This document shows, piece by piece, positions 1 to 64,000 of a DNA stretch of 64,000 nt. The translations under genes were made by a program, and so were the position numbers. A model generated the notes under the pieces. It did no database searches. It saw nothing but the letters and a program-made list of their open reading frames with translations, and had not been told where the DNA came from. Numbering within the stretch: the first letter of the stretch is position 1; the number at the start of each line of letters is the position of its first letter. Source of the stretch: Candidatus Poribacteria bacterium. Lineage in GTDB: Bacteria > Poribacteria > WGA-4E > PCPOR2b. The stretch spans positions 84,586 to 148,585 of the forward strand of contig OZ242335.1 in NCBI GenBank assembly GCA_965208425.1, read 5' to 3'.

Positions 1-1038
1 CAGCGTCGGTACTACGCAATCTATAGCAAATATATCAGCAAGTTTAGCCTGATAAATCACATCTCTAAGCTGAAACGATTGCCTCGGTTTACCCATTGGA
101 ATCAACTCCCCAGTCAAGCGATACAAGACGTAGCAGCACGCATCGACAAAGGCTACCGTGCCATGTTTGAAGCGCGTGCTTCAGGCAAGAGATGGGGCAG
201 ACCCCGTTTCAAGCCTCGTCGCAAGTATAAGTCATTCACATTGCTTCAGGCAGGTTGGAAACTCTTACCGGGCAATCGCATCCAGATAGGAAAACTTATC
301 TACTCCTATTTCAAGTCGCGCGATGTGTTTGGCAATCCGAAACGTTGTACGATTAAACGGGACGCCGTTGGAGATGTCTATATCTGTATCTTAACTGACT
401 ATGTAGAACCCGACCCCAATCGACTCACGACAGGTAAAATCGCGGGGTTTGATTTCGGTCTGAAACGGTATCTTACCGGTCATAACGGACACGATATAGA
501 ATCGCCACAGTTTTTTAAGCGCAGTATCAATGCTATCAAACGTGCAAACCGCGCGCATTCACGGAAAAAGAAAAAATCAAAGAACCGTGAACGCGCACGG
601 CTTGACTTGGCACGAAAACACCGCAAGATTGAACGCCAACGGGAGGATTTCCATTGGAAGTTGGCACACCAACTGACAGATGACTACGACGAGATACGGC
701 TTGAGGACTTAAATCTACAGGGCATGAAAATCCTCTGGGGAGGTAAGGTTAATGATTTAGGTTTTGGCGATTTCGTCAAAACGCTGATGTATATTGCCGA
801 CAAAAAAGGGGTCAAAATCGTGTTCATAGACAAGTGGTATCCAACGAGTAAAACTTGTTCGGTCTGCGGTGCGGTCAATGAAGTGTTGAATCTGCGGGAT
901 AGAACTTGGCAGTGTAATGATTGTCGCACGGTGCATGACCGAGACCGCAACGCTGCAACTAATATTTTTCGGGTTGGGGCGTCAACCCATGAAGGAGAGG
1001 ACGTAAGCCCCGATTCATCGGGCAATCCTTGTGGATAG
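1..1038 (+). CDS. tnpB: TnpB RNA-guided endonuclease (IS200/IS605 OrfB), 5' end outside the window
   Basis: Frame 1 is open from base 1 (QRRYYAIY...). Motifs: RuvC-I GFDFGLK, RuvC-II IRLEDLN, CSVC/CNDC zinc finger, RuvC-III DRDRNAATNI. Confidence 0.93.
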   Translation, partial: QRRYYAIYSKYISKFSLINHISKLKRLPRFTHWNQLPSQAIQDVAARIDKGYRAMFEARASGKRWGRPRFKPRRKYKSFTLLQAGWKLLPGNRIQIGKLIYSYFKSRDVFGNPKRCTIKRDAVGDVYICILTDYVEPDPNRLTTGKIAGFDFGLKRYLTGHNGHDIESPQFFKRSINAIKRANRAHSRKKKKSKNRERARLDLARKHRKIERQREDFHWKLAHQLTDDYDEIRLEDLNLQGMKILWGGKVNDLGFGDFVKTLMYIADKKGVKIVFIDKWYPTSKTCSVCGAVNEVLNLRDRTWQCNDCRTVHDRDRNAATNIFRVGASTHEGEDVSPDSSGNPCG

Positions 1039-1137
1039 CACAATTCCACTCCTATTGGCAAGGGACGCGCTCCGATTCTCGGAGTCCCGATAAATCGGGA
1101 TAAGAATCCCAAGCCTTTAGGTTTGGGAGTACGTCAA
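965..1137 (+). ncRNA. Putative omegaRNA scaffold and IS200/IS605 right end
   Basis: Overlaps the tnpB 3' end. Ends in GAAT, hairpin CCCAAGCCTTTAGGTTTGGG, then TCAA (1134-1137), the canonical right-end layout. Confidence 0.75.
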
Positions 1138-1554
1138 CTACGTACAACGAATCAAAGGCGCGACACACGAAAAATGATTGTAGGTATTGATGATGTTGTT
1201 GGGGTCTCAATGTGCTAGAAATCTGTGTGCACGAATACCGCCCTTATGGGCAGCTTTGACCGCTCCCCGCTCTAAAGAACGGGGATTCTTTTGATAGCCA
1301 ATCCCCGTTCTACCTCTTAGAATTTAGCGTCTTTTGCTATGGGGCCGTCTACCTTTTTCGTGAAAAGGCTTCCCCCCTCAACTTATGGGGCAACACAACT
1401 TACGCAGCTGCGGCGCAGGCCATGGGGCGCACTACGGAAACACTTTGAGGGCAAATGTTACCGATACGTGGTAGATATATCCTACTTCACACTGAAGTCA
1501 TGCGGCTATATCACGTCACTATGCGTGATAGAGGGGCCGGTTAGATATTCTGTT

Positions 1555-1702
1555 GGCTCATGTAAAAAGAGAGTGCAAAGCACGAAGTAAAGGCCCCCTT
1601 TGTACCCCCCTTAATCCCCCCGCAAGCAGGGGGAGAGTAACCCCTGATAAATCGGGATACAGGTGCTTGTGGCTTTGGTTGCACTAATTCTTAACATGAG
1701 CG
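1555..1702. mobile_element. MITE family A (IS1595-like ends)
   Basis: Ends GGCTCATGTAA...TTAACATGAGCG with an 8-bp target duplication ATTCTGTT on both sides. Confidence 0.85.
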
Positions 1703-1735
1703 ATTCTGTTTTTGTAGTTTCTGGTGTTTTCTACG

Positions 1736-1811
1736 TCTACGCTGCCCTTTACGTTAGGGTGGGCAAGGACAACGGCGAGGTTGCCGAAGGCGTAATTCCT
1801 TGCCCCGTAGA
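1736..1811 (-). ncRNA. Pseudoknotted IS605 leader RNA motif, copy 1
   Basis: Stems TCTACG/CGTAGA, GGGCAAGGA/TCCTTGCCC, CGGC/GCCG, CCCT/AGGG; pseudoknot TTACG/CGTAA. Confidence 0.6.
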
Positions 1812-1856
1812 TGGCAGAAGTATACTACTTTTTACCAACGAAGTCAAGACTAAAGC

Positions 1857-1978
1857 TAGGGCTATTCAGTTTTCGGCTTTTTAACTATTTTCTTTGAAAA
1901 GTCGTAATCGGGAAGTCGCTCCTAGAGTGAGGTGTCGGGATTCGGAGATCCCTCCTACAGGAGAATTAAATGACCCTA
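1857..1978. mobile_element. MITE with a 10-bp target duplication
   Basis: Ends TAGGG...CCCTA, flanked by AGACTAAAGC at 1847-1856 and 1979-1988. Confidence 0.65.
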
Positions 1979-2072
1979 AGACTAAAGCCTTGAAAAACTA
2001 TGCTAAAGCGTCCCTGTATCCCCCCATAAATGACGGGGTTTTAGGGCTAAAGTTGGTTTCGATAAATATAAA

Positions 2073-3230
2073 ATGAATAAGAACCAATCGTACGACTTTT
2101 CACGTTTCATGCTTTACGCAACACATCACTTCACGTTCGTGGTTATCACATTGCTATTTCTCCTCGGTGGAACAAATCTCGCCTCAGCCCAAGCTATCAA
2201 CGAAGATTTTTACGCATCAACAAATACGTTCCTCAGAAGGCTTGCATTGGTAAAGCAACTGAGGTTGGGGGATAATTCTGTCAGTTCAATTTCGGGGATA
2301 AACGCCCTGAACAGCAATCCTGCCGGACTTAGTTTCATCAATAACAACCGCCTTATCACAAACGTATCACGATTTCCACGCACTGTTGCCGTTATTGCCA
2401 AACTGAACGATGTTGAACGATACGAAGATCATAATCAGTACGCGCTTCGCGCATCAGGACTTGAGTTTATAAACTACAGCAAATCTGTAGGTGCCGCAGG
2501 AGGCTTTGGATTCGATTTCGCGGTCGGACATGAGGGACGATTCAGCCGTGTTAATCACCTTGGAAAAGCGACGAACAGTTTTCCTGAAACCGACTTTGCG
2601 ATTGGATTCAGTTATGCTGTTAAATTGTTTCGAGAATTTGCTATCGGTGGGGATGCCAGATGGCTGCGATCTAAAGTACAGGATCCTGAGAATAACCGGC
2701 ATATCGGACACGGTTACGCTTATAATTTGGGACTGATCCAGCAATTAGGCGAACACATCCGCATCGGTGCCGTGATTAGGAACTTGAGTAATGGATTATC
2801 ATTCACTGATAACTCTATTCCCGATCGCATTCGTCGAGATGTCCTTCTAGGTGGAAGTTACCAATTCCATTATAAAAATGTAGATATTCAGGTTGGTTTG
2901 GATCTGAACCCACCCTTTGAAGATGGGATCCGAACCAACTTTGGTGGAACTGTTTGGTATCATAATTTCATCGGAGCACGGATAGGTTATCTGCGTCACA
3001 TCGAAAAACGGTTCGGTTCAATCCTCAGTCTTGAAACTGAACAAGTTGAGTTTGAAAATAGAATCTGGAAAGCTGAAGGGTTGACACTGGGGCTGGGGGT
3101 ACAGATCCGTGGAATTCATATAAACGCAGCCTATACACCGCAGATGCAACCGACAGAAAATGACAGGGAGCAGATTCGCATCGAAAGTGGTAAATCGGTG
3201 TATTCATTTTCAATTGAGCAGCGTTATTGA
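2073..3230 (+). CDS. Outer-membrane beta-barrel, PorV/PorQ (UPF0164)-like
   Basis: Signal peptide, NPAGL motif, alternating amphipathic strands, G..I.NL motif, aromatic C-terminus. Confidence 0.6.
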   Translation: MNKNQSYDFSRFMLYATHHFTFVVITLLFLLGGTNLASAQAINEDFYASTNTFLRRLALVKQLRLGDNSVSSISGINALNSNPAGLSFINNNRLITNVSRFPRTVAVIAKLNDVERYEDHNQYALRASGLEFINYSKSVGAAGGFGFDFAVGHEGRFSRVNHLGKATNSFPETDFAIGFSYAVKLFREFAIGGDARWLRSKVQDPENNRHIGHGYAYNLGLIQQLGEHIRIGAVIRNLSNGLSFTDNSIPDRIRRDVLLGGSYQFHYKNVDIQVGLDLNPPFEDGIRTNFGGTVWYHNFIGARIGYLRHIEKRFGSILSLETEQVEFENRIWKAEGLTLGLGVQIRGIHINAAYTPQMQPTENDREQIRIESGKSVYSFSIEQRY

Positions 3231-3308
3231 GAAGAACATACAATAATCTGTGCAAACCGCTGATCTTCTACCGTATTACGGCTCACGTTTTTGCATACCA
3301 CAACCACT

Positions 3309-3923
3309 ATGTTAGACGAATACAAAACCATCGTTGGAATAGCAGAGTCAAAGCTAGTTGTCAAAAAATCCCGTTTCTTTGGGCTTGTCACATCAGTTGA
3401 TACGATACAGGGATCGAAAAGATTTATAGCACTCATCCAAGAGAAATATCCCAACGCCTCACACTACTGCTGTGCATACAGTATCGGATGGGGGCATGAA
3501 AAGCGGGAGTATGCCACGGATGATGGCGAGCCGAGAAAGTCCGCAGGTCCCCCAATTTTAACCGCCGTGGCTTCATCTCAACTCTCGAATGTCATCTGTG
3601 TCGTTGTCCGCTACTACGGCGGCATCAATCTTGGCGTCGGTGGACTTATTCGGGCTTATGGTCGATGTGCGAGGGAATGTTTAGCGAGTGCAAAAATTGA
3701 AACTCGGATTTTTTACAAGACACTACAGGTGCAGACACCTTATGAACAGATTGGGTCGGTCCTCAAACTGTGTGGCAGATTAGGAGGAAGGGTGGTAAAC
3801 GTCGAATATGATCAACGTGCAACCGCACATCTGCAGATTCGCCAACGAGAGATTGAAAACTTTCGAGAGAATCTGCGTGGAATCAACACTGATATTGACG
3901 TGATTGATCCTGTAACTGTATAA
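3309..3923 (+). CDS. yigZ: YigZ/IMPACT family protein
   Basis: Motifs KKSRF, ASHYCCAY, DDGEP..SAG, VVVRYYGGINLGVGGLIRAY. Confidence 0.9.
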   Translation: MLDEYKTIVGIAESKLVVKKSRFFGLVTSVDTIQGSKRFIALIQEKYPNASHYCCAYSIGWGHEKREYATDDGEPRKSAGPPILTAVASSQLSNVICVVVRYYGGINLGVGGLIRAYGRCARECLASAKIETRIFYKTLQVQTPYEQIGSVLKLCGRLGGRVVNVEYDQRATAHLQIRQREIENFRENLRGINTDIDVIDPVTV

Positions 3924-3958
3924 TCTTGAGTGTGTAGGTATCAAGAAATACAGGAGGA

Positions 3959-4399
3959 ATGAACTTGAACGAGGTAAAGAAATTCACAGCTACACATGAA
4001 TGGATTGAAGTTGGAGAGAGTGACGGAGTCATCGGAATCACCGAGCGCATCCAACTAGAGTATGGTGATATTATCTTTGTTGAACTGCCCGCAGTTGGCG
4101 ATGAGTATGAACAGGATGAGCCGCTGGGAAGAGTAGAAGTGACTGATGGTAACACTTTTCCTATCCATGCGCCAGCGACTGGAGAGATTAAAGAAATCAA
4201 CACCACGCTGGAGGAGGATCCGGATCTAATTAATCATTCGCCTGAAGGGGATGGCTGGATCTGTCGGATAAGCATCGAAAGTGCTAGGGAGCTTGATGTA
4301 TTGATGGATGTTGATGCGTACATTGACTACGAGGAAGAAGAACTTGACGATGAATACATGGATGAGGAAGATTTTTACGACGAGGATGAGGCTTATTGA
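3959..4399 (+). CDS. Glycine cleavage H-protein-like, lacking the lipoyl Lys and with an acidic tail
   Basis: Motifs HEWI, IGIT, GDIIFVELP, APATGEI..IN, P.LINHSP...GWI. The ESVKA motif is replaced by EVTDG. Confidence 0.8.
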   Translation: MNLNEVKKFTATHEWIEVGESDGVIGITERIQLEYGDIIFVELPAVGDEYEQDEPLGRVEVTDGNTFPIHAPATGEIKEINTTLEEDPDLINHSPEGDGWICRISIESARELDVLMDVDAYIDYEEEELDDEYMDEEDFYDEDEAY

Positions 4400-4405
4400 C
4401 TTGAT

Positions 4406-4482
4406 TATAGTGGATTTTAGAATTAATGAGACATTCCAAACCGGTGCGGTTGGAAACCGCACCTACCGGGGAATTCACCATA
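4406..4482. repeat. MITE family B with an internal GGTGCGGTT..AACCGCACC hairpin
   Basis: TATAGTGGATTTTAGAATTAATGAGAC...GAATTCACCATA. Related copies at about 32280, 42044, 52142 and 57950. Confidence 0.7.
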
Positions 4483-4562
4483 ATGTACCTCAAAAGTTTT
4501 TTGTTACATTCCCCCGCCTCAAATAGATTCCCTATTTTCCTCCTACGATACAAAGGATCTTT

Positions 4563-6308
4563 ATGTCATTAGTCAGATTGGACCAAATCACAAAATCGTA
4601 TGACCCTTACCTCATTCTGGACGAAGTCTCTTTGTCAATTGAACATGGCGATCGGATTGGATTGATTGGAAAGAACGGGACTGGTAAAACTACGCTGATA
4701 GAAATTATTGCCGGTATAATCGAGGATTTCAAAGGGAACATTGGATACGCGAAACAACTGCAAATCGGGTACCTCAGCCAAGAGCCCAATTTGGAAGCCA
4801 ATTGCTCACTCCGGCAAGAGATGTTCAAGGTCTTTCAAAAGCGGCGCGACCTCGAAGACGAGATGCTGCTGCTCAGTGAAGAGATGGCGGAAGATCCGAG
4901 TGTGCTCGATCGATATGCCGGATTGCAAGAGCAACACGAACGCATGGGTGGTTACGACTATGAGTATGAAATAAATCGAACGTTGGGCGGGTTAGGATTT
5001 CGTGAAAGCGATTTTAATTTGAAGACTGAGGTCTTGAGCGGCGGGCAGAAAAGTCGTGCCGCGCTCGCGAAATTGCTGCTTGAAGATCCCGATCTGTTGC
5101 TGCTGGACGAACCTACTAACCATCTGGACATCAAAGCAATTGAGTGGTTGGAAAACTTCCTGAATACCGAATATCGGGGAGCGGTAATCATCGTCTCACA
5201 TGATCGCTACTTTTTGGATCGCGTTGCCCGCAAGATTGTCGAGTTGCGAAACCATAAACTTAAGGAGTACCCCGGTAACTACACCAAATATCTCGAAATC
5301 AGGCAAACTGAAAGGGTAGCACAGGAACGAGACTATAAAAAACAACAACGGTATATCGCTCACGAGGAGGACTTTATCCGCCGTAATATGGCTGGGCAGC
5401 GCACGCGAGAGGCACAAGGACGGCAGAAACTGCTTGACCGTCTTGAACGCGTAGAGAAACCAGAGGCCGTTGATAAAACAATCAAACTCCGTTTCACGCC
5501 GGATGTACGGGGTGGAAATAACATCTTACAGTGTCAGGCTTTGGGAAAGCGATACGGCGATAAGCAAATCTTTGAAGACGTGAATATAGAAATCTATCGT
5601 CAGGATGTTGTCGGCGTCATTGGTCCCAACGGCGTTGGAAAAACGACACTGTTCCGAATGATCCTCGGAAACGAACTGCCGACTTCAGGGAAGTTGAAGG
5701 TTGGGCACAATCTCCATTTTGGGTACTACGACCAAGAGCTTGCAGGGCTCAACCAAGATAACACAGTTATTGATGAGATTTGGGGGTTGCGTCCAACACA
5801 GAAACAGGGGGAGATTCGCAGTTTTCTGGGACGATTCCTGTTCTCTGAAGATGAAGTGTTCAAATGGGTTGGCGACCTCAGCGGTGGCGAACAGAGCCGT
5901 GTCATGCTCGCCAAGCTGCTCTTGGAAAATGCGAATGTTCTCCTGCTTGATGAACCGACGAATCACCTAGACATACAATCACGCGAAGTTCTTGAGGAGG
6001 CATTGGCGGAATACCCAGCAACCATTTTTATGATCTCCCATGACCGTTATTTTCTGAACAAGCTTGTCAACAAACTGTTGGTCTTTGAGAATGGAACGGC
6101 GCAGCTATTTTTCGGGACTTACGCCGAATATGAAGCCCACATTCGAGAGCAAAAGCGGCAAGCGATGCAAGCGAAAGAAGATGCAGAGAAGGCAAGAAAG
6201 GCAGAGCGACAGGAAAAGCAGCAGAGGGAAAGATTGCGGGTTGCGTCAACTTCAAAGAAATCGAGAAAGAAACGGCGGGTGAAAGCACAACGGGTGGCTG
6301 ATGTGTAA
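4563..6308 (+). CDS. ABC-F family ATPase
   Basis: Two ABC domains (GKNGTGKTT, LSGGQ, LLLDEPTNHLD; GPNGVGKTT, LSGGE), linker, no transmembrane segments. Confidence 0.93.
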   Translation: MSLVRLDQITKSYDPYLILDEVSLSIEHGDRIGLIGKNGTGKTTLIEIIAGIIEDFKGNIGYAKQLQIGYLSQEPNLEANCSLRQEMFKVFQKRRDLEDEMLLLSEEMAEDPSVLDRYAGLQEQHERMGGYDYEYEINRTLGGLGFRESDFNLKTEVLSGGQKSRAALAKLLLEDPDLLLLDEPTNHLDIKAIEWLENFLNTEYRGAVIIVSHDRYFLDRVARKIVELRNHKLKEYPGNYTKYLEIRQTERVAQERDYKKQQRYIAHEEDFIRRNMAGQRTREAQGRQKLLDRLERVEKPEAVDKTIKLRFTPDVRGGNNILQCQALGKRYGDKQIFEDVNIEIYRQDVVGVIGPNGVGKTTLFRMILGNELPTSGKLKVGHNLHFGYYDQELAGLNQDNTVIDEIWGLRPTQKQGEIRSFLGRFLFSEDEVFKWVGDLSGGEQSRVMLAKLLLENANVLLLDEPTNHLDIQSREVLEEALAEYPATIFMISHDRYFLNKLVNKLLVFENGTAQLFFGTYAEYEAHIREQKRQAMQAKEDAEKARKAERQEKQQRERLRVASTSKKSRKKRRVKAQRVADV

Positions 6309-6339
6309 TCGAGGATTATTACCATCGAATCTGCATACT

Positions 6340-6594
6340 TCAACGAAGTTGAGTCAACAATTCCATACGATGTTCGTCAAGCCACTGTTGAACTTCTGTG
6401 TCAGATGGTGCTGGTTGATTCGTTGCTAAAAGACCGCGAGCCTTTTCCGAGGTATTGCGTTTAGATCGCGAACCTTCTGCTTCCGGTGCAAGTGTTTTTA
6501 GGACATCTTGCACGAGTGAGAAGCGGCTAGCAGGCGACCAGCCACGAATAATTTCAATGATTGCTCTGTAGTTAATTGGTTCAACGGTTGGCAT
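6340..6594 (-). CDS. Small hypothetical protein, antitoxin-like
   Basis: 84 aa with an AAGGGGG RBS. The ARGLL...PAPSD.EVQQWLDEHRME tail resembles antitoxins found beside PIN toxins (pattern recall). Confidence 0.5.
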   Translation of the reverse strand: MPTVEPINYRAIIEIIRGWSPASRFSLVQDVLKTLAPEAEGSRSKRNTSEKARGLLATNQPAPSDTEVQQWLDEHRMELLTQLR

Positions 6595-6710
6595 AGTCCT
6601 TGCCCCCTTCAGTCAGATATAAAGGTGACTACTACTATACCATGTTGACTCGCGAATCATCAATATCAAGATTCAGTTGAATCCTATTCTAGCATAAGGA
6701 GAACACAGTC

Positions 6711-7754
6711 TTGGCATCAGAATTGTCGTCCATAGATCTTCATAATGAAGCCCTCGTTATTGATTCTCATAACGATACAATTGTCGGGCATATCCGTCGA
6801 GGAAATGTCAGCATTTCAGATCGGGAGAGGCCTGACCGCGTCCGGCATGATGGAACAATTGCGTATATGCGCGGTCCTCTCGACTCGGAAGCCAGCCAGA
6901 TGGATATCCAGATCAATCTACCGAAGATGCGTCAGGGTGGGGTTGACGCTGCTTTTTTTGCGATTGATGTGACGCGAGCGTGGAAGAATCATCTCAGCTA
7001 CGCCCTAGATGCCATCGGCTTTTTTAAGGCGGAGGTCGAGACCCACGCCGATGAAATCGTCATTGCAAGGACAGCGGAAGATGTTCGAGAAGCAAAAGCC
7101 GCAGGCAAACTTGCTGCGATTTTGGTTATTGAGAACAGTGACGGTGTGGAGCGAAGCCTGAACATCCTGAAAAGCCTCCACCACTTGGGCGTCCGATCTG
7201 TTGGGTTGACCCACGACCCGACCTCATGGGCGGCAGCTGGCAACGCCGAAACGGATAGCGGCGGTGGACTCACCCAATTTGGCGTCCAACTGGTGAAGGA
7301 GATGAATCGATTGGGGATGCTTGTCGATGTCTCCCACATCAGTGAACACGGCTTTTGGGACGTTCTGGAAATTGCCGAACGCCCTGTAATCGCTTCCCAC
7401 AGCAACTGTAAAGCACTCTGCGGTCATCCGCGCAACCTGACTGACGAACAGATTAAGCGCATTGCCGAAAACGGTGGGGTCATTGGTGCGACCTTTGTAA
7501 CGTGGTTTATTGACGACGATGCACCCTCATTTTCCCGTTATATAGATCATATTGATCACATCGTCAATCTGGTTGGAGATGACCACGTTGGTATCGGATC
7601 TGATTTCGATGGTGGTGGCGAACAACTCAAGGATGCGACGGAGTTTCCTAAGATTACCGAAGCGTTGTTGGAGCGGGGCTATTCACTTGTGTCGATCCGG
7701 AAAATCCTTGGGGAAAATCATCTACGGGTGTTTGCGGAGGCATGTCCCGGATAA
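6711..7754 (+). CDS. Membrane dipeptidase (peptidase M19)
   Basis: Motifs IDSHND, GMLVDVSH, IASHSN, HPRNLTD, HIDHIV, GIGSDFDG. Confidence 0.92.
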   Translation: MASELSSIDLHNEALVIDSHNDTIVGHIRRGNVSISDRERPDRVRHDGTIAYMRGPLDSEASQMDIQINLPKMRQGGVDAAFFAIDVTRAWKNHLSYALDAIGFFKAEVETHADEIVIARTAEDVREAKAAGKLAAILVIENSDGVERSLNILKSLHHLGVRSVGLTHDPTSWAAAGNAETDSGGGLTQFGVQLVKEMNRLGMLVDVSHISEHGFWDVLEIAERPVIASHSNCKALCGHPRNLTDEQIKRIAENGGVIGATFVTWFIDDDAPSFSRYIDHIDHIVNLVGDDHVGIGSDFDGGGEQLKDATEFPKITEALLERGYSLVSIRKILGENHLRVFAEACPG

Positions 7755-7765
7755 GTATTGCTCCC

Positions 7766-8530
7766 CTACAACTCTCCTCGCAGCAACAGGCGATCCGTCA
7801 TTGGCTCACCCTTACCGTTAAACGTGCCGGTTGGCATATAATGAATAACCATTGCTCGCCGCCTGCGCTGTGATCGATTCGGATTGGTCTGGTGCAGCAT
7901 CAGACAGTGATGCACCATCGCATACCCTGCTTTGAGCGGTACAGGTGCCGCACGATTTTCATCCACGTCTGCCTGCAGCAATGCCGGAAGTTTCCCCTTC
8001 TCTGATACGGCGCGGTCGTGATCTGGAGCGTTTTCCAAATGGCTGCCGGGGATAACGTTCATGCACCCATTCTCTTCATCGGCGTCGTCGAGTGCCATCC
8101 AGATACTCACAAGGTCCGACGGCGTACAACGCCAGTATCCGTTGTCCTGATGCCATGGTACTTCGCCGCCGTGCCGGGCAGGTTTATAGAGGGCTTGATC
8201 GTGGAACAATTGGATATTAGGTCCAATCAAGCTCTCAGCGATGTCCAACAACGGTTCATGATAGAGCAGTTGACGGTACACCTCATCGTAGTGCCACATC
8301 TCCATAATTTGCAGCATCTCCTCTGAACGGTCTGCGGTCTCGTCCTGTTCCGTTTCACCGACGACAGCAAGATTGCGCAGTCCTTCATCACTTGTCCCAT
8401 GTTTTTTCGCGAACAGCGCGTCGTAACGCTTGCGCAGCAAATCGAGATGATCGTCTGCGATGAGGCGATGTGGAATTTTGAGATACCCTTTCTCTTGAAA
8501 CTGTTCAACCTGTTGTGGCGTGAGTTTCAT
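7766..8530 (-). CDS. Phytanoyl-CoA dioxygenase (PhyH) family protein
   Basis: Motifs WHQD, W.ALDD..EENGC..VIPGSH, H...PNRS...RR. Confidence 0.92.
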   Translation of the reverse strand: MKLTPQQVEQFQEKGYLKIPHRLIADDHLDLLRKRYDALFAKKHGTSDEGLRNLAVVGETEQDETADRSEEMLQIMEMWHYDEVYRQLLYHEPLLDIAESLIGPNIQLFHDQALYKPARHGGEVPWHQDNGYWRCTPSDLVSIWMALDDADEENGCMNVIPGSHLENAPDHDRAVSEKGKLPALLQADVDENRAAPVPLKAGYAMVHHCLMLHQTNPNRSQRRRRAMVIHYMPTGTFNGKGEPMTDRLLLRGEL

Positions 8531-8627
8531 GGAATTCTCCTTTGGTATTTCAATTTTGCTTTACTTGTACCTGCATTTGATGATATACTTCGCATACAAT
8601 AAAGTTTTGATTTTTGACGAGGTTGCT

Positions 8628-8816
8628 ATGAAAACACTAGATGACTACATCGAAGAATTGAAAACTGAAGATCTCATCGAAGCCGCGCATACAGCCAAAG
8701 TGCAAAGCCATACACTTTTAGAAGATCAAGGGATTTCTACGCTTGCCCTCATGATCTCCGAACTAATTGTGGATTTCATTGAAGAACCTGAGCGGTTGCA
8801 GAGTCGGTTAAAATGA
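8628..8816 (+). CDS. Putative antitoxin of a type II TA pair
   Basis: 62-aa acidic ORF with a GAGG RBS; it overlaps the PIN gene by ATGA. Confidence 0.55.
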   Translation: MKTLDDYIEELKTEDLIEAAHTAKVQSHTLLEDQGISTLALMISELIVDFIEEPERLQSRLK

Positions 8817-9265
8817 AAGTTTATCTGGATGTATCTGTGTTGATCGTGTACCTCTTTGGACAGACGAAAGAGTCGATTCGGTATGAAGCGGTATCGAATC
8901 TCTTTGACAAGTTTCAAGCGTCTCAATTAGACTGCTGCATTTCTTTGTATGCTTTTCAGGAACTTTACTCTTTTTGTAATGCGAATTACTCTGCTGCTGA
9001 TGTCTCTAGTGTCTTTCGTTTGAGTTTGCTGAAACTTCTTGGTTATCCACTTCAAATTATGCCATTACTAACAAGAAGCGATCGTCTCACCTATGAACGC
9101 CGCTTCGCTATCTCTGACGCTTCCGATAAACCACATGTCATATCTGCTTACCTTGCTAGGTGTAACGCGATAATTTCTTACGATAGTCATTTCCAAGAAG
9201 CGACAGATTTTATTACAGCTCTAACGCCGGAAGAGTTTCTGGCACATATAGAAACTTCAGTATAG
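8813..9265 (+). CDS. PIN-domain (VapC-like) toxin
   Basis: N-terminal VYLDVSVL; D..D..H..SA....AIISYDSHF. Confidence 0.82.
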   Translation: MKVYLDVSVLIVYLFGQTKESIRYEAVSNLFDKFQASQLDCCISLYAFQELYSFCNANYSAADVSSVFRLSLLKLLGYPLQIMPLLTRSDRLTYERRFAISDASDKPHVISAYLARCNAIISYDSHFQEATDFITALTPEEFLAHIETSV

Positions 9266-9280
9266 CCCTCCTTGTAAGTT

Positions 9281-10315
9281 CTATAACGTAACCGGCTCCC
9301 CAATCTCCGCTGATCGTTTCACCGCTCGGCAAATTGCTACCGCTTTCATACCCGCTTCGCCACTTGCCCGCGGTTCGCTCCCTGTTTCAATGCACTCGAT
9401 AAAATGCTCAATCTCTGCACGGAAAGAATCAAAATCCGGGTAGTTCTCTTCGTGCAAGGTTTCTGGATCATTCCGGAAGGAATAGTGCAAGGTGTCCACT
9501 CGATCGAACCCGCCTGTTACTTCCGCGACACCATTTTCATTGGCGACGTAGAAATCCTCAAAACTGAACCCACCCATCGAAACCATGCCAGCGTTGACAA
9601 TCCCTATCGCGCCGCCCTTGAAGCGCAGGGTAAACATTGCACAGTCGATCTGCGGTTTCCGGTGGGGTGCAAAGTAGGTTCCACCTTCTGCATAAACCCG
9701 CTCGACATCTCCCATCAGAAAGCCGAGAATGTCCGCCGCGTGCACGGCATTTTCGAGGATAGGTCCACCACCATCGTCCTCTGCCCAGAACCAATCCTTG
9801 TTCGACATCCCCGGATGCGGATACCTGTGGACCATGTACTGAATCGGACCGAATTCGCCTTCCGTCAGTTCCTTCAAACGCAGGAGCGGTGGGATAAATC
9901 GTTTCTTATGCCCAATCTGTAAGACAATACCCGCGGACTTGCACACATCGATCATCTCTTGGCAGTCCGAAACCGTGCTTGCCATCGGCTTCTCGCAAAG
10001 TACGTGGATGCCACGCTCCGCTGCTGCGCGTGTTAAAGCTAGGTGAATCTTCGGCGGGGTACAAATGCTGATTGCCGTCAGATCCTCCGTATCTAGCATC
10101 TCCTCCGCGGAGGTATAACCCTGGACACCGTACTGTGACGCGAAATCGTTTGTAATTTGTGGGACGATGTCACATACGCTGACCAACTCGGCGTCAGGAT
10201 TACCCGCCCACCGATCAACATGGGCGCGACCAACGCCTGCTAATCCAATCACTGCAACTTTGACTGCTCCCAATGTTGAAACATTGGGATTCTTAATAGA
10301 CTGATTGGTAGACAT
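9281..10315 (-). CDS. Gfo/Idh/MocA oxidoreductase whose first 18 codons come from the IS right end
   Basis: Motifs KVAVIGLAGVG, HVLCEKPMA, GGGPILENAVH. ATG at 10315 with a GGAG RBS lies inside the tnpB element end. Confidence 0.88.
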   Translation of the reverse strand: MSTNQSIKNPNVSTLGAVKVAVIGLAGVGRAHVDRWAGNPDAELVSVCDIVPQITNDFASQYGVQGYTSAEEMLDTEDLTAISICTPPKIHLALTRAAAERGIHVLCEKPMASTVSDCQEMIDVCKSAGIVLQIGHKKRFIPPLLRLKELTEGEFGPIQYMVHRYPHPGMSNKDWFWAEDDGGGPILENAVHAADILGFLMGDVERVYAEGGTYFAPHRKPQIDCAMFTLRFKGGAIGIVNAGMVSMGGFSFEDFYVANENGVAEVTGGFDRVDTLHYSFRNDPETLHEENYPDFDSFRAEIEHFIECIETGSEPRASGEAGMKAVAICRAVKRSAEIGEPVTL

Positions 10316-10425
10316 TTTACATCTCCATGCTATTTTCTTGTTTCGACGAGATATGCCACGAAGTGCCGTGGGCTTACCATCTCTCCACCCCGATAAATCG
10401 GGATCTCCCGATAAATCGGGACGTT

Positions 10426-11526
10426 TTACGTCTCCGTGTGTCCCATGGCGACGGTTCTGAGGTTTATTGCAGCGTTTCGGTCTCTGTCTTGTGTATGACC
10501 ACACACACTGCAATGGTACGTCCTATCCGACAAGGACAAGTCGCTATTGACTGTGCCGCAAGTTGAGCAAGTCTTACTGGACGGGTAGAAAGTATCTGCT
10601 TCTACAATTTTAACCCCCATACGTTCTGCCTTGTATTTAAGCATAGATAAGAAACTTGACAATGATGCCTCCGATAATGCCTTTGCAAGTCTATGATTCT
10701 TGAGCATTCCAGCAACATTAAGTGACTCTATCCCGATACGGCTTGCACGATTGACAATAGTTGTTGTTGTCTTGTGTTGAGCGTCTTGTCGAATACAGGT
10801 GATACGGTAATGCAGTTTGGCAAGTTTCGCTTTCGTCTTGTGCCAATTCCGACTGCCTTTTTCCTGTCGGCTTAACTGACGTTGCAACCGTTTTAACTTA
10901 CGCTCATAACGTTTTAAGGCTTTGGGATTCTCGTAGTAGACACCTTCGGAAGTGACTGCAAGATGCTTGATACCTACGTCCACACCAACAGTAGGCAATC
11001 CACGAATCTCTGGAGAGGTATCGTCTATAACGGTGTCTACCAGTATAGAAGCAAACCAACGGTGACCATGCTTAGAGATAACCACCTTGCAGATAGTACC
11101 GAGGTAGCGAAGGGATTGGAACATGCGAACCCAACCAATTTTGGGTAGTTTTATACGATGTCCTTCGACAATAGTTGTGCCTCGACCTGCGTCTGCTTGG
11201 AAACTCTGACCCCGTGAACGCTTCTTGAACTTTGGAAAACGACTCTGACCGGACTTCCATCTCCGTATTGCGTCTTGAAAATTAAAGTAAATCGCATTAT
11301 GAGCAGCACGTTGATTAAGTGCTTTACACCACTCGTATTGCTCATGTTTGACCGAATTAAAACGTTTGTTTAACGCTATATGGCTATACCACTTACCTGC
11401 GTTGAGTCCACGCTTAAAATCAGCAAGCACGTGATTATAGGCAACACGAGCATAGCCACAATGTTGAGCGAATTGTGTCGCTTGGACGTTGTTTGGATCT
11501 AAAGCGATTTTGTGAGTTTTTAACAT
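10426..11526 (-). CDS. tnpB: TnpB RNA-guided endonuclease
   Basis: HTH_OrfB-like N-terminus, GVDVGIK, IGIESLN, CSTC/CSVC, DRDRNAAINL. Confidence 0.95.
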   Translation of the reverse strand: MLKTHKIALDPNNVQATQFAQHCGYARVAYNHVLADFKRGLNAGKWYSHIALNKRFNSVKHEQYEWCKALNQRAAHNAIYFNFQDAIRRWKSGQSRFPKFKKRSRGQSFQADAGRGTTIVEGHRIKLPKIGWVRMFQSLRYLGTICKVVISKHGHRWFASILVDTVIDDTSPEIRGLPTVGVDVGIKHLAVTSEGVYYENPKALKRYERKLKRLQRQLSRQEKGSRNWHKTKAKLAKLHYRITCIRQDAQHKTTTTIVNRASRIGIESLNVAGMLKNHRLAKALSEASLSSFLSMLKYKAERMGVKIVEADTFYPSSKTCSTCGTVNSDLSLSDRTYHCSVCGHTQDRDRNAAINLRTVAMGHTET

Positions 11527-11541
11527 TGGAATTGTCTTTCT

Positions 11542-11616
11542 GTCTTTCGAGACCTATAGTAGTAGGTGTGGGAGACCCTAACGTGCGTTAGGGCTACTAT
11601 TTTCCCACCGAAAGAC
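11542..11616 (-). ncRNA. Pseudoknotted IS605 leader RNA motif, copy 2
   Basis: Stems GTCTTTCG/CGAAAGAC, GTGGGA/TCCCAC, CCCTAAC/GTTAGGG, ACCT/AGGT; pseudoknot ATAGTAG/CTACTAT. Confidence 0.65.
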
Positions 11617-11892
11617 AAACCAAGTAACCATATTTTGCCAACAATATCAAGTTTTTTAACGAAAGCACGATACGACAACGTTTGACCCAACGCTAAGTCC
11701 CGTTTCACGGGATCCCGATGTATCGGGATTGGAAACAGCACCTACCAATTTGGAGTGTCTCATTAATTCTAAAATCTACTATAAATGAAGCCGTGAACGA
11801 ATTGTCCTCACGTTTCACACATCACGTTTCACGCATTATACCCCGTAGTTTAGCAGAGAGGGATTGCAGAGTCAAGATAAACAAAAAGATAA

Positions 11893-12064
11893 GGCTCATG
11901 TAAAAAGAGAGTGCAAAGCACGAAGTGAAGGCCCCCTTTGTACCCCCCTTAATCCCCCCGCCCCGATAAATCGGGATTAAGAAACAAGCAGGGGGAGAGT
12001 AACCCCTGATAAATCAGGATACAAGTGCTTGTGGCTTTGGTTGCACTAATTCTTAACATGAGCG
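11893..12064. mobile_element. MITE family A
   Basis: GGCTCATG...CATGAGCG with 8-bp duplication AAAGATAA. Confidence 0.85.
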
Positions 12065-12151
12065 AAAGATAAAACTTGACAACGCGTAGCGAATTGCATA
12101 AACTAAGGTTTAGCAGCCATTCTGAGTTGTTCGTGGGAGGAGGCACCTACG

Positions 12152-12385
12152 TTGATCTGTCCCAAATGCGGCGGTAAAGTACAAACACTCAAAGACGAAT
12201 CTGCGTTCTGCCTAGATTGCGAGTGGGATAACCTTGATCAAATCCCCCAATCAGGACAACGAGCTGATTGCAGACATCTATGGGTTTTACAGGTAAACCA
12301 AGCCGATGGCACATCACAGTGGTGGTGTGTGCACTGCTCCGAGCGTCGTGATTTTCAGATGGCATTGATGTATTTAAGACCGTAG
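12152..12385 (+). CDS. Small double zinc-ribbon protein
   Basis: GGGAGAGG RBS, TTG start; CPKC..CLDC and C.H..CVHC. Confidence 0.55.
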   Translation: MICPKCGGKVQTLKDESAFCLDCEWDNLDQIPQSGQRADCRHLWVLQVNQADGTSQWWCVHCSERRDFQMALMYLRP

Positions 12386-12418
12386 CATAAACAAATGAGC
12401 AAGCAAGCAAATCATCTT

Positions 12419-12572
12419 GGCTCATGTTAAAAGAAAGTGCAACGCACAAAAAGCGTAAAACGTAATGCGTAAAGCGTAAAAGTGCTTTGTTCATTAGTCC
12501 ATTGGTTCATTCATAAACGATTGAACTCATGGACTCAATCAGTTTCGGTTGCACCATTTCTTTACATGAGCT
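12419..12572. mobile_element. MITE family A variant with different internal cargo
   Basis: GGCTCATGTTAA...TTTACATGAGCT ends; no clear target duplication. Confidence 0.6.
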
Positions 12573-12594
12573 AAGGAAGATAGGGGGACATCCT

Positions 12595-13317
12595 ATGGGT
12601 TTTTCATTGGCGGATAAGGTTGCCATTGTCGTGGGAAGTAGCAGTGGCATGGGGAGAGCAACCGCAGTTACCTTTGCTGAGGTAGGGGCAAAAGTTGTGC
12701 TTGCTGCAAGAAGTGCCGATAAGCTCGCAACATTAGCGGAAGAGATTGGCGAGAATGCCATCGCCTGCCCGACCGATGTGCAAAATTCGGCAGCCGTGGA
12801 TAGGCTCATTGCAACAACATTAGAACACTTTGGACGGATCGATGTGCTCGTCTATGTCACCGGCACAAACATTCCTGAACGGAGTCTTGAAGTTTTATCC
12901 AACGAAACGTGGGATATGATGATCCAGACGAATCTGACCGGAGCGTTTTACTGTACAAAAGCGGTCCTGCCGACGATGCGCGATCAACAAGATGGCTTAA
13001 TTATCTACGTCTCCAGTGGAGCTGTGCAACGTCCCGATACATCTGGCGTCTCCTATCAAGCAACTAAGCACGGGATGGTTGGTCTCGCTCACGGCACATT
13101 CCAAGAAGAGAAAGAGAACGGTATCCGCACCTCAATGCTCTTCCCCGGGTTGACGGATACGCCGCTCGTCCTGCAACGTCCTGTGCCAACCCCACCCGAA
13201 GTCATGGCAAAATCGCTACAACCACAGGATGTCGCCGATGCGTGTCTATTGGTCGCTTCCCTGCCAGCACGCGTTTATGTCCCGGAATTAGTGATGCTAC
13301 CTTCGGGCTTGGCGTAG
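12595..13317 (+). CDS. Short-chain dehydrogenase/reductase
   Basis: Motifs GSSSGMG, FGRIDVLV, YQATK. Confidence 0.92.
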   Translation: MGFSLADKVAIVVGSSSGMGRATAVTFAEVGAKVVLAARSADKLATLAEEIGENAIACPTDVQNSAAVDRLIATTLEHFGRIDVLVYVTGTNIPERSLEVLSNETWDMMIQTNLTGAFYCTKAVLPTMRDQQDGLIIYVSSGAVQRPDTSGVSYQATKHGMVGLAHGTFQEEKENGIRTSMLFPGLTDTPLVLQRPVPTPPEVMAKSLQPQDVADACLLVASLPARVYVPELVMLPSGLA

Positions 13318-13325
13318 TCGGAATC

Positions 13326-15518
13326 ATGCCGTCAACCAATCAAAAATTGCAAATGGTTAAGAGATTTATCTCTGTTCTTATTTTTTCAATTTTCATTCCA
13401 ACAGTCCTCTTCGCTCAAGAAGATCTACTCGTCAAGATTCCCAAAAGTTCCAACCAACACCTCCAGTTTCTCCAAGCGCATCATGGGATCAAGTTACGCT
13501 ATCGCACATCTGATTTTGCTATTATTCAGGTCCCTTTGGGTTCTGGTTCGATTGAGGCAAGTCGAAATGTGTTGACGGAGCTGCCAGATCCACAAGTTCT
13601 AGATACGGTTACGCCCGGTTTCAACCATTACGTCCTCTGGCTCCCTTCGGCGGCAGAGCGAACAGCGATTGAGGCATACGGGGAAATTTTATACCAGTTT
13701 GGGGGTTTTTCCCTGCTCAAGTTGCACGCCAACCTTGAATCTGTCGTGTTAGACCTGCCGGTACATCACCGTGCGAAACTACCCACCAATATTGCGCTGC
13801 CCGAATTTCAGCCGCCCTCGGCTGCTCCGAGTATATCCGCATCGCCCCAGCAGCAATCGCTCATTCAAGGACTGCTCAAGCAAGCGGATGGCGTTCGATG
13901 GCTTTGGCAGACTATCGCCCTCGTCGAGAATGAAGATCTCCAGCGGCCGGGACAATTTTTCCGAAGCCGGTACGCCCTCCGAGTCCGCGACGCCGTTCAG
14001 TTTGATGACAATCCGAAACCCGATCACGCTTGCGATAACTCTGCGGACTACATTGCCCAACAATTTCGCAGCTACGGTCTGGAAGTCGAATTTGATTCTT
14101 TTGACCACCGACGTAGATCTGCGCTTGGGGCGTTGGTAGGAGAGTACGTCATGCGGAATGTGGTGGCGACACTGCCGGGAAAGGGGCCAAACAAAAATCG
14201 AATCTACCTGATGGTGGGACATTATGACAGCATCGCCTCCAAAACCCCCGGTTGGGACGGGGGTTGGAGGCAGCTGGCAGCACCGGGCGCGTCCGATAAT
14301 GCGTCAGGCATCGCCGAAATGCTAGAAACCGCACGTATTCTGAGCCAACAAGATTTCGACTTCACGATTCGATTTATTGCTTTTTCAGGGGAGGAGTTGT
14401 TTCTATTCGGTAGCAAACATTATGTTCAGTTGGTTCAGGAGCGTGGAGACGACATCGCCGGTGTCATGAACTTCGATCTCTTGGGACATGATCCAGACGG
14501 GAACTTGGATATTCATGTGCTTGGCGATGAGCAGTCACAGTGGCTCGTCAACGCTTTTGGGGCCGCTGCGGAACGATACAGATTGCCGATAGATCTACGT
14601 CTAAAAAATGATCCTAGTTTTATCTTCAGTGATCACTCCCCGTTTTGGGACATCGGCATCCCAGCGGTGATGGTGTCGGAGGAATCGTCCCTTGATGCGC
14701 CGGACGAATCAACCGAATATATCCACAGCCAAGAGGATGACTTAACAAAAATCTCGATACCGCTATTGGGGGAATTGGCTATCAAGTTAGCCGTAGCAAC
14801 CCTTGCTGAACTCGCTCGTCCCATCGTTGGATCAGGCGATCCACTGAACCCGGATATCCTCTGGGAATCCGAAGGTATCACCGTCTCCAACCCCGCTCCT
14901 ACCAAAGGGGATGAGGTGATAATCACTGCGGAGGTGACAAACGCGGGACCCGTCCCCGTCGAAAACATCGCAGTACATTTTGTCGTTATCAGTCCTGATG
15001 GAACGTCCGAAACCCTACCCGAACAGAGCGTAGACCTGAGCGTCAATCAACCGCAAACGGTCAGTGATCGCTTCACACCAGCCACTTGGGGCGTATACAC
15101 CCTCCGTGCCCTAGTAAACGACGATACGCGCGTCTTTGAGTCCAATTTCAACAACAATCGGATCGAAACCGAATTGACGGTGGCGAACTCGAATGTAACA
15201 ATCGAAAACATCGTCGCCTATCCGAATCCACTCCGTCTCAACCAGCCAAATGCTGCGCTCAAACTGACTTATACATTGAGTAGCGATGCGGAGGTTGTTA
15301 TCTCCATCTACGACACCGTCGGTGAGCAGGTCCTTGAAAGTGTGTTTCTTGCGGGGGACAACGGCGGTCGATTGGGCGTAAATGACGCTTTTACTTGGGA
15401 GGGCAGGCGGAACTTCTTTGAACTTGTCTCGCCCGGCGTTTACATCTGTCAGATCACTGCAACCGGCGCGGATGGCGAATCGCGGACGGAAGGTACGAAA
15501 ATCGCTGTGATTCGGTAA
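13326..15518 (+). CDS. Secreted M28 aminopeptidase with CARDB and a C-terminal FlgD/T9SS-like domain
   Basis: Signal peptide; GHYDS, GASDNASG, FSGEE, SDHSPF; ESNFNNN CARDB end; YPNP...GVYI tail. Confidence 0.85.
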   Translation: MPSTNQKLQMVKRFISVLIFSIFIPTVLFAQEDLLVKIPKSSNQHLQFLQAHHGIKLRYRTSDFAIIQVPLGSGSIEASRNVLTELPDPQVLDTVTPGFNHYVLWLPSAAERTAIEAYGEILYQFGGFSLLKLHANLESVVLDLPVHHRAKLPTNIALPEFQPPSAAPSISASPQQQSLIQGLLKQADGVRWLWQTIALVENEDLQRPGQFFRSRYALRVRDAVQFDDNPKPDHACDNSADYIAQQFRSYGLEVEFDSFDHRRRSALGALVGEYVMRNVVATLPGKGPNKNRIYLMVGHYDSIASKTPGWDGGWRQLAAPGASDNASGIAEMLETARILSQQDFDFTIRFIAFSGEELFLFGSKHYVQLVQERGDDIAGVMNFDLLGHDPDGNLDIHVLGDEQSQWLVNAFGAAAERYRLPIDLRLKNDPSFIFSDHSPFWDIGIPAVMVSEESSLDAPDESTEYIHSQEDDLTKISIPLLGELAIKLAVATLAELARPIVGSGDPLNPDILWESEGITVSNPAPTKGDEVIITAEVTNAGPVPVENIAVHFVVISPDGTSETLPEQSVDLSVNQPQTVSDRFTPATWGVYTLRALVNDDTRVFESNFNNNRIETELTVANSNVTIENIVAYPNPLRLNQPNAALKLTYTLSSDAEVVISIYDTVGEQVLESVFLAGDNGGRLGVNDAFTWEGRRNFFELVSPGVYICQITATGADGESRTEGTKIAVIR

Positions 15519-15550
15519 GGATAACACTTTCCCAAGACCAATCCAAAAAG

Positions 15551-15639
15551 GTACAAATTATACTTAGGGATCAATGAAACAATAATGGGTTTGGTGTGTG
15601 TAAAAATCAGGGAAAGGTACAAATCATACTTCCTGAAAC
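15551..15639 (+). repeat. Direct repeat with a 66-bp period upstream of cas6 (operator or degenerate CRISPR-like RNA)
   Basis: AAAGGTACAAATYATACTT occurs twice; both units end in TGAAAC. Confidence 0.45.
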
Positions 15640-15668
15640 ACTGGTTTTCATTATATGGAGATGAACCC

Positions 15669-16427
15669 ATGCGAATCAAAATTACATGCGACATAGGCAA
15701 AGGCATCCGTCTACCGATTAACTACAATTACTTTCTCACAGGTGTTATCTATCAATTCCTCAAAGAATCCGACCCCGAATATGCGAATTTCCTTCACCAA
15801 GATGGCTATGAAGTTGAGAATCGGCGTTTCAAACTGTTTACCTTCTCTCAACTGATGGCAAAGCGAAAGATTCAAAACGACCAGATTCACTTCCATTCAC
15901 CCCTGACATGGTACATCTCCTCATCTCAGGAACCGTTTCTGCAAAACTTCGCCGCCTCCCTGATGCAAACAGGGATTCTACAGATTGAACGGCACAGACT
16001 TCGGGTGCAGGATGTGGAGGTATTGCGCCAACCCCGCTTTGGACCGCAGATGACCTTTCGGTGCCTCTCACCGATTACCATGTCCACTAAACGCGAGCGA
16101 GGCGACCGACTCGACACATACTATTGCCTGCCCAATGATCCACAGTTTTCCGAGTTGGTTCGGCAGAACCTGATTCGGAAATACGAAGCGGTGTACCAAC
16201 AACCACCGACGGAGAAATCGTTTGCGATGACCTTTGATCAGGCGTACATTGACAAAAACGAGGGGCGTGTAACCCGCTTAGTTGATTTCAAAGGCACCAA
16301 AATTCGCGGCATCCTTTCTCCGTTTCATATTATCGGTTCCCCGGAGTTAATTCACATCGGCTATGAGTGCGGCTTCGGAGATAAAAATAGCATGGGATTT
16401 GGGATGGTAGAGATTTTAAGTCAATAA
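15669..16427 (+). CDS. cas6: CRISPR endoribonuclease Cas6
   Basis: LH..GY....FKLFTFS motif and C-terminal G-loop GFGDKNSMGFG. Confidence 0.95.
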   Translation: MRIKITCDIGKGIRLPINYNYFLTGVIYQFLKESDPEYANFLHQDGYEVENRRFKLFTFSQLMAKRKIQNDQIHFHSPLTWYISSSQEPFLQNFAASLMQTGILQIERHRLRVQDVEVLRQPRFGPQMTFRCLSPITMSTKRERGDRLDTYYCLPNDPQFSELVRQNLIRKYEAVYQQPPTEKSFAMTFDQAYIDKNEGRVTRLVDFKGTKIRGILSPFHIIGSPELIHIGYECGFGDKNSMGFGMVEILSQ

Positions 16428-16441
16428 ATACGAAAAGTATG

Positions 16442-16470
16442 TTGACTTAACGCTTGTGGGGTGATATACT
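16442..16470 (+). promoter_or_regulatory. sigma70-like promoter for the cas8 operon
   Basis: TTGACT, an 18-nt spacer ending in TGA, then TATACT (extended -10). Confidence 0.55.
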
Positions 16471-16500
16471 TTGGATTCAGTGTTCGTGGAAGGAGAAGGG

Positions 16501-18252
16501 ATGAAAATGGAAACACAACTTGAATTATCAATGACTGACCAACAATCAGACTCGTCCGAAGCAAAATTGACGTTATCACTAACAGGAAACCCGTGGACAG
16601 ATTTTGGGATTGTTAGTCTCTGCGAGGAATTGCGGATAAGTGACCCGTTGTTCTTAGCTGAGGAACCGTTCCTGACAGAAAACGAGGCAACAATTACAAT
16701 TGATGTTTCAAACATCAAGACAGTCGAAACTTGGTTCAATAATATGCTGAGAAGCCGATGGAATCAGATTTATTGGTTGAGCCGAGTCGGAAAGATACTA
16801 CCAGATCGGTCTTTGACGTATGATGCGGAAGGGTTCGTCACGACTGATGAGAAAACACAGATTACAGAAGGTGAAAAAGCGCAAATTAAGGAATCATCTC
16901 CCCAGACGCAGGTAAAAGATGAAATGCCGATTGCACAAGCACGATTGAGTTTCATCGGGATGCCTGCAAATGCTCAAAAAATTAAGCGAGACCGGGAAAC
17001 GATAGTCCGAAACTTTGTAAAAAATTGGATTCTGCCCCAAGGAACGAAGAAGTGCGAAATCTCCGGGCGACCGAGTGAGAAACTCGAAAAAGTGCTTCAA
17101 ATGGTAAATCCGTTTTCAAACAAGCACCACAACATCAAAATTCGTGGTTTTCTCGGCAGCAACAGCAATTTTGAGGTGGGGCCAATTCTCCACTTCATCC
17201 AACTTTGCATGACATTAGAGCCGCATATTCCGTTTGTTTACAATCCGTCTGCAAAACCTGACCCTACAACATTCTTGATACTACCTGAAATTGCGAACCT
17301 CTCACTTTTAGCACAGGTTTATGCGAGATTGCGGATGAATCTCAAGGATATAAGTGATAGACGAGAAATTGCGACATCAACGAATCTGCGCGCAATTCGT
17401 CGGGCATCAGATACCTACTCACTTGCAATTACACTGTTTCATAACATCTTCTATCGGTTCACAGTGGCAGATGAAATTGATAACGATGGCTCTTGGGATT
17501 TTGCACCATTGGGTGAGCCTGAGCAAATTCGCAGGCAAGTGACTCAATGGGTGATTATCCCATTTGCAAAAACACGACAAAATATCCGCTTTGGAAATTT
17601 CCACACTGTAGAAGTTGACCATCGGCTCTACGATTTCATTCGCCCTATTCCATTTAACGATGGCAATGATATCCGTCTGGTGCCAGATATTTTGAGTTGT
17701 ACCGAATATAGTGCACCCGGCGGCGAAAATGCAATTCGGCATTTGAATCAAGCAATTGTGACAAGTGACCCCCGCTTGATGAAGGTCGCGATTTTTGAGC
17801 TCTGGAAGCACACCGATGCAATCAATTTTCGTCCGCAAAAAGGGAGACCCCATCCGGTGCGCCTATTGCGGCATTTCATTCAACATTTCTTGGAGGTGAA
17901 TACTGTGTTAAATGAAGATTTACGTGAAGACCTACGTGCATTGGGAAACACGGTAGGACAAATTTTCAACAGCGATGTCACGTTGATCAGCAAACTGTAT
18001 AATATTTCCAGTGAGAATGCGTTCCATTCTGTACTGAATCAGGTTTTGTTCCGATTGTACAAAGTGAGTACAGGTGACGCGGCGAAAGAACTTTTGCCGC
18101 TCAGACAGGAACGAATTCGTCGTATCTTAGACGAAACGTCACCCGAAAATTGGAAGGAGATGGCAGAGACACTTTCAACTTTCGTGAGTCTGTCTGCCTT
18201 TAACGCTAACGTTTTTGAATCTAAACCACAAAGCAATGGAGAAACACAATGA
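16501..18252 (+). CDS. cas8: Type I-B large subunit, Cas8 (Cas8a1/Cst1-like, divergent)
   Basis: Lies between cas6 and cas7; N-terminal TGNPWTDFGI; CEISG remnant zinc motif; helical C-terminus. Confidence 0.75.
   Translation: MKMETQLELSMTDQQSDSSEAKLTLSLTGNPWTDFGIVSLCEELRISDPLFLAEEPFLTENEATITIDVSNIKTVETWFNNMLRSRWNQIYWLSRVGKILPDRSLTYDAEGFVTTDEKTQITEGEKAQIKESSPQTQVKDEMPIAQARLSFIGMPANAQKIKRDRETIVRNFVKNWILPQGTKKCEISGRPSEKLEKVLQMVNPFSNKHHNIKIRGFLGSNSNFEVGPILHFIQLCMTLEPHIPFVYNPSAKPDPTTFLILPEIANLSLLAQVYARLRMNLKDISDRREIATSTNLRAIRRASDTYSLAITLFHNIFYRFTVADEIDNDGSWDFAPLGEPEQIRRQVTQWVIIPFAKTRQNIRFGNFHTVEVDHRLYDFIRPIPFNDGNDIRLVPDILSCTEYSAPGGENAIRHLNQAIVTSDPRLMKVAIFELWKHTDAINFRPQKGRPHPVRLLRHFIQHFLEVNTVLNEDLREDLRALGNTVGQIFNSDVTLISKLYNISSENAFHSVLNQVLFRLYKVSTGDAAKELLPLRQERIRRILDETSPENWKEMAETLSTFVSLSAFNANVFESKPQSNGETQ
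17905..18252 (+). CDS. cas11: Putative Cas11 small subunit translated from an internal start in cas8
   Basis: GGAGGTG at 17892, then an in-frame GTG at 17905, giving a 115-aa helical product. Confidence 0.6.
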   Translation: MLNEDLREDLRALGNTVGQIFNSDVTLISKLYNISSENAFHSVLNQVLFRLYKVSTGDAAKELLPLRQERIRRILDETSPENWKEMAETLSTFVSLSAFNANVFESKPQSNGETQ

Positions 18253-19181
18253 CGAATTTCAAAGGTATCACTATGGTTTGGTTGAGCAAAACCGACTTGA
18301 GCAATCTTAACGCTGGTGAAGGTGGCGGTGGAAACGTTACCGAACTGAAGACCTATGACAACGGGCGTAAACCGTATGCTTCAGGCCAATCTGTTCGACA
18401 TGCGCTCCGAGAATCAATTGAACGCAATAATCCAGGCGTTTTTCTCTCCACACCGGAATCTCCGAGTGGTGATGTCGAAAACTGTTGGCTTTGCGATCTA
18501 TTTGGTTATTTGAATCCCAAGCTTGGCAAGGGTTTTGATCGGCGATGGTCCCCCATCAAAGCGACACCAGCTCTTGGGCAGATTGCTAACGATGTTGTTA
18601 CGGACCTGTTGATTCGGATGAGCGATCGAGAAAAATCTGATGAGAAAGCAACTCGTGACCAACGGATTGCCTATGTTCAAATGATGTCCAACGTATATCG
18701 CATTGGGATTTCGCTTGATGTTGCAAACATTGGGCTGGTAGTCCGTGCAAAGTATGAAGGAAAAGGCAAAGATCAAGCGTTTGCTGGATGGGAAACAGTC
18801 ACAGACATTGGGGTAGAAAAGCGTCGAGATCGTGCAATTGCAGTATTGGAAGCAATTGGTGGAATGACTGATTTCGCAAAACAGGCGCGAAATGCCGCCT
18901 CCCTTTCGCCAGATATTTTTATCGCTTCAACCCATTCTCGATATTCTCATCGAACTTTGCGTGCATTAGAGTGTGACGACAATGGCAAAGTCAACACCGA
19001 CACGTTACGAGTCATTTTGCAGGATTTGCAAGATGACGGAGCAACAGTGCTTTTCGGATTCACACCACACGTTGTAAAAAACGATGATGCCCTCCTTGAA
19101 ACCGTCAAGGAATTTGGGCTTGAACCGATAAACCCAATTCGAGGATTGCGAAACCTAACGGAAGTTGTTCAAAACGCCTAG
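18249..19181 (+). CDS. cas7: Cas7 (Cst2/DevR family)
   Basis: Motifs N.GEG.GN.TELK, PYASGQSVRHALR, DLFGYL, R.SPIK. Confidence 0.9.
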   Translation: MTNFKGITMVWLSKTDLSNLNAGEGGGGNVTELKTYDNGRKPYASGQSVRHALRESIERNNPGVFLSTPESPSGDVENCWLCDLFGYLNPKLGKGFDRRWSPIKATPALGQIANDVVTDLLIRMSDREKSDEKATRDQRIAYVQMMSNVYRIGISLDVANIGLVVRAKYEGKGKDQAFAGWETVTDIGVEKRRDRAIAVLEAIGGMTDFAKQARNAASLSPDIFIASTHSRYSHRTLRALECDDNGKVNTDTLRVILQDLQDDGATVLFGFTPHVVKNDDALLETVKEFGLEPINPIRGLRNLTEVVQNA

Positions 19182-19198
19182 GTTGAATGAAAACTGTC

Positions 19199-19220
19199 AG
19201 GGCGAGGAAATCCTCGCCCT
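19199..19220 (+). other. Stem-loop between cas7 and cas5
   Basis: AGGGCGAGG-AAAT-CCTCGCCCT perfect hairpin. Confidence 0.5.
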
Positions 19221-19240
19221 AATTTCAATTGGAGGGAATC

Positions 19241-19942
19241 ATGGAAAAGATTCTCACATTTGGCTTAATCTGTCCGTTCTGGACCTCGTTCCGCAACCCT
19301 AGTACGGTGAATGTTCATGTTACCTATCCGTTCCCGCCGCCAACGACCCTCTACGGCATGTTGAACGCTGCACGTGGAATGCCACAAGACTGGCATGATG
19401 ACCGCGACGAATGGCAAATTTCACTTGTTGTTGAGTCGAGTGGAAAGCTAATTGAAACATTCAGCAAGATCCTTAAACTTTACGAAGAAAAACGGAACAA
19501 AGCGGAAGTTGCAAAGGACAGGTATGGTAAAGCGGTTTTCGACAGAACAACGGTCATGCGACAGAAGATGATTGGCGTGCATTACACTGTTTATCTCAAG
19601 GCTGTGGAAACCCAACTGATTCAAGCGCAGCGCGCGTTACTATCTCCACAGTGGCCCCTTTATTTAGGAGAATCCGATGACCTCGTTGATGTGCTTTCGC
19701 CACGCATTATTGAAGTTGAGCCGGTTTTCGCTCCTCACATCCATTCAATTCTTCCGGGGTTGGCAGAAGGTTGCCAATTGGTAAAAGTGCCTCACCGATT
19801 TATAAAACAGGGTCAAAACTGGCACGTAGAGCAACAACTTTACTCGATCCCACCTGAAGGAGAAGGGATTGAATTAAGTGAACCGAAAATGGCGTATTCA
19901 ATTGAAGGAAGGAACGTGATTTTCGATGAACATTCTTGGTAA
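19241..19942 (+). CDS. cas5: Cas5
   Basis: SFRNP......TYPFPPPTTLYGML..A.G and LYLGESDDLV. Confidence 0.92.
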   Translation: MEKILTFGLICPFWTSFRNPSTVNVHVTYPFPPPTTLYGMLNAARGMPQDWHDDRDEWQISLVVESSGKLIETFSKILKLYEEKRNKAEVAKDRYGKAVFDRTTVMRQKMIGVHYTVYLKAVETQLIQAQRALLSPQWPLYLGESDDLVDVLSPRIIEVEPVFAPHIHSILPGLAEGCQLVKVPHRFIKQGQNWHVEQQLYSIPPEGEGIELSEPKMAYSIEGRNVIFDEHSW

Positions 19943-22379
19943 ACCGAATCAAACACTGTTTGGGCATATCCGCGATTGCCTGACTGTCTGTGATGAGATG
20001 CTTATCCGGCGCGACCCGTTCTTACGAAATTTCTGTCAGCGATACGGTTGGGACTGGAAAGAAGTGCGTCGTTGCATTCGATTTGCAGTCTGGTTTCACG
20101 ACATCGGTAAGGCGTCAAATCAATGGCAGCAGTACATCAGAAAGCAAGGTCCATCAGTTACACACGCGCTCCCATCTTTTGCAATCGGCGCGACAAGTCT
20201 CGGTGTAGGTGGATTTGAAAAAAGTCCACGATTTGCGGCACTGTTTGCGATTCTAGCGCATCACCTACAGATGCTCCACGACGGTTCTTTTCCCGAAGAG
20301 AGAAATCGGTGCTGTGTTGATATGCCGGTGACGTATGTCACCGAACATCTTGCATGTTTTCGTGAGTTTGAACCCAATTTTGCACTTACGGATCGACGAA
20401 TACCGCAGATTGACTTGAGGCGAGCCTGCACAATTCTCGAAAAAGTCAAAACCGATGTTCACGAGGCAAAAGACTTACAATTCAAGGTGCTCTATTCCCT
20501 CATCCTCAACATGCTAACAGCCTCCGACTACTATGCGAGTGAAAATGCGCCCAAGGTCGGTTCGCCAGATAATCCCTGCGAGACAAATCTGACACGCGGT
20601 CAACTCGTGTTAATTAACGATAAATTTCCGCTGTACGACAACAGTCCGTTGAAATCTTTACCGTTTTTATCCGAGGGCACAACGCCTAACCCTATGCAAC
20701 GAGAAACCATAGCATCTGATTCGGACCGATTGATTCTGAACGCGGGATGTGGTGAAGGAAAAACAGCAGCAGCGTTACTCTTTGGGCAGAAGTGGTTACG
20801 AGAGAATCGTATTGAACGGATTATACTCACACTGCCAACAAAATTCACTGCAAATAATCTGTATCGTGACCTGGGCCCAGAAGAATACGACATTCCTGAG
20901 GAATTGGTGGGCATCGTACACGGCGATTCAAGAGAATTTCTGACGAACCTGACAGAAACGGAAGAAGAAAACAGTGAACAGGAAGATACAAACGGGAATA
21001 TAAAGGCGCAGTTATTTGAGAACAATTTCTATGCGAAACCTGTGACGATTTCGACGGTTGATCATCTGCTCATGAGTCTCTATCACGGCTACAAATATGC
21101 CGATCGAGCGTTTTTCAATGTGGCATCTTCTCTCGTAGTTTTCGATGAAGTTCACTACTACGAAGGGCGGACAATGGAAGCGATCGCTGAAGCAATGCGT
21201 CGTTTAACGCAGTTGAAAATTCCGCATATAGTGATGACAGCTACAATTCCAACTGTTGTGCGTCAGTGCTTTGACCAATTAAATCGTGATCAACCATATC
21301 CCTTCCAACGTGCACCCGCGGTAATTTCCAGCACAGCAGAGCCAAAAGCACCATTTGAAATTACGCGCCTTCACGAAACTCCACTTGATGAAGAAGACAT
21401 CATTTCATCGGAACTTCTGGATCTGGTAGAGCAGAATCGGGACAAACGGCAAATTATCTTTGTCAACCAAGTCAACCGAGCAAAGTACATTTATCGCGCA
21501 CTGCAAGGACGACACATCTGTGATAACCTGATCTGCTACCATTCTAGTTTCATCGGCAAAGATCGCGTAAAAAAGGAAGAGATTATCCGTTCACTTTTCA
21601 AAGACCCAGATCGCCGCAAAGATGATGAACGTAAAATCCTTGAGGAATATGATTTCAGAAACTCGGATGCCTGTGTACTAGTATCAACACAGGTAAGTGA
21701 ACTCAGTTTAGACATCAGCGCAGATGTTATGTATTCCGAGATCGCCCCAATTGACTCGATTGTTCAACGCGGTGGGAGACTGAATCGCAAAGGTGAAACA
21801 CCTGTTGACGAACAGACGGGATATACCTATCGCCTCTATCTCATGCCCGCCTATGAGGAGGAAAGGGCGTGCCTACCTTACGAACCTGATATATTACAGA
21901 GGTCGTGGGATGCGATTGGGGACCGATACACTTTCCAAGATGCGTGTGCATGGGTTGATGCGGTTTATCAAGAATGTCAACCACTTATGCACAACGAACT
22001 CTCGATCGCAATTCACACGGATCTTGTTTTCGGTAAACGCCCGCAGGACAACTATGCTGGAGAAACTGAAGAGGAGGGAAGGGTTGTCATTCGGGAGCCG
22101 CGTTATCAAACGTACGACGTTGTACCGTCGGAGTTTGAAGAGTTAGTAGTTGACGATTATCGGAAATTCAAGAGCCGTCACCTGAGTATTTCAGCACGGG
22201 CGTTTTGGAGAGCCGACAAGAACGATCAGCTGTATCGCCGGGAGGGCAAACTTGAACTTGACAATCGACGAACTGGAAAGAGCAGGATCAGTCAGATACC
22301 GTTCACAGCAATTCACGCTACCTACACATTCGACATCGGGCTTGAAACAGATTTAGAAAAACCCACGAGTTTTCTATAA
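19926..22379 (+). CDS. cas3: Cas3 HD nuclease-helicase
   Basis: H..., HDIGK, H..., AHH, SD in the HD domain; GEGKT, DEVH, TAT, STQV.ELSLDI, QRGGRLNR. Confidence 0.95.
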   Translation: MNILGKPNQTLFGHIRDCLTVCDEMLIRRDPFLRNFCQRYGWDWKEVRRCIRFAVWFHDIGKASNQWQQYIRKQGPSVTHALPSFAIGATSLGVGGFEKSPRFAALFAILAHHLQMLHDGSFPEERNRCCVDMPVTYVTEHLACFREFEPNFALTDRRIPQIDLRRACTILEKVKTDVHEAKDLQFKVLYSLILNMLTASDYYASENAPKVGSPDNPCETNLTRGQLVLINDKFPLYDNSPLKSLPFLSEGTTPNPMQRETIASDSDRLILNAGCGEGKTAAALLFGQKWLRENRIERIILTLPTKFTANNLYRDLGPEEYDIPEELVGIVHGDSREFLTNLTETEEENSEQEDTNGNIKAQLFENNFYAKPVTISTVDHLLMSLYHGYKYADRAFFNVASSLVVFDEVHYYEGRTMEAIAEAMRRLTQLKIPHIVMTATIPTVVRQCFDQLNRDQPYPFQRAPAVISSTAEPKAPFEITRLHETPLDEEDIISSELLDLVEQNRDKRQIIFVNQVNRAKYIYRALQGRHICDNLICYHSSFIGKDRVKKEEIIRSLFKDPDRRKDDERKILEEYDFRNSDACVLVSTQVSELSLDISADVMYSEIAPIDSIVQRGGRLNRKGETPVDEQTGYTYRLYLMPAYEEERACLPYEPDILQRSWDAIGDRYTFQDACAWVDAVYQECQPLMHNELSIAIHTDLVFGKRPQDNYAGETEEEGRVVIREPRYQTYDVVPSEFEELVVDDYRKFKSRHLSISARAFWRADKNDQLYRREGKLELDNRRTGKSRISQIPFTAIHATYTFDIGLETDLEKPTSFL

Positions 22380-22391
22380 GGAGATACACCG

Positions 22392-22901
22392 ATGCAAAAC
22401 CCAGACCAACCCCGTATCACCGGCACAACAATCAACTATCTCCACGTCTGTCCACGAAAGCTCTGGTTCTTTCAGAACCATATTGAAATGGAACACACTT
22501 CAGACCTCGTTTCCATGGGACAGCTGCTACACGAGGAGAGCTACAGTCGTGAAAAACGGAAGGAGCGATCGATTGATGACCTCATCCGTATTGACTTCGT
22601 CGACAAAGACGGCATCTTGCATGATGTCAAGTCAGGGAGATCGATGGAGAAGGCACACGAGATGCAAATCCTCTATTACCTCTATCTCCTCAAACAGAAA
22701 GGAGTGACGAATCGGAAAGGGGTTATCAACTACCCGCGCCAACGGCGGACCGTTGAGGTCGAATTGACTCCAGAGAAAGAGTGCGAAGTTGAGGAAGCGA
22801 TTCGAGAGGTCAAAAGAATTTCCAACCTACCAACCCCTCCGGAAGTGGCGTTCATGAGGATTTGTAAATCGTGTAGCTATATGGAATTGTGTTGGAGTTG
22901 A
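22392..22901 (+). CDS. cas4: Cas4
   Basis: CPRKLW, G.LLHEESY, IDF, DVK, C..CSY.ELC. Confidence 0.95.
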   Translation: MQNPDQPRITGTTINYLHVCPRKLWFFQNHIEMEHTSDLVSMGQLLHEESYSREKRKERSIDDLIRIDFVDKDGILHDVKSGRSMEKAHEMQILYYLYLLKQKGVTNRKGVINYPRQRRTVEVELTPEKECEVEEAIREVKRISNLPTPPEVAFMRICKSCSYMELCWS

Positions 22902-22904
22902 AAG

Positions 22905-23178
22905 GCACTAGAAACCGAGTTTTTCCCCGGTCACGGGATCCTCTCGGACTTGAAAACTCGGTTTCTCTATCTTGGGTAGATTTTAGAATTACCTAGACAC
23001 TCCCGATGTGCAACCAACCCCCTAAATCCCCCAACCCTAACCCCCCTAACCCCCCTTATCAGGGGGGAAACCGTTGTCAGGGGGACTTATGAACCCGTAC
23101 CTTGTCAACCGTGCCAAGCACAAGATTCAAGGGGAAACCGTTGTCAGGGGGACTTATGAACCAACTGCGTAAGTCCTA
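22905..23178. repeat. REP-like repeat cluster between cas4 and cas1
   Basis: GAAACCGAGTTTT/AAAACTCGGTTTC hairpin, CCCCCT...AGGGGG motifs, and a 32-bp direct repeat at 23064 and 23131. Confidence 0.55.
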
Positions 23179-23202
23179 AAAAAATAAAGGAGAAAAACAG
23201 CC

Positions 23203-24198
23203 ATGTCTCGTAACTACTACATCAGCCAGTCGGGTAGATTACGCCGAAAGGATAACACCATCTATCTCGAAAAAGAGGACGGTTCGCGTGTACCGATTCC
23301 GATCGAGGATGTGGACGCATTCTACCTCTATGGCGAACTAGACCTGAACACACGGCTTCTCAACTTCATGGCACAGAAGCATGTACCCATCCACGTGTTC
23401 AACTACTACGGCTACTATTCTGGCACCTACTATCCGCGAGAATATCTGAACTCTGGATTTCTCACGGTAAAGCAGGTGCAGCATTATGAACGGAAATCGA
23501 AACGTCTGCCGATTGCCCACGAATTTGTTTCGGCGGCGGTGGCGAATATTCTGCGAAATCTGCGTTACCGTGCGAATCGTGACGCGGATTGTTCCGAGCA
23601 GCTGAGTATCATTGAGGCAATAGAAACTGAGATTCCGCACGCGCAAAGTGTTGATGAACTGATGGGGTACGAAGGAAATGTCCGCGAAACCTACTACCGC
23701 GCCTTCAACGCTATTATCGATCTACAAACCCCTTTTGAAAAGCGAATCCGCCAACCGCCCGATAATCCCATCAACGCCGCCATTTCGTTTGGTAATTCGC
23801 TGATGTATACCGCTTGCCTGACTGAGATCTACCGGACACAACTCAATCCGACCATCAGTTTCCTGCATGAGCCGGGGGAACGCCGATTCTCGTTGAGCCT
23901 CGATCTGGCGGAGATCTTCAAGCCGATTATTGTTGACAGAGTGATTTTCCGGTTGTTCAATCGGGGACAGCTCAAAGAGGCGAAGCACTTTGAAACCGAA
24001 ACAGGAGGCTGCTATCTGAACGAGAGTGGGAGACGACTGTTTCTCCAAGCATTCGATGAGCAACTTAAACAGACGATTGACCATCGAAAGTTGAAACGCA
24101 AAGTGTCTTACCAACGCCTAATCCGCCTCGAATGCTACAAATTGATTAAGCATCTGACAGGCATGGAAACCTATCAGGCGTTTCGGGCGTGGTGGTAA
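23203..24198 (+). CDS. cas1: Cas1 (type I-B)
   Basis: G.L.RKDNT, FNYYGYYSG, LMGYEG, NAAISFGNSLMY, FLHEP..RRFSLSLDLAEIFKP. Confidence 0.97.
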   Translation: MSRNYYISQSGRLRRKDNTIYLEKEDGSRVPIPIEDVDAFYLYGELDLNTRLLNFMAQKHVPIHVFNYYGYYSGTYYPREYLNSGFLTVKQVQHYERKSKRLPIAHEFVSAAVANILRNLRYRANRDADCSEQLSIIEAIETEIPHAQSVDELMGYEGNVRETYYRAFNAIIDLQTPFEKRIRQPPDNPINAAISFGNSLMYTACLTEIYRTQLNPTISFLHEPGERRFSLSLDLAEIFKPIIVDRVIFRLFNRGQLKEAKHFETETGGCYLNESGRRLFLQAFDEQLKQTIDHRKLKRKVSYQRLIRLECYKLIKHLTGMETYQAFRAWW

Positions 24199-24485
24199 AA
24201 TATTGATTTTGGGTAGGGTGCCCTGGCAAAATCTAACAAAATCTAACACTTTCATGGTGGTAAAACACCGACTGTGAGTAGGCAGGGCATCACTCAAGGT
24301 TAAAACAACTTCTTGGTGAGTGGCTGCGTAAAACATTAATTGTAGGTAGGCGGGGCATCCCCGGTCACGGGATCCTCTCGGACTTGCCCTGCCTTATGCC
24401 GGTGTGGTGCCAACTTCCGTAGGTCGGGCTTCCTAGCCCGACCCGAACCCATGTTTATATAGCAATCAAACGGGAGACCGTTACA

Positions 24486-24749
24486 ATGTATGTCATTATC
24501 GTATATGACATTGACGTGAAACGGGTTGCGAAAGTCTGCAAATACCTACGTCAACACCTCAACTGGGTCCAGAACTCCGTCTTTGAAGGCGAATTGACAA
24601 AGGCTCAATTGGCGCGAGTGAAGTCAGGGCTTTTGGGGATTATTGAGGACAGCGAAGATTCAGTGCTCATCTACCAAATGCGCCATGAGAAGTGGATGGA
24701 CAAACAGGTTATCGGTATCGAAAAAAATCCGGTGACAAATCTCTTATGA
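24486..24749 (+). CDS. cas2: Cas2
   Basis: MYVIIVYDI, WVQNSVFEGEL, DSVLIY. Confidence 0.97.
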   Translation: MYVIIVYDIDVKRVAKVCKYLRQHLNWVQNSVFEGELTKAQLARVKSGLLGIIEDSEDSVLIYQMRHEKWMDKQVIGIEKNPVTNLL

Positions 24750-25003
24750 CCGTGTACAACAAGGGATTGCAGCATTTCTGCATAAATGGCGGGTCGTCAA
24801 CCTCAATCTCTAGGACAATTTTCTTAATCCATAAGGCGGCGTTTTTGCCCTAATATGATAGATTTGAAGCGTAACAACGTGCTGTCGTCAACCTCCCATG
24901 AATTTTGCACAACCGGATGTTGACGACTTTTGAACCTAACGACAATTTTCTCCTTGTAGATATAGTGCGGGTTTTGTATAATATTCCCCGTTGATTTTTC
25001 GGA
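24750..25003 (+). promoter_or_regulatory. CRISPR leader
   Basis: Non-coding region between cas2 and the first repeat; TGTATAAT near 24975; GTCGTCAACCTC occurs twice. Confidence 0.65.
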
Positions 25004-28000
25004 CTTTTAATCGAACCATTGTGGAATTGAAACAGTTTCATAGCCTCTGCAGCACGTTCGCAACGTTCGGGCCTTTTAATCGAACCATTGTGGAATTGAA
25101 ACGCGTGGACGGCGTACCGTTTCAGGTCGTACTCAGCAGCTTTTAATCGAACCATTGTGGAATTGAAACACCGACGTAGCGGTTCAGGTGCGATTCTCCC
25201 TCCAACTTTTAATCGAACCATTGTGGAATTGAAACATAGTTCTCGGGCGCTCCCAGATGTAGCTGCTCTGTCCTTTTAATCGAACCATTGTGGAATTGAA
25301 ACTCGCTTCAATTTCGTCGCGGAGGTCGTCAACGGCTCCTTTTAATCGAACCATTGTGGAATTGAAACATCATCATCGCTCAGATATAAATACTCCGCAG
25401 TTGTCTTTTAATCGAACCATTGTGGAATTGAAACTATTTCTTCTGTCCCCGTTTCCCCGACAATTTCAAACTTTTAATCGAACCATTGTGGAATTGAAAC
25501 TGAACCCGGCATCGGTCGCTGTGGCGTTTCGGAGGGCTTTTAATCGAACCATTGTGGAATTGAAACATCGACTTCGGCTAATTCGTAGCCTTCCGCATCG
25601 ACTTTTAATCGAACCATTGTGGAATTGAAACTATTTACCGCCTCCACCCAAACGGGGGGCTAACGCGCTTTTAATCGAACCATTGTGGAATTGAAACCCG
25701 CCTCTTCGGCGTCGGTGAGGTCGTCGTATTCGTCTTTTAATCGAACCATTGTGGAATTGAAACAGGTAGACGGCGCTCACGTTGGCTGATCCGCGTCTTA
25801 CTTTTAATCGAACCATTGTGGAATTGAAACCTTTGACTTGGCTTCGGAGGAGGCTATCAAGACTTCTTTTAATCGAACCATTGTGGAATTGAAACATTGA
25901 TGAGTTGGCTTATTGACAGGTTGGTGTGGGGGCTTTTAATCGAACCATTGTGGAATTGAAACACGGGCTGTCAAGAAACATGGGAAAGAAGCGTTTGACT
26001 TTTAATCGAACCATTGTGGAATTGAAACGTCAATCGTATCGAATCATTATTTAAGCCAGTGGCTTCTTTTAATCGAACCATTGTGGAATTGAAACTGTGC
26101 TTGTCTTCAACTTTATCGTTGTCGATAAATCGCTTTTAATCGAACCATTGTGGAATTGAAACAGATTGGAAAAACTTGGGGGCTTCGATAGGTCGTAGTC
26201 TTTTAATCGAACCATTGTGGAATTGAAACTGTTTGAAAGCCCATACGCCATCGCCCTGACCACATCTTTTAATCGAACCATTGTGGAATTGAAACAACAC
26301 ATTGAATAGACGGACGACACAGTAATCCCTACCTTTTAATCGAACCATTGTGGAATTGAAACCACGCCACATCAGCGGTACATCGTCAATCAATCGACTT
26401 TTAATCGAACCATTGTGGAATTGAAACGTTGAACTGAATATAAACCGGCTCTGACAGTTTGACTTTTAATCGAACCATTGTGGAATTGAAACACGGGAAC
26501 AGATTACTCAACTGACAAGACGACAACGCTTTTAATCGAACCATTGTGGAATTGAAACGGAGAATCATCAGCGTTAGCAAATGGTCAGTCAAGCCTTTTA
26601 ATCGAACCATTGTGGAATTGAAACGGAGAATCATCAGCGTTAGCAAATGGTCAGTCAAGCCTTTTAATCGAACCATTGTGGAATTGAAACGATAACTATT
26701 TTGATGGTACTGTACCTGGACGGCGGACTTTTAATCGAACCATTGTGGAATTGAAACTGTTATGCTATTGATTCTGTTACTGAAAGTGGTTACCTTTTAA
26801 TCGAACCATTGTGGAATTGAAACATCATACGGGACATCCAGCTTAGCAGCCTCCGCGACCGCTTTTAATCGAACCATTGTGGAATTGAAACGGGGTATTG
26901 TTTCCGAGCAGGCTCATGGCAGGCGTTCTTTTAATCGAACCATTGTGGAATTGAAACACCCGAAGAAGGGAAACAGCCATGACCCAAGACGAGCTTTTAA
27001 TCGAACCATTGTGGAATTGAAACCTGTGCCTTGCTCAACGATTTCGAGTAAGCAAACGCCTTTTAATCGAACCATTGTGGAATTGAAACGATAACTATTT
27101 TGATGGTACTGTACCTGGACGGCGGACTTTTAATCGAACCATTGTGGAATTGAAACTGTTATGCTATTGATTCTGTTACTGAAAGTGGTTACCTTTTAAT
27201 CGAACCATTGTGGAATTGAAACATCATACGGGACATCCAGCTTAGCAGCCTCCGCGACCGCTTTTAATCGAACCATTGTGGAATTGAAACGGGGTATTGT
27301 TTCCGAGCAGGCTCATGGCAGGCGTTCTTTTAATCGAACCATTGTGGAATTGAAACAAATAATAGGGGATGGCTTTGACGAAGCAAGGCAAACTTTTAAT
27401 CGAACCATTGTGGAATTGAAACCAGAGAGACAATCTTGTTGTCGGCAAGCCCGTCGCGCTTTTAATCGAACCATTGTGGAATTGAAACGAGTTCTAGCTG
27501 TTCAGACGCGCCTTCAGGGGTGATGACTTTTAATCGAACCATTGTGGAATTGAAACATAATGATGACGAAGCCCAACGATCTCTCCAACATCGCTTTTAA
27601 TCGAACCATTGTGGAATTGAAACCCCGATGGGCTGTGATCATATCTATGGTCTTCCAGACTTTTAATCGAACCATTGTGGAATTGAAACTCAAACGCTTG
27701 TCCCGCGTAGATGATCGGTAGCATCCTTTTAATCGAACCATTGTGGAATTGAAACACGCTCAACACCCGCGAAGTCGCTCGTGATGTCGTCACTTTTAAT
27801 CGAACCATTGTGGAATTGAAACAATGTAGGCAGATGATTCGGTGGTATTAATGCGCCCACTTTTAATCGAACCATTGTGGAATTGAAACATCACATGCAC
27901 GGACGCCGGCGCACCAACGAGGAGACTTTTAATCGAACCATTGTGGAATTGAAACGTCAATCGTATCGAATCATTATTTAAGCCAGTGGCTTCTTTTAAT

Positions 28001-30116
28001 CGAACCATTGTGGAATTGAAACTGTGCTTGTCTTCAACTTTATCGTTGTCGATAAATCGCTTTTAATCGAACCATTGTGGAATTGAAACATAGCTGATGA
28101 ACATCTTCTGATAAACGGACTATTGCTTTTAATCGAACCATTGTGGAATTGAAACCTAAAATGGTAAATCATTGATGGGATCAAATGCTGCCTTTTAATC
28201 GAACCATTGTGGAATTGAAACGAACGGCGGGGAGCGCGTCTAACTTGGATTCGTCTGCCTTTTAATCGAACCATTGTGGAATTGAAACTTTTGGGATAAT
28301 GGTCTGGCAAATCTTCTATCTGCTGCTTTTAATCGAACCATTGTGGAATTGAAACTCTCAAATAGCCGTTCACGGGACGGGCTTAACTCACGCTTTTAAT
28401 CGAACCATTGTGGAATTGAAACAGCGCAAGGTGAAATTGGTCAAATGCTTGCCAAGTTCTTTTAATCGAACCATTGTGGAATTGAAACTTATCTTCTCGA
28501 ATAACGACCGAAACTGATCGATCGGCTTTTAATCGAACCATTGTGGAATTGAAACTCTCAAATAGCCGTTCACGGGACGGGCTTAACTCACGCTTTTAAT
28601 CGAACCATTGTGGAATTGAAACAGCGCAAGGTGAAATTGGTCAAATGCTTGCCAAGTTCTTTTAATCGAACCATTGTGGAATTGAAACTTATCTTCTCGA
28701 ATAACGACCGAAACTGATCGATCGGCTTTTAATCGAACCATTGTGGAATTGAAACCTTCACTCCCTTGTACATCAAGTGCAAGCAAGCCAACTTTTAATC
28801 GAACCATTGTGGAATTGAAACATGTTGCGGGGTATCCGTTGGGGCTTGATCAACCGACTTTTAATCGAACCATTGTGGAATTGAAACTATATCGTCTGCC
28901 TGAGCGTCCACGTCGAAGTCCCTCCTTTTAATCGAACCATTGTGGAATTGAAACCAGAAGCCCTTATCGCCAAGTATGAAGGCAATCTGACTTTTAATCG
29001 AACCATTGTGGAATTGAAACGATGTGAGTTTCGAGATATTCGTATGGAAATTCGGTCACTTTTAATCGAACCATTGTGGAATTGAAACTAGCGCGTCGGT
29101 AGACTGCCGAGGTAGAGAACTGCACACTTTTAATCGAACCATTGTGGAATTGAAACATCACCGTCAACCTGTCTTTTGCCCTTGTCATCCCGCTTTTAAT
29201 CGAACCATTGTGGAATTGAAACCTTTTGTGGCGTTGGCGGACGGGGCAAGCCAACTTGCTTTTAATCGAACCATTGTGGAATTGAAACGAGACGATCTTA
29301 TACTCATCATCGCTGGTATCCAGCACTTTTAATCGAACCATTGTGGAATTGAAACGCCTCCAGCACCTCAAAGGGGAGACCGTCTGGGGCGACTTTTAAT
29401 CGAACCATTGTGGAATTGAAACATATAACGGGACACACGTATCTTGGGTCAGGAACTTCTTTTAATCGAACCATTGTGGAATTGAAACTTTATATCTGCA
29501 AGCTGATGGTACGTTTATATCAGCCTTTTAATCGAACCATTGTGGAATTGAAACGTCCGCAGTCTCGTCGAATAGCGTCGGGATGCCCTCCTTTTAATCG
29601 AACCATTGTGGAATTGAAACTGCCGATCTTAACGCAGATCGGTTTGGACATTCGAACTTTTAATCGAACCATTGTGGAATTGAAACACGTGATCCAAAAG
29701 CCGATTATGAAAAAGTCTAAACTTTTAATCGAACCATTGTGGAATTGAAACTGTCTCATGCCATACATTTCCATCAGATGAATACTGCTTTTAATCGAAC
29801 CATTGTGGAATTGAAACTTCTATGCTTATTCAAGATACGATGCGCCGTCAAGCCTTTTAATCGAACCATTGTGGAATTGAAACTTCGATGATTATTGTGC
29901 AGTGGAGGCTTAGTTTGACGCTTTTAATCGAACCATTGTGGAATTGAAACTGACGAGACAGATGGGCCGACCGTGCAACTATTTAGTCTTGGCTCATGTA
30001 AAGAAATAGTGCAAAGAAACCGAGTTTTCAAGAAAAAACTCGGTTTCTCTTCGCATTTTGCACTTTCTTTTGATATGAACCTTAGTCTTTTAATGGAACC
30101 ATTGTGGAATTGAAAA
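25004..30116 (+). CRISPR. CRISPR array, repeat CTTTTAATCGAACCATTGTGGAATTGAAAC (30 bp), about 76 repeats and 75 spacers of 35-39 bp
   Basis: Manual count. The 3' ATTGAAAC handle and a degenerate distal repeat (30087-30116) set the + orientation. Confidence 0.98.
29991..30081. mobile_element. MITE family A inserted at the last spacer/repeat junction
   Basis: GGCTCATGTAA...ATATGAACC with 8-bp duplication TTAGTCTT. Confidence 0.85.
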
Positions 30117-30530
30117 CAAAAAAAGCCGATGGAACAAGAGAGTTCCACCGGCTCTTTTTATTTCTTGTTATGATAGTTTTAGATATACAATTCCCCAATG
30201 CTACGGATTTTTGTACACGTAATCATGCCCTCCATAATACCTAAGGGGCAACCCACCTTTGGGGCTTTTGAATGGTTCATTAGTGCCTTGGTTAATTGAG
30301 CTAATTAACCGTATACATTGCGCTCCGCTGGAGCGCGTGAATTGTAAATATCGCGATTCTATAGATATATCGCTCCTCTGGAGCGAAAGCGTCTGTCAGG
30401 ACTTTTGTGTGATGGCTTGCTGTAGCCAACAGTGTGGTGATTAATTCGTCTATTATCCGTGTTATCCGCTTAACCTGTTTAACCCGCGATTCAGATGGCT
30501 TTGCATCCCGATGCAGCATCGGGGCAATGA

Positions 30531-31901
30531 TTAACTCTCCTGAAACTGAAACGCAAACAGATCCGCATCCTTGAGGACAAAACGCAACCGTACCGGTTGC
30601 CCAGCCAACGAGCGCAAATCTCCTTCGCCTTCCCACTTGACCATACCATCAATCTTATCCCCAAATATCTCAGGACATGCGTCCAACGCGAAGGCCGGCT
30701 GCGGATGCCCTTCCATATCCTGAATCTCAACCCGAACAGATCCTACCGCCGATGTCGAAAAGTTCAATCTCAGGCTATCGCCCGTGAAAGTCAGTGGATG
30801 GGTGATAAATTCACCCCCGGCGTAACCTGCGCGGACCGACACAAATCCATCAGTTCGGAGCGAGAACCGACGAATATGAACAGACGGCAGCCGCCAGTTT
30901 GCCATACTGTATAGGGAAAGTTCTTCGGGCGACGTTTGCAAAATACCTCGTTCCATATAAATCCCGCGCTCATGCCAATTGCCTTCATCCAGTCCGGGAC
31001 GCACAAAAGCCTCCATAAAACTGCGATCAAAATGGATTCCATCGCGGCTAGACATGAACACAATATCATTCACGCCCGAACCGTATTCCCAATCTGAAAT
31101 CGGCTCGCGCTCTGGCACGAAACGCGCAGGAAACATCAGATACATCCCCGGCGCACGCTCGTAAGGCACACAGGCATTGGTATAGAGATGCTCGAAAGGC
31201 GTATCACCTGTATCAATCAATTCAAGCGGTGTCCAACGGCGAAAGTCTTTGGAAGTCGAGCGTCGAATCCAGCGCACCCCATTTTTGAAGCTTCCCCTAC
31301 CTGCCACGCCCCGCGTATAGGCGACATATTCACCCCGTTCCGCGTCCCAAAAGGCGATGTTATGCGAATCAAACGGTCGCTCTGTCAGAATTGGTTCGTC
31401 CTGCATCAACCGCCAGCGGAGACCGTCCGGCGAGACCAACGCAAGCACATCGCTAGTACGCACAATGGCTTTGTACCGCTCTTCGTCCGATGCGTCTGGG
31501 TTAAGGTCAAGAAACGGTGACATGTTGTTACCCGGTCCCATCCAAACAAGATTATTATCCTTTGAGCCTTGAAATTCAATTAATCCGAGTCGTGGTTTCT
31601 CCCAGTGAATCCCGTCCGTGCTTTCAGCATAAGCGTAGAGCGGCAGACGTTCACCACGAATTGGCATCTCCTGATCGCAGCGATACCACGCACGGAAGCG
31701 GTCGCCCTCGCGGAACGTTACCATATAGGAGACGCCGCCCCGTTCCCATGGGTGTTCAGCGGAAATTACAACCTCACGCTGCACCGGCTCATGTAAATGC
31801 CGCGTGACATCTTGTGCCTCGGCGATCCAGAAATCATCCACGAATAGTTGACGGTCTGTGCCGATATGGATAGGTGTGCTGTCATTATCATGTCGTGCCA
31901 T
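30531..31901 (-). CDS. Hypothetical glycoside-hydrolase-like beta-propeller protein
   Basis: RQLFVDD start; repeated S.DG..W motifs (ESTDGIHWEKP, SPDGLRW, SRDGIHF); R.DGFVS; C-terminal beta-sandwich. Confidence 0.7.
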   Translation of the reverse strand: MARHDNDSTPIHIGTDRQLFVDDFWIAEAQDVTRHLHEPVQREVVISAEHPWERGGVSYMVTFREGDRFRAWYRCDQEMPIRGERLPLYAYAESTDGIHWEKPRLGLIEFQGSKDNNLVWMGPGNNMSPFLDLNPDASDEERYKAIVRTSDVLALVSPDGLRWRLMQDEPILTERPFDSHNIAFWDAERGEYVAYTRGVAGRGSFKNGVRWIRRSTSKDFRRWTPLELIDTGDTPFEHLYTNACVPYERAPGMYLMFPARFVPEREPISDWEYGSGVNDIVFMSSRDGIHFDRSFMEAFVRPGLDEGNWHERGIYMERGILQTSPEELSLYSMANWRLPSVHIRRFSLRTDGFVSVRAGYAGGEFITHPLTFTGDSLRLNFSTSAVGSVRVEIQDMEGHPQPAFALDACPEIFGDKIDGMVKWEGEGDLRSLAGQPVRLRFVLKDADLFAFQFQES

Positions 31902-31943
31902 TTTAACCCCTATAAATTGATGGTTATCAACCCTGCTTTCTGC

Positions 31944-32241
31944 TATAATTAACCTTTGGTGCTAGTTTAGTGAGAAAGTTTTTTCCACATTGTTCAAGTC
32001 GCTTTGGATCCCCCCGATAAATCGGGGTAAACTAATTATTGGGGAGTTCATTGATTCGTTCTTCTTACGTTCCACCCTTTGGGTACACATGTCGCCCCTC
32101 TGGGGCTTTGGGTTATTTGTTTATCGGTGTACTATAGACATGTCGCCCCTCAGGGGCTAAATGAACCGCTAAACCAATGATTTTTACGTTTCACGCATCA
32201 CGTTATCAACAGCTGCAAACTAGCACCATTGGTTAATTATA
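31944..32241. mobile_element. MITE family C
   Basis: About 24-bp terminal inverted repeats TATAATTAACCTTTGGTGCTAGTT / AACTAGCACCATTGGTTAATTATA. Confidence 0.7.
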
Positions 32242-32279
32242 CGTATGCCGTATAACCCGTAGGTCGGGCATCAATGAAC

Positions 32280-32536
32280 TATGGTGGATCTTAGAATTAA
32301 TGAGATATTCCAAATCCCGATTTATCGAGGATGCTCGACGAGTCGGCACCAGTGCGGTTGGAAACCGCACCTACCGGGTTGGATTGAATTCGGTTCGGTC
32401 AGGAAACCGCCCCGCATAGGCGCAGTTGGAAACTCTGCTTGCGATCCCCCCGATAAATCGGGGTAAACTAATTATCGGGGAGCGCCTACCAAACACGGGG
32501 AGCGAAAGCGTCTATTTATTCTTAGAATTTACCATA
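32280..32536. repeat. MITE family B with inserted palindromes
   Basis: TATGGTGGATCTTAGAATTAATGAGA...GAATTTACCATA. Confidence 0.65.
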
Positions 32537-32584
32537 ATTATTTTTACGTTTCGCGCATCACGTTTCACGTTCTTAAGGAATATC

Positions 32585-34045
32585 ATGCCCCAATCTCGCC
32601 CCAACATCATACTAATAATGTGCGATCAGATGCGCTGGGATGCCGCTGGCTTCGCGGGGAGTTTGGTTGTTCAGACACCCTATCTGGATCAGTTGGCGCG
32701 AAGCGGTGTCTGCTTTGAGAACGCCTATTGCGCTTCCCCTGTTTGCTCGCCTGCCCGCGCTAGTTGGCTGACGGGACTCTACCCCCATGCCCACCTACAA
32801 CTGAAAAATTACGGTTCCGGCATGGTTGGAAAATGGGGAAGCTACCTGCCCCCTGACAGCGTGACCATCGGTGATGTCCTCAAATCCGCCGGATATCGCT
32901 GTGGTATGGTTGGACCGTGGCATCTTGGGAACGATCATCTCCCGCAGCACGGGTTTGACGATTTCTGGTGTGCCTACCGCTATCTTGGCAAAGACCACCC
33001 CGATCCACTCTTTGATTCCTTTGATCGTGCGGGAGTCCCCAATCTCTACCGCAAAGACGCTGAAGGGATGACACAATACGGAAACACGCTGGAGTTTGGG
33101 GTGATCGCCGACCCCCGACAGCAGCGAACCACATGGACAATAGATCGATCCCTTGAATTTATCCAGCAACCGCACGATGCCCCGTTCTTTCTGTTCGTAA
33201 GTATCAAAGACCCACACCCACTTGTCCTGGTCCCACCTGAACTTGTTGAACTTTATCCAGAAGACCAGATGCCGCTACCCGCTTCATTTCGGGATACCCT
33301 TGATGGCAAACCCGCCTTCCAAGAGCGTGCGAAGTTTCGCATTCCCCCAACCGTGACCGATGACCAATTTCGTCGAGTGATTGCGTACTACTACGCCCTA
33401 ATCACGCATATTGATGCACAGGTTGACCGTCTGCTCCGCACCCTTGAGACGCAGGGCATCACGCAGGACACGATTGTAGCCTTTATCAGCGATCACGGTG
33501 AGATGCTCGGTGACCACGGTTTCACGGAGAAGTGTCTCATGTACGAAGCATCGGTTCGTGTGCCGTGTCTGCTCTCTTGGGATGGAACATTACCTGCGGG
33601 GACGCGGGTGAAAACGCCATTGGGCGGCGTTGACTTGATGCCAACCCTGCTTGAGTTGGCGGGAGAAACACCACTCTCGCCAATTGATGGTCGCTCCGTA
33701 GCGTCAGCAATTCTCGCGGACAAGGAGCCGCCCCCGCAGCCGATCTTCGCCGAAATTGCCAGCAATGAAGCGATTTATCGTGGCTCACAGGGGCTGGAAC
33801 AGCTAGCCGCCCACGTAATGATTTACGATGGACGTTGGAAATATATCCGCAACCGCTTTGATATTGATGAGTTGTACGACCTAGAGACGGATACCGACGA
33901 AATGCGAAACCTTGCTGCTCAGCCTGAACACGGCGAACGGATAGGTTTTATGCGCCATCAGATTGCTGAGATGGTTTGTCGTACCGGTCCTGGACCCTAC
34001 GACTGGTGTTTATCTGATGATAACGGGACGGCTGCAACTCAGTAG
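32585..34045 (+). CDS. Sulfatase (formylglycine type)
   Basis: PNIILIMCDQ, CSPARAS..TG.YPH, G.WH, SDHG. Confidence 0.93.
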   Translation: MPQSRPNIILIMCDQMRWDAAGFAGSLVVQTPYLDQLARSGVCFENAYCASPVCSPARASWLTGLYPHAHLQLKNYGSGMVGKWGSYLPPDSVTIGDVLKSAGYRCGMVGPWHLGNDHLPQHGFDDFWCAYRYLGKDHPDPLFDSFDRAGVPNLYRKDAEGMTQYGNTLEFGVIADPRQQRTTWTIDRSLEFIQQPHDAPFFLFVSIKDPHPLVLVPPELVELYPEDQMPLPASFRDTLDGKPAFQERAKFRIPPTVTDDQFRRVIAYYYALITHIDAQVDRLLRTLETQGITQDTIVAFISDHGEMLGDHGFTEKCLMYEASVRVPCLLSWDGTLPAGTRVKTPLGGVDLMPTLLELAGETPLSPIDGRSVASAILADKEPPPQPIFAEIASNEAIYRGSQGLEQLAAHVMIYDGRWKYIRNRFDIDELYDLETDTDEMRNLAAQPEHGERIGFMRHQIAEMVCRTGPGPYDWCLSDDNGTAATQ

Positions 34046-34851
34046 TCAACAACTTGGCAAAATTCAAAAAGCCGCCGCGCCCGGTCTGAAAACTGCTCGT
34101 ATGTCTCCGGCGGCACCTGCACTGCATGACCAATACTAAGCCAAGAAAGTCCGTAGCAAACCACAATTTCGGGACGCGGTCCGTTGGAGGTATTGGGCGT
34201 GCCGCGGTGCAGGGTGCGGACATCCTGTATCCACATCGTGCCCTTTTTCATGTTGAGTCGACGGGCAGACGGAAAATCGCCTTGCGTCAGCACTTCATCG
34301 TAACGTCCCTCTAGGTCGGGATTGGCGATGTACTGTGTTGATGGCAATACCTCGATGCTACCGTTCTCCTCTGAAGTATCCACGAGTGGAAACTTGATCC
34401 CCAATATCGGACAGGTGTCAAGCCCGACATGCGGGATCTCCCGCGCCAGTCCAGTGTCTCTATGCCAATGCTGAAACTCACTCCCCGGATAAGGATTATT
34501 AGAGTGAAGACACCTAATATAAAAATCGTCCTTGCCCCAATAACGCTTGAGAAACTCCAGAATGACCGGATTCTCATACACCTCCGGGTCGGCGAACGGC
34601 GGTACCCACGGAATGGTCAGCGTATAGCGGTTGATGACCTGTTGGCGACCAAAGCCTGTACGCAAGTCTCCCCACTCTTTCTCGGCAAAGCCGGTTTCAC
34701 GCGTCCTGACATGCTCTAGCATCGGTAAGAACGCCTCCCGGATGCGATCTACGGTCTCGACAGACAACACATCCTCAATCACCGCATAGCCGTTGATTCT
34801 AAACTCGGCTATCTTTAGATCAAAATCTATATCTTCGCATCGTGCAGTCAT
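34039..34851 (-). CDS. PhyH-family dioxygenase
   Basis: QHWHRD, PLVD..EENG..E, LHRGTPN. Confidence 0.88.
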   Translation of the reverse strand: MTARCEDIDFDLKIAEFRINGYAVIEDVLSVETVDRIREAFLPMLEHVRTRETGFAEKEWGDLRTGFGRQQVINRYTLTIPWVPPFADPEVYENPVILEFLKRYWGKDDFYIRCLHSNNPYPGSEFQHWHRDTGLAREIPHVGLDTCPILGIKFPLVDTSEENGSIEVLPSTQYIANPDLEGRYDEVLTQGDFPSARRLNMKKGTMWIQDVRTLHRGTPNTSNGPRPEIVVCYGLSWLSIGHAVQVPPETYEQFSDRARRLFEFCQVVDY

Positions 34852-35073
34852 GAATCCTCCGTTGAATGTATAGAGCTATCATTTCAACCAATCAATGAAC
34901 TAATGAACCAACACAAAGTCGATTGTATCATAGGACGGTCCGGTACGTCCAGCAAAATGGGGAGGAGCGGATCTACGTTTCTTTGTGTCGCTTGCTTGGA
35001 TCTGTGCTATCATATTAACTATTCAGATCCAGAGCGAGGCACAGAAATAATATAGGAAAAGGGGAAAGAAAGC

Positions 35074-35283
35074 ATGCGACACGAAAAATGGAAATGTCCC
35101 AAATGCGACAATGCTGAATTTGAAACAGATATTTTCCAAGCAACGGGTGGCACACTTGCCAAGCTGTTCGATGTCCAAAACAAAAAGTTTACTACCGTTT
35201 CATGCACGCAATGCCAATACACCGAGGTCTACAGAGCAGATACCTCGAACCTGAGTAATATCTTCGATTTCTTCACCAATTGA
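35074..35283 (+). CDS. Zinc-ribbon protein (YpzJ/DUF2082-like)
   Basis: CPKC...ATGG...KLFDVQNKKF..VSC..C.YTE.Y. Confidence 0.8.
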   Translation: MRHEKWKCPKCDNAEFETDIFQATGGTLAKLFDVQNKKFTTVSCTQCQYTEVYRADTSNLSNIFDFFTN

Positions 35284-35302
35284 GGTTGGGAGGTAATTCT
35301 CC

Positions 35303-35704
35303 ATGAAGACCTTCACCGACGCTGAAAAACAGCAACTGCAAGCGAAGATTCAGGACGAACAGGAACGGCAGCGAGTGCTTGGGGAAAGCATCCAGATTGA
35401 AAAAGAAAAAGAGTCAAAAAGGGGTAAAGGCATAATTTCGATGGCGTTCAGCTATAAGTATGGTATGCTGGTGGTTATTTTTTTTCTAATTGTCTTGAGC
35501 ATACATCTCCTGCTGCCTTTGCGAAATAATGATCCTGATGACTACTCCGGTATCATATTAGGATTAGCGTTACTATTCAATCACATTGCGTACCAACTCA
35601 CGAAAAAAGGTTGGTTCAACCGTGTGATGAAAACGATTGCGTGGACTTGGGTCGTGTTCGTATGGGCTTATATAATTTGGATCTTTTGGATTAAGGTCGC
35701 ATAA
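35303..35704 (+). CDS. Hypothetical membrane protein
   Basis: GGGAGG RBS; three hydrophobic segments. Confidence 0.65.
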   Translation: MKTFTDAEKQQLQAKIQDEQERQRVLGESIQIEKEKESKRGKGIISMAFSYKYGMLVVIFFLIVLSIHLLLPLRNNDPDDYSGIILGLALLFNHIAYQLTKKGWFNRVMKTIAWTWVVFVWAYIIWIFWIKVA

Positions 35705-35731
35705 CATATCACTGGCGAGGGATAAGAAAAC

Positions 35732-37009
35732 ATGAGCGAAGCGTTCTTTGAGAAAATCGACGTGCTCCTGCCCGGACAGGGCGAGGAGTTGGCGCAAGCC
35801 CCAGCCCACCACTGGGAGCGGGCAGAGCGCGCCAACGCCCAAATCTACTATAGCACACGCGAGCCGAAATCTGTCCTTATCCATCTGACAGGGTTGACCA
35901 GAGAGGAGAGAAAAGCCCTCGCCGATATGCGGATTGAGGTGGATCTTTCAGCCTTGAAGTATCACGACTACGACGGGTTCGGTGTCCATCTACCGGGACT
36001 CATTGTCACGACACAAGGGATGGCTATCGCCGTTTGTCAAAAACGACACGGTTCGATGGGGGACGGCGGCAACCAAGTTGACATCTTGATGTCGCGTAGT
36101 GAGGACAGCGGCGCGACTTGGCAGCGGCAGGAGGTCATCTTTGAGGAGGAAGGGGCATTCACCTATCTCGGTCCCATCTTTGAGGAACGCATGACGAACA
36201 CTGTCTTTGTCGCCTTCTGGAAAATGCCCGCGGACATCTTGGACGACCTCGGTTACTTCAGCGAATACGCCAAACAGGGGGGTGGTTTCTATCTGCTCAA
36301 GAGCACCGATCAGGGGCGGAGTTGGTCTGATCCTTTCTATGTAAGCCCGGAACCGAACGCTGAAGGTTGGGTGGGGTGGCCCAACAACTGCGTCCACGGC
36401 ATCCAACTTACTGTTGGTCCCCGTAAGGGACGGTTGGTCATGCCAGCGTTTCTTTACAAAGAGGGCGAACCGGGCCAGGTACCGGGGGTTCGTGGAGGCT
36501 TTTTGTACAGCGATGACCACGGACAGAATTGGAAGGTGGGTGCTGTCCTGCCCGAAGGCTCGGACGAGGTCAGTCTTGTCGAAACTGCGGGAGGTGGCAT
36601 CTACGTCAGTTATCGCAAGAACACCCTTGCTACCGGCAAGCGACACTTCGCACGCAGCACCGACTATGGCGAAACCTTCTGTGAACACGGTCAGCACGAA
36701 GAGCTACCAGACGCGAATCTCCATGCGGGGCTAATCCGATACCGTGGAGGCGAGGAAGCGAGTGAAGATTTCCTACTATTTTCCAGTCCGTCACCGACGA
36801 AAGATATGACTATTCGTATCAGCCGCGATGAAGGCAGGAGTTGGGACTTTTCGCGTAGGGTTGAGCAAGGATTGTCACGGTATTCTGACCTCGCGGTGAC
36901 AGCGGACGGGGCAATCCTCTGTCTGTATACCAATGGGGTGGTGCGCGACAGGGAAAAAATTAGTGTGGCACGGTTTAACTTAGAGTGGTTGATGAGTGAT
37001 AGTGCTTAA
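35732..37009 (+). CDS. Sialidase-like BNR/Asp-box protein
   Basis: Five Asp boxes (SEDSGATW, STDQGRSW, SDDHGQNW, STDYGETF, SRDEGRSW) and YSDL. Confidence 0.85.
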   Translation: MSEAFFEKIDVLLPGQGEELAQAPAHHWERAERANAQIYYSTREPKSVLIHLTGLTREERKALADMRIEVDLSALKYHDYDGFGVHLPGLIVTTQGMAIAVCQKRHGSMGDGGNQVDILMSRSEDSGATWQRQEVIFEEEGAFTYLGPIFEERMTNTVFVAFWKMPADILDDLGYFSEYAKQGGGFYLLKSTDQGRSWSDPFYVSPEPNAEGWVGWPNNCVHGIQLTVGPRKGRLVMPAFLYKEGEPGQVPGVRGGFLYSDDHGQNWKVGAVLPEGSDEVSLVETAGGGIYVSYRKNTLATGKRHFARSTDYGETFCEHGQHEELPDANLHAGLIRYRGGEEASEDFLLFSSPSPTKDMTIRISRDEGRSWDFSRRVEQGLSRYSDLAVTADGAILCLYTNGVVRDREKISVARFNLEWLMSDSA

Positions 37010-37016
37010 GTGGAGA

Positions 37017-37772
37017 CTAGAGAGTTTCGTACCGGTCCGCACGGTTGTGTCCCAACAGACCGGGACAAAGTTGCTGCATCTCCGGTGGCATCCGTTCATA
37101 CGTTTCGGGCCAAATTGGCTGATGACCACCCTCAATCCAGTTGTTGAACCATGGGGGGTAGTAGGCGATATTCAATCCGACACGAGTCTGATCGCTTGTA
37201 TTTCCGCGAGCTTGGTGGTAGGTGCCGCCATGCCACATAATAACTGAACCTGCTCTGCCAGTAATTGGCTTAATCAGCGGACTGTCTGCGGTGATGTCAG
37301 ATGGCGGAGTCTTCCGACGCGAACGGTGACTCATCGGCACGACACCCGTTGCACCGTTCTCTTCTGTAAAGTCCGTCAACATCCAGATACTGTTGATAAT
37401 CCACGGCACGTCCGGCACTTCATGGAACTCACGCGCGGAATCCACATGCAGATGCTGACCCGGGGCGCCGGGCCACGTCGGCTTGGAGCACGCCTCGACC
37501 ACCCGACAATTCTGCCCTAGAAAATGCCGTGCAACCGCTACCGTGTCCGGATGGCTAGCACACATCCAAACACGATCATCCAGGTTCATCATACCGAACA
37601 ATGTCTGATAATACTGATTGCCTGTGTTGTAAATTTGGCACTTCGGATCGGTATGCAATTCGAGGAACCGTTCCGCCATGCGTCGTGCCTCATCTTCCGG
37701 GATGCGATCTTCAAGCAGGCAGTATCCGTAGGTCGTCAAGCAATCTATTGCGGCTTCGACATCACTGTTCAT
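37017..37772 (-). CDS. PhyH-family dioxygenase
   Basis: LHVD, W.LTDFTEENGAT.VVP.SH, H...GNTSDQTR. Confidence 0.9.
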   Translation of the reverse strand: MNSDVEAAIDCLTTYGYCLLEDRIPEDEARRMAERFLELHTDPKCQIYNTGNQYYQTLFGMMNLDDRVWMCASHPDTVAVARHFLGQNCRVVEACSKPTWPGAPGQHLHVDSAREFHEVPDVPWIINSIWMLTDFTEENGATGVVPMSHRSRRKTPPSDITADSPLIKPITGRAGSVIMWHGGTYHQARGNTSDQTRVGLNIAYYPPWFNNWIEGGHQPIWPETYERMPPEMQQLCPGLLGHNRADRYETL

Positions 37773-37918
37773 CTGCTTCTCCTGTTTAGATTGCTGTCAA
37801 GAAACATGCAGCGTAAAACGTAAAACCTGAGATGTAGTGACTTCACGTTTCACGCATCACGTTTCACGACAAGGCGCGGCATACACACGCGCCGTGTCCG
37901 GCAATCTGCATCTTTAAC

Positions 37919-38797
37919 TTAGACAGGCATGGTCCTGCCGCTATGAGCCCTGCCAGCTTCCGCTATTTCAGGACTCCCTCCCATAATCCTCACACCTCCA
38001 TCAATTCTCTCCGGGAGTGTCTCTATGCTACCACCTTCCAAGAACGCGACACCCGTTTCCTTACATGCAGTGTATACCCGGTTTCTCGCTTCAGTCATTT
38101 CAGGCGGACGCGGACTTGGGGTGTTCTTGTAGCCAAACGACATACCGAGGTCCCCAGGTCCCCATTCAGCAAAAGCGATACCGGGCACCCGAAGCGTCAT
38201 TTCAGTATTAGCGATTGCTCGCACGTTCTCGATTTTCAACCCGAGCATCAGTTCACCCTCGGGGTTAAGGGGCCAAGGGTCAGCTTTTCCTAGGTAATCA
38301 TCGACGGAAATACCCCAGATGGGTGCTGCAGATCCCTGTCCTGCCGAACCCCTGCGTCCGACATCTAGCTGCGTGCCGACGCCAATCGTCTGGAACGGAT
38401 ACCGGCAGCATTCAACAAATGCCCTCACCGCCTCTGGAGACTCCGCATGACACAGGAGAAGACCGTGTACACCTATCGCCAATAGCTGCCTGAGCTGCCA
38501 CGCATTCGCTCGCATAACGTCAGGACTGGAACCGTCCATCGGCAGCTCTACAACAACCGCCGGCGTCAGGTGACCGCTGTTGGTCGGTCCTCCGTCCACA
38601 AGTCCGCGCATAAAATTCGCCAGACCTACGAAATCGAGGGGACCATGCTCCATACCGATGTTGATGTAGTCTGCCCATGTTTTTGCCATCTCCTTACCAG
38701 CCTCATAGGTGAGATTGGCACCTGTGTGGCTGCCTGTATAGTAGACAGGCTGATCCTGCTCAAGTAGTTCAATTGCTTTATTTACTCGCTTTGGCAT
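37919..38797 (-). CDS. HpcH/HpaI aldolase family protein
   Basis: MEHG, KIEN, WGPGDL. Confidence 0.8.
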   Translation of the reverse strand: MPKRVNKAIELLEQDQPVYYTGSHTGANLTYEAGKEMAKTWADYINIGMEHGPLDFVGLANFMRGLVDGGPTNSGHLTPAVVVELPMDGSSPDVMRANAWQLRQLLAIGVHGLLLCHAESPEAVRAFVECCRYPFQTIGVGTQLDVGRRGSAGQGSAAPIWGISVDDYLGKADPWPLNPEGELMLGLKIENVRAIANTEMTLRVPGIAFAEWGPGDLGMSFGYKNTPSPRPPEMTEARNRVYTACKETGVAFLEGGSIETLPERIDGGVRIMGGSPEIAEAGRAHSGRTMPV

Positions 38798-38957
38798 TAT
38801 TAACCTCTCTTAGAAAAACATAGCTAGTTCGTCGTGGTGATTTCAATCGCTCAAAAGATTGATCAATACGAAAAAAAATTATAGCATAGTTGCTAATTTG
38901 AGTCAAATGGTGAATCCGATCTATATCTGCATATTTCTACATTCTCCGCACCCTCCT

Positions 38958-38985
38958 TGACATTCCCACGTGTCAAAAGTATAAT
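38958..38985 (+). promoter_or_regulatory. sigma70-like promoter
   Basis: TTGACA followed after about 16-17 nt by TATAAT, upstream of the TPR gene. Confidence 0.65.
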
Positions 38986-39078
38986 GAATAGGTTAGCTAC
39001 TAGTCGGGAAGCTGCTTCCCACAAATCAAGCGGGAGTGGGCTCCCGACGCGTCAGGACAAGCGAAAGTGAGAAAAAAT

Positions 39079-39396
39079 ATGGCGACAAAAGAGGAACTTT
39101 ACGATCAGGCTTTAACACATTTTGGGAACAGCGAACTTGACGAGGCAGTCGCTGTTTTCAATACACTCCTCGAACAATACCCGGATTATGTGGACGGACA
39201 TATTGGGCTTGGACACGCATACGAACGGTTGAGCAGATATGACGAGGCGATTGAGGCGATTAAAAAAGCAATCGAGGTTGATCCGACCGATCCGCTTAAT
39301 TACACCAGTTTATCGATCTGTTATCAGCGCAAAGGAATGATTCAGGAAGCGGAAGACGCAATGGCAAAATCACACCAGCTACAGATGGAAAAATAA
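39079..39396 (+). CDS. Tetratricopeptide repeat protein
   Basis: About three TPR motifs (LG..Y...RYDEAIEA.KKAIE.DP). Confidence 0.85.
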   Translation: MATKEELYDQALTHFGNSELDEAVAVFNTLLEQYPDYVDGHIGLGHAYERLSRYDEAIEAIKKAIEVDPTDPLNYTSLSICYQRKGMIQEAEDAMAKSHQLQMEK

Positions 39397-40327
39397 TAAT
39401 CAATGGTGCTAGTTCGCAGCTGTTGATAACGTGAAACGTAAAAATAATTAGTTCATTGGTGCATTGGTTCACTAAGTACATTGAGGGGTGCTCATAAATC
39501 AAACCAGTAAAATAATGTCATCAAATGTGTCACATTTCTGAAAAGTTCCATCTGTTTAATCGGTGATTCAGACAGTTGACATTTCAGACATGGCTCATGT
39601 TAAGATTTAGTGCAAAGAAACCGAGTTTTCAAGAAAAAACTCGGTTTCTCTTCGCGCTTTGCACTCTCTTTTTATATGAACCTCAGACATATAGCACTCC
39701 GCTGGAGTGCGGGGATTAGACCTATCGCCTTCTATAGACATACCGCCCCGGTGGGGCGGAATACATACGAGTGTAGAGATAGGTATCCAATTAACGCATC
39801 GGTTCGATAGCTTCTTTCGCTCCAGCGGAGCGCCATATCTATAGCCGGTCAGATATACAATGAGTGCGCTCCAGCGGAGCGCAATGTGTACCCCTATCGG
39901 TTGGTGTATGGAAAACAGTCATTCTATAGATATTGAATTTGTCTGTCTTTTGGTAATCCGTGTCATCTATGTCATCTACTTAATCGGCTATTCAGCCACC
40001 AATGATGTACGCTCCTCAGATTCTCATCTGTGTCAATTTGGGTCATATAATCCTGTTCGCTCATGTTAAGATTTAGTGCAACAGAAACCGAGTTTTCAAG
40101 TCCCGATTCTCGGGATGCTCGGAACGGCAAAAAAACTCGGTTTCTCTTCGTGCTCTGCACTTTCTTTTTACATGAGCCATCCTGTTAATCCTTAAAGCCT
40201 GATTCAGACAATAATTATGAGCACCCCTCACTAGTACATTAATGAGTTACCCGATAAATCGGGATCCAAAGCGACTTGAACAATGTGGGAGTAACTTTTT
40301 CACTAACTAGTGCCAAAGGTTAATATA
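39393..40327. mobile_element. Family C MITE containing nested family A MITEs (39592-39682, 40058-40178) and REP-like GCTCC..GGAGC repeats
   Basis: Outer ends ATGGTGCTAGTT / AACTAGTGCCAAAGGTTAAT; inner 8-bp duplications TCAGACAT and ATCCTGTT. Confidence 0.7.
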
Positions 40328-40361
40328 CAGTACCTGCAAACGAGGAGGAAATCTAAGCAAC

Positions 40362-41930
40362 ATGCTTGAACTTTACGACACAACACTCAGAGACGGAAAC
40401 CAAGGGGAAGGGGTCGCTTTCTCGGTTGAGGACAAGCTGCTTATCATCAAAGCCCTTGATCGTCTGGGCATCCATTACATCGAAGGCGGATACCCCGGCT
40501 CGAATCCAAAAGATATGGAGTTCTTCAAAAGTGCAAAATCACTTCAACTCCAACAGTCAGAAGTCGTGCCTTTCGGCAGCACACGCCATCCGCGCTATCA
40601 ACCCAGTGAAGACCCCAATCTGCTAGCATTACTAGATACAGGTGCCCGCACCGTCACGATTTTTGGAAAGAGTTGGGAACTCCACGCCACAGACGTGCTT
40701 CGTGTCACAGCACAGGAAAATATTGAACTCATCGAAAGCTCAGTTCGTTTTCTGGTCGAGAGCGGACGCGAGGTTATCTACGATGCAGAACACTTCTTTG
40801 ATGGTTATGATGACCAACCGGATTATGCACTGCAAACCCTCAAAGCGGCAGCACGGGGCGGCGCAAGATGTGTCGTGTTATGCGACACGAACGGCGGTCG
40901 ATTGCCTCTAGAAATTCAGGAAGGTGTACGGTCAGTCATGGCGGAGATTGATCTGCCAGTCGGTATTCACACCCATAACGATGCCGGCGTGGGGGTCGCA
41001 AACACCGTTCTTGCTGTGCAGGCGGGGGCAGCGCATATACAAGGAACATTCAACGGTTACGGTGAACGCTGCGGCAATGCCAATCTCGCTTCTATCATCC
41101 CAACACTCAAACTCAAGCTAGAGATTGACTGCATCACCGAGGAGGGACTGAGCCAACTGACAGAAACATCACGTCTTATCAGTGAACTGGCGAACCTGCC
41201 ACACGACGAGCGTCAGCCGTATGTTGGGAGTTCCGCTTTCGCTCACAAAGGCGGTATGCACATCGACGCTGTGCGCAAGAATCCACGCACCTTTGAACAT
41301 ATTGATCCGGAACTAGTCGGCAATGAACAACGCATTCTAATCTCCGATCAGGCCGGTAAAAGTGCTATCCTAAAAAAGATTGAAAGACGCTATCCAAATT
41401 ACGACAAGAATTCACCGGAAGTCATCGCCCTTTTCGATCGGCTGAAAGAAGCGGAAAATGAAGGTTATCAATATGAAGCGGCTGATGCATCGTTTGAACT
41501 GCTGACCCGTACGCTCTTGGATGGCTATCAGCCCTTTTTCGATCTGCTCGGCTTCCGCGTTATTATTGAAAAAGTCAAAGACCACGGCATCCGGTCTGAA
41601 GCAACAATTAAAGTAATGGCACCCGATGGCGAAGTTGAACACACCGCCGCTGATGGCGATGGTCCTGTCAATGCCCTCGACAGCGCGCTGCGCAAAGCAC
41701 TTGAGCGTTTCTATCCCTCCCTACACGATGTCCATCTCACCGACTATAAGGTACGCGTTTTGGACACCCAAGCTGGCACTGGCGCGAAAGTGCGTGTGCT
41801 GATTGAAGCAAGCGATGGGCGAGAACATTGGGGTACGGTTGGTGTATCAGAAAACATCATACAGGCGAGTTGGGAAGCCCTCACGGATAGCTTGGAATAC
41901 AAACTTTATAAAGACAGTCGTGAAGCGTAA
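40362..41930 (+). CDS. cimA: Citramalate synthase
   Basis: DTTLRDG.QGEG, IEGGYPGSNPKD, DAEHFFDG, HTHND, AHKGGMH, C-terminal regulatory domain. Confidence 0.93.
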   Translation: MLELYDTTLRDGNQGEGVAFSVEDKLLIIKALDRLGIHYIEGGYPGSNPKDMEFFKSAKSLQLQQSEVVPFGSTRHPRYQPSEDPNLLALLDTGARTVTIFGKSWELHATDVLRVTAQENIELIESSVRFLVESGREVIYDAEHFFDGYDDQPDYALQTLKAAARGGARCVVLCDTNGGRLPLEIQEGVRSVMAEIDLPVGIHTHNDAGVGVANTVLAVQAGAAHIQGTFNGYGERCGNANLASIIPTLKLKLEIDCITEEGLSQLTETSRLISELANLPHDERQPYVGSSAFAHKGGMHIDAVRKNPRTFEHIDPELVGNEQRILISDQAGKSAILKKIERRYPNYDKNSPEVIALFDRLKEAENEGYQYEAADASFELLTRTLLDGYQPFFDLLGFRVIIEKVKDHGIRSEATIKVMAPDGEVEHTAADGDGPVNALDSALRKALERFYPSLHDVHLTDYKVRVLDTQAGTGAKVRVLIEASDGREHWGTVGVSENIIQASWEALTDSLEYKLYKDSREA

Positions 41931-42043
41931 AACGTGATGCGTGATAATCCGCAAACGGTGCGAGAAAAATCACCCCTTAAATCAGTCTTAATGCTTGACA
42001 GAACCGCTTCTATTTGTTACAATATATGTAACAGTTGGATAAT

Positions 42044-42247
42044 TATAGTGAATTCTAAAAATAAAGGGACACTTTCGCCTCCCGGTAGGTGCGGTCCGAT
42101 AAATCGTGACCAGGGCTTCTAACCGCATCGCATAGATGCCGTGGTGGGTTGAAACGGCTTGTCCCGATTCTCGGGATCTCGATAAATCGGGATTGGAAAC
42201 AGTGCCTACCAATTTAGAGTGTTCCATTAATTCTAAGATCTACTATA
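42044..42247. repeat. MITE family B (inverted)
   Basis: TATAGTGAATTC...ATTAATTCTAAGATCTACTATA. Confidence 0.65.
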
Positions 42248-42357
42248 AATCAATAGGAGGTTTTACATGACATCTTTCAATTTACTCAAGCCAAAGTCTA
42301 GGCTTCGGTCTAATGATTTTCCGTTACAAATAACGGTAAAACTGATATAATTGTTTT

Positions 42358-42430
42358 GTCTTTCGGTGGGAGAATGGCGTACCGTCGCTTGGCGGTGTCT
42401 CCTACACCTACGCCAAGGGAATCGAAAGAC
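42358..42430 (+). ncRNA. Pseudoknotted IS605 leader RNA motif, copy 3
   Basis: Stems GTCTTTCG/CGAAAGAC, GTGGGAGA/TCTCCTAC, ACCGTC/GGCGGT, CCT/AGG; pseudoknot TGGCGT/ACGCCA. Confidence 0.65.
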
Positions 42431-42445
42431 GGAAAGACAATTCCA

Positions 42446-43546
42446 ATGTTAAAAACTCACAAAATCGCTTTAGATCCAAATAACGTTCAAGCGACGCAGT
42501 TCGCTCAACATTGCGGTTATGCTCGTGTTGCATATAACACTGCCTTAACCGATTTCAAAGAAGGATTGGATACAGGTGATTGGCGTTGTCATATAGTGCT
42601 CTGTCGTCGTTTGAATGCAATCAAAGCAGAAGCCTTTCCTTGGTCAACGTCACATTCGCAAAACGCCTCCAAGAATGCGATTTATACCAATCTCAAGGAT
42701 GCTATAGGACGTTGGAAGTCAGGACAGAATCGGTTTCCCAAGTTCAAGAAGCGTTCACACGGTCAGAGTTATCAAGCGGATAGCGGTCGAGGCACAATCC
42801 CTGTCGTAGGCAAGCGGATTAAACTTCCCAAAATCGGTTGGGTTCGCTTATGTCAATCCCTACGCTTCCTTGGTACTATCTGCAAAGTCGTTATCTCTAA
42901 GACAGCTAACCGTTGGTTCGCTTCTATCACTGTTGATACTTTTATTGACAATCCCATATCTGATAATCGTGGACTTCCTACTGTTGGTGTGGACGTAGGT
43001 ATCAAGCACTTGGCGGTCACGTCCGAAGGGGTGTACTACGAGAATCCGAAAGTCTTAAAACGTTATGAGCGCAAGTTAAAACGGTTACAACGCCGGTTAA
43101 GCCGCCGGGAAAAAGGGAGTCGGAATTGGCATAAGACGAGAGCGAAACTTGCCAAGCTGCATTACCGTATCACCTGTATCCGACAAGACGCTCAACACAA
43201 GGCAACAACAGCTATTGTCAACGGTGCAAGTCGTATCGGAATAGAGTCTCTGAACGTTACTGGAGTGCTCAAGAATCATAGACTTGCCAAAGCATTATCA
43301 GATGCCTCACTGTCAACGTTTCTGTCTATGCTCAAATACAAGGCAGAACGGATAGGCGTAAAGATTGTAGAAGCAGACACCTTCTACCCAAGCAGTAAGA
43401 CTTGTTCCGCTTGCGGTACGGTCGATAGCGACTTGTTCTTGTCGGATAGGACCTACCATTGCAGTGTGTGTGGTCATACACAAGACAGAGACCTTAACGC
43501 TGCAATAAACCTCAGAACCGTCGCCGTGGGACACACGGAGACGTAA
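42446..43546 (+). CDS. tnpB: TnpB RNA-guided endonuclease, close paralog of 10426-11526
   Basis: GVDVGIK, IGIESLN, CSAC/CSVC, DRDLNAAINL. Confidence 0.95.
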   Translation: MLKTHKIALDPNNVQATQFAQHCGYARVAYNTALTDFKEGLDTGDWRCHIVLCRRLNAIKAEAFPWSTSHSQNASKNAIYTNLKDAIGRWKSGQNRFPKFKKRSHGQSYQADSGRGTIPVVGKRIKLPKIGWVRLCQSLRFLGTICKVVISKTANRWFASITVDTFIDNPISDNRGLPTVGVDVGIKHLAVTSEGVYYENPKVLKRYERKLKRLQRRLSRREKGSRNWHKTRAKLAKLHYRITCIRQDAQHKATTAIVNGASRIGIESLNVTGVLKNHRLAKALSDASLSTFLSMLKYKAERIGVKIVEADTFYPSSKTCSACGTVDSDLFLSDRTYHCSVCGHTQDRDLNAAINLRTVAVGHTET

Positions 43547-43656
43547 AACGTCCCGATTTATCGGGAGATCCCGATTTATCGGGGTGGAGAGATGGTAAGC
43601 CCACGGTACTTCGTGGCACGTCTCGTCGAAACAGGAAAATAGCATGGAGATGTAAA

Positions 43657-44265
43657 ATGTCTACCAATCAGTCTATTAAGAATCCCAAGTCTTTAGGCTT
43701 GGGAGCAGTCAATGATTTACAACAGATTGCTAAGGCAGCGCAAGAGATTATCCAGATCTGTGAGCAAAAACGGACTAACAAAGCAGACAAGGAAAAGCTG
43801 CTTAAGCTGCAGGGGGCAATCCTCACACATATCGAAGAGCTTACCGAATGCGAAGCTTGCGGGTCAATCACAGATCTAGTTGTGACGATGACGATCGAAC
43901 CGGTGACGGCAAAGCTATGCAAAGATTGTGGGATAAGCGCGATCGAAGCCGGAAAAATTAAAAAAGCTACGACGCGAAAGCGATCCCCCCGAACTGCACA
44001 GAAAAATGTACCAGTATCGAAGAAAAAATCATCGCCACGACGAGCATCACCCAAGAATGCCGACGAACTGTATGCCGAGGTAGAGAAGGAAACAAGGCTC
44101 AAGAAAACGGATGTCAAACGCCTGCACAAAATTATCCAAGAGATCGCGAGTCCGATGAACCTTGAGAACACAGTCTTATATGTGAAGCATGAGGCTGAAC
44201 TTGCGAAATTGAGGATAGAGCAAGATGCTTTGAAAACGGCGGTCACGTTATTAATGGCGGCGTGA
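43657..44265 (+). CDS. Hypothetical zinc-finger, K/R-rich protein; N-terminus supplied by the IS right end
   Basis: CEAC...CKDC and a basic SPR/SPK linker. The original AGGAGG-ATG start is stranded at 42255-42269. Confidence 0.75.
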   Translation: MSTNQSIKNPKSLGLGAVNDLQQIAKAAQEIIQICEQKRTNKADKEKLLKLQGAILTHIEELTECEACGSITDLVVTMTIEPVTAKLCKDCGISAIEAGKIKKATTRKRSPRTAQKNVPVSKKKSSPRRASPKNADELYAEVEKETRLKKTDVKRLHKIIQEIASPMNLENTVLYVKHEAELAKLRIEQDALKTAVTLLMAA

Positions 44266-44362
44266 AATTTCGCTATCATATCTCAGACTGCATCAAGGTT
44301 CGTCCGTTGAACCTTGCGAAGATTTGGAGCTTTTGGAACTTTTAGTTAAACCCGACAATTTC

Positions 44363-44391
44363 TGAAACAGATTCTCTCCTGATGACGTTTA
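44363..44391 (+). promoter_or_regulatory. Candidate ECF autoregulatory promoter
   Basis: TGAAAC-N17-CGTTTA just upstream of the ECF gene. Confidence 0.4.
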
Positions 44392-44436
44392 GGATAGTAC
44401 GATCTTGGAAACGATAGGGACAAGGAGGCGCTTACC

Positions 44437-45045
44437 GTGACAGATAAAATGATCGATGACCTATCGGATCAAGAAGATACACAACTGGCAACGTTGACAA
44501 AGGCGGGAAACGAAGAGGCCTTTCGATCGTTGTTTGATAAACATTACAACTGGGTTTATAGTAAAACGTATCGAATGCTGTGCAATCATCAGGATACGGA
44601 GGAAATATCCTTAGATATCTTTATGAAAGTGTGGCAGAAGATCGGGAAATGGGATACTGTTCAAGGTAGTTTTCAAGCGTGGTTGAATGTTGTTGCAAAA
44701 AACACAATAATTGATGCAATCCGCAAAAAAGAAAGAATTCGTGAGTCACTTTTAAGTATGGAGGATGAATCTGAATTGCCACTTGTTGAATACCAAGACC
44801 AGCGACCAACGCCTGAAAAACAGGTCGAATCCCGAGAAGCTCAAGAGATTCTTGAATGGGCACTCCAGATGGTGAAAAAGCCAAATCACCGAGTTGCTTG
44901 GATTTTACGCCATCTAGAGGGGTGTAGTATTGCCGAGATTTCGCAAACGCTCCAGCGTAAGGAAGGAACTGTTAAAATCTGGATCTTCCGTTGCACAGAG
45001 GAGTTACGCCAAATTCTGACCAGAAAGGGTCTAAAATGGGTTTAA
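44437..45045 (+). CDS. ECF sigma-70 factor
   Basis: Region 2 (GNEEAF..LFDKH, D.EE...DIF.KVW, FQAWL..VAKN..ID) and region 4 (EG.S..EIS..L....GTVK). Confidence 0.92.
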   Translation: MTDKMIDDLSDQEDTQLATLTKAGNEEAFRSLFDKHYNWVYSKTYRMLCNHQDTEEISLDIFMKVWQKIGKWDTVQGSFQAWLNVVAKNTIIDAIRKKERIRESLLSMEDESELPLVEYQDQRPTPEKQVESREAQEILEWALQMVKKPNHRVAWILRHLEGCSIAEISQTLQRKEGTVKIWIFRCTEELRQILTRKGLKWV

Positions 45046-45061
45046 TGATTAGGGGGATAAA

Positions 45062-46204
45062 ATGAAATTTTGGAAAAAAGTAACACAAAATTTCAGTAAA
45101 GATGAAGTAAGAAAAGCGGAGATGCTAGAGATTCATACACGCAGAATCCGAGGAGAACGGCTATCTCGCAAGCAAACCCGGTTGTTAAAAGCAAGCGAGC
45201 AATATCCAGAATTGGACCCTTTGAAAGATCTCATTGATTTTGCACATCACCGTTTTGAGGAGAGAGAAAATGTCACCCCGCTTCCTGGAGCAAAACGACG
45301 CATCGCTAACAATCTGATGCAGTTAATTGGTCGTGACGCTCCGGAAGATGATGCGCTGCTAGGCGATGAAATTAGCTTGGTGCCAGCATACAGCCCTGAT
45401 CTGGTCGGGAGTGATAGTGAACTTGCCTTACCAAATGTTTCCGGTGATCTACCGCCACCAATTCCTGAATCGATAGATCCGCTTAATGAGACTGTCATCC
45501 TTGAAGGTGAAGCGGTAGAATCGGCAACGTCTCCAGTAGAGGCATGTCACCTGAAATTGCAGGTGGCGCAGGGCGATGAGGTTGGACGTGAGTATGACAT
45601 CTCTTTCCAACCTATGATTATCGGCTGTGGGGGGGAGGTAGCTGTCCAGTTAGATGCCAACACCCCTGTATCACAACATCATGCGTTACTCACTGTTGAT
45701 GACGATGAGCTGCTGATCACAAATCTTGACAGCGACAGTGGTACGTCGGTTGATGGCGCTAAAATTACTGAACCAACACCACTTCATGTCGCCTCTAGGG
45801 TCCAGATAGGCGGACAGGTGCTTGAAGTGGCTGCATTCCGGCGGGATGCTAGTGTCCTAGGTGTTTCCTTTGAAGTTGTAGAAGGACCCGATGTGGGACA
45901 GGTCCACTGGGTCCATTTCAAAGAAATGACGGTCGGACGCAGCGCAGCAGCGCAAATCAAACTTGCTGATTCAACAGGAACCCTCTCTCGCCTACATGCT
46001 CGGTTTAATCTGAAAAACGGCGAGGTATATCTTACCGATCTCGGTAGTAAAAACGGGACTTACGTTGATGGCTTTCGTATAGAGGAGCCAACCGTCGTTG
46101 AACCAGGCATGCGCATTGGGTTCAGTGAAATTATCTGTGAAGTCACGCACATTGAAAATTCCAGAGACAATCCCAATGCTTTAGCGTTGGGTCAAACGGC
46201 GTAA
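45062..46204 (+). CDS. Soluble protein with two FHA domains, putative anti-sigma or regulator
   Basis: Second FHA intact (GR, SRLHA, SKNGT); first FHA degenerate. The last 13 codons come from an inserted IS left end. Confidence 0.8.
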   Translation: MKFWKKVTQNFSKDEVRKAEMLEIHTRRIRGERLSRKQTRLLKASEQYPELDPLKDLIDFAHHRFEERENVTPLPGAKRRIANNLMQLIGRDAPEDDALLGDEISLVPAYSPDLVGSDSELALPNVSGDLPPPIPESIDPLNETVILEGEAVESATSPVEACHLKLQVAQGDEVGREYDISFQPMIIGCGGEVAVQLDANTPVSQHHALLTVDDDELLITNLDSDSGTSVDGAKITEPTPLHVASRVQIGGQVLEVAAFRRDASVLGVSFEVVEGPDVGQVHWVHFKEMTVGRSAAAQIKLADSTGTLSRLHARFNLKNGEVYLTDLGSKNGTYVDGFRIEEPTVVEPGMRIGFSEIICEVTHIENSRDNPNALALGQTA

Positions 46205-46599
46205 TTTTGTCCCGATTCTCGGGATCCCGACCTGTCGGGGCTTGATGTTCTTAGCAAAAGTATGGTATAATTTTAATACGTCCAAAAGCGGGAGAGTCTC
46301 ACCCCTACGCCTTGTAGGGTCTCCCGTTCCTTCTGGTGAAACAGAGGAATTGGACGCGTGGCTACCCAAGCCACATAAGGACGAAAACCAAGTCCAACAA
46401 TTATACCGTCGTGGCGGGACACGCCAAGACGTTAAAACGCTTGTGGAGGGACAGTAAGACCTCCGATGTATTGGAGGCAAGTTTCGTCGAAGCAAGTATA
46501 CGGCAGGGGTGCCCTTATCTGGACAGGCCCGTAAGTCCGTTAAAAACTCTCAAAGGAGACTCATAAGAATCCCAATGTTTCAACTTTGGGAGCGGTCAA
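46157..46599 (+). mobile_element. Non-autonomous IS200/IS605 derivative (leader RNA plus omegaRNA-like region, no tnpB)
   Basis: TTGAA|...CAAT plus hairpin CCCAATGCTTTAGCGTTGGG; right end AAGAATCCCAATG...TTGGGAGCGGTCAA. 46405-46500 resembles the tnpB 3' omegaRNA at 43518-43640. Confidence 0.8.
46279..46356 (+). ncRNA. Pseudoknotted IS605 leader RNA motif, copy 4
   Basis: Stems CGTCCAA/TTGGACG, GCGGGAGA/TCTCCCGT, CCTAC/GTAGG; pseudoknot GTCTCACC/GGTGAAAC. Confidence 0.6.
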
Positions 46600-46874
46600 C
46601 ACATTTAGTCAATGAGTCTGTCTGTGATTTCGTGATTCAGTACAACGAAAGTAAACAGATAGGTTCGGGCATATACAATACGCCGCCTATTATTACATGC
46701 CGCATTTTTCTTTTCACCACAACGTGGAGAGAGGGATGCGGTTTTTTTCTATTTGAATTTTGAATCGTCTAAGGTATAATATTTCAACCTAAATGACTGT
46801 TAAATCGTACATACCTCCTGTTAAGTACTCCGACAATTCAGTGAGGAGAGGAGTTTAATCCTCATCAGTCACCC

Positions 46875-47978
46875 ATGAGTCAGAGACAAGCTGCATTTAC
46901 CTATTTTAACCGTGCTGCAAATCTTTATCGGCAAGTCTGCTATGCCCAAGCCATTGAATATTATCTGGCGGGCTTAGAGATCGATCCGATGTGTGTGGAG
47001 GGGTATGCAGACTTGGCAAAGGCGTATGAAAAATTGGGGTGCTGGGATCAAGCAATTGAGTCGCTGGAGACTGCGCTAAGACTCCGTCCCGGTTATCCAA
47101 CCGCCCTTCGCCGCAGGGAACGCATTATCGAGGAGAAAAATGTTTATGATAGCTTAACCGATGAACTAAACCTAGCCCTTAGTGCCGCTGACCAACATCA
47201 GTCAACCGATCCAGTTCAGCGAAGTAACCTCGCAATCGAACACGAGTTCTTCACACTAACCGGTCGGTGCACAATCTCACAGAAGTTACTATTGATCATC
47301 TCGCAAATCATCGAACGCACCTATCATGAAGTTGGCAAAATTTTCCAATACCATCCGCAACACAAGGTTCCTGTCTTTATTGAAGATGCCAAGCAAATAG
47401 ATACGTCACAAGTCACAACGTCGGTGCACAGCACAGTATCTCCGGTTGAAGTTGGAAATCACACACTGTTTTCGGAGGTTTCTCTCCCACAGTGGGCGGT
47501 CGCTTGTTATGACAATGGAAGCATTCGGCTGGCTTACCGCCCTTATCGCGATTCCAGTCTCGGTGTTTTATACGCAGTCATTCGCCACGAATGGACACAT
47601 CTTCTTATTGACCTACTGGCGGGGGGGCGATGTCCCAACTGGCTTGACGAAGGACTCGCTCAATTTGTTGCACGCCCGTTAATGAGCTCTGAGAAGACGT
47701 GCTTACAACAAGCAAATCGAGATAAACAGCTCTTACCTCTCCACCTCCTGCGAAAACCGTTTCGGAACCTTCCGGAGAAGCAACGTCGTTTAGCATACCT
47801 CCAGTCCTACGCAATCACCAGATACCTGATACAGCAGTTCGGTTTTGCTGTACTCCGAGATGTTCTCAAACACCTCGGTGACGAAAAATCGACCGATACA
47901 GCATTTCAAGAGGTGTTCGGGAAAACAGAAGAAGAAATTGTCGTCGCTGCAAACGTGGAGCATTGCATGACCGTCTAG
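46875..47978 (+). CDS. TPR plus peptidase MA-like (gluzincin) protein
   Basis: N-terminal TPRs; HEWTH...P.WLDEGLA; AY.QS. Confidence 0.8.
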   Translation: MSQRQAAFTYFNRAANLYRQVCYAQAIEYYLAGLEIDPMCVEGYADLAKAYEKLGCWDQAIESLETALRLRPGYPTALRRRERIIEEKNVYDSLTDELNLALSAADQHQSTDPVQRSNLAIEHEFFTLTGRCTISQKLLLIISQIIERTYHEVGKIFQYHPQHKVPVFIEDAKQIDTSQVTTSVHSTVSPVEVGNHTLFSEVSLPQWAVACYDNGSIRLAYRPYRDSSLGVLYAVIRHEWTHLLIDLLAGGRCPNWLDEGLAQFVARPLMSSEKTCLQQANRDKQLLPLHLLRKPFRNLPEKQRRLAYLQSYAITRYLIQQFGFAVLRDVLKHLGDEKSTDTAFQEVFGKTEEEIVVAANVEHCMTV

Positions 47979-47989
47979 GAGAATTAGTC

Positions 47990-48484
47990 ATGGGAAAACT
48001 TGATATTGCCATCATAATCATCGCTGGTGTGGGTGGTCTGAGCTGCCTGCGGGCAGGCTTTACACGGAGCGTCTGGGGAATTGCTGCTCTGTCTGCTGGT
48101 ACATTCGTCGCTAGCCAAGTCTGGCAAGACGTGACCCCTTTCCTGCTCCGTTTCATAAAGCAAGAACCGCTCGCTAAGTGGATTAGTATTATCGCTATTG
48201 TTGCCGCTGTGAGCATTGTGATTGATATGGTGTTTAGTCACATTCAGAAGATCGTAGAACGTGGCGTCTTAGGGTGGGTCAACCACATCATTGGAGGTGC
48301 TTTTGGAGTGGTATCTAGTGCTATTCTGATTGGATGTTTTCTCTTGTTGTTGGATCGCTTCGGCGGAGAGGAAGCTAGACAAGCCGTTGCCAATTCCCGT
48401 TTTGGCCCCGATCTCTTAGAGATTGCTAGGCAAGTTTTCGATTTTGGGGAGGAGGCAATTAAAGAACATTTTGGCCCGATGTAA
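47990..48484 (+). CDS. cvpA: CvpA (colicin V production) family membrane protein
   Basis: LDI.II...G...GF..S, four transmembrane segments, LGWVN...GG.FG. Confidence 0.8.
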   Translation: MGKLDIAIIIIAGVGGLSCLRAGFTRSVWGIAALSAGTFVASQVWQDVTPFLLRFIKQEPLAKWISIIAIVAAVSIVIDMVFSHIQKIVERGVLGWVNHIIGGAFGVVSSAILIGCFLLLLDRFGGEEARQAVANSRFGPDLLEIARQVFDFGEEAIKEHFGPM

Positions 48485-48492
48485 AAGGCAAT

Positions 48493-48644
48493 GGCTCATG
48501 TAAAAAGAGAGTGCAAAGCACGAAGTAAAGGCCCCCTTTGTACCCCCCTTAATCCCCCCGCCCCGACAGGTCGGGATGCAAGCACAAGCAGGGGGAGAGT
48601 AACCCCTGATAAATCGGGATGCAAGTGCTTGTGGCTTATGAGCG
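48493..48644. mobile_element. MITE family A
   Basis: 8-bp duplication AAGGCAAT. Confidence 0.85.
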
Positions 48645-48688
48645 AAGGCAATTCTTCAGCGCACCCTAATTTCCCACAGAACTAACCC

Positions 48689-49411
48689 ATGCACAGCTGC
48701 TATGTTCCGCCCCCGCAAATCTCCGAAGACACCATCCATATTAACGAATCCGAGCAGCATCACCTGCTCAATGTACTCCGCTTGAGGACTGATGATCAAA
48801 TTGAAGTCTTTGACGGAGTAGGCAACCGTTATATTGCCTCACTTCATGATACCCCCACTTCCCCACTACAGGCGAAGATTCTCCAGCATCAGTTTCACCC
48901 ACGCACCCCACCGTATATTACCCTATTTCAGGGCTTGCCCAAATTTGACAAAATGGATCTAATCGTGCAGAAGACAACCGAGATCGGTGTGAATGAAATT
49001 GCGCCGATGATTTGTGAGCGTTCAATACCGAAAGCGGTTGTACAGCAGAAACGGACGGTACGCTGGCAACGGATTGCAAATGAAGCTGCCAAACAGTGTA
49101 AACGTCCCCATTTCGCCCACGTATTTGCCCCTGAGGGGTTGGAGGGGTGTCTTGGAAGGGTAGACCACTTAGATCTATTAATTCTGTTGTGGGAAGGCGA
49201 AAAACGGCAGGGACTCAAGGAGATATTACGAAATCATGGTGCGGCAAAGTCAATTGGGCTTTTTGTGGGACCCGAAGGGGGATTCACAGACGAAGAGGTG
49301 GAGTTGGCAGCTCAAAACGGCTGCCTACCTGCAACATTCGGCGGCAATATCTTGCGCACAGAAACCGCTGCAATCGTTAGCGTAGCATCGGTAATGTATG
49401 AACTCAGGTAA
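48689..49411 (+). CDS. rsmE: 16S rRNA m3U1498 methyltransferase
   Basis: HLLNVLRL, K.DKMDLIVQK.TEIGV, EAAKQC.R, VGPEGGF, ILRTETA. Confidence 0.95.
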   Translation: MHSCYVPPPQISEDTIHINESEQHHLLNVLRLRTDDQIEVFDGVGNRYIASLHDTPTSPLQAKILQHQFHPRTPPYITLFQGLPKFDKMDLIVQKTTEIGVNEIAPMICERSIPKAVVQQKRTVRWQRIANEAAKQCKRPHFAHVFAPEGLEGCLGRVDHLDLLILLWEGEKRQGLKEILRNHGAAKSIGLFVGPEGGFTDEEVELAAQNGCLPATFGGNILRTETAAIVSVASVMYELR

Positions 49412-49446
49412 GCATCACATACCCTGTATCAATGAGAAATTGATAA

Positions 49447-50409
49447 TTATTGCCAGACTATCAGGACCGCAAGTGCTTCACCCGGCGTATTCCACAAGAA
49501 ATCAAACGCCTCCTTCGCCTGTTTGTATGGAAAGCGGTGAGTGATCATCCGATCGGTTTGGATCTTTCCAGTCCGAATCTTCTCCAACGCTCGAAACGCA
49601 GTTTGTGAGAGCGGTTCATCGACAAGGATACCTGCCACAAGTCGCTTACTCATAATTTTCGATGAATGCAACGGCAACGGTTCCCCTTGGTATAATGCGA
49701 TCAGCTGGAGAGTCCCTCCCCTGCGCACCATATCCTGCGCCTGATCAAACGATTTGACACCCGCATGTCCACCGACACAATCAACGACCAGATCTGCACC
49801 TTTCCCATCGGTTAAACGCTGTACCTCTTCGATGGGGTCCGCTTCCGACGCATTAATCACAGCATCCGCTCCCAATTCCTTTGAGATTTGACAGCGCAGC
49901 GACAACCCATCAACTGTGATGATTCTAGCAGGATCATACCCGCGCAGGATCTGCATCATCAAGCTGCCCACAACGCCTTGACCCAAAATAACGATTGTAT
50001 CTCCCGCCTGTGCCCCTGACGACGCCGCCCACGCTGTCGCCTCTGTCGAAAGCAGGAGGAACGTCCCTGCTTCAAAGGAAACATCATCTGGGAGTGAGAC
50101 CAAATGCCCCCGCGTCGAGTCCGCATCGCCAACGACATATTGTGCGTGAGGCGCAGCGACCATCACCCGTTGACCAATCTGATACTCCGTAACATCGGCT
50201 CCGACCTTCTCGACGGTGCCCGTGAGGGAATATCCCATAATCGAATGCGGAAGTGCTTCTTCACTGATATAACGACGAAACAGTTCCGAACCACGACTAA
50301 TCAATGTCCGTTCCGTCCGTACTAAGACTTGACGGCTGTTGATCTCAGGGATAGGTGCATCTTCTAACTGAATATTGCCGAAACCCTCTGGTTTAATTAC
50401 GCGAATCAT
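49447..50409 (-). CDS. Zinc-binding (MDR) dehydrogenase family protein
   Basis: LISRGSE, GYS..G.V..VG, GQGVVG, GADLVVDCVG. Confidence 0.85.
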   Translation of the reverse strand: MIRVIKPEGFGNIQLEDAPIPEINSRQVLVRTERTLISRGSELFRRYISEEALPHSIMGYSLTGTVEKVGADVTEYQIGQRVMVAAPHAQYVVGDADSTRGHLVSLPDDVSFEAGTFLLLSTEATAWAASSGAQAGDTIVILGQGVVGSLMMQILRGYDPARIITVDGLSLRCQISKELGADAVINASEADPIEEVQRLTDGKGADLVVDCVGGHAGVKSFDQAQDMVRRGGTLQLIALYQGEPLPLHSSKIMSKRLVAGILVDEPLSQTAFRALEKIRTGKIQTDRMITHRFPYKQAKEAFDFLWNTPGEALAVLIVWQ

Positions 50410-50424
50410 CGGTGTAGTCTCCTA

Positions 50425-51564
50425 TTATGCGTTACCCAAATTCCGCTTCTCCCAGCCACCTTCTCCGTACATATCCAAGAAGTATGATTCGTCATAGGGA
50501 TATTTTGCCATCTCCGCTTCGTTGAGATCTATCCCCAAACCGGGGCGATCCGGGATGATGACGTTGCCATCTTTGATCTCTATTGGATAATCAACAATCT
50601 TTTCAGCGAAGGGTGTCGCAAAGTCCTCAAAGACCTCTTGAATCATAACATTTGGCGTTGAGGCATCGATATGGAGGCAAGCAGCGGTACAGACAGGACC
50701 TTGTGCGTTGTGGGGTGCGACGGACACATGATAGGCGTGTGCAATAGCGCAGATCTTCTTCATCTCTGTGATGCCGCCGGCGGGGATGGGATCCGGCTGA
50801 ATCACCTGCGCTGCCTTCCGATCCAGCAGTTCCATAAACGCTTCCTTGCCGGATAGCCCTTCGCCGGCGGCGATAGGAAACGGCAGTTTAGAAGCGATGA
50901 AAGCGAGATCGTCGATTTGTGGGGAGCGCACCGGTTCCTCAAACCAGCCCGGATCAAACGCCTCGAGTCTGCGCCCAATCTTGACGCTGAGCAGCGGATC
51001 GAAACGCCCATGCCCTTCAATGAGTAGTTCTACATTGGGACCGACCGCCTCCCGCACTGCTGCAATTATATCGATTGAAAGGTCAATCTCGCTAGGGGCG
51101 ATTCGTCCGTAAGCGTTTCCAAAGGGATCGAATTTAAGTGCAGTATAGCCTTTCTCGACAACCGCTTTGGCTTTCTCGGCAAACGCTTCAGGGATACGGT
51201 CCACCTGATACCAGCCGTTAGCGTAGGCGCGGATGCTATTTCGATATGCCCCACCGATCAGTTGGTAAACCGGTAGCTGAACTGTCTTACCGATGATATC
51301 CCAACACGCCATGTCCACCGCTGCTTTGACATAGAAAGGGGCGCTCCCCTTTGTAAGTTCTTCGTAAATTTCTTCCGTGTTGAAAGGATCGCGACCGAGG
51401 TAATAGCGGCGCATCTCGATGACGGCGGTCTCTGCTGTTTTTGCTTTGCGATGGCTTGTCGCCTCACCGATTCCGTAGACACCATCATCGGTGTGGAGTT
51501 TGATAAACACCCAGTTTTTCCACGGGTTCCCAACGATAAAGGTCTGAACGTCTGTTATTTTCAT
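50425..51564 (-). CDS. Mandelate racemase/galactonate dehydratase (enolase superfamily)
   Basis: G.GEA, D.ACWDI.GK, YANGWY, KFDPFG, E.HGR, WFEEP, AAGE, QPD, PHN. Confidence 0.9.
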   Translation of the reverse strand: MKITDVQTFIVGNPWKNWVFIKLHTDDGVYGIGEATSHRKAKTAETAVIEMRRYYLGRDPFNTEEIYEELTKGSAPFYVKAAVDMACWDIIGKTVQLPVYQLIGGAYRNSIRAYANGWYQVDRIPEAFAEKAKAVVEKGYTALKFDPFGNAYGRIAPSEIDLSIDIIAAVREAVGPNVELLIEGHGRFDPLLSVKIGRRLEAFDPGWFEEPVRSPQIDDLAFIASKLPFPIAAGEGLSGKEAFMELLDRKAAQVIQPDPIPAGGITEMKKICAIAHAYHVSVAPHNAQGPVCTAACLHIDASTPNVMIQEVFEDFATPFAEKIVDYPIEIKDGNVIIPDRPGLGIDLNEAEMAKYPYDESYFLDMYGEGGWEKRNLGNA

Positions 51565-51633
51565 GGATTAATGGCCTAGATATAAAGCATTTTTACCGCA
51601 ATGCGTGCACTGCAAAATAGAGCAAGACTTTAA

Positions 51634-52085
51634 CGAAAACTCCTTTAGGTCTAAATCCCAATCCTTTAGGTTTGGAGCAGTTGGGGCGCAGCCTATACAG
51701 ATTGCTTTAGCATTTTTTCTCTTGGTGTTTCAGTCAAAATATGCTATACTTATTTTTGCCAATTCGGGATAGAATATGACCCTCGGCAACCTCGTCGAGG
51801 TTCTATCCCACCACCGTCATAGTGGTAACAGATTGGTGAATAGGCGACACCTTTTAGAAAAATCAGTGACCGGGAGGATCGACACGACCTATAGGGGATT
51901 CGTGTCGCCCTGACCTATCGTCGCCACAAAGTATCAGGGTGGCTTGGTGGGTGTGTTCCCCACCTTGTTCCCACCCTGTAGTTGGGGCCCATGGCGTCCC
52001 CCCGTTAGGGTGAGACTCCCTAGCTGTGAGTTCGGCTTGCATAGCGTTCAAGAATCCCAATGCTTTAGCTTTGGGAGTACGTCAA
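51634..52085 (+). mobile_element. Non-autonomous IS200/IS605 derivative with a long structured interior
   Basis: TTAA|CGAAAACTCCTTTAGGTCT-AAAT plus hairpin; right end AAGAATCCCAATGCTTTAGCTTTGGGAGTACGTCAA. Confidence 0.75.
51758..51837 (+). ncRNA. Pseudoknotted IS605 leader RNA motif, copy 5
   Basis: Stems CCAAT/ATTGG, GGGATAGA/TCTATCCC, CCTCGGC/GTCGAGG, ACCAC/GTGGT; pseudoknot TATGAC/GTCATA. Confidence 0.6.
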
Positions 52086-52141
52086 TGCGTACAAGTAACA
52101 GCATCGGTAGGATTCATATTAGCAACTTGCGTGATTCTAAC

Positions 52142-52392
52142 TATAGTGGATCTTAGAATTAATGGGACACTCCAAATCCCGATGCTGTTCCCCCGATAAA
52201 TCGGGATTAAGAAACGAGCATTCCGATATATCGGAACTTGTCGAGGATGCCGATGAATCGGCACCGGTGCGGTCCGATAAATCGTGACCAGGGTTGGAAA
52301 CCGCACCTACCGGGTTAGACTGCATTCGGTGCGGTTTTCAACCGCACCTACCGGGGTACGAAAGTGTCTATTTATCTTTTGAATCCACCATA
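52142..52392. repeat. MITE family B with several inserted palindromes
   Basis: TATAGTGGATCTTAGAATTAATGGGAC...GAATCCACCATA. Confidence 0.65.
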
Positions 52393-52412
52393 AAAAGGCA
52401 AGGAAAAAGGGG

Positions 52413-52898
52413 TTAGTCAACGCGAAGTTGCCGCTCCACGTCGTTGACGATGATTTTATAATCGCCCGACGGCAATGCGCCAATGGCAACTGTTTCTTGA
52501 TAAGAACGTGCAATATCTGGATAGAACACTCCTTCTCTTCTCGTCGTTAGGGTTGTCATCTTTATAGTGATGGTACTTCCTTCCCGAGTTTGATGGGTTT
52601 CATGAAAAACCGTCGCAACATCGCCGCACCAACTGACCAAAATGGAGATTTGCTTCGGAGGACTCGCTGCACTCTGCACATCTATGCGATCGACAGGCAG
52701 GTCTGCAATAGACCGCTCTATGATCCGACCTGGTGCTATGATCTGACTTGGTGATAGACCTAAGGCGTTGGGCTCCATATTTCTCAATACCGAGCATGTT
52801 CCATATAGAACACTCATGATTAACAGTAACGATGCGATACAATAAAAAACGGAGGGGCGTGATAAATTGCCCGATAGTGATTTCTGCTTGTGATTCAT
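52413..52898 (-). CDS. Hypothetical membrane-anchored protein
   Basis: AAGG RBS, N-terminal transmembrane helix, Ig-like beta-rich C-terminus (L.SGDYKIIVN). Confidence 0.6.
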   Translation of the reverse strand: MNHKQKSLSGNLSRPSVFYCIASLLLIMSVLYGTCSVLRNMEPNALGLSPSQIIAPGRIIERSIADLPVDRIDVQSAASPPKQISILVSWCGDVATVFHETHQTREGSTITIKMTTLTTRREGVFYPDIARSYQETVAIGALPSGDYKIIVNDVERQLRVD

Positions 52899-53067
52899 AA
52901 TTTACCTTATCTAGATCGTTAGCGAGTCGTGTCGCGGGGTAGGGGTTGGGTTTCCCAATCCGTCGGGCGAGGAGACCTCCCCCCTGCGAAACCAAGTCTC
53001 TTGATAAATCGGAACCTGTCGGAATTGAAAACAGTGCCTACCAAACATGGGGAGCGAAAGTGTGTAT

Positions 53068-53268
53068 TTATTTTTTGAATTCACTATAATTGCGGCTGCT
53101 GTCTCCTCCCGGAAACGATTCGTTTGAAAACAGACGTTGATTCCCGTCCGTGGTCTGTGCCTTAACCCACAAGGATACAGTAAACTCGTCGCAGGCGTTA
53201 TATTTCTGTGGATTTGGGATCGTTACGTTATTCCGTTTGCCATTATCTGTCTCAGCAGCTGTTTTCAC
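53068..53268 (-). pseudogene. LamG/concanavalin-like domain fragment truncated by a family-B repeat
   Basis: VTIP......DEFTVSLWVKA......RLFS motif; the ORF runs into the repeat end at about 53088. Confidence 0.4.
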
Positions 53269-53310
53269 CCTATATTCAAATGACTCTTGCGTAAGTCCTA
53301 ATATTGCTGT

Positions 53311-54648
53311 TTATCCGAGTGGATCAATCCCTCGGTATGATTGGTCGAGAAGTTCGATTGGGTGCATCACCTTCATGGGCAATTTATTCGCCTTAACGCC
53401 GAGTTGGATTTGTAGAATACAGCCCGGATTCCCTGTCGCAACGATCTCGGCATCTGTCTCGGCGATGTGCTTTATCTTACGCTCCAGAATTTCACGTGAC
53501 ATCTCCGGTTGCGTAATATTGTAGATACCAGCACTGCCGCAGCACCATTCCGATTCGGTCAACTCGATAAGTTCCAACCCCGGAATTGATTGGAGGACTG
53601 TGCGGGGCTGCAATTGGACCTTTTGTCCGTGGACGAGGTGGCACGGTTCATCATACGTCACGCGCCGCTTAATCTCCCCTTCGGGCGGTGTCATTTCAAT
53701 CTCTGCGAGAAACTCGCTGATGTCTCGCATCTTGCTGCTAAACACTTTTGCCCTTTCGGAATAGTCCGGATCATGTTCCATCAAGGCTTCGTACTCTTTT
53801 AAGGTCGCACCGCAGCCTGCGGAGTTAATAATGATCGCGTCCACCTCTGCGGCTTCAAAGACATCGATATTCTGCCGAGCAAGTTCTAATGCTGTGTCTC
53901 GAACACCGTTATGGACATGCAACGCTCCGCAGCACATCTGCTGTGCCGGTGTAATTACGTCACAGCCGTTCTCCGCCAAGACGCGAATTGTTGCCAAGTT
54001 GGTCTCGGTGAACACCTGATTCATCACACAGCCAGAGATAAATCCGACCCGATGCTTCGCCTCTCCTTTGGCAGGGGTAAATTCCCGCAGATTATCCTTG
54101 AGGGACGGGTTGGGAATGTCGGGCAGCAATGATTCCATCTCTCCTAGCTTTCCCATCAGTTTGAGAATTCCAAGTTTTTGCACCAGCCAGCGAATCCCAA
54201 GGCGTTGATACAGCCACATCATTTCAAAGATGAAGTCTAAGCGTTCCTTGTTGGGCAAAAGTTCCTTGAATGCCAAACGTCTCCAAAACCGCTGCTCGGT
54301 TGGACGTTCAGCATTCATCTCATAAATCGCACGGGCTTCTTCGATTACCTCACCAAAATGTACGCCGGAGGGACATGCAGTTTCACAGGCACGGCAATCC
54401 AGACAACGGTAGATATATTTTACCCAGTCGTCGTTGATCGGCATCGGGTTTTGATCCCTGAATGCCGCTCCCATCAGATATAGCCTTCCGCGCGGTGAGT
54501 CGGTTTCCAATCCCAACTCACGGTAGGTCGGACAGGTTGGCAGACAAAGCCCACAATGGGTACAAGCATCCCATTTCTTCCAACTAAAAAGTTCGGATCC
54601 GATAAGGGGTTCTGTCTGTGACCTTGGTCGAGTTTGTGGCTGTTGCAT
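53311..54648 (-). CDS. glcF: Glycolate oxidase Fe-S subunit (GlcF-like)
   Basis: CTHCGLCLPTCPTY, SPRGR, CLDCRACETACPSGV, two CCG domains. Confidence 0.88.
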   Translation of the reverse strand: MQQPQTRPRSQTEPLIGSELFSWKKWDACTHCGLCLPTCPTYRELGLETDSPRGRLYLMGAAFRDQNPMPINDDWVKYIYRCLDCRACETACPSGVHFGEVIEEARAIYEMNAERPTEQRFWRRLAFKELLPNKERLDFIFEMMWLYQRLGIRWLVQKLGILKLMGKLGEMESLLPDIPNPSLKDNLREFTPAKGEAKHRVGFISGCVMNQVFTETNLATIRVLAENGCDVITPAQQMCCGALHVHNGVRDTALELARQNIDVFEAAEVDAIIINSAGCGATLKEYEALMEHDPDYSERAKVFSSKMRDISEFLAEIEMTPPEGEIKRRVTYDEPCHLVHGQKVQLQPRTVLQSIPGLELIELTESEWCCGSAGIYNITQPEMSREILERKIKHIAETDAEIVATGNPGCILQIQLGVKANKLPMKVMHPIELLDQSYRGIDPLG

Positions 54649-55194
54649 TTTTTATACGCTTCTTATTCTTTCGCTTCAGCAGCGGATTATGGCAGATTTT
54701 AGAATTACTTGAGGGGTGTGTATAGGTAGATATCTTGGTCATAATTGCATAATTTGAGTAGATTATCCTATTAGCTGGTATATACGTTGCGCTCCGCCCC
54801 GATAACATCGGGATTCAAAGCAACTGGAGCGAAGATATCCGTTAGGTCGTTGGGATTTTTGTATATTTGGTTTGTGGAAGCAACGCCAGCGGGGTGGCTG
54901 CTTTGTTTGCTTATCGGCGTTTTCTGTGTCATCTGCTGAATCCGTGATTCAGACAATCATCTTACCAATGTTGTGTATAGGAATCGGTGATAAAACGGTG
55001 TATCAGCTAATGGTGCTAGCTTGCAACTCACAGCGGTCTCCGGTCAAAGACCGAATGTGAAACGTTATACAGAGGTTCGCTATAGGTGCACTGGTAGGTT
55101 AATAAACTCTTGAACAAAGTGTAGAGGTGGGGCATATTCTTGCGGATTGCAGATTTTCGGTTAATTCACGGGAAGTTGTGGGCTACCGCACCTT

Positions 55195-56046
55195 CTAATG
55201 GGCAGTCAATTTTGAGACATTCAGCAAGCCTTCATTCAAACTTCCAGATCTATATCCCTGCAAATCAAGAGCAACATGCTCGTATCCGAGCGATTTGAAT
55301 CTTTCGTTAATCTGGGTGCGGATGGACTTGGCAGCGACGAACTCAATCTCCTGCGGATCTACCTCGATACGCGCGAGTGTATCATGATGACGTACACGGA
55401 ATTGGCGAATCCCCAGATCGAACAAAAACTGCTCCGCCCGGTCAACGAGGCGCAGGTTTTCACGGGTAATCCGTGTGCCGTAGGGAAAACGGGAGGAGAG
55501 ACAAGCAAAGGCTGGTTTGTCCCATGTCGGCAGTCTCCAACGTTTTGAAACTTCACGAATCTCCGCTTTCGTGAGATTCACATCAATGAGCGGTGCCTGA
55601 ATACCCATCTGTTTGGCGGCATCCATGCCGGGACGGTGATCACCAACATCGTCAGGGATTGCGCCGTAAACGGTCGTGCCAATCTTATACTGTTCAGCAA
55701 TCGGGCGAATCTGTTCAAAGAGTTCCGTTTTGCAGAAATAGCAGCGATTGGTTGGGTTGCTTGCATATCCCTCGGTTTCCAATTCGTCGGTATTTATTGT
55801 TTCATAACGGATGCGAATCTGCTTGGCGATGTCTTGCGCTGCTTTCATTTCGCGTTCCGGGTAGGAGTCAGAAACCGCTGTCACAGCAAGGGCGCTGTTC
55901 CCCAGTGCCCGCTTTGCAGCTTCAGCCAGAAAGGTGCTATCGACTCCGCCAGAGAATGCGACGATAACTTTTCCGTAGGATTTTAATAGTCGATCGAGCT
56001 GATCTAGCTTCTGATCAATATCTGGATATTGTTCTGTTTCCGACAT
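55195..56046 (-). CDS. larE: ATP-dependent sulfur transferase LarE family
   Basis: AFSGGVDS, RCYFCK, D.RPG..A, CLSSR.PYG, RVRHH, GYRSGSLN. Confidence 0.9.
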   Translation of the reverse strand: MSETEQYPDIDQKLDQLDRLLKSYGKVIVAFSGGVDSTFLAEAAKRALGNSALAVTAVSDSYPEREMKAAQDIAKQIRIRYETINTDELETEGYASNPTNRCYFCKTELFEQIRPIAEQYKIGTTVYGAIPDDVGDHRPGMDAAKQMGIQAPLIDVNLTKAEIREVSKRWRLPTWDKPAFACLSSRFPYGTRITRENLRLVDRAEQFLFDLGIRQFRVRHHDTLARIEVDPQEIEFVAAKSIRTQINERFKSLGYEHVALDLQGYRSGSLNEGLLNVSKLTAH

Positions 56047-56073
56047 CTGTCTGACCTTTCTAATTTTTATTTT

Positions 56074-56245
56074 GGCTCATGTAAAAAGAGAGTGCAAAGC
56101 ACGAAGTGAAGGCCCCCTTTGTACCCCCCTTAATCCCCCCGCCCCGATAAATCGGGATTAAGAAACAAGCAGGGGGAGAGTAACCCCTGATAAATCGGGA
56201 TGCAAGTGCTTGTGGCTTTGGTTGCACTAATTCTTAACATGAGCG
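56074..56245. mobile_element. MITE family A inserted in the last codons of def
   Basis: 8-bp duplication TTTATTTT; nearly identical to 11893-12064. Confidence 0.85.
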
Positions 56246-56857
56246 TTTATTTTTTTCCTGTTGCGATTGCTGTAGTTTTCTTAGTTTTCCACGGAGGAGT
56301 TGCCGCCTCAAACCGCTGATGTGATCGATGAACAAGATACCATCAAGATGATCTATTTCATGCTGTAGGGCGCGAGCAAGTAAGTCTTCCCCTTCGATCT
56401 GAATTGGTTTACCATCAATATCTTGCGCTGTCACGACTGCCTTTGCCGCCCGCCTGATGTCGGCAGTAATACCGGGGAAACTCAAACATCCCTCTTCCTC
56501 AATGGTCTCACCCTCTAGACTATGAATTTTGGGATTAAACAACACCCATGGAGTCCCTTCTGGATCGTTTCGGTTCAGATCAATCACAATTAGTCGCTTC
56601 AAAATCCCAACCTGCGGTGCCGCCAACCCTACGCCAATCGGTGAAGTGTACATCGTGGTTAGCATATCCTCGGCGAGTTTCCGCTCAACATCTGTGATTT
56701 CCTGAACGGGAAGCGCTCTTTCTCGAAGTACCGGGTCGCTATAGAGCCGAATACGGAAAGGACCCACGGCGCAGTCATGATGCTGCTTATCCATCGTTAA
56801 GGACCTAGCAACCTTTGGCACTGATGCGGTCCGTTTTCTGCGCTTACGTCTTGCCAT
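56234..56857 (-). CDS. def: Peptide deformylase
   Basis: GVGLAAPQVG, EGCLS, QHEIDHLDG. Confidence 0.95.
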   Translation of the reverse strand: MARRKRRKRTASVPKVARSLTMDKQHHDCAVGPFRIRLYSDPVLRERALPVQEITDVERKLAEDMLTTMYTSPIGVGLAAPQVGILKRLIVIDLNRNDPEGTPWVLFNPKIHSLEGETIEEEGCLSFPGITADIRRAAKAVVTAQDIDGKPIQIEGEDLLARALQHEIDHLDGILFIDHISGLRRQLLRGKLRKLQQSQQEKNKRSC

Positions 56858-56982
56858 TTCCGACTAGAGGTCCCTCCCGTCTCAATCAAATTATAATCAT
56901 ATCACCCAGAAAGAGGTTGGTCAAGCAAAAACCAAAGATATAGAGGTGTGGGGATACCATCGGACTGCCAGTAAAGTCAGTT

Positions 56983-57936
56983 TTAACCCTGCTTAACCAA
57001 TTTCTGGAGTGAGCGAAGTTCTCTGGGCGGATCCATCTGGCTACCATAATCGCTCCAGGAGACTTCGGCGACATAGATATTCCCCTTAGAATCAACGGCG
57101 ATTCCGTGCGGTGAGTAGAATCGTCCGGGCTCATCTCCATAGGATTGGTCGCTCAGTTGTGCCAATACATTCCCCTTCGTGTCCATAATGCTCACTCGTG
57201 GACCCAATTGTGTGCCCATTTTATTCGACGCGATACCCCCAAAATACTCACCCACATACACCAACGGTTCATCGCTAGTATCCAAACAGATACAAGCAGC
57301 CCTAGACAAGTTCAACCACTGTGTTTCATACTTGCCTTCAGGAGAGAATACCTGTACCCGATGGTTCTCACGGTCAGCGATGTATACCCACCCATCTTTA
57401 TCAGTTGTGATGTTGTGGACAATGTTGAACTGTCCCTCACCCGTGCCTGATTCTCCCCAGGAAGACAGATGTCGTCCATCAGGACTAAATCTATGAACCC
57501 GTGCGTTGGCATATCCATCAGCTACATACAGGTCACCGTTACGCGGATCTATTGCCAAATGCGTTGGAAGGTTGAAGGGTTCACCACTCATTGGGGAGGA
57601 AGGTTGATTGGGTTGACCGAGGGTCATCAAGAGTTTTCCATCGGGGGTGAACTGACGAACGGTGTGATCCCCGTTATCAACGCAGTAGACCGAACCGTCA
57701 GGACCAATGGTTACGCCGTGTGGATTACCGAAAATGCCATCTCCCCATGTCCGAAGCACATCGCCGTCCGAATTGAAAATAACCATCGGATGTGTCCCAC
57801 GATTAAAGACGTAAACATTATCATCTGCATCAACAGCGACAGCAGTGGCTTCTTTGTAAGTCCAGTCTTCGGGTATGTTGCCCCAATCTTCGCCCGATAC
57901 TTGATATGTGAAATCTCCAGTACCTAAAGTAACCAT
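56983..57936 (-). CDS. NHL-repeat protein (PAL-like six-bladed propeller)
   Basis: PHG....DG.VY..D.G.H.V, YVADGY.NARV, ADRENHRVQVF, PHGIAVDS.G.IYV.EV. Confidence 0.87.
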   Translation of the reverse strand: MVTLGTGDFTYQVSGEDWGNIPEDWTYKEATAVAVDADDNVYVFNRGTHPMVIFNSDGDVLRTWGDGIFGNPHGVTIGPDGSVYCVDNGDHTVRQFTPDGKLLMTLGQPNQPSSPMSGEPFNLPTHLAIDPRNGDLYVADGYANARVHRFSPDGRHLSSWGESGTGEGQFNIVHNITTDKDGWVYIADRENHRVQVFSPEGKYETQWLNLSRAACICLDTSDEPLVYVGEYFGGIASNKMGTQLGPRVSIMDTKGNVLAQLSDQSYGDEPGRFYSPHGIAVDSKGNIYVAEVSWSDYGSQMDPPRELRSLQKLVKQG

Positions 57937-57949
57937 TTTTCCCTCCATA

Positions 57950-58097
57950 TATGGTGGATTCTAAAAACAGATGGACCCCCGGCAGGTGCCGTGGTGGGTT
58001 GAAACGGCTTGTCCCGATTCTCGGGATCTCGATAAATCGGGATTAGAAACAGCGCCTACCAATTTGGAGTGTCTCATTAATTCTAAAATCTACCATA
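57950..58097. repeat. MITE family B (inverted)
   Basis: Shares its internal palindrome stack with 42130-42247. Confidence 0.65.
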
Positions 58098-58313
58098 GTA
58101 TAAAAATTCAAGCTGCTATTTATTAAAATTCTGTTTAGATCGCAATTATTAGATTCATCAGCCCAATGAACTAATGTACCAATTGGTTTGATTATAACAC
58201 ACCTATCGCAACGATGTGAAGATCAAAATAGCAGTTGATGAGCATTGACAGGGGAGTTTGGATATGCTACCATGCGCGTTAAATCTTCGTCAGTGAAACT
58301 ATGGACTCTGCCA

Positions 58314-59357
58314 ATGCAAGTTGCTTTAAATTCCGATTTTATCTGGGCACTATTTTTGGGTGCGGCTATCAACGGTGCTCTTGCCTTTTGGGTATACAAT
58401 GATAGTAAATTGCAGGAGCGATCTGGGTTCTGGGCTTTAGGCACCTTTTTCCTTCCGCAGGCGTTCTTTCCACTTTACTTTTGGAATCAGGTGCCCGAGC
58501 TCATTTGGACCTGCCCTAAATGCCAACGGGATAATCGGGCATGGTCGCGCAAATGTGGACGCTGCAATCAGTTTTACACAGCGGAGGAAACAGTTGCAAG
58601 GCTGCACGGTTATTTCAATCCATCAGACCCGGTGGTCATTATTTTAATAACCTTTCTATTTCAAGAAGTCGCGCGTGGTATCGCAATTTTGATGACGGAA
58701 GGATTTGAGGTGCTGACGGAAACAGACGCCGTATATACGCTCCCAGCTTCCTACTTCTGGATTGTTAAGCTAGTCATCGGTAATGTGCTGATTTGGCTAT
58801 CTCTTTTCTGCATCACTGGGCGCTATCGCAGGAATATAAGGTCTATTGGCTTACGATACAACGGCAACATTACCGACTTTGGACTGCCACTCTTGCTCGC
58901 GCCCGCTTTAGCTTTTGTTTCGGTAGGTTTCATGCAAGGGATAAGTTGGTTCAGCCAAGAAATACCCCTAGAAGGGTTAAGCAACTTGGCTCAATGGGAG
59001 CAGCAGCAATGGTCGAACCGTATGCCAGAAAACCTCGGAGATGGCACAGTAATCCTACTCGGTTTTGTGATGTTAATTCTGCTACCGGTGGGGGAAGAGA
59101 TTCTCTTTCGGGGGATTGCGTATATAGGTTTCGCTGGTCGGTTTGGTCAGACTAAAGGAATGGTACTCAGTGCGCTGCTTTTTGCGGTACTCCACGGATA
59201 CATCCGTTCTTTCATGCCGCTAGTTTTGGGAGGAATTCCAATATTTCTCATGGGACTTGCCCTTGCCTGGCTGTTCATTCGTACGAAATCGCTAGTTCCG
59301 TGCATACTCACGCACAGTTTGGTAAACTTGATTTTAATTCTGGTTTACTGGATGTAA
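58314..59357 (+). CDS. CPBP (Abi/CAAX) intramembrane metalloprotease with a zinc ribbon
   Basis: CPKC..CGRC; EEILFRG, FAVLH, H...N; promoter TTGACA-N17-TACCAT at 58245. Confidence 0.85.
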   Translation: MQVALNSDFIWALFLGAAINGALAFWVYNDSKLQERSGFWALGTFFLPQAFFPLYFWNQVPELIWTCPKCQRDNRAWSRKCGRCNQFYTAEETVARLHGYFNPSDPVVIILITFLFQEVARGIAILMTEGFEVLTETDAVYTLPASYFWIVKLVIGNVLIWLSLFCITGRYRRNIRSIGLRYNGNITDFGLPLLLAPALAFVSVGFMQGISWFSQEIPLEGLSNLAQWEQQQWSNRMPENLGDGTVILLGFVMLILLPVGEEILFRGIAYIGFAGRFGQTKGMVLSALLFAVLHGYIRSFMPLVLGGIPIFLMGLALAWLFIRTKSLVPCILTHSLVNLILILVYWM

Positions 59358-59364
59358 GGGTTAA

Positions 59365-60456
59365 TCAAAATTTACCAGACACCTCCTCACCCTGTTCCCC
59401 AATCGGATAAGTCCCCAAAATTTTCATCATCACGCACAACTCCCTGATTTCTGCAAGTGCTTTCCGCACATTTTCATCTTCCGCGTGCCCATCCAAGTCT
59501 ACAAAGAAAACATACTCCCACGCTTTGGTCTGGGAGGGTAGAGACTCAATCTTACTCATATTGAGTTCATAGTTTTTCAACACCTGCAGCACCTCCCACA
59601 ACGCGCCAATTTTATCCTTAACCGAGAAGATGATAGATGTTCGGTCGCTTCCAGTTGGTGCAGCCGAGTGGATTCCAATAACAAGGAAGCGCGTCGTATT
59701 GTTGGGCCCGTCCATGATTGATTCACCTACCACAGATAGCCCATAAATCTCACCAGCGAGTTGGCCCGCTATTGCTGCCGCGTTTGGTTCACTCGCAGCC
59801 AATTCTGCCGCCTCTGACGTGCTAGAAACCTCAATTTGATGTACACCTGACACATTGTGACCTAGCCATTGACGACATTGGGCAAACGCCTGTGGGTGGG
59901 AGTAGATCTTTTTAATTTCGAGTAGCGGAGATTTTGAGAGGAGATGCTGCTTGATTGGCAAGAAGCACTCCCCGCAAATTTGAAGGCTTGTGTACTGAAA
60001 CATCTCTAAAACATCACGGACTGTTCCATGTGTGGAGTTTTCGATCGCAACAACACCGTAGTCTGCTCGACCGGATTCGACTGTTGTAAAGATGTCGGGC
60101 TGGGGAGTTACCGCGATAAACTCTACTGACGTGCCAAAGAAATGTGAACCCGCGGTGTGGCCAAAGCTACCCGCAGGGCCGAGAAAGGCGATGGATAACG
60201 GTCTTTCGAGCGCACGGCAGGCGGAGATAATCTCGGTATAAATCTTGTGTAGCGCGTCGGAGGGGAATTGCCCGTGGTTCTGCATTTCCAGCCGGGAGAG
60301 AATTTCCCGCTCTCGATGCGGCGCATAAATCTGTTCTACGCCGGTGCGCGATTTGAGTTCACCGACACGTTTGACAATAGTTGCCCGTTCCTTTAAAAGG
60401 ACTAAAATCTGGTCATCAATCTGATCTAGTAGATCGCGGTAATCTTTCAATTGCAT
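59365..60456 (-). CDS. pheA: Chorismate mutase/prephenate dehydratase (P-protein)
   Basis: R..LD.ID, FLGP.GSF, ENSTHG, SHPQA.AQC, NTTRF, ACT domain. Confidence 0.95.
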   Translation of the reverse strand: MQLKDYRDLLDQIDDQILVLLKERATIVKRVGELKSRTGVEQIYAPHREREILSRLEMQNHGQFPSDALHKIYTEIISACRALERPLSIAFLGPAGSFGHTAGSHFFGTSVEFIAVTPQPDIFTTVESGRADYGVVAIENSTHGTVRDVLEMFQYTSLQICGECFLPIKQHLLSKSPLLEIKKIYSHPQAFAQCRQWLGHNVSGVHQIEVSSTSEAAELAASEPNAAAIAGQLAGEIYGLSVVGESIMDGPNNTTRFLVIGIHSAAPTGSDRTSIIFSVKDKIGALWEVLQVLKNYELNMSKIESLPSQTKAWEYVFFVDLDGHAEDENVRKALAEIRELCVMMKILGTYPIGEQGEEVSGKF

Positions 60457-60559
60457 AATAGGTGCGTCAAACGCTATCTCCTGCGCTTTTGATAGATGAA
60501 GGTGGCTTTGGATTCAGAAGCCGAGTTTCTTAGACAACCCCGGTTTCTCTTTTACGTTC

Positions 60560-62377
60560 CTATTTGACAATTACCATGCGCCGTAATTCGGTATGATCAC
60601 CTGTTTGGAGTTGATAGAAATAAACCCCGCTTGCGACCGATTCGCCGTTTTCATTACGCCCGTCCCAATAAGCAGCACGTCCTCGACTATTATAGAAGCC
60701 TGCGGATTGATAACCGAGCGGAAGGGTGCGAATTAACTTACCGGTTGTATTATAAATGGATACCGATACAGAACTGTCTTCCGAGAGTTGATATGGAATC
60801 CATGTTTCAGGGTTGAACGGATTGGGGAAGTTTTGCAGTAACTGCGTCAGCTTCGGTTTACCGATACTATCAAGCTTGATAGACAAAACTGCGTTTGCGA
60901 TGCTCTCAGGGGTCACGTTGTAGCTGAGAGTGTGTGATTCAACGTTGTCATTCGGACCGATAACACGAACTTCAATCACATCTCCAACTTGGACAACGCT
61001 CCGCCGTGCTAGGTCAGCGGTCGCAGCGGCGAAGTAATCACCACGCACGGAGGTGGTTATCGTGTTGTTTGTTCTCAGGTTCCGGACGGTTACTTGATAA
61101 CCGTCAAACGTTGTTTTACCCTGCAAATGACCACTGACAACGAATGCCCATGTCTGATAGGGTGTTGTGGCAAGGGGTGCTGTGGGAACTTGCATCTGAT
61201 TTATCCACGCTGTCCCTGTGAAGACGATGGCGCGCGCATTTGGTAGATTGACGATGTACCCTTTTCCCCCTTCGATGGAAAATCCGTCGTCCGGTGCATC
61301 TGGGGTCCACCCGACGAATTGCTGGTTTGCGGCATCAAGTGTAATGACCGTGGTCGCGCCTGTCTTTACTGCAAGCGAGCGTGCTGTCATGTGGACAGTC
61401 GGTTTCAGAGGCACAGACAGCATGTTCAAACCTTCAGAGAGGTGCATAGAGAAAATATTGCCGAAACCTTCTCCGGTTGGTTGTGGTTTAGGTCTACCGA
61501 GGAAACCGTGTCTACGTCGATCTGCTAAGTCATAATACCCGACAATACTTCCATCCTGATTAACATTTCGGACGACAGTGATAACACTGCCTGGGATCCG
61601 TATTTCATAGAGGGTGCCATCTGGCATGAGGATATAGGACCGCAGAATATCGTTTTCAACTTTGGCTCTGAAGCCGACAGCCCCGAAATCGGTGATGGTG
61701 TTTACAAATAGGAATTCAAGATTCGGCATTTCTGGGAGGTCTATAGTGGTGAAACTGCCGTCGGGGTTCCGTATGAACCCATGAAACATTCCATCGGCAT
61801 CGATGTAGCTGCCGACGACAGTCCCTGCGGCGTTGACAAAGTCCCCATAAGTTTGGACTGCGCCGGGGAATGTAATTATCAGATCCCCTGAGAAGGCGTG
61901 GGAGACTCCCGCTGCATCGACAATGTTACCGCTCAGTGCCCCTGTTTCATCACTAATACCGTAGATGTGGGTTTCGGCTGCACCGGGAAAATCGTATTGT
62001 CGCAGTTCGCCACTTTCTAAGATAACGCCGTGGTAGAGCCCATCTATATCTTTGTAGTGTCCGGCTGCTTTTCCGGTGTTGTCGAGTGCGTAGAAAAAGG
62101 TATTGACGGAACCCGGAAAGTCGTACGTTGTAAAAATGCCGTCTATCAATGTGAAGCCGATGGTTTTCTCGCCATCAGGGCTCCGGGTGTTCCCTGCGTA
62201 ATCCCCGAAATCATTACTTGCAGCCACTTCCAAAAAATCGACACCAGGGACTTCGATGGTCTCAAAGATATAATCTGCAATCGGTGTTTCGGCACCAATT
62301 TGGGCAACGGCATATCCTATGAAACAGATAATTAGACATATAAACAAGGGAAGTTTCGTTTTTATAGGGTAATTCAT
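60560..62377 (-). CDS. Secreted beta-repeat protein with a C-terminal FlgD/T9SS-like domain
   Basis: Signal peptide, YDFPG repeats, G.Y.D..G..HG repeats, QNFPNPFNPETWIPYQL...ASGVYFY. Confidence 0.8.
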   Translation of the reverse strand: MNYPIKTKLPLFICLIICFIGYAVAQIGAETPIADYIFETIEVPGVDFLEVAASNDFGDYAGNTRSPDGEKTIGFTLIDGIFTTYDFPGSVNTFFYALDNTGKAAGHYKDIDGLYHGVILESGELRQYDFPGAAETHIYGISDETGALSGNIVDAAGVSHAFSGDLIITFPGAVQTYGDFVNAAGTVVGSYIDADGMFHGFIRNPDGSFTTIDLPEMPNLEFLFVNTITDFGAVGFRAKVENDILRSYILMPDGTLYEIRIPGSVITVVRNVNQDGSIVGYYDLADRRRHGFLGRPKPQPTGEGFGNIFSMHLSEGLNMLSVPLKPTVHMTARSLAVKTGATTVITLDAANQQFVGWTPDAPDDGFSIEGGKGYIVNLPNARAIVFTGTAWINQMQVPTAPLATTPYQTWAFVVSGHLQGKTTFDGYQVTVRNLRTNNTITTSVRGDYFAAATADLARRSVVQVGDVIEVRVIGPNDNVESHTLSYNVTPESIANAVLSIKLDSIGKPKLTQLLQNFPNPFNPETWIPYQLSEDSSVSVSIYNTTGKLIRTLPLGYQSAGFYNSRGRAAYWDGRNENGESVASGVYFYQLQTGDHTELRRMVIVK

Positions 62378-62402
62378 AGTTATCCTTTCATGTAAAAAGG
62401 TT

Positions 62403-62500
62403 CGCTCATGTTAAGATTTAGTGCAAAGAAACCGAGTTTTCAAGTCCCGATTCTCGGGATGCTCGGAACGGCAAAAAAACTCGGTTTCTCTTCGTGCTTT
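62403..62500. repeat. Partial MITE family A
   Basis: CGCTCATGTTAAGATTTAGTGC..., near-identical to the 40058 copy; right end missing. Confidence 0.6.
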
Positions 62501-64000
62501 CTATTTTAAGATGAGCATCTTTCGTGTCGCCGAAAAGTCAGGGGTCTGCAAACTGTAGAAGTAAACGCCGGATGCCACCTGCTCACCCATGTTGTTCCGT
62601 CCATCCCAATATGCCGCGGTGGAGCGGGTCATATAGAACCCCTGCGGCTTGAAACCGAGATAGAGTGTCCGCACGATCCCCCCCGTTGTGTCGTAAATGT
62701 GGAGGGTGACATCCCCCGATTTTTCAAGCTGATACGGAATCCATGTTTCAGGATTGAACGGATTTGGGAAGTTCTGCAACAACTGCGTCAGTTTCGGTTT
62801 ACCGATACTATCAAGCCTGACTGACAAAACCGCGTCTGCCAAATCTTCAGGGGTCACTTTATAACTGAAGCTATCTGATTCAACATTTCCATTCGGCCCG
62901 ATAACATGGACTTCCATCACATCTCCCACTTCGACAACGCTCCGCCGCGACAAGTCGGCGGTTGCCGCGGCGAAGTAATCCCCTCGCACCGAAGCGGCTA
63001 TTGTGCTATTTGTTCTCAGGTTACGGACGATTATCTGATAACCGTCAAACGCTGGTTTACCCTCTAAATGCCCACTCACAACGAACGCCCACGCTTCTTG
63101 GAGTGGATTCGCGGATATGCCCGGTGCTGCCGCAGCGCGTTCCGTTTGATTTGTCCACTCTGAACCAACGAAGGCAAATTGGCGAGTTTCTGGGACATTG
63201 ACGATATAGCCTTTTCCACCTTCAATTGGGAAACCGTCGTCCGGTGCGCTTGGTGTCCAGCCAACAAATTGCTGGTTTGCCGTATCGAGTGTGATGACAG
63301 TTGTTGCGCCTGTCAGCGCGGCAAGGCTCTTAGCAGTCATCGGTTTTGGCGGTGCCAACGGCACAGAAATCATGTTCAAACCTTTAGTCAGCGTGACGTT
63401 GTAGGTGTTCCCAAAATAGTCGCCCACTGCCTCGGTAGTAGGTCTGGCGATAAAGCCGTGTCTCCGTCCGTCTGCTGAGTCATAGTGTCCGACAATGGAA
63501 CCGTCCTGATTGATATTCCAGCCTTCCGTGCTAACGCTGCCCGGAAACTTAAATCCGTGTATCGCTTGGATTGAGCCGACAGCTGTGACCGGGATATCGC
63601 CTACCACTTTTAATCGGGCAACGAACAACCCCACATCGTTAACACCGTACACAAACAAGTATTCCAGATGCGCTTCAATATCTGTTGGCGGACTGGTAGT
63701 TATAAAATTACCGTCTGGGAACTGGAGGAATGACTGAAATATCCCCTCAGCATCTACGTAGTTACCCAGGATAGTGCCATGCGCGTCCGTAAAATTAGCA
63801 TAGGTTGCTGAAGCCTCGGGTCCTTCGATTATATCGTCCCCTGAGAATCCACGGCGAACGCCAGAAGCATCTATATAGTTGCCCGTCAGTGCCCCCGTCG
63901 CATCACGAATACTGTATATCTCCGTTTGGACGGCATCCGGAAAATCGTATTGCCGCATTTCGCCATCTGGTTCTACGATAACACCGTGGTAAAGTCCGTT
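62501..64000 (-). CDS. Paralog of 60560-62377, 5' end outside the window
   Basis: Same repeat and C-terminal architecture, with high similarity over the C-terminal half. Confidence 0.8.
   Translation of the reverse strand, partial: NGLYHGVIVEPDGEMRQYDFPDAVQTEIYSIRDATGALTGNYIDASGVRRGFSGDDIIEGPEASATYANFTDAHGTILGNYVDAEGIFQSFLQFPDGNFITTSPPTDIEAHLEYLFVYGVNDVGLFVARLKVVGDIPVTAVGSIQAIHGFKFPGSVSTEGWNINQDGSIVGHYDSADGRRHGFIARPTTEAVGDYFGNTYNVTLTKGLNMISVPLAPPKPMTAKSLAALTGATTVITLDTANQQFVGWTPSAPDDGFPIEGGKGYIVNVPETRQFAFVGSEWTNQTERAAAAPGISANPLQEAWAFVVSGHLEGKPAFDGYQIIVRNLRTNSTIAASVRGDYFAAATADLSRRSVVEVGDVMEVHVIGPNGNVESDSFSYKVTPEDLADAVLSVRLDSIGKPKLTQLLQNFPNPFNPETWIPYQLEKSGDVTLHIYDTTGGIVRTLYLGFKPQGFYMTRSTAAYWDGRNNMGEQVASGVYFYSLQTPDFSATRKMLILK

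Follow-up and report, generated by a model that had tools for sequence, protein, structure and literature searches.

A TnpB transposon whose right end probably provides a replacement start codon for an oxidoreductase gene in Poribacteria

The locus

The window examined here is a stretch of 64,000 nucleotides from a Candidatus Poribacteria genome (assembly GCA_965208425.1, contig OZ242335.1, positions 84,586 to 148,585). On its minus strand an intact tnpB gene of 366 codons (10426-11526) lies upstream of an oxidoreductase gene of the Gfo/Idh/MocA family. Pfam finds OrfB_IS605 (E 2e-27), Cas12f1-like_TNB (E 1e-21) and HTH_OrfB_IS605 in the TnpB protein. Its best solved relative is ISDra2 TnpB (8bf8/8exa), with a full-length match over residues 6-361 at E 1e-55. 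The motifs GVDVG, GIESL and DRDRNAA, which carry the acidic D/E/D of RuvC, align with those of ISDra2 TnpB.

The native body of the oxidoreductase gene occupies 9281-10259 on the minus strand. It runs from the third base of what would once have been its second codon (AA/A, the slash marking the junction) to a stop codon at 9283-9281, and it is delimited by the ORF, by Pfam and by orthologs of 87-96% identity in 18 of 19 congeners. Next to it is the right end of the transposon, whose last base is A10260. Within this right end GGAG (10326-10323), which resembles a Shine-Dalgarno sequence, stands 7 nt 5' of an ATG (10315-10313). This ATG opens what we call the start module (10260-10315, minus strand), which is defined by an alignment of copies and by 84 identical nucleotides in a second species. 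Its 18 codons (the ATG and 17 more, down to 10262) read MSTNQSIKNPNVSTLGAV. They are followed by an AA in the place of the AA of a lost ATGAA. The frame continues as AAA GTT GCA GTG ATT GGA, which gives the KVAVIG(LAGVG) of the oxidoreductase. In most native orthologs AGGAG is found 6 nt 5' of the gene's own ATG.

The predicted protein has the features of its family, an N-terminal NAD(P)-binding Rossmann domain and a C-terminal alpha/beta domain. PF01408 (GFO_IDH_MocA, the NAD-binding Rossmann domain) matches residues 18-136 (E 4e-29), and profile position 1 falls on residue 18 of the fusion. PF22725 and PF02894 (GFO_IDH_MocA_C3 and GFO_IDH_MocA_C) match further on. The original prediction was that GGAG and ATG in the transposon are joined in frame to KVAVIGLAGVG. 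This is confirmed by the minus-strand reading, by the start of the Pfam domain and by the ORF listing, where a single open frame (9281-10513, minus strand) includes the right-end ATG. It was also claimed that two hairpin variants, NVSTLG and KSLGLG, are both free of stops. This is the case for the second copy in the window, which has tnpB at 42446-43543 on the plus strand, a right-end ATG at 43657 and the KSLGLG hairpin, and which is open into an ORF of 184 codons. In the first copy the subterminal hairpin (10269-10288, minus strand) is CCCAATGTT-TC-AACATTGGG, read as NPNVSTLG. Its stem is kept through compensatory changes in the hairpin variants, and beyond it lies AGCAGTCAA, in which TCAA is the cleavage site.

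Judging by conserved structure and by analogy with ISDra2 TnpB, a presumed omega-RNA scaffold would extend from the 3' end of tnpB to the end of the element (10260-10440, minus strand). A REP-like hairpin doublet lies within it at 10388-10421 and is present in 5 of 16 copies. In a conserved stem the GGAG makes up the 5' half and codons 2-3 are its pairing partner (RNAalifold, 60 unique right ends). No terminator-like site was found between tnpB and the oxidoreductase gene on that strand.

The other end of the element is damaged. What is left of it (11527-11697, minus strand) is the 3' arm of the left-end hairpin (CTTAGCGTTGGG) and the tnpB leader; in an alignment of 16 left ends the window copy is without the outer 15 nt and the 5' arm of the hairpin. 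A REP-type repeat, called family B, replaces the left tip and the host ATGAA at about 11698-11790 (minus strand). It consists of GTAGG (11745-11741), the hairpins TCCCGATACATCGGGA and TCCCGTGAAACGGGA, and about 45 nt upstream. The overwriting of the left end by such a repeat, with loss of the original ATGAA, had been read correctly beforehand. A family-B unit also occurs inverted at about 42195-42250 of the window. The window copy is probably no longer excisable. Upstream of the element a promoter-like TTGACT-17-TAAACT (11847-11875, minus strand) is also found upstream of the ortholog in at least three congeners (L039, L043, L047), and this is probably the native promoter of the oxidoreductase gene. 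The element has a promoter-like motif of its own in the left end, TTGATA-17-CATAAT, which is weaker in the window copy.

The element family and its target

The source genome (G000) is one contig of 6.8 Mb with 81 TnpB matches. Sixteen places in it are 79-100% identical to the window copy. When these 16 copies are aligned, conservation at the 3' side stops at ..CCCAATGTTTCAACATTGGGAGCAGTCA[A/G], which places the family-wide right end in the window after ..GGGAGCAGTCAA. Left ends begin directly after TGAA, or after TGAC in three diverged copies of this genome. TGAA had been predicted as the target, and it does adjoin the left end of other copies. The accompanying claim of a guide CAAT was roughly right. 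It is the 5 nt before the hairpin foot that co-vary with the cleavage site, as ACAAT with TGAA or ACAAG with TGAC at the left end and AGAAT with TCAA or AGAAC with TCAG at the right end. This covariation backs the boundaries at both ends. Covariation of this kind between 5 nt and the cleavage site is the recognition logic of IS608-type elements.

Both ends carry imperfect subterminal hairpins (CCCAATGCTTTAGCGTTGGG at the left, CCCAATGTTTCAACATTGGG at the right) with compensatory variants, and there are no terminal inverted repeats. The last 125 nt hold conserved stems with covariation, the presumed omega-RNA; a scan of the whole window against Rfam at gathering thresholds gave 0 matches. No tnpA lies between the left and right ends. 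There are 8 Y1_Tnp matches in the genome, none of them beside a copy of this family, and we assume mobilisation in trans by analogy with other TnpB-only elements. By its TnpB, its hairpins and its mode of insertion the element belongs to the TnpB-only (IS1341-like) group of the IS200/IS605 family. It is not an IStron because there is no intron: the same Rfam scan found no group I intron ribozyme.

The same genome has a second IS605-type family, with a left end in ..AAAG and the target TTAC. IS608 itself targets TTAC and ISDra2 targets TTGAT. For the family studied here the base 5' of TGAA varies, and A, G, T and C are all seen. A leading-strand rule for the copies was also considered. With the extremes of cumulative GC skew at 1.32 and 4.24 Mb it holds for only 9 of 16 copies, and it was dropped since the origin is unclear.

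The empty site

The locus was read in 20 genomes including the source genome. An ortholog of the mature part was found in 18 of 19 congeners, and at 18 of the 19 loci the junction codon directly follows an ATG. Thirteen of the 18 empty sites read ATG followed by AAAGTTGC, that is ATG/AAAGTTGCAGTGATTGGA; the other five have AGAGTC, AGAGTT (twice), CAAGTT and AAAATT. It had been predicted that ATG AA plus A GTT GCA would rebuild a typical MKVAVIG start, and these 13 loci agree with that exactly. Because of these empty sites we place the insertion between ATGAA and AGTTGC. The sites (ATG AA/A GTT) show no duplication of the target, and insertion is 3' of TGAA in type 1 elements or TGAC in type 2 elements. 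The right end, ..GTCAA, re-creates the phase of ATGAA.

Two outcomes had been named as fatal to the original prediction: that orthologs have a longer, unrelated N-terminus, and that the gene is decaying. No ortholog has such an N-terminus; their open frames are 327-345 aa, against 413 here. Nor is the gene decaying. It keeps 326 intact native codons, and its dN/dS is 0.029-0.067 against 15 orthologs of equal length.

A second species (G005) has the same right-end junction and the same REP junction. It has lost the left end as well as the 5' part and the 3' part of tnpB. It retains 281 nt of tnpB and the final 85 nt of the right end, the last 84 nt of which show 0 differences from the window copy. 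This amounts to a natural deletion experiment: the nuclease has been removed and the start module has stayed. It must be noted that the divergence between the two genomes is a mosaic. There are 0 changes in 85 nt of the right end, 3 in 281 nt of the tnpB piece, and 6 in the first 200 nt of the gene, every one at a third codon position. Divergence is about 1-3% around the element, against 11-15 per 100 nt in the gene core. Segments must therefore have been moved by recombination, and not all of the overall dS (0.40) accumulated after the insertion. Given this, the gene may have stood behind the element for a short time.

Census of the family

We call a copy fused when at least 100 codons are open in phase from its right end. 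In the source genome 13 of 16 copies run in phase from the right end into 162-628 open codons. The remaining 3 belong to a diverged subfamily without the ATG and have 57, 1 and 26 codons in phase. The rate by chance is 14.4%, since 11,203 of the 77,873 TGAA sites scored have at least 100 open codons in that phase. Two other IS605-type right-end families in this genome have 3 of 50 and 3 of 18 copies in that phase.

A query of 84 nt from the right end has matches in 16 of the 20 genomes of the genus. The census combined the copies of the source genome with 48 full-length matches from 12 other genomes and with 54 of the 79 loci of a TnpB-based scan, all 79 from Candidatus or uncultured Poribacteria. 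The 25 other loci were left out because their right ends did not match the pattern; they have other tails or a TnpB of at most 63% identity. Clustering on 200 nt of downstream flank reduced 119 copies to 70 sites. Among type 1 sites with an ATG at -56 that is open to the end, 32 of 48 are fused. Where a type 1 start has been lost the count is 1 of 3, and a single site with both types present is fused (1 of 1). Type 2 has a 2-nt insertion and no ATG, and 0 of its 18 sites are fused. The difference between the types is significant (Fisher 4e-7), as is the excess of type 1 over 14.4% (binomial 2e-16). Type 2 is an imperfectly matched control because it uses TGAC rather than TGAA; that target is known from 4 copies, and most type 2 left ends were unmatched by the search pattern.

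Of the 16 type 1 sites that are not fused, 8 lie 3-28 nt 5' of a long co-oriented ORF with a ribosome site, compared with 1 of 18 type 2 sites. The left flank is visible at 22 fused sites, and it reads ATGAA at 15, GTGAA at 1, TTGAA at 3 and CTGAA at 3. The arrangement is a family-wide phenomenon and the window case is one of many.

One further observation concerns the right ends themselves. Those of type 2 share with type 1 an in-phase TTG at -14 and an open frame, and none of them is fused; the ATG of the right end is the part that they do not have, and it appears to matter.

Genes with the predicted tag

The genes behind these right ends are diverse. Pfam was run on 20 fusions; the domain matches begin within residues 19-26 of the fusion and take in the profile from position 1-2 on. 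They include Formyl_trans_N, DHBP_synthase, CTP_transf_like (NadD-like), Flavoprotein (UbiX-like), NAD_binding_2, Response_reg and RimK_N, and also Sulfatase, GFO_IDH_MocA, DAO, CDP-OH_P_transf, PBP_dimer, COX3, NAD kinase and D12 methyltransferase. Among the fused genes are mnmG, fmt, ribB, a nadD-like gene and an ftsI-like gene, all of them intact. In model bacteria ftsI, nadD, ribB and fmt are essential. mnmG is fused in the source genome; in 17 congeners it begins GTG/AAT (15) or ATG/AAT or AAC (2), exactly at the junction. Between carriers of the same fusion, dN/dS is 0.035-0.21 in 8 comparable shared fused pairs. The pair m10/L053 was kept out of this reading, as an indel shifts its codon pairing, and the right end of L088 is cut by a contig end.

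The tag is also present in public proteins. When residues 1-40 of the fusion were compared with public proteins in a word-indexed search, 53 proteins matched. Fourteen were read and 13 of them start with the same 18 residues. By their precomputed Pfam accessions these 13 fall into about 12 unrelated families, which we take to be aldo-keto reductase, GpsA, MiaA, DUF711, an OmpR-type regulator, GcvT, MnmG, RimK, two lipoprotein-like proteins and others.

How a gene would lose its start and regain one

We argue that the insertion likely took the start codon of the oxidoreductase gene, and that the right end supplies a replacement ribosome site and ATG in frame. A transposase acting in trans would insert the element 3' of TGAA. 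At this locus TGAA was the final part of ATGAA, which comprised the start codon and the first two bases of a Lys codon. Wherever TGAA belongs to NTGAA, a start codon followed by AA, the host start is cut off from its gene. The host ribosome site and ATG were displaced by about 1.5 kb, and here they were lost later, when the REP repeat replaced the left tip. A host ATG joined to the left end opens just 4-10 codons, for example ATG AAA ACA CTG GAA ACA ATC CCA ATG CTT TAG. The right end brings GGAG-N7-ATG, with the ATG 56 nt from the final base of the element, and then 18 open codons that close with GTC AA, all in phase. The expected product is MSTNQSIKNPNVSTLGAV joined to KVAVIG.., which is the native enzyme with its Met exchanged for an 18-residue tag. 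Transcription would most likely come from the native promoter, from the tnpB promoter by read-through, or from both.

We infer from these sequences that ribosomes initiate at the element's ATG, because the fused genes are intact and constrained, some of them are essential in model bacteria, no alternative start has a ribosome site, and right ends of the ATG-less type are never fused. The tagged enzyme is presumably functional and transcribed along the routes proposed. Metatranscriptome contig sets with small shares of words (0.05-0.12) were searched as well; they bear neither on expression at this locus nor on habitat. At 90% likeness the long pieces that fall on the gene come from relatives, and none bridges the junction of right end and gene. 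One contig of 2,536 nt covers 9282-10261 with 71 other letters and is then unlike the window, as expected of a relative with an empty site.

The RNA structure complicates this picture. The conserved stem that RNAalifold gives for this part of the presumed omega-RNA takes in both GGAG and AUG, and the local hairpin has -5.4 kcal/mol. They may be present for the sake of the RNA structure. Such a stem would hinder initiation, which would have to contend with folding, bound TnpB and perhaps processing of the guide RNA's 3' end. The start module may have evolved as an adaptation of the transposon, or it may be a fortunate side effect that selection has let stand. We tentatively entertain the idea of an evolved start-codon prosthesis, although we would not bet on it. 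A TnpB transposon would then colonise the first codons of genes, even essential ones, where it is co-transcribed and where its deletion kills the gene, which is a form of addiction; with the ribosome site and AUG placed in an omega-RNA stem, TnpB may also gate translation of the host gene.

Other explanations

One can imagine that the open frame is a matter of chance and that the insertion simply knocked the gene out. Eighteen open codons are by themselves not rare. However, the gene is intact with a dN/dS of 0.03-0.07, the junction persists in a second species in which tnpB has decayed, and 32 of 48 sites are in phase where 14.4% are expected. Several of the fused genes are essential in model bacteria as well, and all are intact. 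We consider chance close to refuted. It is also quite improbable that the element's ATG is irrelevant and the gene is expressed from another start, either the in-phase TTG at -14 or a GTG at native codon 4. Almost every copy has the TTG in phase, base pairing involves part of the ATG and GGAG, and the fused copy m1 has ATA in place of ATG, yet a gene of 375 codons is open behind it. Against this, neither TTG nor GTG has a GGAG-type motif 5-10 nt upstream. Starting at the GTG would delete part of the first Rossmann strand, as the Pfam match begins at residue 18. Type 2 elements have the same in-phase TTG and an open frame, and none of their 18 sites is fused, against 32 of 48 sites with the ATG.

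Two further scenarios accept that the right-end start works. In one of them the fused gene is regulated, and its translation would be controlled either by TnpB sitting on the omega-RNA scaffold or by processing of the 3' end of that RNA. GGAG and AUG do lie inside a conserved stem of the scaffold, the guide would equal the first codons of the gene, and tnpB is intact with its catalytic motifs present. The second species speaks against it, as its start module remains without tnpB and without most of the scaffold. This means that the gene does not need TnpB, and we regard a regulatory device as unlikely. The other scenario concerns why copies cluster at gene starts. The transposase may prefer ribosome-site or ATGAA contexts, or the single-stranded DNA at gene 5' ends, so that selection on retained insertions would not be the cause. 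Counting fused sites together with those 3-28 nt upstream of a co-oriented start, 40 of 48 type 1 sites are at gene starts. Of the TGAA sites, at least 12,909 fall in no long ORF, and those resembling a start number at most 1,785. Since the former far outnumber the latter, simple tolerance predicts mostly intergenic copies, and the opposite is seen. Two starts, those of a PBP gene and of a DAO-type oxidoreductase gene, even bear different subfamilies in different species. On the other hand the base before TGAA is not fixed, and the type 2 sister elements and the TTAC-targeting family are mostly distant from starts. About two repeat strikes in 70 sites are also what we estimate ourselves for some 1,000 permissive sites. 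Targeting as the cause is a serious possibility that we still think somewhat unlikely. The excess at start sites can be read in three ways: as a preference for inserting at 5' ends, as better retention at starts (where the element is co-transcribed and its deletion kills the gene), or as faster decay of intergenic copies.

Significance and comparison with known systems

A transposon within a gene is normally lethal to that gene. The known escapes are self-splicing, as in IStrons and group II introns, and short in-frame repeats. Start-codon replacement would be a third escape route, taken across a whole element family and in housekeeping genes too. The element seems to have here a systematic means of occupying gene starts in these sponge bacteria while the gene survives. 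This is relevant to the question of how TnpB elements are maintained in many copies in symbiont genomes, and of how host genes come to depend on a mobile element. Annotation is affected too, as dozens of public proteins begin with the same 18 transposon-coded residues. The system lends itself directly to experiment: the module measures 85 nt, the TAM of its TnpB is probably TGAA, and sister species naturally provide both empty and filled alleles of the same genes.

The element resembles IS608, ISDra2 and the IS1341-type elements in its TnpB (366 aa, matching that of ISDra2 over the full length), its subterminal hairpins, its lack of inverted repeats and its insertion 3' of a 4-nt target without duplication. 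A right end in TCAA, the covariation of 5 nt with the cleavage site and a presumed guide RNA region at the 3' end are further likenesses. Unlike IS608 and ISDra2 it has the target TGAA and no tnpA, and in its right end GGAG-ATG is followed by codons that are open in the phase of the target. Its copies also sit on or just before gene starts, not between genes. Other insertion sequences, such as IS1, IS2, IS5, IS10 and ISEcp1, switch on neighbouring genes with outward promoters. There too the end of the element gives an expression signal to the next gene. That signal is for transcription alone and lies upstream of an intact start, whereas here it is the translation start and the first 18 codons.

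IStrons are group I introns fused to an IS605-type element with TnpB (PMC4227781; 10.1101/2023.11.20.567912). They are alike in being TnpB transposons tolerated in genes through a device of their own that restores the gene product. Their repair is RNA splicing and works anywhere in a gene, while ours would be a replacement translation start that works in the first codons only, at the price of a tag of 18 residues. In-frame MITEs, the Rickettsia palindromic elements among them, lie in frame inside many unrelated protein genes and are read as an extra peptide (PMC10969869). Such elements are internal and are read through. This element is full-length and bears a gene, so read-through of it is impossible and the gene restarts in its end. 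Plague 2010 (PMC2942039) reports that intergenic IS are depleted between divergent genes, which the author puts down to how intrusive they are when upstream of a gene. In the literature searched, which included PMC7290912 and 10.1101/2023.03.14.532601, no IS200/IS605 element was found described as supplying a start codon. What is new here is a TGAA target that overlaps Met-Lys and Met-Asn starts, a start module placed in phase in the right end, and residence on start codons.

Other copies of the element and shared start codons

The window holds a second copy of the tnpB element at 42267-44265 (+), with tnpB at 42446-43543. On the target side AGGAGG..ATGAC stands directly before the insertion. 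The right end again carries an ATG, here at 43657, and it is in phase with a 184-codon ORF downstream that has a weak zinc-ribbon match. The hairpins of the left and right ends have co-varied in this copy, and its insertion site is common to the congener G005. Another fused copy of the same genome, m1 (genome positions 1795808-1797046, -), has ATA in place of the right-end ATG. The gene behind it is still open over 375 codons and has a twin-arginine signal.

Two genes have a single start codon that is occupied by different element subfamilies in different species. One is a PBP/FtsI-like gene (locus L085 versus L062 and L090), and the other is a DAO-type oxidoreductase gene (L073 and L160 versus L157). 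This implies either that these start codons were hit independently or that one element replaced another.

Repeats, end pieces and the neighboring ORFs

A doublet of REP-like hairpins (CCCGATTTATCGGG x2) lies directly past the tnpB stop at 10388-10421 (-), in the presumed guide-RNA region, and 5 of the 16 copies in the genome have such a doublet inserted there. The family B repeat is linked to GTAG-REP hairpins and is present in the window in both orientations (11749-11786 and about 42195-42250). The 38-nt piece at 11749-11786 is found on very many contigs in 4 metatranscriptome sets, with a high summed depth. A solo right-end hairpin with its tail (..AATCCCAATGTTTCAACTTTGGGAGCGGTCAA, 34 nt) is found at 46564-46597 (+) with no tnpB nearby. 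Short right-end matches of this kind are numerous throughout the genus and could be either remnants or derivatives that carry no gene.

Convergent to the oxidoreductase gene are two ORFs at 8520-9265 (+), one small and one with a PIN domain (weak PF13470 match), which are probably a toxin-antitoxin pair. This segment is near-identical between G005 and the genome holding the window, whereas the oxidoreductase gene differs between them in its core.

Comparison with IS608

The window also encodes a TnpB of a different family (32% identity) at 40-1137 (+). Its right end (..GGGAGTACGTCAA) makes it a member of a 50-copy family whose copies lie mostly outside genes. The target of this family is TTAC and its left-end guide is AAAG, as in IS608.

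What the first reader, a model, noticed from the sequence alone, without database searches (positions are those of the whole stretch)
42255..43760. tnpB element targets a start codon and supplies an in-frame replacement start from its right end
Seen in sequence: the host AGGAGG-ATG sits at 42255-42269. The left-end guide CAAG is at +16..19 before the hairpin. By the IS608/ISDra2 guide-to-cleavage pairing rule (GAAT/TCAA, AAAG/TTAC, CACA/TGAT) it predicts the target TGAC, and TGAC is present overlapping the start codon (ATG AC|). Removing 42272-43712 rebuilds ATG ACT GAT TTA CAA (MTDLQQIAK...) in frame. The right end carries GGAG-N7-ATG (43657), which reads MSTNQSIKNPKSLGLGAV through the TnpA hairpin and ends in phase 2 (GTC AA|). 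That is the phase left by any insertion after ATG-AN. Inference: a splicing-free alternative to IStrons, in which the element neutralises its insertion by re-starting the host gene with an 18-aa leader under its own promoter. The omegaRNA guide would then be the host coding sequence itself, so TnpB would cut the empty allele at its start codon.
Basis: partly seen in the sequence, partly recalled or inferred. Interest (0 to 1): 0.88.

Follow-up and report, generated by a model that had tools for sequence, protein, structure and literature searches.

The report
Transposon that re-starts the gene it splits
A small TnpB-carrying jumping gene sits exactly between a host gene's start codon and its second codon, and its far end carries its own ribosome site and start codon in the right frame, apparently keeping the host gene working; dozens of related copies do the same, some in essential genes.

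Summary
A 1,441-bp tnpB-only IS200/IS605-type element (42272-43712) lies after ATG-AC of a conserved host gene. Empty alleles in related genomes and in metagenome contigs read AGGAGG-N6-ATGAC|TGATTTACAA (MTDLQQIAK).

The right end carries GGAG-N7-ATG plus 18 codons and ends in phase 2, fused to the 184-codon host frame.

The pattern holds across the family. I pooled 88 elements at 81 distinct sites, from this genome and 72 loci of related genomes. Of 44 sites whose right end has this start module, 31 run in frame into at least 100 open host codons. Only 5 of 37 sites without it do (Fisher p = 4e-7).

In 19 of 30 fusion proteins scanned, a full-length family model starts at residue 18-27, meaning the junction is the host N-terminus. 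Hosts include the only nadD, fmt and pyrG of their genomes. Host dN/dS is 0.03-0.14.

Guide and cleavage tetranucleotides covary (CAAT/TGAA, CAAG/TGAC, GAAT/TCAA, GAAC/TCAG).

Translation from the right-end ATG is inferred, not shown; no RNA or protein data covered the junction. My literature searches found no description of this strategy. I rate it a new variant of a known kind, of high interest.

The parts
41995..42023 (+). Host promoter-like site, TTGACA-17-TACAAT with an upstream TG. It overlaps an inverted repeat, TGTTACA-N5-TGTAACA (42015-42033).
   Evidence: 11 of 12 consensus matches. The sequence is read, and the same repeat is present upstream of the empty alleles.
42044..42246 (+). 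An unrelated 203-nt MITE, flanked by TA, inserted between the host promoter and the host SD. It is not part of the TnpB element.
   Evidence: Its last ~50 nt match about 180 places in the genome. It is absent from the empty alleles and from the sister filled allele L013. A DNA contig joins 42043 to 42247.
42255..42271 (+). Original host SD (AGGAGG, 42255-42260), start codon (ATG, 42267-42269) and the first two bases of codon 2 (AC). The target/TAM TGAC is 42268-42271.
   Evidence: empty alleles read AGGAGGTTTC.CATGAC|TGATTTACAA.
42267..42350 (+). Residual short ORF (27 codons plus stop) that the old host start now opens into the LE.
   Evidence: Read from the sequence. In copies with the commoner LE type the equivalent ORF is 10 codons (sequences).
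42272..42308 (+). Left end: 15 nt, then the guide CAAG (42287-42290), then an imperfect palindrome CCAAAGTC-TA-GGCTTCGG (42291-42308). The cleavage site lies 19 nt 5' of the hairpin foot.
   Evidence: Guide and flank covary across copies. The 19-nt distance equals that stated for IS608 in passages of PMC3201880.
42323..42351 (+). Promoter-like site inside the LE, GTTACA-17-TATAAT with an upstream TG.
   Evidence: 10 of 12. An equivalent TGGTATAAT or TGATATAAT is present in other copies.
42446..43546 (+). tnpB, 366 aa from the ATG shared by the other copies.
   Evidence: Pfam HTH_OrfB_IS605, OrfB_IS605 and Cas12f1-like_TNB. ISDra2 TnpB structure 8bf8, E = 9.5e-51 over residues 6-360.
43483..43712 (+). 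Presumed omegaRNA scaffold: the 3' end of tnpB through to the RE.
   Evidence: RNAalifold on 35 copies gave 38 pairs, 16 of them with compensatory changes. There was no Rfam match and no RNA data.
43646..43713 (+). Right-end start module: SD GGAG (43646-43649), 7-nt spacer, ATG (43657), 18 codons MSTNQSIKNPKSLGLGAV, and the junction codon AA|T (43711-43713).
43680..43712 (+). RE core: guide GAAT (43680-43683), palindrome CCCAAGTC-TTTA-GGCTTGGG (43684-43703), AGCAG, and the cleavage site TCAA (43709-43712).
   Evidence: every RE with AAGAAT ends in TCAA and every RE with AAGAAC ends in TCAG.
43713..44265 (+). Host gene from the third base of codon 2 to its stop: a conserved 184-aa protein with a weak zinc-ribbon match. 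The first ~16-20 nt would serve as the omegaRNA guide.
   Evidence: Orthologs were found in 44 of 61 related genomes. dN/dS is 0.128 against the other filled allele.

Best explanation
This is a non-autonomous (tnpB-only) IS200/IS605-family element. A Y1 TnpA supplied in trans inserted it 3' of the tetranucleotide TGAC, which here overlaps the host start codon (ATG AC|).

The insertion cuts the host SD and ATG off from the coding sequence. The right end compensates. Within a variable stem-loop of the presumed omegaRNA scaffold it carries an SD (GGAG), an ATG 7 nt downstream, and 18 sense codons. These run through the TnpA-binding hairpin and end with two bases (AA) of a codon. That is exactly the phase left by an insertion after ATG-AN.

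The host protein would therefore be made with its initiator Met (and here Thr2) replaced by MSTNQSIKNPKSLGLGAV-N. The transcript could come from the host promoter or from the promoter-like site in the LE.

This looks like an adaptation of a whole lineage of elements whose commonest target is TGAA, so that ATG-AA|N starts are rebuilt as ...GTC AA|N with codon 2 unchanged. The likely effects are:

- insertions at start codons, including those of essential genes, become tolerable;
- the element is placed in a transcribed position;
- conserved coding sequence becomes the omegaRNA guide.

Shown here: the boundaries, the empty alleles, the in-frame association, the N-terminal position of the junction, purifying selection on the hosts, and single-copy essential hosts.

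Inferred: initiation at the RE ATG, promoter use, TnpB/omegaRNA activity with TAM TGAC/TGAA, and homing.
For: Anatomy and boundaries.

Empty alleles:
- The reference site is empty in 8 of the 10 ortholog loci examined and in DNA contigs of runs X1 and X5.
- The SixA-like site is empty in 9 of 9 loci from other genomes. The site of the window's second copy is empty in 7 of the 8 other-genome loci my motif matched; the eighth, G005, is filled, and L123 did not match and was not examined.

Own genome: 13 of 13 copies with this RE type are fused in frame to 162-628 open codons. The 3 copies without the ATG are followed by 1, 57 and 26 codons.

Pooled data, 88 elements at 81 sites:
- At the 44 start-module sites, at least 100 open codons follow in phase 0, 1 and 2 at 3, 1 and 31 sites.
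- At the 37 sites without the module the counts are 3, 2 and 5.
- Fisher p = 3.7e-7.
- Only 14.4% of all 77,888 TGAA sites in the genome have such an open frame.

The junction is the N-terminus. In 19 of 30 fusions a family model's positions 1-3 align at residues 18-27. Examples are NadK, RibBA, PBP2, NadD, Dam, UbiX, ThiO, Fmt, RimK, MnmG and SixA.

The codon formed at the target in fused sites is ATG 17, TTG 4, CTG 3 and GTG 1. In leader-less elements it is ATG in 6 of 29 (rows).

The interrupted nadD, fmt and pyrG are each the only match above the family cut-off in their genomes.

Host dN/dS is 0.026-0.141 in 7 pairs of genomes filled at the same site. In two of these pairs the element's dS is close to the host's, indicating long co-residence.

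Decayed elements keep the module intact. These are L082/L084 (truncated tnpB), a 925-bp copy in mnmG, and an internally deleted copy in G005.

Two other leader sequences at the same position are also fused in frame, to pyrG and to thiO.

Leader-less subfamilies have a 3-10 bp hairpin where the SD-ATG sits, so the module is not a general omegaRNA requirement.
Against: - No RNA, ribosome or peptide evidence exists. The one RNA run gave contigs that did not cover the RE-host junction or the host gene.
- SD and ATG lie inside the scaffold that TnpB should bind, and they are partly paired in the single-sequence fold.
- GGAG and the TCT after the ATG could be conserved partly as a stem.
- RE conservation is expected anyway from TnpA and omegaRNA constraints, and the copies are related at 74-98%. 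The two groups compared are clades, not independent draws.
- The leader-less group mostly targets TGAC rather than TGAA (24 against 9). This confounds the comparison.
- 13 of 44 start-module sites are not fused. Most sit just upstream of an SD-ATG.
- Two copies with a damaged module (GGAG to GGTG; ATG to ATA) still precede open host frames of 170 and 375 codons.
- All genomes other than the window's own are metagenome-assembled.
Confidence: 0.8

Rival explanations
1. The right-end ORF is a by-product. The RE sequence is conserved only for TnpA binding and the omegaRNA. Host proteins are made some other way, for example from another start or from cells in which TnpA has precisely excised the element.
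For: GGAG and the bases after the ATG can pair, as UGG/CCA and AGA/UCU. Two copies with a mutated SD or ATG still have open host frames. There are no expression data.
Against: It does not explain why 31 of 35 start-module sites that abut a long ORF are in phase 2, nor why leader-less sisters are not. N-terminal motifs begin right at the junction, so any start must lie inside the RE, and the SD-ATG is the only ATG with an SD in that frame. Decayed elements keep the module. Excision in a subpopulation cannot sustain a sole nadD, fmt or pyrG.
Confidence: 0.1
2. Target preference alone. The elements simply prefer (A)TGAA, a sequence common at Met-Lys and Met-Asn starts, and the interrupted genes are dead or dispensable.
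For: The target TGAA does overlap a very common start context. Some hosts belong to large paralogous families; the Gfo/Idh/MocA host has over 100 matches per genome.
Against: Host dN/dS is 0.026-0.141 with no stops or frameshifts in any of 7 pairs. The hosts include the sole nadD, fmt and pyrG of their genomes. Start-module elements that are not fused show no preference for A before TGAA: ATG 4, CTG 3, TTG 3. Only 18.5% of ATGAA sites in the genome open onto 100 or more codons in that frame.
Confidence: 0.04
3. Removal at the RNA level, IStron-like or by some other processing, restores the original mRNA.
For: IStrons are a precedent for TnpB elements that neutralise their own insertion (passages of 10.1101/2023.11.20.567912).
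Against: No Rfam family, and so no group I or group II intron, matched 41900-44000 at E <= 1 apart from a chance snoRNA hit. The element has IS608-like ends and no ribozyme-sized non-coding part. Splicing would not require, and would not explain, the phase-2 SD-ATG module.
Confidence: 0.03

Closest known systems
IS608 / ISDra2 (IS200/IS605 family, TnpA + TnpB)
   Same: Both have subterminal imperfect palindromes and no inverted terminal repeats. Both insert 3' of a tetranucleotide without duplicating it, and the cleavage sites are read by a 4-nt guide 5' of each hairpin. The left cleavage site is 19 nt from the hairpin foot and the right one, TCAA, is about 9-10 nt 3' of it, as stated for IS608 in passages of PMC3201880. 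The TnpB is homologous to ISDra2 TnpB.
   Different: This element has no tnpA; TnpA genes lie elsewhere in the genome. Its target is TGAC or TGAA, placed on start codons. Its right end carries an SD, an ATG and an 18-codon leader in phase with the host gene, which I did not find described for these elements.
IStrons (IS607/IS605-type elements fused to group I introns)
   Same: Both are TnpB-bearing transposons that reduce the cost of sitting inside a gene. In both, the omegaRNA spans the element-host junction, so guide-RNA formation and host-gene rescue compete for the same transcript (passages read).
   Different: Rescue here would act at translation (a re-start giving an N-terminal extension), not by splicing. 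No ribozyme was detected. The strategy works only at the first codon.
TnpB/IscB homing ('peel-and-paste' retention, Meers et al.)
   Same: The TAM is the TnpA target and the guide is the sequence flanking the RE, so the empty allele (donor joint) is the predicted TnpB target (passages read). The reference element is 97-100% identical between two genomes whose flanks are about 90% identical, with a tract of about 100 nt of raised identity after the RE. This fits copying by recombination into the same site.
   Different: The guide is the 5' end of a conserved coding sequence. Spread between lineages is inferred from identity profiles only.
Insertion sequences with outward promoters or read-out fusions (recalled, e.g. 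IS10 pOUT, ISAba1)
   Same: A mobile element end supplies expression signals to the adjacent host gene.
   Different: Those supply transcription signals, opportunistically. Here a translation start in a fixed phase is matched to the element's own target sequence.

Membership tests
IS200/IS605 family | Subterminal imperfect palindromes at both ends, with no terminal inverted repeats | tested here: met
   The LE palindrome is at 42291-42308 and the RE palindrome at 43684-43703. They resemble each other and those of the other copies.
IS200/IS605 family | Insertion 3' of a specific tetra- or pentanucleotide, with no target duplication and scarless empty sites | tested here: met
   Empty alleles read ...ATGAC|TGATTT and ...ATGAA|ACATTA...ATGAA|AGTTGC.
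IS200/IS605 family | Cleavage sites specified by 4-nt guide sequences 5' of the hairpin foot | tested here: met
   Covariation CAAT/TGAA, CAAG/TGAC, GAAT/TCAA and GAAC/TCAG. The rule itself comes from passages of PMC3201880.
IS200/IS605 family | A Y1 (HUH) transposase TnpA encoded in the element | tested here: not met
   There is no tnpA between 42272 and 43712. Eight PF01797 matches lie elsewhere in the genome, one beside a tnpB with a related RE. The element is therefore non-autonomous (IS1341-like; that name is recalled).
TnpB (OMEGA RNA-guided nuclease) | RuvC-like nuclease with a zinc-ribbon (TNB) domain, homologous to characterised TnpB | tested here: met
   Three Pfam domains above their cut-offs. 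PDB 8bf8/8exa, E = 9.5e-51. The motifs GVDVGIK, IESLNV and DRDLNAAINL are present; their catalytic roles are recalled.
TnpB (OMEGA RNA-guided nuclease) | An omegaRNA overlapping the 3' end of tnpB and ending at the RE, with the guide taken from the flank | tested here: inconclusive
   A conserved structure with 16 compensatory pairs was found. There is no Rfam family and no transcript data.
IStron | A self-splicing group I intron ribozyme within the element | tested here: not met
   No intron family matched at E <= 1 in 41900-44000.

The most novel reading that the evidence does not exclude
A lineage of TnpB transposons has evolved a dedicated 'start-codon docking' lifestyle.

- The TnpA target (TGAA or TGAC) and a right-end SD-ATG leader ending in phase 2 are matched to each other, so insertion between codon 1 and codon 2 is phenotypically near-silent even in essential genes.
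- The same design puts the element under host transcription.
- It makes imprecise loss of the element lethal.
- It turns the conserved 5' coding sequence into the omegaRNA guide, so the element can home into empty alleles of other strains, acting as a gene drive at gene starts.
- Because the start module lies inside the omegaRNA scaffold, TnpB binding or processing would compete with host translation. That would give the element a handle on the expression of the gene it occupies.
Probability: 0.45. Interest if true: 0.92.

Novelty: new variant of a known kind. Interest (0 to 1): 0.86.

Why it matters
IS200/IS605 and TnpB elements are among the commonest mobile genes, and TnpB is the ancestor of Cas12. 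The only known way such an element hides inside a gene is RNA splicing, in IStrons. A translational re-start matched to the transposase's own target sequence would be a second, much simpler solution.

It would explain how these elements can sit in essential genes. It predicts N-terminally tagged housekeeping proteins in nature, and a conflict between guide-RNA formation and host translation that can be tested. It also suggests why coding sequence may be a good guide for homing.

For annotation, it means gene callers will mis-start or split these host genes. For engineering, it offers a natural design for scar-tolerant, self-expressing insertions at start codons.

Tried and rejected
RNA evidence. 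The run search listed one run on record as RNA (X20, holding 0.05 of the sampled words). When laid, its contigs matched parts of tnpB at 90-99% and ran on into other copies' right ends. None covered the RE-host junction or the host gene, so nothing can be said about expression.

Rfam. At E <= 1, the region 41900-44000 gave only a chance snoRNA hit: no omegaRNA family and no intron.

Autonomous partner. The best TnpA locus (L100) has a related RE, but its LE guide does not follow the CAAT/CAAG pattern. I did not identify which TnpA moves these elements.

Failed or faulty steps of my own:
- The first LE regex was wrong and found nothing; it was corrected.
- A loose RE regex gave false ends inside tnpB; it was replaced.
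- In some searches, two leader-less loci (L027, L064) were read at a false RE inside their LE. With the true RE they are still not fused.
- misfiled four start-module sites because of a length filter. I do not use its group totals, only its per-row LE table, in which the reference site's LE was also mislocated (I use for that site).
- One search is the final count. The earlier one search count was 32 of 45 against 4 of 36.

Rows dropped. Three of 75 loci had no recognisable RE (L075, L083, L085). L010 and L012 and L123 did not match my protein motif and were not examined. LEs could not be located by regex in many loci because of small palindrome insertions or truncation.

Reach. The search for related loci reaches close relatives only, so I did not test whether other TnpB lineages or phyla do the same.

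No protein database search, structure prediction or complex prediction was needed. Supplementary files of papers were not consulted and could hold insertion-site tables that bear on novelty.

Literature. Searches were read as listings and abstract starts. Passages were read in 10.1101/2023.11.20.567912, PMC3201880, 10.1101/2023.03.14.532601 and PMC10691335. None mentions start-codon insertion with a right-end start.
Full report
**What is there.** The window lies in a 6.8-Mb single-contig genome. Close relatives fetched from public records are titled 'Candidatus Poribacteria' MAGs.

Between 42272 and 43712 sits a 1,441-bp element. Its only long ORF (42446-43546) is a TnpB:
- Pfam HTH_OrfB_IS605, OrfB_IS605 and Cas12f1-like_TNB, all above their cut-offs.
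- The ISDra2 TnpB structure 8bf8, at E = 9.5e-51 over residues 6-360.

There is no tnpA in the element. Eight Y1-transposase matches lie elsewhere in the genome.

- AGGAGG at 42255-42260, ATG at 42267, then AC.
- LE from 42272, with CAAG at +16..19 directly 5' of an imperfect palindrome.
- In the RE, GGAG (43646), seven bases, then ATG (43657).
- Eighteen codons (MSTNQSIKNPKSLGLGAV) running through the RE palindrome.
- The element ends ...GTC AA| at 43712, and the frame continues for 184 codons to 44265.

**Boundaries.**
- blastn of 42200-43800 against the genome found 16 element copies including the query, at 74-82% identity. Their homology stops at window position 43712.
- The four bases 5' of the hairpin foot covary with the cleavage sites. 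LE guide CAAT goes with flank TGAA, and CAAG with TGAC: the reference and three others in this genome, and more in related genomes.
- At the RE, every AAGAAT end finishes in TCAA and every AAGAAC end in TCAG, across the 71 of 75 loci where the RE was found.
- This is the IS608 logic. Passages of PMC3201880 state guides 5' of each palindrome, a left cleavage site 19 nt from the foot and TCAA on the right. Here the left distance is also 19 nt.

**Empty alleles.** The host protein has orthologs in 44 of 61 related genomes. Of the 12 loci fetched, my motif search matched 10:
- Six read AGGAGGTTTC.CATGACT|GATTTACAACAG (MTDLQQIAK).
- Two read ATGGCT (MADLQ).
- Two are filled: this genome and G005.

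Independently, DNA contigs of two public runs join 42044/42045 directly to 43713, with '...AGGAGGTTTCACATGAC' in between. They lack both the element and an unrelated 203-nt MITE (42044-42246) that sits between the host promoter and the SD.

Two further sites were checked the same way:
- A SixA-like gene is empty in 9 of 9 loci from other genomes (...ATGAA|ACATTACTA, MKTLLILRHAKS).
- The Gfo/Idh/MocA gene that carries the window's second copy (RE end at 10260, minus strand) is empty in 7 loci (...ATGAA|AGTTGCAGTG, MKVAVIG).

**The family pattern.** In this genome 12 copies have the SD-ATG leader and a thirteenth has ATG changed to ATA. All 13 are followed in the RE frame by open host reading frames of 162-628 codons. 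Three sister copies whose RE lacks the ATG are followed by 1, 57 and 26 codons.

I then took 75 loci encoding close TnpB relatives from other genomes and found an RE in 72. Pooled with the 16 own copies, and merging flanks at least 80% identical, this gives 88 elements at 81 sites.

| Site type | Sites | ≥100 open codons, phase 0 | phase 1 | phase 2 |
|---|---|---|---|---|
| In-phase ATG within 40 codons of the end, preceded by GGAG/GAGG/AGGA | 44 | 3 | 1 | 31 |
| No such module | 37 | 3 | 2 | 5 |

- Fisher p = 3.7e-7.
- Two of the five phase-2 sites without a module are this RE type with a damaged module (GGAG to GGTG; ATG to ATA).
- For comparison, 14.4% of all 77,888 TGAA sites of the genome open onto at least 100 codons in that frame.

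The two groups are clades, and the leader-less one mostly targets TGAC. The test therefore overstates independence. However, two different leader sequences at the same RE position (MGNNCYSS..., MNKCGSS...) are also fused in frame, to pyrG and to thiO.

**The junction is the host N-terminus.** I scanned 30 fusion ORFs against NCBIfam.
- In 19, positions 1-3 of a family model align at residues 18-27 of the fusion, directly after the 18-residue leader. These are NAD kinase, RibBA, PBP2, NadD, Dam, an inositol-dehydrogenase-like protein, arylsulfatase, UbiX, ThiO, Fmt, Rid, a tartronate-semialdehyde-reductase-like protein, RimK, PGDH-like, DgaE-like, SixA, MnmG, a hydroxylase, and a Gfo/Idh/MocA enzyme.
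- The other 11 had no full-length model, or began with signal-peptide-like segments.
- None placed the junction deep inside a model.

The codon formed by the base before the target plus TG, where the LE could be located (rows; for the reference), was:

| Group | ATG | TTG | CTG | GTG |
|---|---|---|---|---|
| Fused start-module sites (25) | 17 | 4 | 3 | 1 |
| Start-module sites not fused (10) | 4 | 3 | 3 | 0 |
| Leader-less elements (29) | 6 | 15 | 7 | 1 |

The transposase target is therefore TGAA or TGAC, not ATGAA. The excess of true start codons must come from what survives or is favoured.

**Are the hosts alive?**
- The interrupted nadD (two genomes), fmt and pyrG are each the only match above the family cut-off in their genome.
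- In seven pairs of genomes filled at the same site, the host ORFs are intact with dN/dS of 0.026-0.141.
- In two pairs (nadD, rimK-like) the element's synonymous divergence is about that of the host gene (0.51 against 0.71; 0.22 against 0.24). This indicates long co-residence under purifying selection.
- Elements that have lost most of tnpB still keep the SD, ATG and frame. These are the rimK pair, a 925-bp copy in mnmG, and an internally deleted copy in G005.

**Movement.** For the reference site the picture is different. The host gene differs at dS 0.415 between this genome and the other filled genome, but tnpB differs only at dS 0.026.

Along the alignment, the flanks are about 90% identical and the element 97-100%. 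The first 100 nt after the RE are 97% identical, falling to 82-87% beyond. The element therefore reached the same start codon in both lineages recently, with a short co-converted tract. This is what recombinational homing into an empty allele would leave, but it is an inference.

At three other sites the two genomes carry clearly different elements at the same start codon (tnpB dS 0.56 to 1.45, against host dS 0.13 to 0.39; different end types). Such sites are evidently used repeatedly.

**Where the module sits in the RNA.** RNAalifold on 35 right-end regions gave a conserved structure with 16 compensatory pairs. The SD-ATG occupies a peripheral stem-loop. In leader-less subfamilies this is a 3-10 bp hairpin of unrelated sequence. 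In this subfamily it is reduced to a few pairs around a 6-8-nt variable spacer, with GGAG and ATG kept. The single-sequence fold pairs part of the SD and ATG weakly. If TnpB binds this scaffold, guide-RNA formation and host translation would compete, by analogy with IStrons. This was not tested.

**Transcription.** There are consensus promoter matches upstream of the host gene (41995-42023) and inside the LE (42323-42351, with TG). No plus-strand terminator-like site lies between tnpB and the host gene. These are pattern matches only.

**What is not shown.** No transcript, ribosome or peptide evidence was obtainable. TnpB activity, the TAM, the responsible TnpA and promoter use are inferred.

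**Comparison and novelty.** By its ends, target behaviour and TnpB, the element belongs to the IS200/IS605 family as a non-autonomous member. It is not an IStron, since no ribozyme was found. The matched pair is what is new: a target overlapping the start codon, and a right-end SD-ATG leader ending in phase 2. I found no description of it in six full-text searches, nor in passages of four key papers. Supplements were not seen.

**Verdict.** Confidence is 0.8 that the right end functions as a replacement translation start. I rate it a new variant of a known kind, with interest 0.86.

Noticed in passing
window 42044-42246: A 203-nt MITE flanked by TA, with imperfect terminal inverted repeats, sits between the host promoter and the SD. 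Its last ~50 nt match about 180 places in the genome. It is absent from the empty alleles and from the sister filled allele, and a DNA contig joins 42043 to 42247.
   Followed up: partly
window ~9284-11700, minus strand (RE end at 10260): This is the closest sister copy (82.5% identity). It is fused in frame to a Gfo/Idh/MocA gene (MKVAVIG...). The 5' half of its LE is replaced by a copy of the same MITE family in reverse orientation. G005 shares the site with an internally deleted element whose RE is intact.
   Followed up: partly
window 46157-46599: A tnpB-less mini-element of about 443 nt has a matching LE, promoter-like site, scaffold-like part and RE. It is inserted after TGAA in the last codons of the FHA-domain gene (45062-46204). 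The LE supplies that gene's final ~15 codons and its stop.
   Followed up: partly
window 43553-43585, and genome-wide: Small palindromic units of the form CCCGAT(A/T)2-4ATCGGG occur 381 times in the genome. They are found inside the omegaRNA-like region of some copies, inside LE hairpin loops of others, and inside the MITE. They may be a very small mobile or recombinogenic repeat.
   Followed up: no
window 42356-42440: A long hairpin-like 5' leader (GTCTTTCGG...CGAAAGAC) lies between the LE promoter-like site and the tnpB ATG. It is present in most copies with differing inner sequence. Its covariation was not tested.
   Followed up: no
window 42015-42033: An inverted repeat, TGTTACA-N5-TGTAACA, overlaps the -10 of the host promoter and is conserved upstream of the empty alleles. 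It is a candidate operator for the host gene, which precedes a sigma-70-family gene and an FHA gene.
   Followed up: no
L026/L032, L037/L062, L063/L068: Different subfamily elements, with different LE and RE types and tnpB dS of 0.56-1.45, occupy the same start codon in different genomes whose host genes are much closer. The same start codons are reused.
   Followed up: partly
L067 (RE end near 3734): The leader frame ends in a TGA that overlaps the host ATG (ATGA). Here the leader could act by termination-reinitiation coupling rather than by fusion.
   Followed up: no
L032 (left junction, about 2310-2330): At a fused site the bases before the LE read ...AGAATAAA| rather than ...ATGAA|. This may be decay of the old, now unused start codon after insertion.
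   Followed up: no

Follow-up and report, generated by a model that had tools for sequence, protein, structure and literature searches.

In this study, a leader RNA of about 75 bases, carried by transposable elements of a Candidatus Poribacteria (sponge symbiont) genome, was shown to be a three-way junction (stems P1, P2-P2' and P3) that is locked by a pseudoknot of 6-7 bp between the bulge of P2 and the loop of P3. The elements belong to the tnpB-only (IS1341-like) class of the IS200/IS605 family, together with miniature derivatives. Five copies, E1 to E5, lie in the window, that is, the whole stretch of 64,000 nucleotides that was analysed. With hundreds of copies and five covarying helices, the pseudoknot included, the leader constitutes a well-supported RNA family absent from Rfam. 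On the evidence of sequence, our preferred reading, to which we assign a probability of roughly 0.45, is that the leader is a cis-acting, 5'-terminal structured RNA made from the sigma-70-type promoter of the element, where it would serve both as a stabiliser and as a gate of translation. TnpB nucleases gave rise to Cas12 and are under development as compact genome editors; to our knowledge, the control of TnpB expression within transposons has been little studied.

Architecture and covariation of the leader

One common fold was obtained with RNAfold in the 64-kb window at all five sites, with the coordinates and strands listed below. P1 is the outer stem, and P2 is a stem of 8-9 bp with a bulge of 6-8 nt on its 5' side, capped by the apical hairpin P2' (6-8 bp) with a four-base loop that is mostly GCNN. 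After P2 come 1-2 unpaired bases and then P3, a short hairpin whose loop of 6-9 nt is complementary to the P2 bulge, and another 3-5 unpaired bases separate P3 from the 3' strand of P1. The minimum free energies at the five sites ranged from -35.0 to -38.8 kcal/mol (z -3.5 to -4.6), with 0-1 of 200 shuffles as stable.

42358-42430 (+), leader fold of E3, by RNAfold and the covariance model
42358-42365/42423-42430 (+), P1 of E3
42366-42373/42398-42405 (+), P2 of E3
42375-42380 (TGGCGT) with 42410-42415 (ACGCCA) (+), pseudoknot of E3, P2 bulge with the P3 loop (L3)
42381-42386/42391-42396 (+), P2' of E3, loop GCTT
42407-42409/42416-42418 (+), P3 of E3
11542-11616 (-), leader fold of E2, pseudoknot ATAGTAG/CTACTAT
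46279-46356 (+), leader fold of E4, pseudoknot GTCTCACC/GGTGAAAC with one C.A mismatch
51758-51837 (+), leader fold of E5, a tnpB-less derivative, pseudoknot TATGAC/GTCATA
1736-1811 (-), leader fold of E1, a tnpB-less derivative, pseudoknot TTACG/CGTAA

A preliminary description of this DNA had proposed the same covarying, pseudoknotted fold in five IS605-type elements, and both RNAfold and the alignments and model scan described below bear it out; the fold is on the sense strand and lies between the element promoter and tnpB. Four of the pseudoknots quoted there were correct, namely ATAGTAG/CTACTAT (7 bp), TGGCGT/ACGCCA (6 bp), TATGAC/GTCATA and TTACG/CGTAA; the fifth, given as GTCTCACC/GGTGAAAC, contains the C.A mismatch, and its longest contiguous run is TCACC/GGTGA.

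An alignment and a covariance model of the fold were then built. MAFFT-only alignments of five and of 13 copies were out of register, and RNAalifold on the MAFFT alignment recovered only P2 and P2'; these alignments were therefore replaced by a hand-given structure on seven close copies (E2 and E3 from the window and five copies from elsewhere in the genome), followed by model-based alignment. The resulting model, R1, has 82 positions and 27 pairs and contains no pseudoknot. When all 64 kb were scanned on both strands with filters off, R1 gave 13 matches at E<=10, of which the top five were exactly E1-E5:

11539-11619 (-), R1 match of E2, 90.5 bits
42355-42433 (+), R1 match of E3, 80.5 bits
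46277-46358 (+), R1 match of E4, 36.1 bits
1732-1815 (-), R1 match of E1, 28.5 bits
51755-51840 (+), R1 match of E5, 24.7 bits

No further significant R1 match was found in the window by this unfiltered scan of both strands. The sixth match was the antisense of E2, at 14.2 bits versus 90.5 bits in sense, and the structure was shown to be specific to the sense strand. Of 2593 cells, 142 are G.U and 77 are A.C.

Covariation was very strong both in the copies of the own genome and in those of other genomes. In the own genome, 37 matches (32 distinct) formed standard pairs in 94.4% of cells, as compared with 81.1% after shuffling of the columns and 42-51% with the partner slid by 1-3 columns, and both sides had changed in 20 of the 27 nested pairs. 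In other genomes, 87 matches (80 distinct) were paired in 94.0% of cells versus 79.2% in shuffles, and both sides had changed in 30 of 34 pairs, a figure equalled in 0 of 500 shuffles; since both alignments were fitted to the model structure, the counts for the nested helices are favoured by the fitting. The pairing of the pseudoknot is independent of it, because the model contains no pseudoknot. When the pseudoknot was written in as a fifth helix, both sides had changed in 6 of its 7 pairs in the own genome (one pair occurred as AU 11, GC 9, UA 7 and CG 4 times), and the helix was paired in 92.7% of cells over the 80 distinct copies of other genomes. Moreover, in a register-free test the longest complementary run between bulge and loop averaged 6.16 bp for cognate and 3.64 bp for non-cognate combinations, with cognate runs of at least 6 in 25 of 32 copies. 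Thus all five helices (P1, P2, P2', P3 and the pseudoknot) covary. Few unpaired positions inside the fold are conserved: the apical loop keeps a G (95%) and a C (99%), and a single A is kept behind P2 (94%).

The rates of change differ among the helices. For the 49 loci of one TnpB family, pairwise comparison gave a mean difference of 0.50 at four-fold degenerate sites and likewise 0.50 at the five variable pseudoknot pairs; it was 0.36 in P2', 0.34 in P3 and 0.23 each in P1 and P2. P1 and P2 are therefore constrained in sequence as well as in pairing, and change at half the four-fold-site rate. The variable pseudoknot positions (columns 23-27 with 119-123 of alignment A5) change at the four-fold-site rate while 92.7% of their cells are paired, a turnover that is unusually fast given that two substitutions are needed for each change. 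The leader accordingly offers a clean natural data set on the evolution of a pseudoknot.

Setting in the element and distribution

Read 5' to 3', the element opens with a left end that bears an imperfect hairpin of the TnpA type (CCCAATGCTTTAGCGTTGGG type). A -35 box and an extended -10 box (TGnTATAAT) come next, then the fold and an SD-like stretch ahead of tnpB, and after tnpB an omegaRNA-like region and a right-end hairpin terminating in GTCAA. The fold begins about 6-7 nt past the extended -10 and ends about 15 nt ahead of the tnpB start codon. That the fold is itself the TnpA-binding end hairpin of IS200/IS605 elements was considered and rejected, as the end hairpins (CCCAATG...TTGGG type) are separate and lie about 90-110 nt upstream. 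The features of the five elements around their leaders are as follows:

42323-42351 (+), promoter-like site of E3, GTTACA-17-TATAAT with TG extension, -10 ending 7 nt ahead of the fold
42446-43546 (+), tnpB of E3, 366 aa, family 'MLKTHKI'
43678-43712 (+), right-end hairpin of E3 and terminus ...GGGAGCAGTCAA
11526-10426 (-), tnpB of E2
10294-10260 (-), right end of E2
46160-46599 (+), E4, a tnpB-less derivative of 440 bp
46170-46193 (+), left-end hairpin of E4
46242-46271 (+), promoter-like site of E4, by consensus scan
46565-46599 (+), right end of E4
1847-1819 (-), promoter-like site of E1, by consensus scan
1290-1256 (-), right end of E1
51745-51750 (+), -10 of E5, TATACT, with a weak -35, read by eye
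52050-52085 (+), right end of E5

Each fold had been described as following a sigma70 -10 box by a few nucleotides. At E3, E4 and E1 a consensus scan gave promoter-like sites that end 7-8 nt ahead of the fold; read by eye, E5 has TATACT with a weak -35, and E2 has the poor -10 TTACTT. In E2 (11620-11650, -), this degenerate box replaces the TATAAT of its relatives while the fold and the tnpB frame are intact, and the copy may be transcriptionally silent. Over 127 distinct copies, a -10-like hexamer was located 2-12 nt upstream of the fold in 113; it lay exactly 5 nt ahead of the first modelled pair in 83, and the TG extension was present in 81. This spacing places the expected transcript start, as predicted from the promoter, on the first pairs of P1. 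On the other side, the tnpB start codon lay 11-13 nt past the end of the model in 42 of 50 tnpB-linked copies, which included four TnpB families.

In the own genome (6.81 Mb, one contig), 150 of 1180 candidates were scored with R1 and yielded 63 matches at E<=1; a second model, R2, gave 66, so the motif is a high-copy family of the host genome. The 63 R1 matches together with E1 and E5 made 65 instances. A TnpB frame of at least 300 residues followed the fold in 38 of them and fell into four families (8, 4, 8 and 18 copies), and a shorter or broken TnpB frame followed in 15. The other 12 did not fit the TnpB start patterns: on reading, two still begin TnpB frames, eight, including E1, E4 and E5, are short and tnpB-less, and two are broken or doubtful. 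The P1 and P2 sequences ahead of the four families are near-identical, and the families share about 27-37% identity. At their 5' end, tnpB-only elements and guide-RNA-only miniatures alike are marked by the leader.

The retention of the fold in elements that have lost tnpB, on which the preliminary description had based its view that the fold is more than a tnpB translation signal, was confirmed: E1, E4 and E5 have no tnpB frame and have the family right end 250-480 nt past the fold. E4 contains a part homologous to the omegaRNA. Moreover, the pseudoknot has kept changing in such copies, with ATCTCAC/GTGAGAT, ACTTCAC/GTGAAGT and GTCTCACC/GGTGAAAC in the E4 type and TTACG/CGTAA and TTGCAA/TTGCAA in the E1 type, and these compensatory changes within one lineage, which are seen between copies in P3 as well, indicate that the fold is maintained where there is no tnpB to translate. 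A role in translation may nevertheless coexist with whatever the fold does there.

Several smaller observations were made on the same elements. In the tnpB-less elements, the leader fold is separated from the omegaRNA part by a stretch with one or two small hairpins that have a common loop, GAAAACCAAG or GATAACCAAG (window 46357-46440; G000:C1:1872311-1872370, 866986-867045 and 4671444-4671503); their stems covary (GGAC/GTCC, GGC/GCC, GGGC/GCCC), and the 5' arm repeats the P1 3' strand. A tiny palindromic repeat, with units like TCCCGATTTATCGGGA that are often paired, is inserted in and beside the IS copies and at many other sites of the genome; it occurs in the window at 43551-43590, 46209-46241 and 10380-10421, and one contig from an RNA run lacks the 32-nt copy at 46210-46241 (joint 46209/46242). 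At positions 1-1137, the window holds a further tnpB copy that starts before it (frame 79-1038, right end 1102-1137), and the leader fold of this copy lies just outside, at G000:C1:84395-84473 (R1, 30.6 bits).

Beyond the own genome, R2 matches were present in 18 of 19 other genomes of the genus in a sample of relatives, with up to 93 matches per genome, in two of five genomes of other genera of the family and in four of 16 from other families of the order. Sampling across the phylum gave matches in 83 of 151 Poribacteria genomes (20 of 25 in family f1 and 62 of 100 in family f2), and the fold was found in none of the 25 genomes searched from seven other families. Public genomes supplied 71 TnpB-anchored loci. 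The fold is present at 59 of these, and among the 12 that lack it are the only two loci from other phyla, one of Lachnospiraceae and one of Bacteroidales, a number too small for a general statement. A pattern scan of metagenomes for the arms of P2 returned at least 120 stretches, and no fold was found at E<=0.01 among the 80 loci listed; the stretches are unrelated hairpins and thus uninformative on occurrence outside Poribacteria.

Proposed roles in stabilisation and translation, and competing explanations

The sequence of the P1 3' strand recurs just downstream, in the region of the SD sequence and start codon, and co-changes with P1 across lineages. In the initiation region of E3 (42432-42448, +), a second copy of it, GAAAGAC, lies at 42432-42438 and is SD-like, and the ATG is at 42446. 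Pairs of P1 3' strand and downstream copy include GAAAGAC/GGAAAGAC, GGAAGCC/AAGCC, AAGGAC/CAGGAC and GAAACGGA/GAAACAGA, and in AACTATGCG/AACTATGCG and AGCAATGC/AGCAATGC the downstream copy includes the ATG itself, as it does at loci L064, L153 and L062. Across 14 clusters of P1, one of them counted although its tail is truncated where its locus ends, the complementarity between the P1 5' strand and the downstream region averaged 6.2 for cognate combinations, with values of at least 7 in 8 of 14, as against 4.27 and 14 of 182 for non-cognate ones. The P1 5' strand thus has two possible partners. In the nearest-neighbour ensembles of ten examples, the share of pairing was 32-96% for P1 and 1-54% for the alternative helix, and P1 was clearly favoured in most; the leader therefore has a helix over the SD and start codon that is mutually exclusive with P1, as a translational switch would have. 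The 3' end of the 16S rRNA is ...CACCTCCTTTCTAAGG, which makes the GAAAG-type copies SD-like and gives the P1 5' strand a likeness to the anti-SD tail. Taken as sequence, this repeat points to translational gating in addition to stabilisation. A purine-motif triplex formed by the P1 3' strand and its downstream copy was also considered and was rejected on reading the sequences, because the registers mismatch.

The preferred reading can be stated as a series of predicted steps. Transcription would start on the first pairs of P1 and give the RNA a compact, paired 5' end, by which the tnpB mRNA, and in miniature elements the omegaRNA precursor, may be protected from decay that depends on the 5' end. 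The P1 5' strand would then have a choice between the P1 3' strand, serving as a decoy, and the copy in the initiation region. With the junction correctly folded, the ribosome site would stay open, and with the alternative helix formed, the site or the start codon would be closed, so that the balance of the two helices might set or modulate the translation of TnpB. Because P1 and the alternative helix both enclose one and the same domain, the pseudoknot alone cannot decide between the two states. A 5' stabiliser was among the functions first suggested for this fold, and the suggestion fits the predicted transcript start on the first pairs of P1. Protection of the 5' end would also explain why the fold is retained without tnpB and why its distance to the -10 box is fixed. 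However, a plain hairpin would be enough for such protection, and both the elaborate, conserved architecture and the slow change of P1 and P2 (0.23 versus 0.50) suggest a more specific partner. Against gating stands the fact that the tnpB-less copies keep the fold with no reading frame to regulate. If the leader does stabilise or gate, it would be a natural control part for the expression of TnpB and omegaRNA, and the family a candidate entry for Rfam.

The conserved sequence of P1 and P2 hints at contact with a protein or with the ribosome. The leader could be a platform for a protein, such that the fold recruits the factor or is sequestered by it. The protein may be a host factor or TnpB, the latter by feedback or with the fold as a further part of the TnpB-omegaRNA particle; a second module of the omegaRNA was among the functions first suggested. 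P1 and P2 are conserved beyond what pairing needs (0.23 versus 0.50 at four-fold sites), the G, C and A noted above are nearly invariant (95%, 99% and 94%), and the fold is kept beside the omegaRNA part in tnpB-less copies, all of which such a platform would account for. Yet the same leader precedes four TnpB families of only about 27-37% identity, and a TnpB-specific contact would be expected to diverge together with its protein; near-identical P1 and P2 sequences thus argue against recognition specific to one family. Nor do the variable words of the pseudoknot have a third pairing partner within the elements, where 40 cognate matches were counted versus 46.4 expected, with no recurrent position. 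We regard protein binding, a proposal drawn from the sequences, as unlikely, with something like a one-in-five standing; if a protein does read the leader, it would be an added component of the OMEGA system.

A bolder proposal is that the leader is no passive stabiliser but a dedicated TnpB/omegaRNA module, a bistable RNA read by a protein or a signal that would choose between translation of TnpB and the guide-RNA precursor, with the pseudoknot as a copy-specific code against interference among dozens of co-resident elements. This is a long shot, and we offer it as speculation.

It is quite improbable that the leader is a switch that senses a ligand or a condition and so chooses between P1 and the alternative helix closing the ribosome site. 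Translational riboswitches are laid out with a three-way junction, a tertiary pseudoknot and a mutually exclusive helix over the initiation region; by analogy the leader resembles them, and its downstream repeat covaries with P1. Nevertheless, its junctions are short and variable with few conserved unpaired nucleotides, the sequence of the pseudoknot varies at the four-fold-site rate, no Rfam riboswitch family matched it, and there is no obvious metabolite for a transposon to sense.

Elements of the IS200/IS605 family move as single-stranded DNA and use folded ends, which raises the question of whether the fold forms in the single-stranded top strand and aids excision or integration by TnpA. 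Since sense strand and top strand are one and the same, strand bias does not tell RNA from DNA, and the miniature elements have kept the fold. Against this explanation, the TnpA-type hairpins are separate and upstream, and the distances from the fold to the -10 box and to the ATG are fixed. Furthermore, the genome has eight Y1-transposase matches, and no fold was found with filters off at six tnpA-bearing loci, where the best score was 11.6 bits; one of these elements (L145) has the right end and the left-end/promoter region in common with E5 and carries a short, plain leader ahead of tnpA. In addition, the -10 box and the entire leader are missing from two deletion subfamilies of this tnpB element. 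One has the promoter spacer fused to the ATG; the other has the left-end hairpin fused to the SD-like copy:

G000:C1 at about 534367 (+), 5980371 (-), 6253234 (-) and 4936902 (-); 825161 (+); loci L086, L092, L117 and L074, deletion subfamilies

Both occur at more than one locus here and, with identical junctions, in other genomes, and so have multiplied without the fold. Judged by these sequences, transposition does not seem to need the leader fold, and a role in single-stranded DNA is very improbable.

Of 24 sequencing runs, 18 are recorded as RNA, each containing 0.05-0.11 of the sampled words. Four sponge metatranscriptome runs were mapped as assembled contigs, which give neither ends nor strand. 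Contig depth over the leader was 0-2.7 at E3 and 2.7-17 at E4, and over the omegaRNA and right end it was up to 80 at E3 and 44-362 at E4. Should this difference be real, accumulation of the omegaRNA is not accompanied by accumulation of the leader. The high-depth regions were 43503-43836 (E3) and 46342-46675 (E4), and several contigs diverge exactly at the termini 43712 and 46599. A ribozyme was also among the functions first suggested; by cutting itself, it would trim the 5' end or set free the RNA that follows. Such an activity would suit a compact pseudoknotted fold and the high-depth contigs of E4 that begin downstream of it (for example 46366-46432), although contig ends carry little weight; it can practically be set aside, given that there is no conserved catalytic core, with three conserved unpaired positions only, that the predicted transcript start is already at P1, and that no Rfam ribozyme family matched at E<=10.

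Relation to known RNAs

No family of Rfam 15 matched anywhere in the window at the gathering score, and in the region 42000-52200, which holds three copies, four weak matches at E<=10 were returned, none of which overlapped a fold. The families covered by these scans include IS605-orfB-I, HEARO, the HDV-like, twister and hammerhead ribozymes and the riboswitches. RF03065 (IS605-orfB-I) and RF02033 (HEARO) are included in Rfam 15 (PMC11701678), and the TnpB omegaRNA contains a pseudoknot (PMC10097598). In the literature outside subscription journals and supplementary motif lists, no description of a pseudoknot in a tnpB 5' leader was found. As far as could be seen, a pseudoknotted three-way junction that contains a decoy of the initiation region and is specific to tnpB-only elements and the miniatures derived from them is new.

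The IS605-orfB-I/omegaRNA is likewise structured, covarying and tied to the tnpB (orfB) gene of IS200/IS605 elements. It lies at the 3' end and right end and carries the guide, whereas the leader fold lies at the 5' end, 1.1 kb upstream, and has a different architecture. That the leader is the TnpB omegaRNA was rejected as well, the omegaRNA-homologous region and the right end of E2 and E3 being 1.1 kb downstream. HEARO, the IscB omegaRNA (RF02033), is also a structured RNA 5' of the gene for a transposon RNA-guided nuclease; unlike the leader, HEARO is the guide RNA itself, and in tnpB elements the guide RNA region is at the opposite end and the leader has no Rfam match. The leader shares with translational riboswitch platforms a closing helix of the junction that competes with a helix of the initiation region, but it shows no evident ligand pocket and matches no Rfam family.

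The preferred reading has parallels in simpler leaders. Stem-loops that stabilise the 5' end are known from the ompA leader of E. coli, the aprE and ermC leaders of B. subtilis and the STAB-SD of cryIIIA, and, as here, they have a base-paired extreme 5' end with an SD-like sequence directly after it. The present fold is far more elaborate and conserved than those hairpins, and its stabilising effect is a prediction. Moreover, a stem-loop in the 5' UTR of IS200 tnpA occludes the ribosome site, and IS10 is subject to fold-back inhibition, so that in these elements too a structure of the element's own leader acts on the ribosome-binding region of its gene. The leaders of IS200 and IS10 are simple closing hairpins, whereas the one described here is a junction with a decoy copy that is kept even in elements without the gene.
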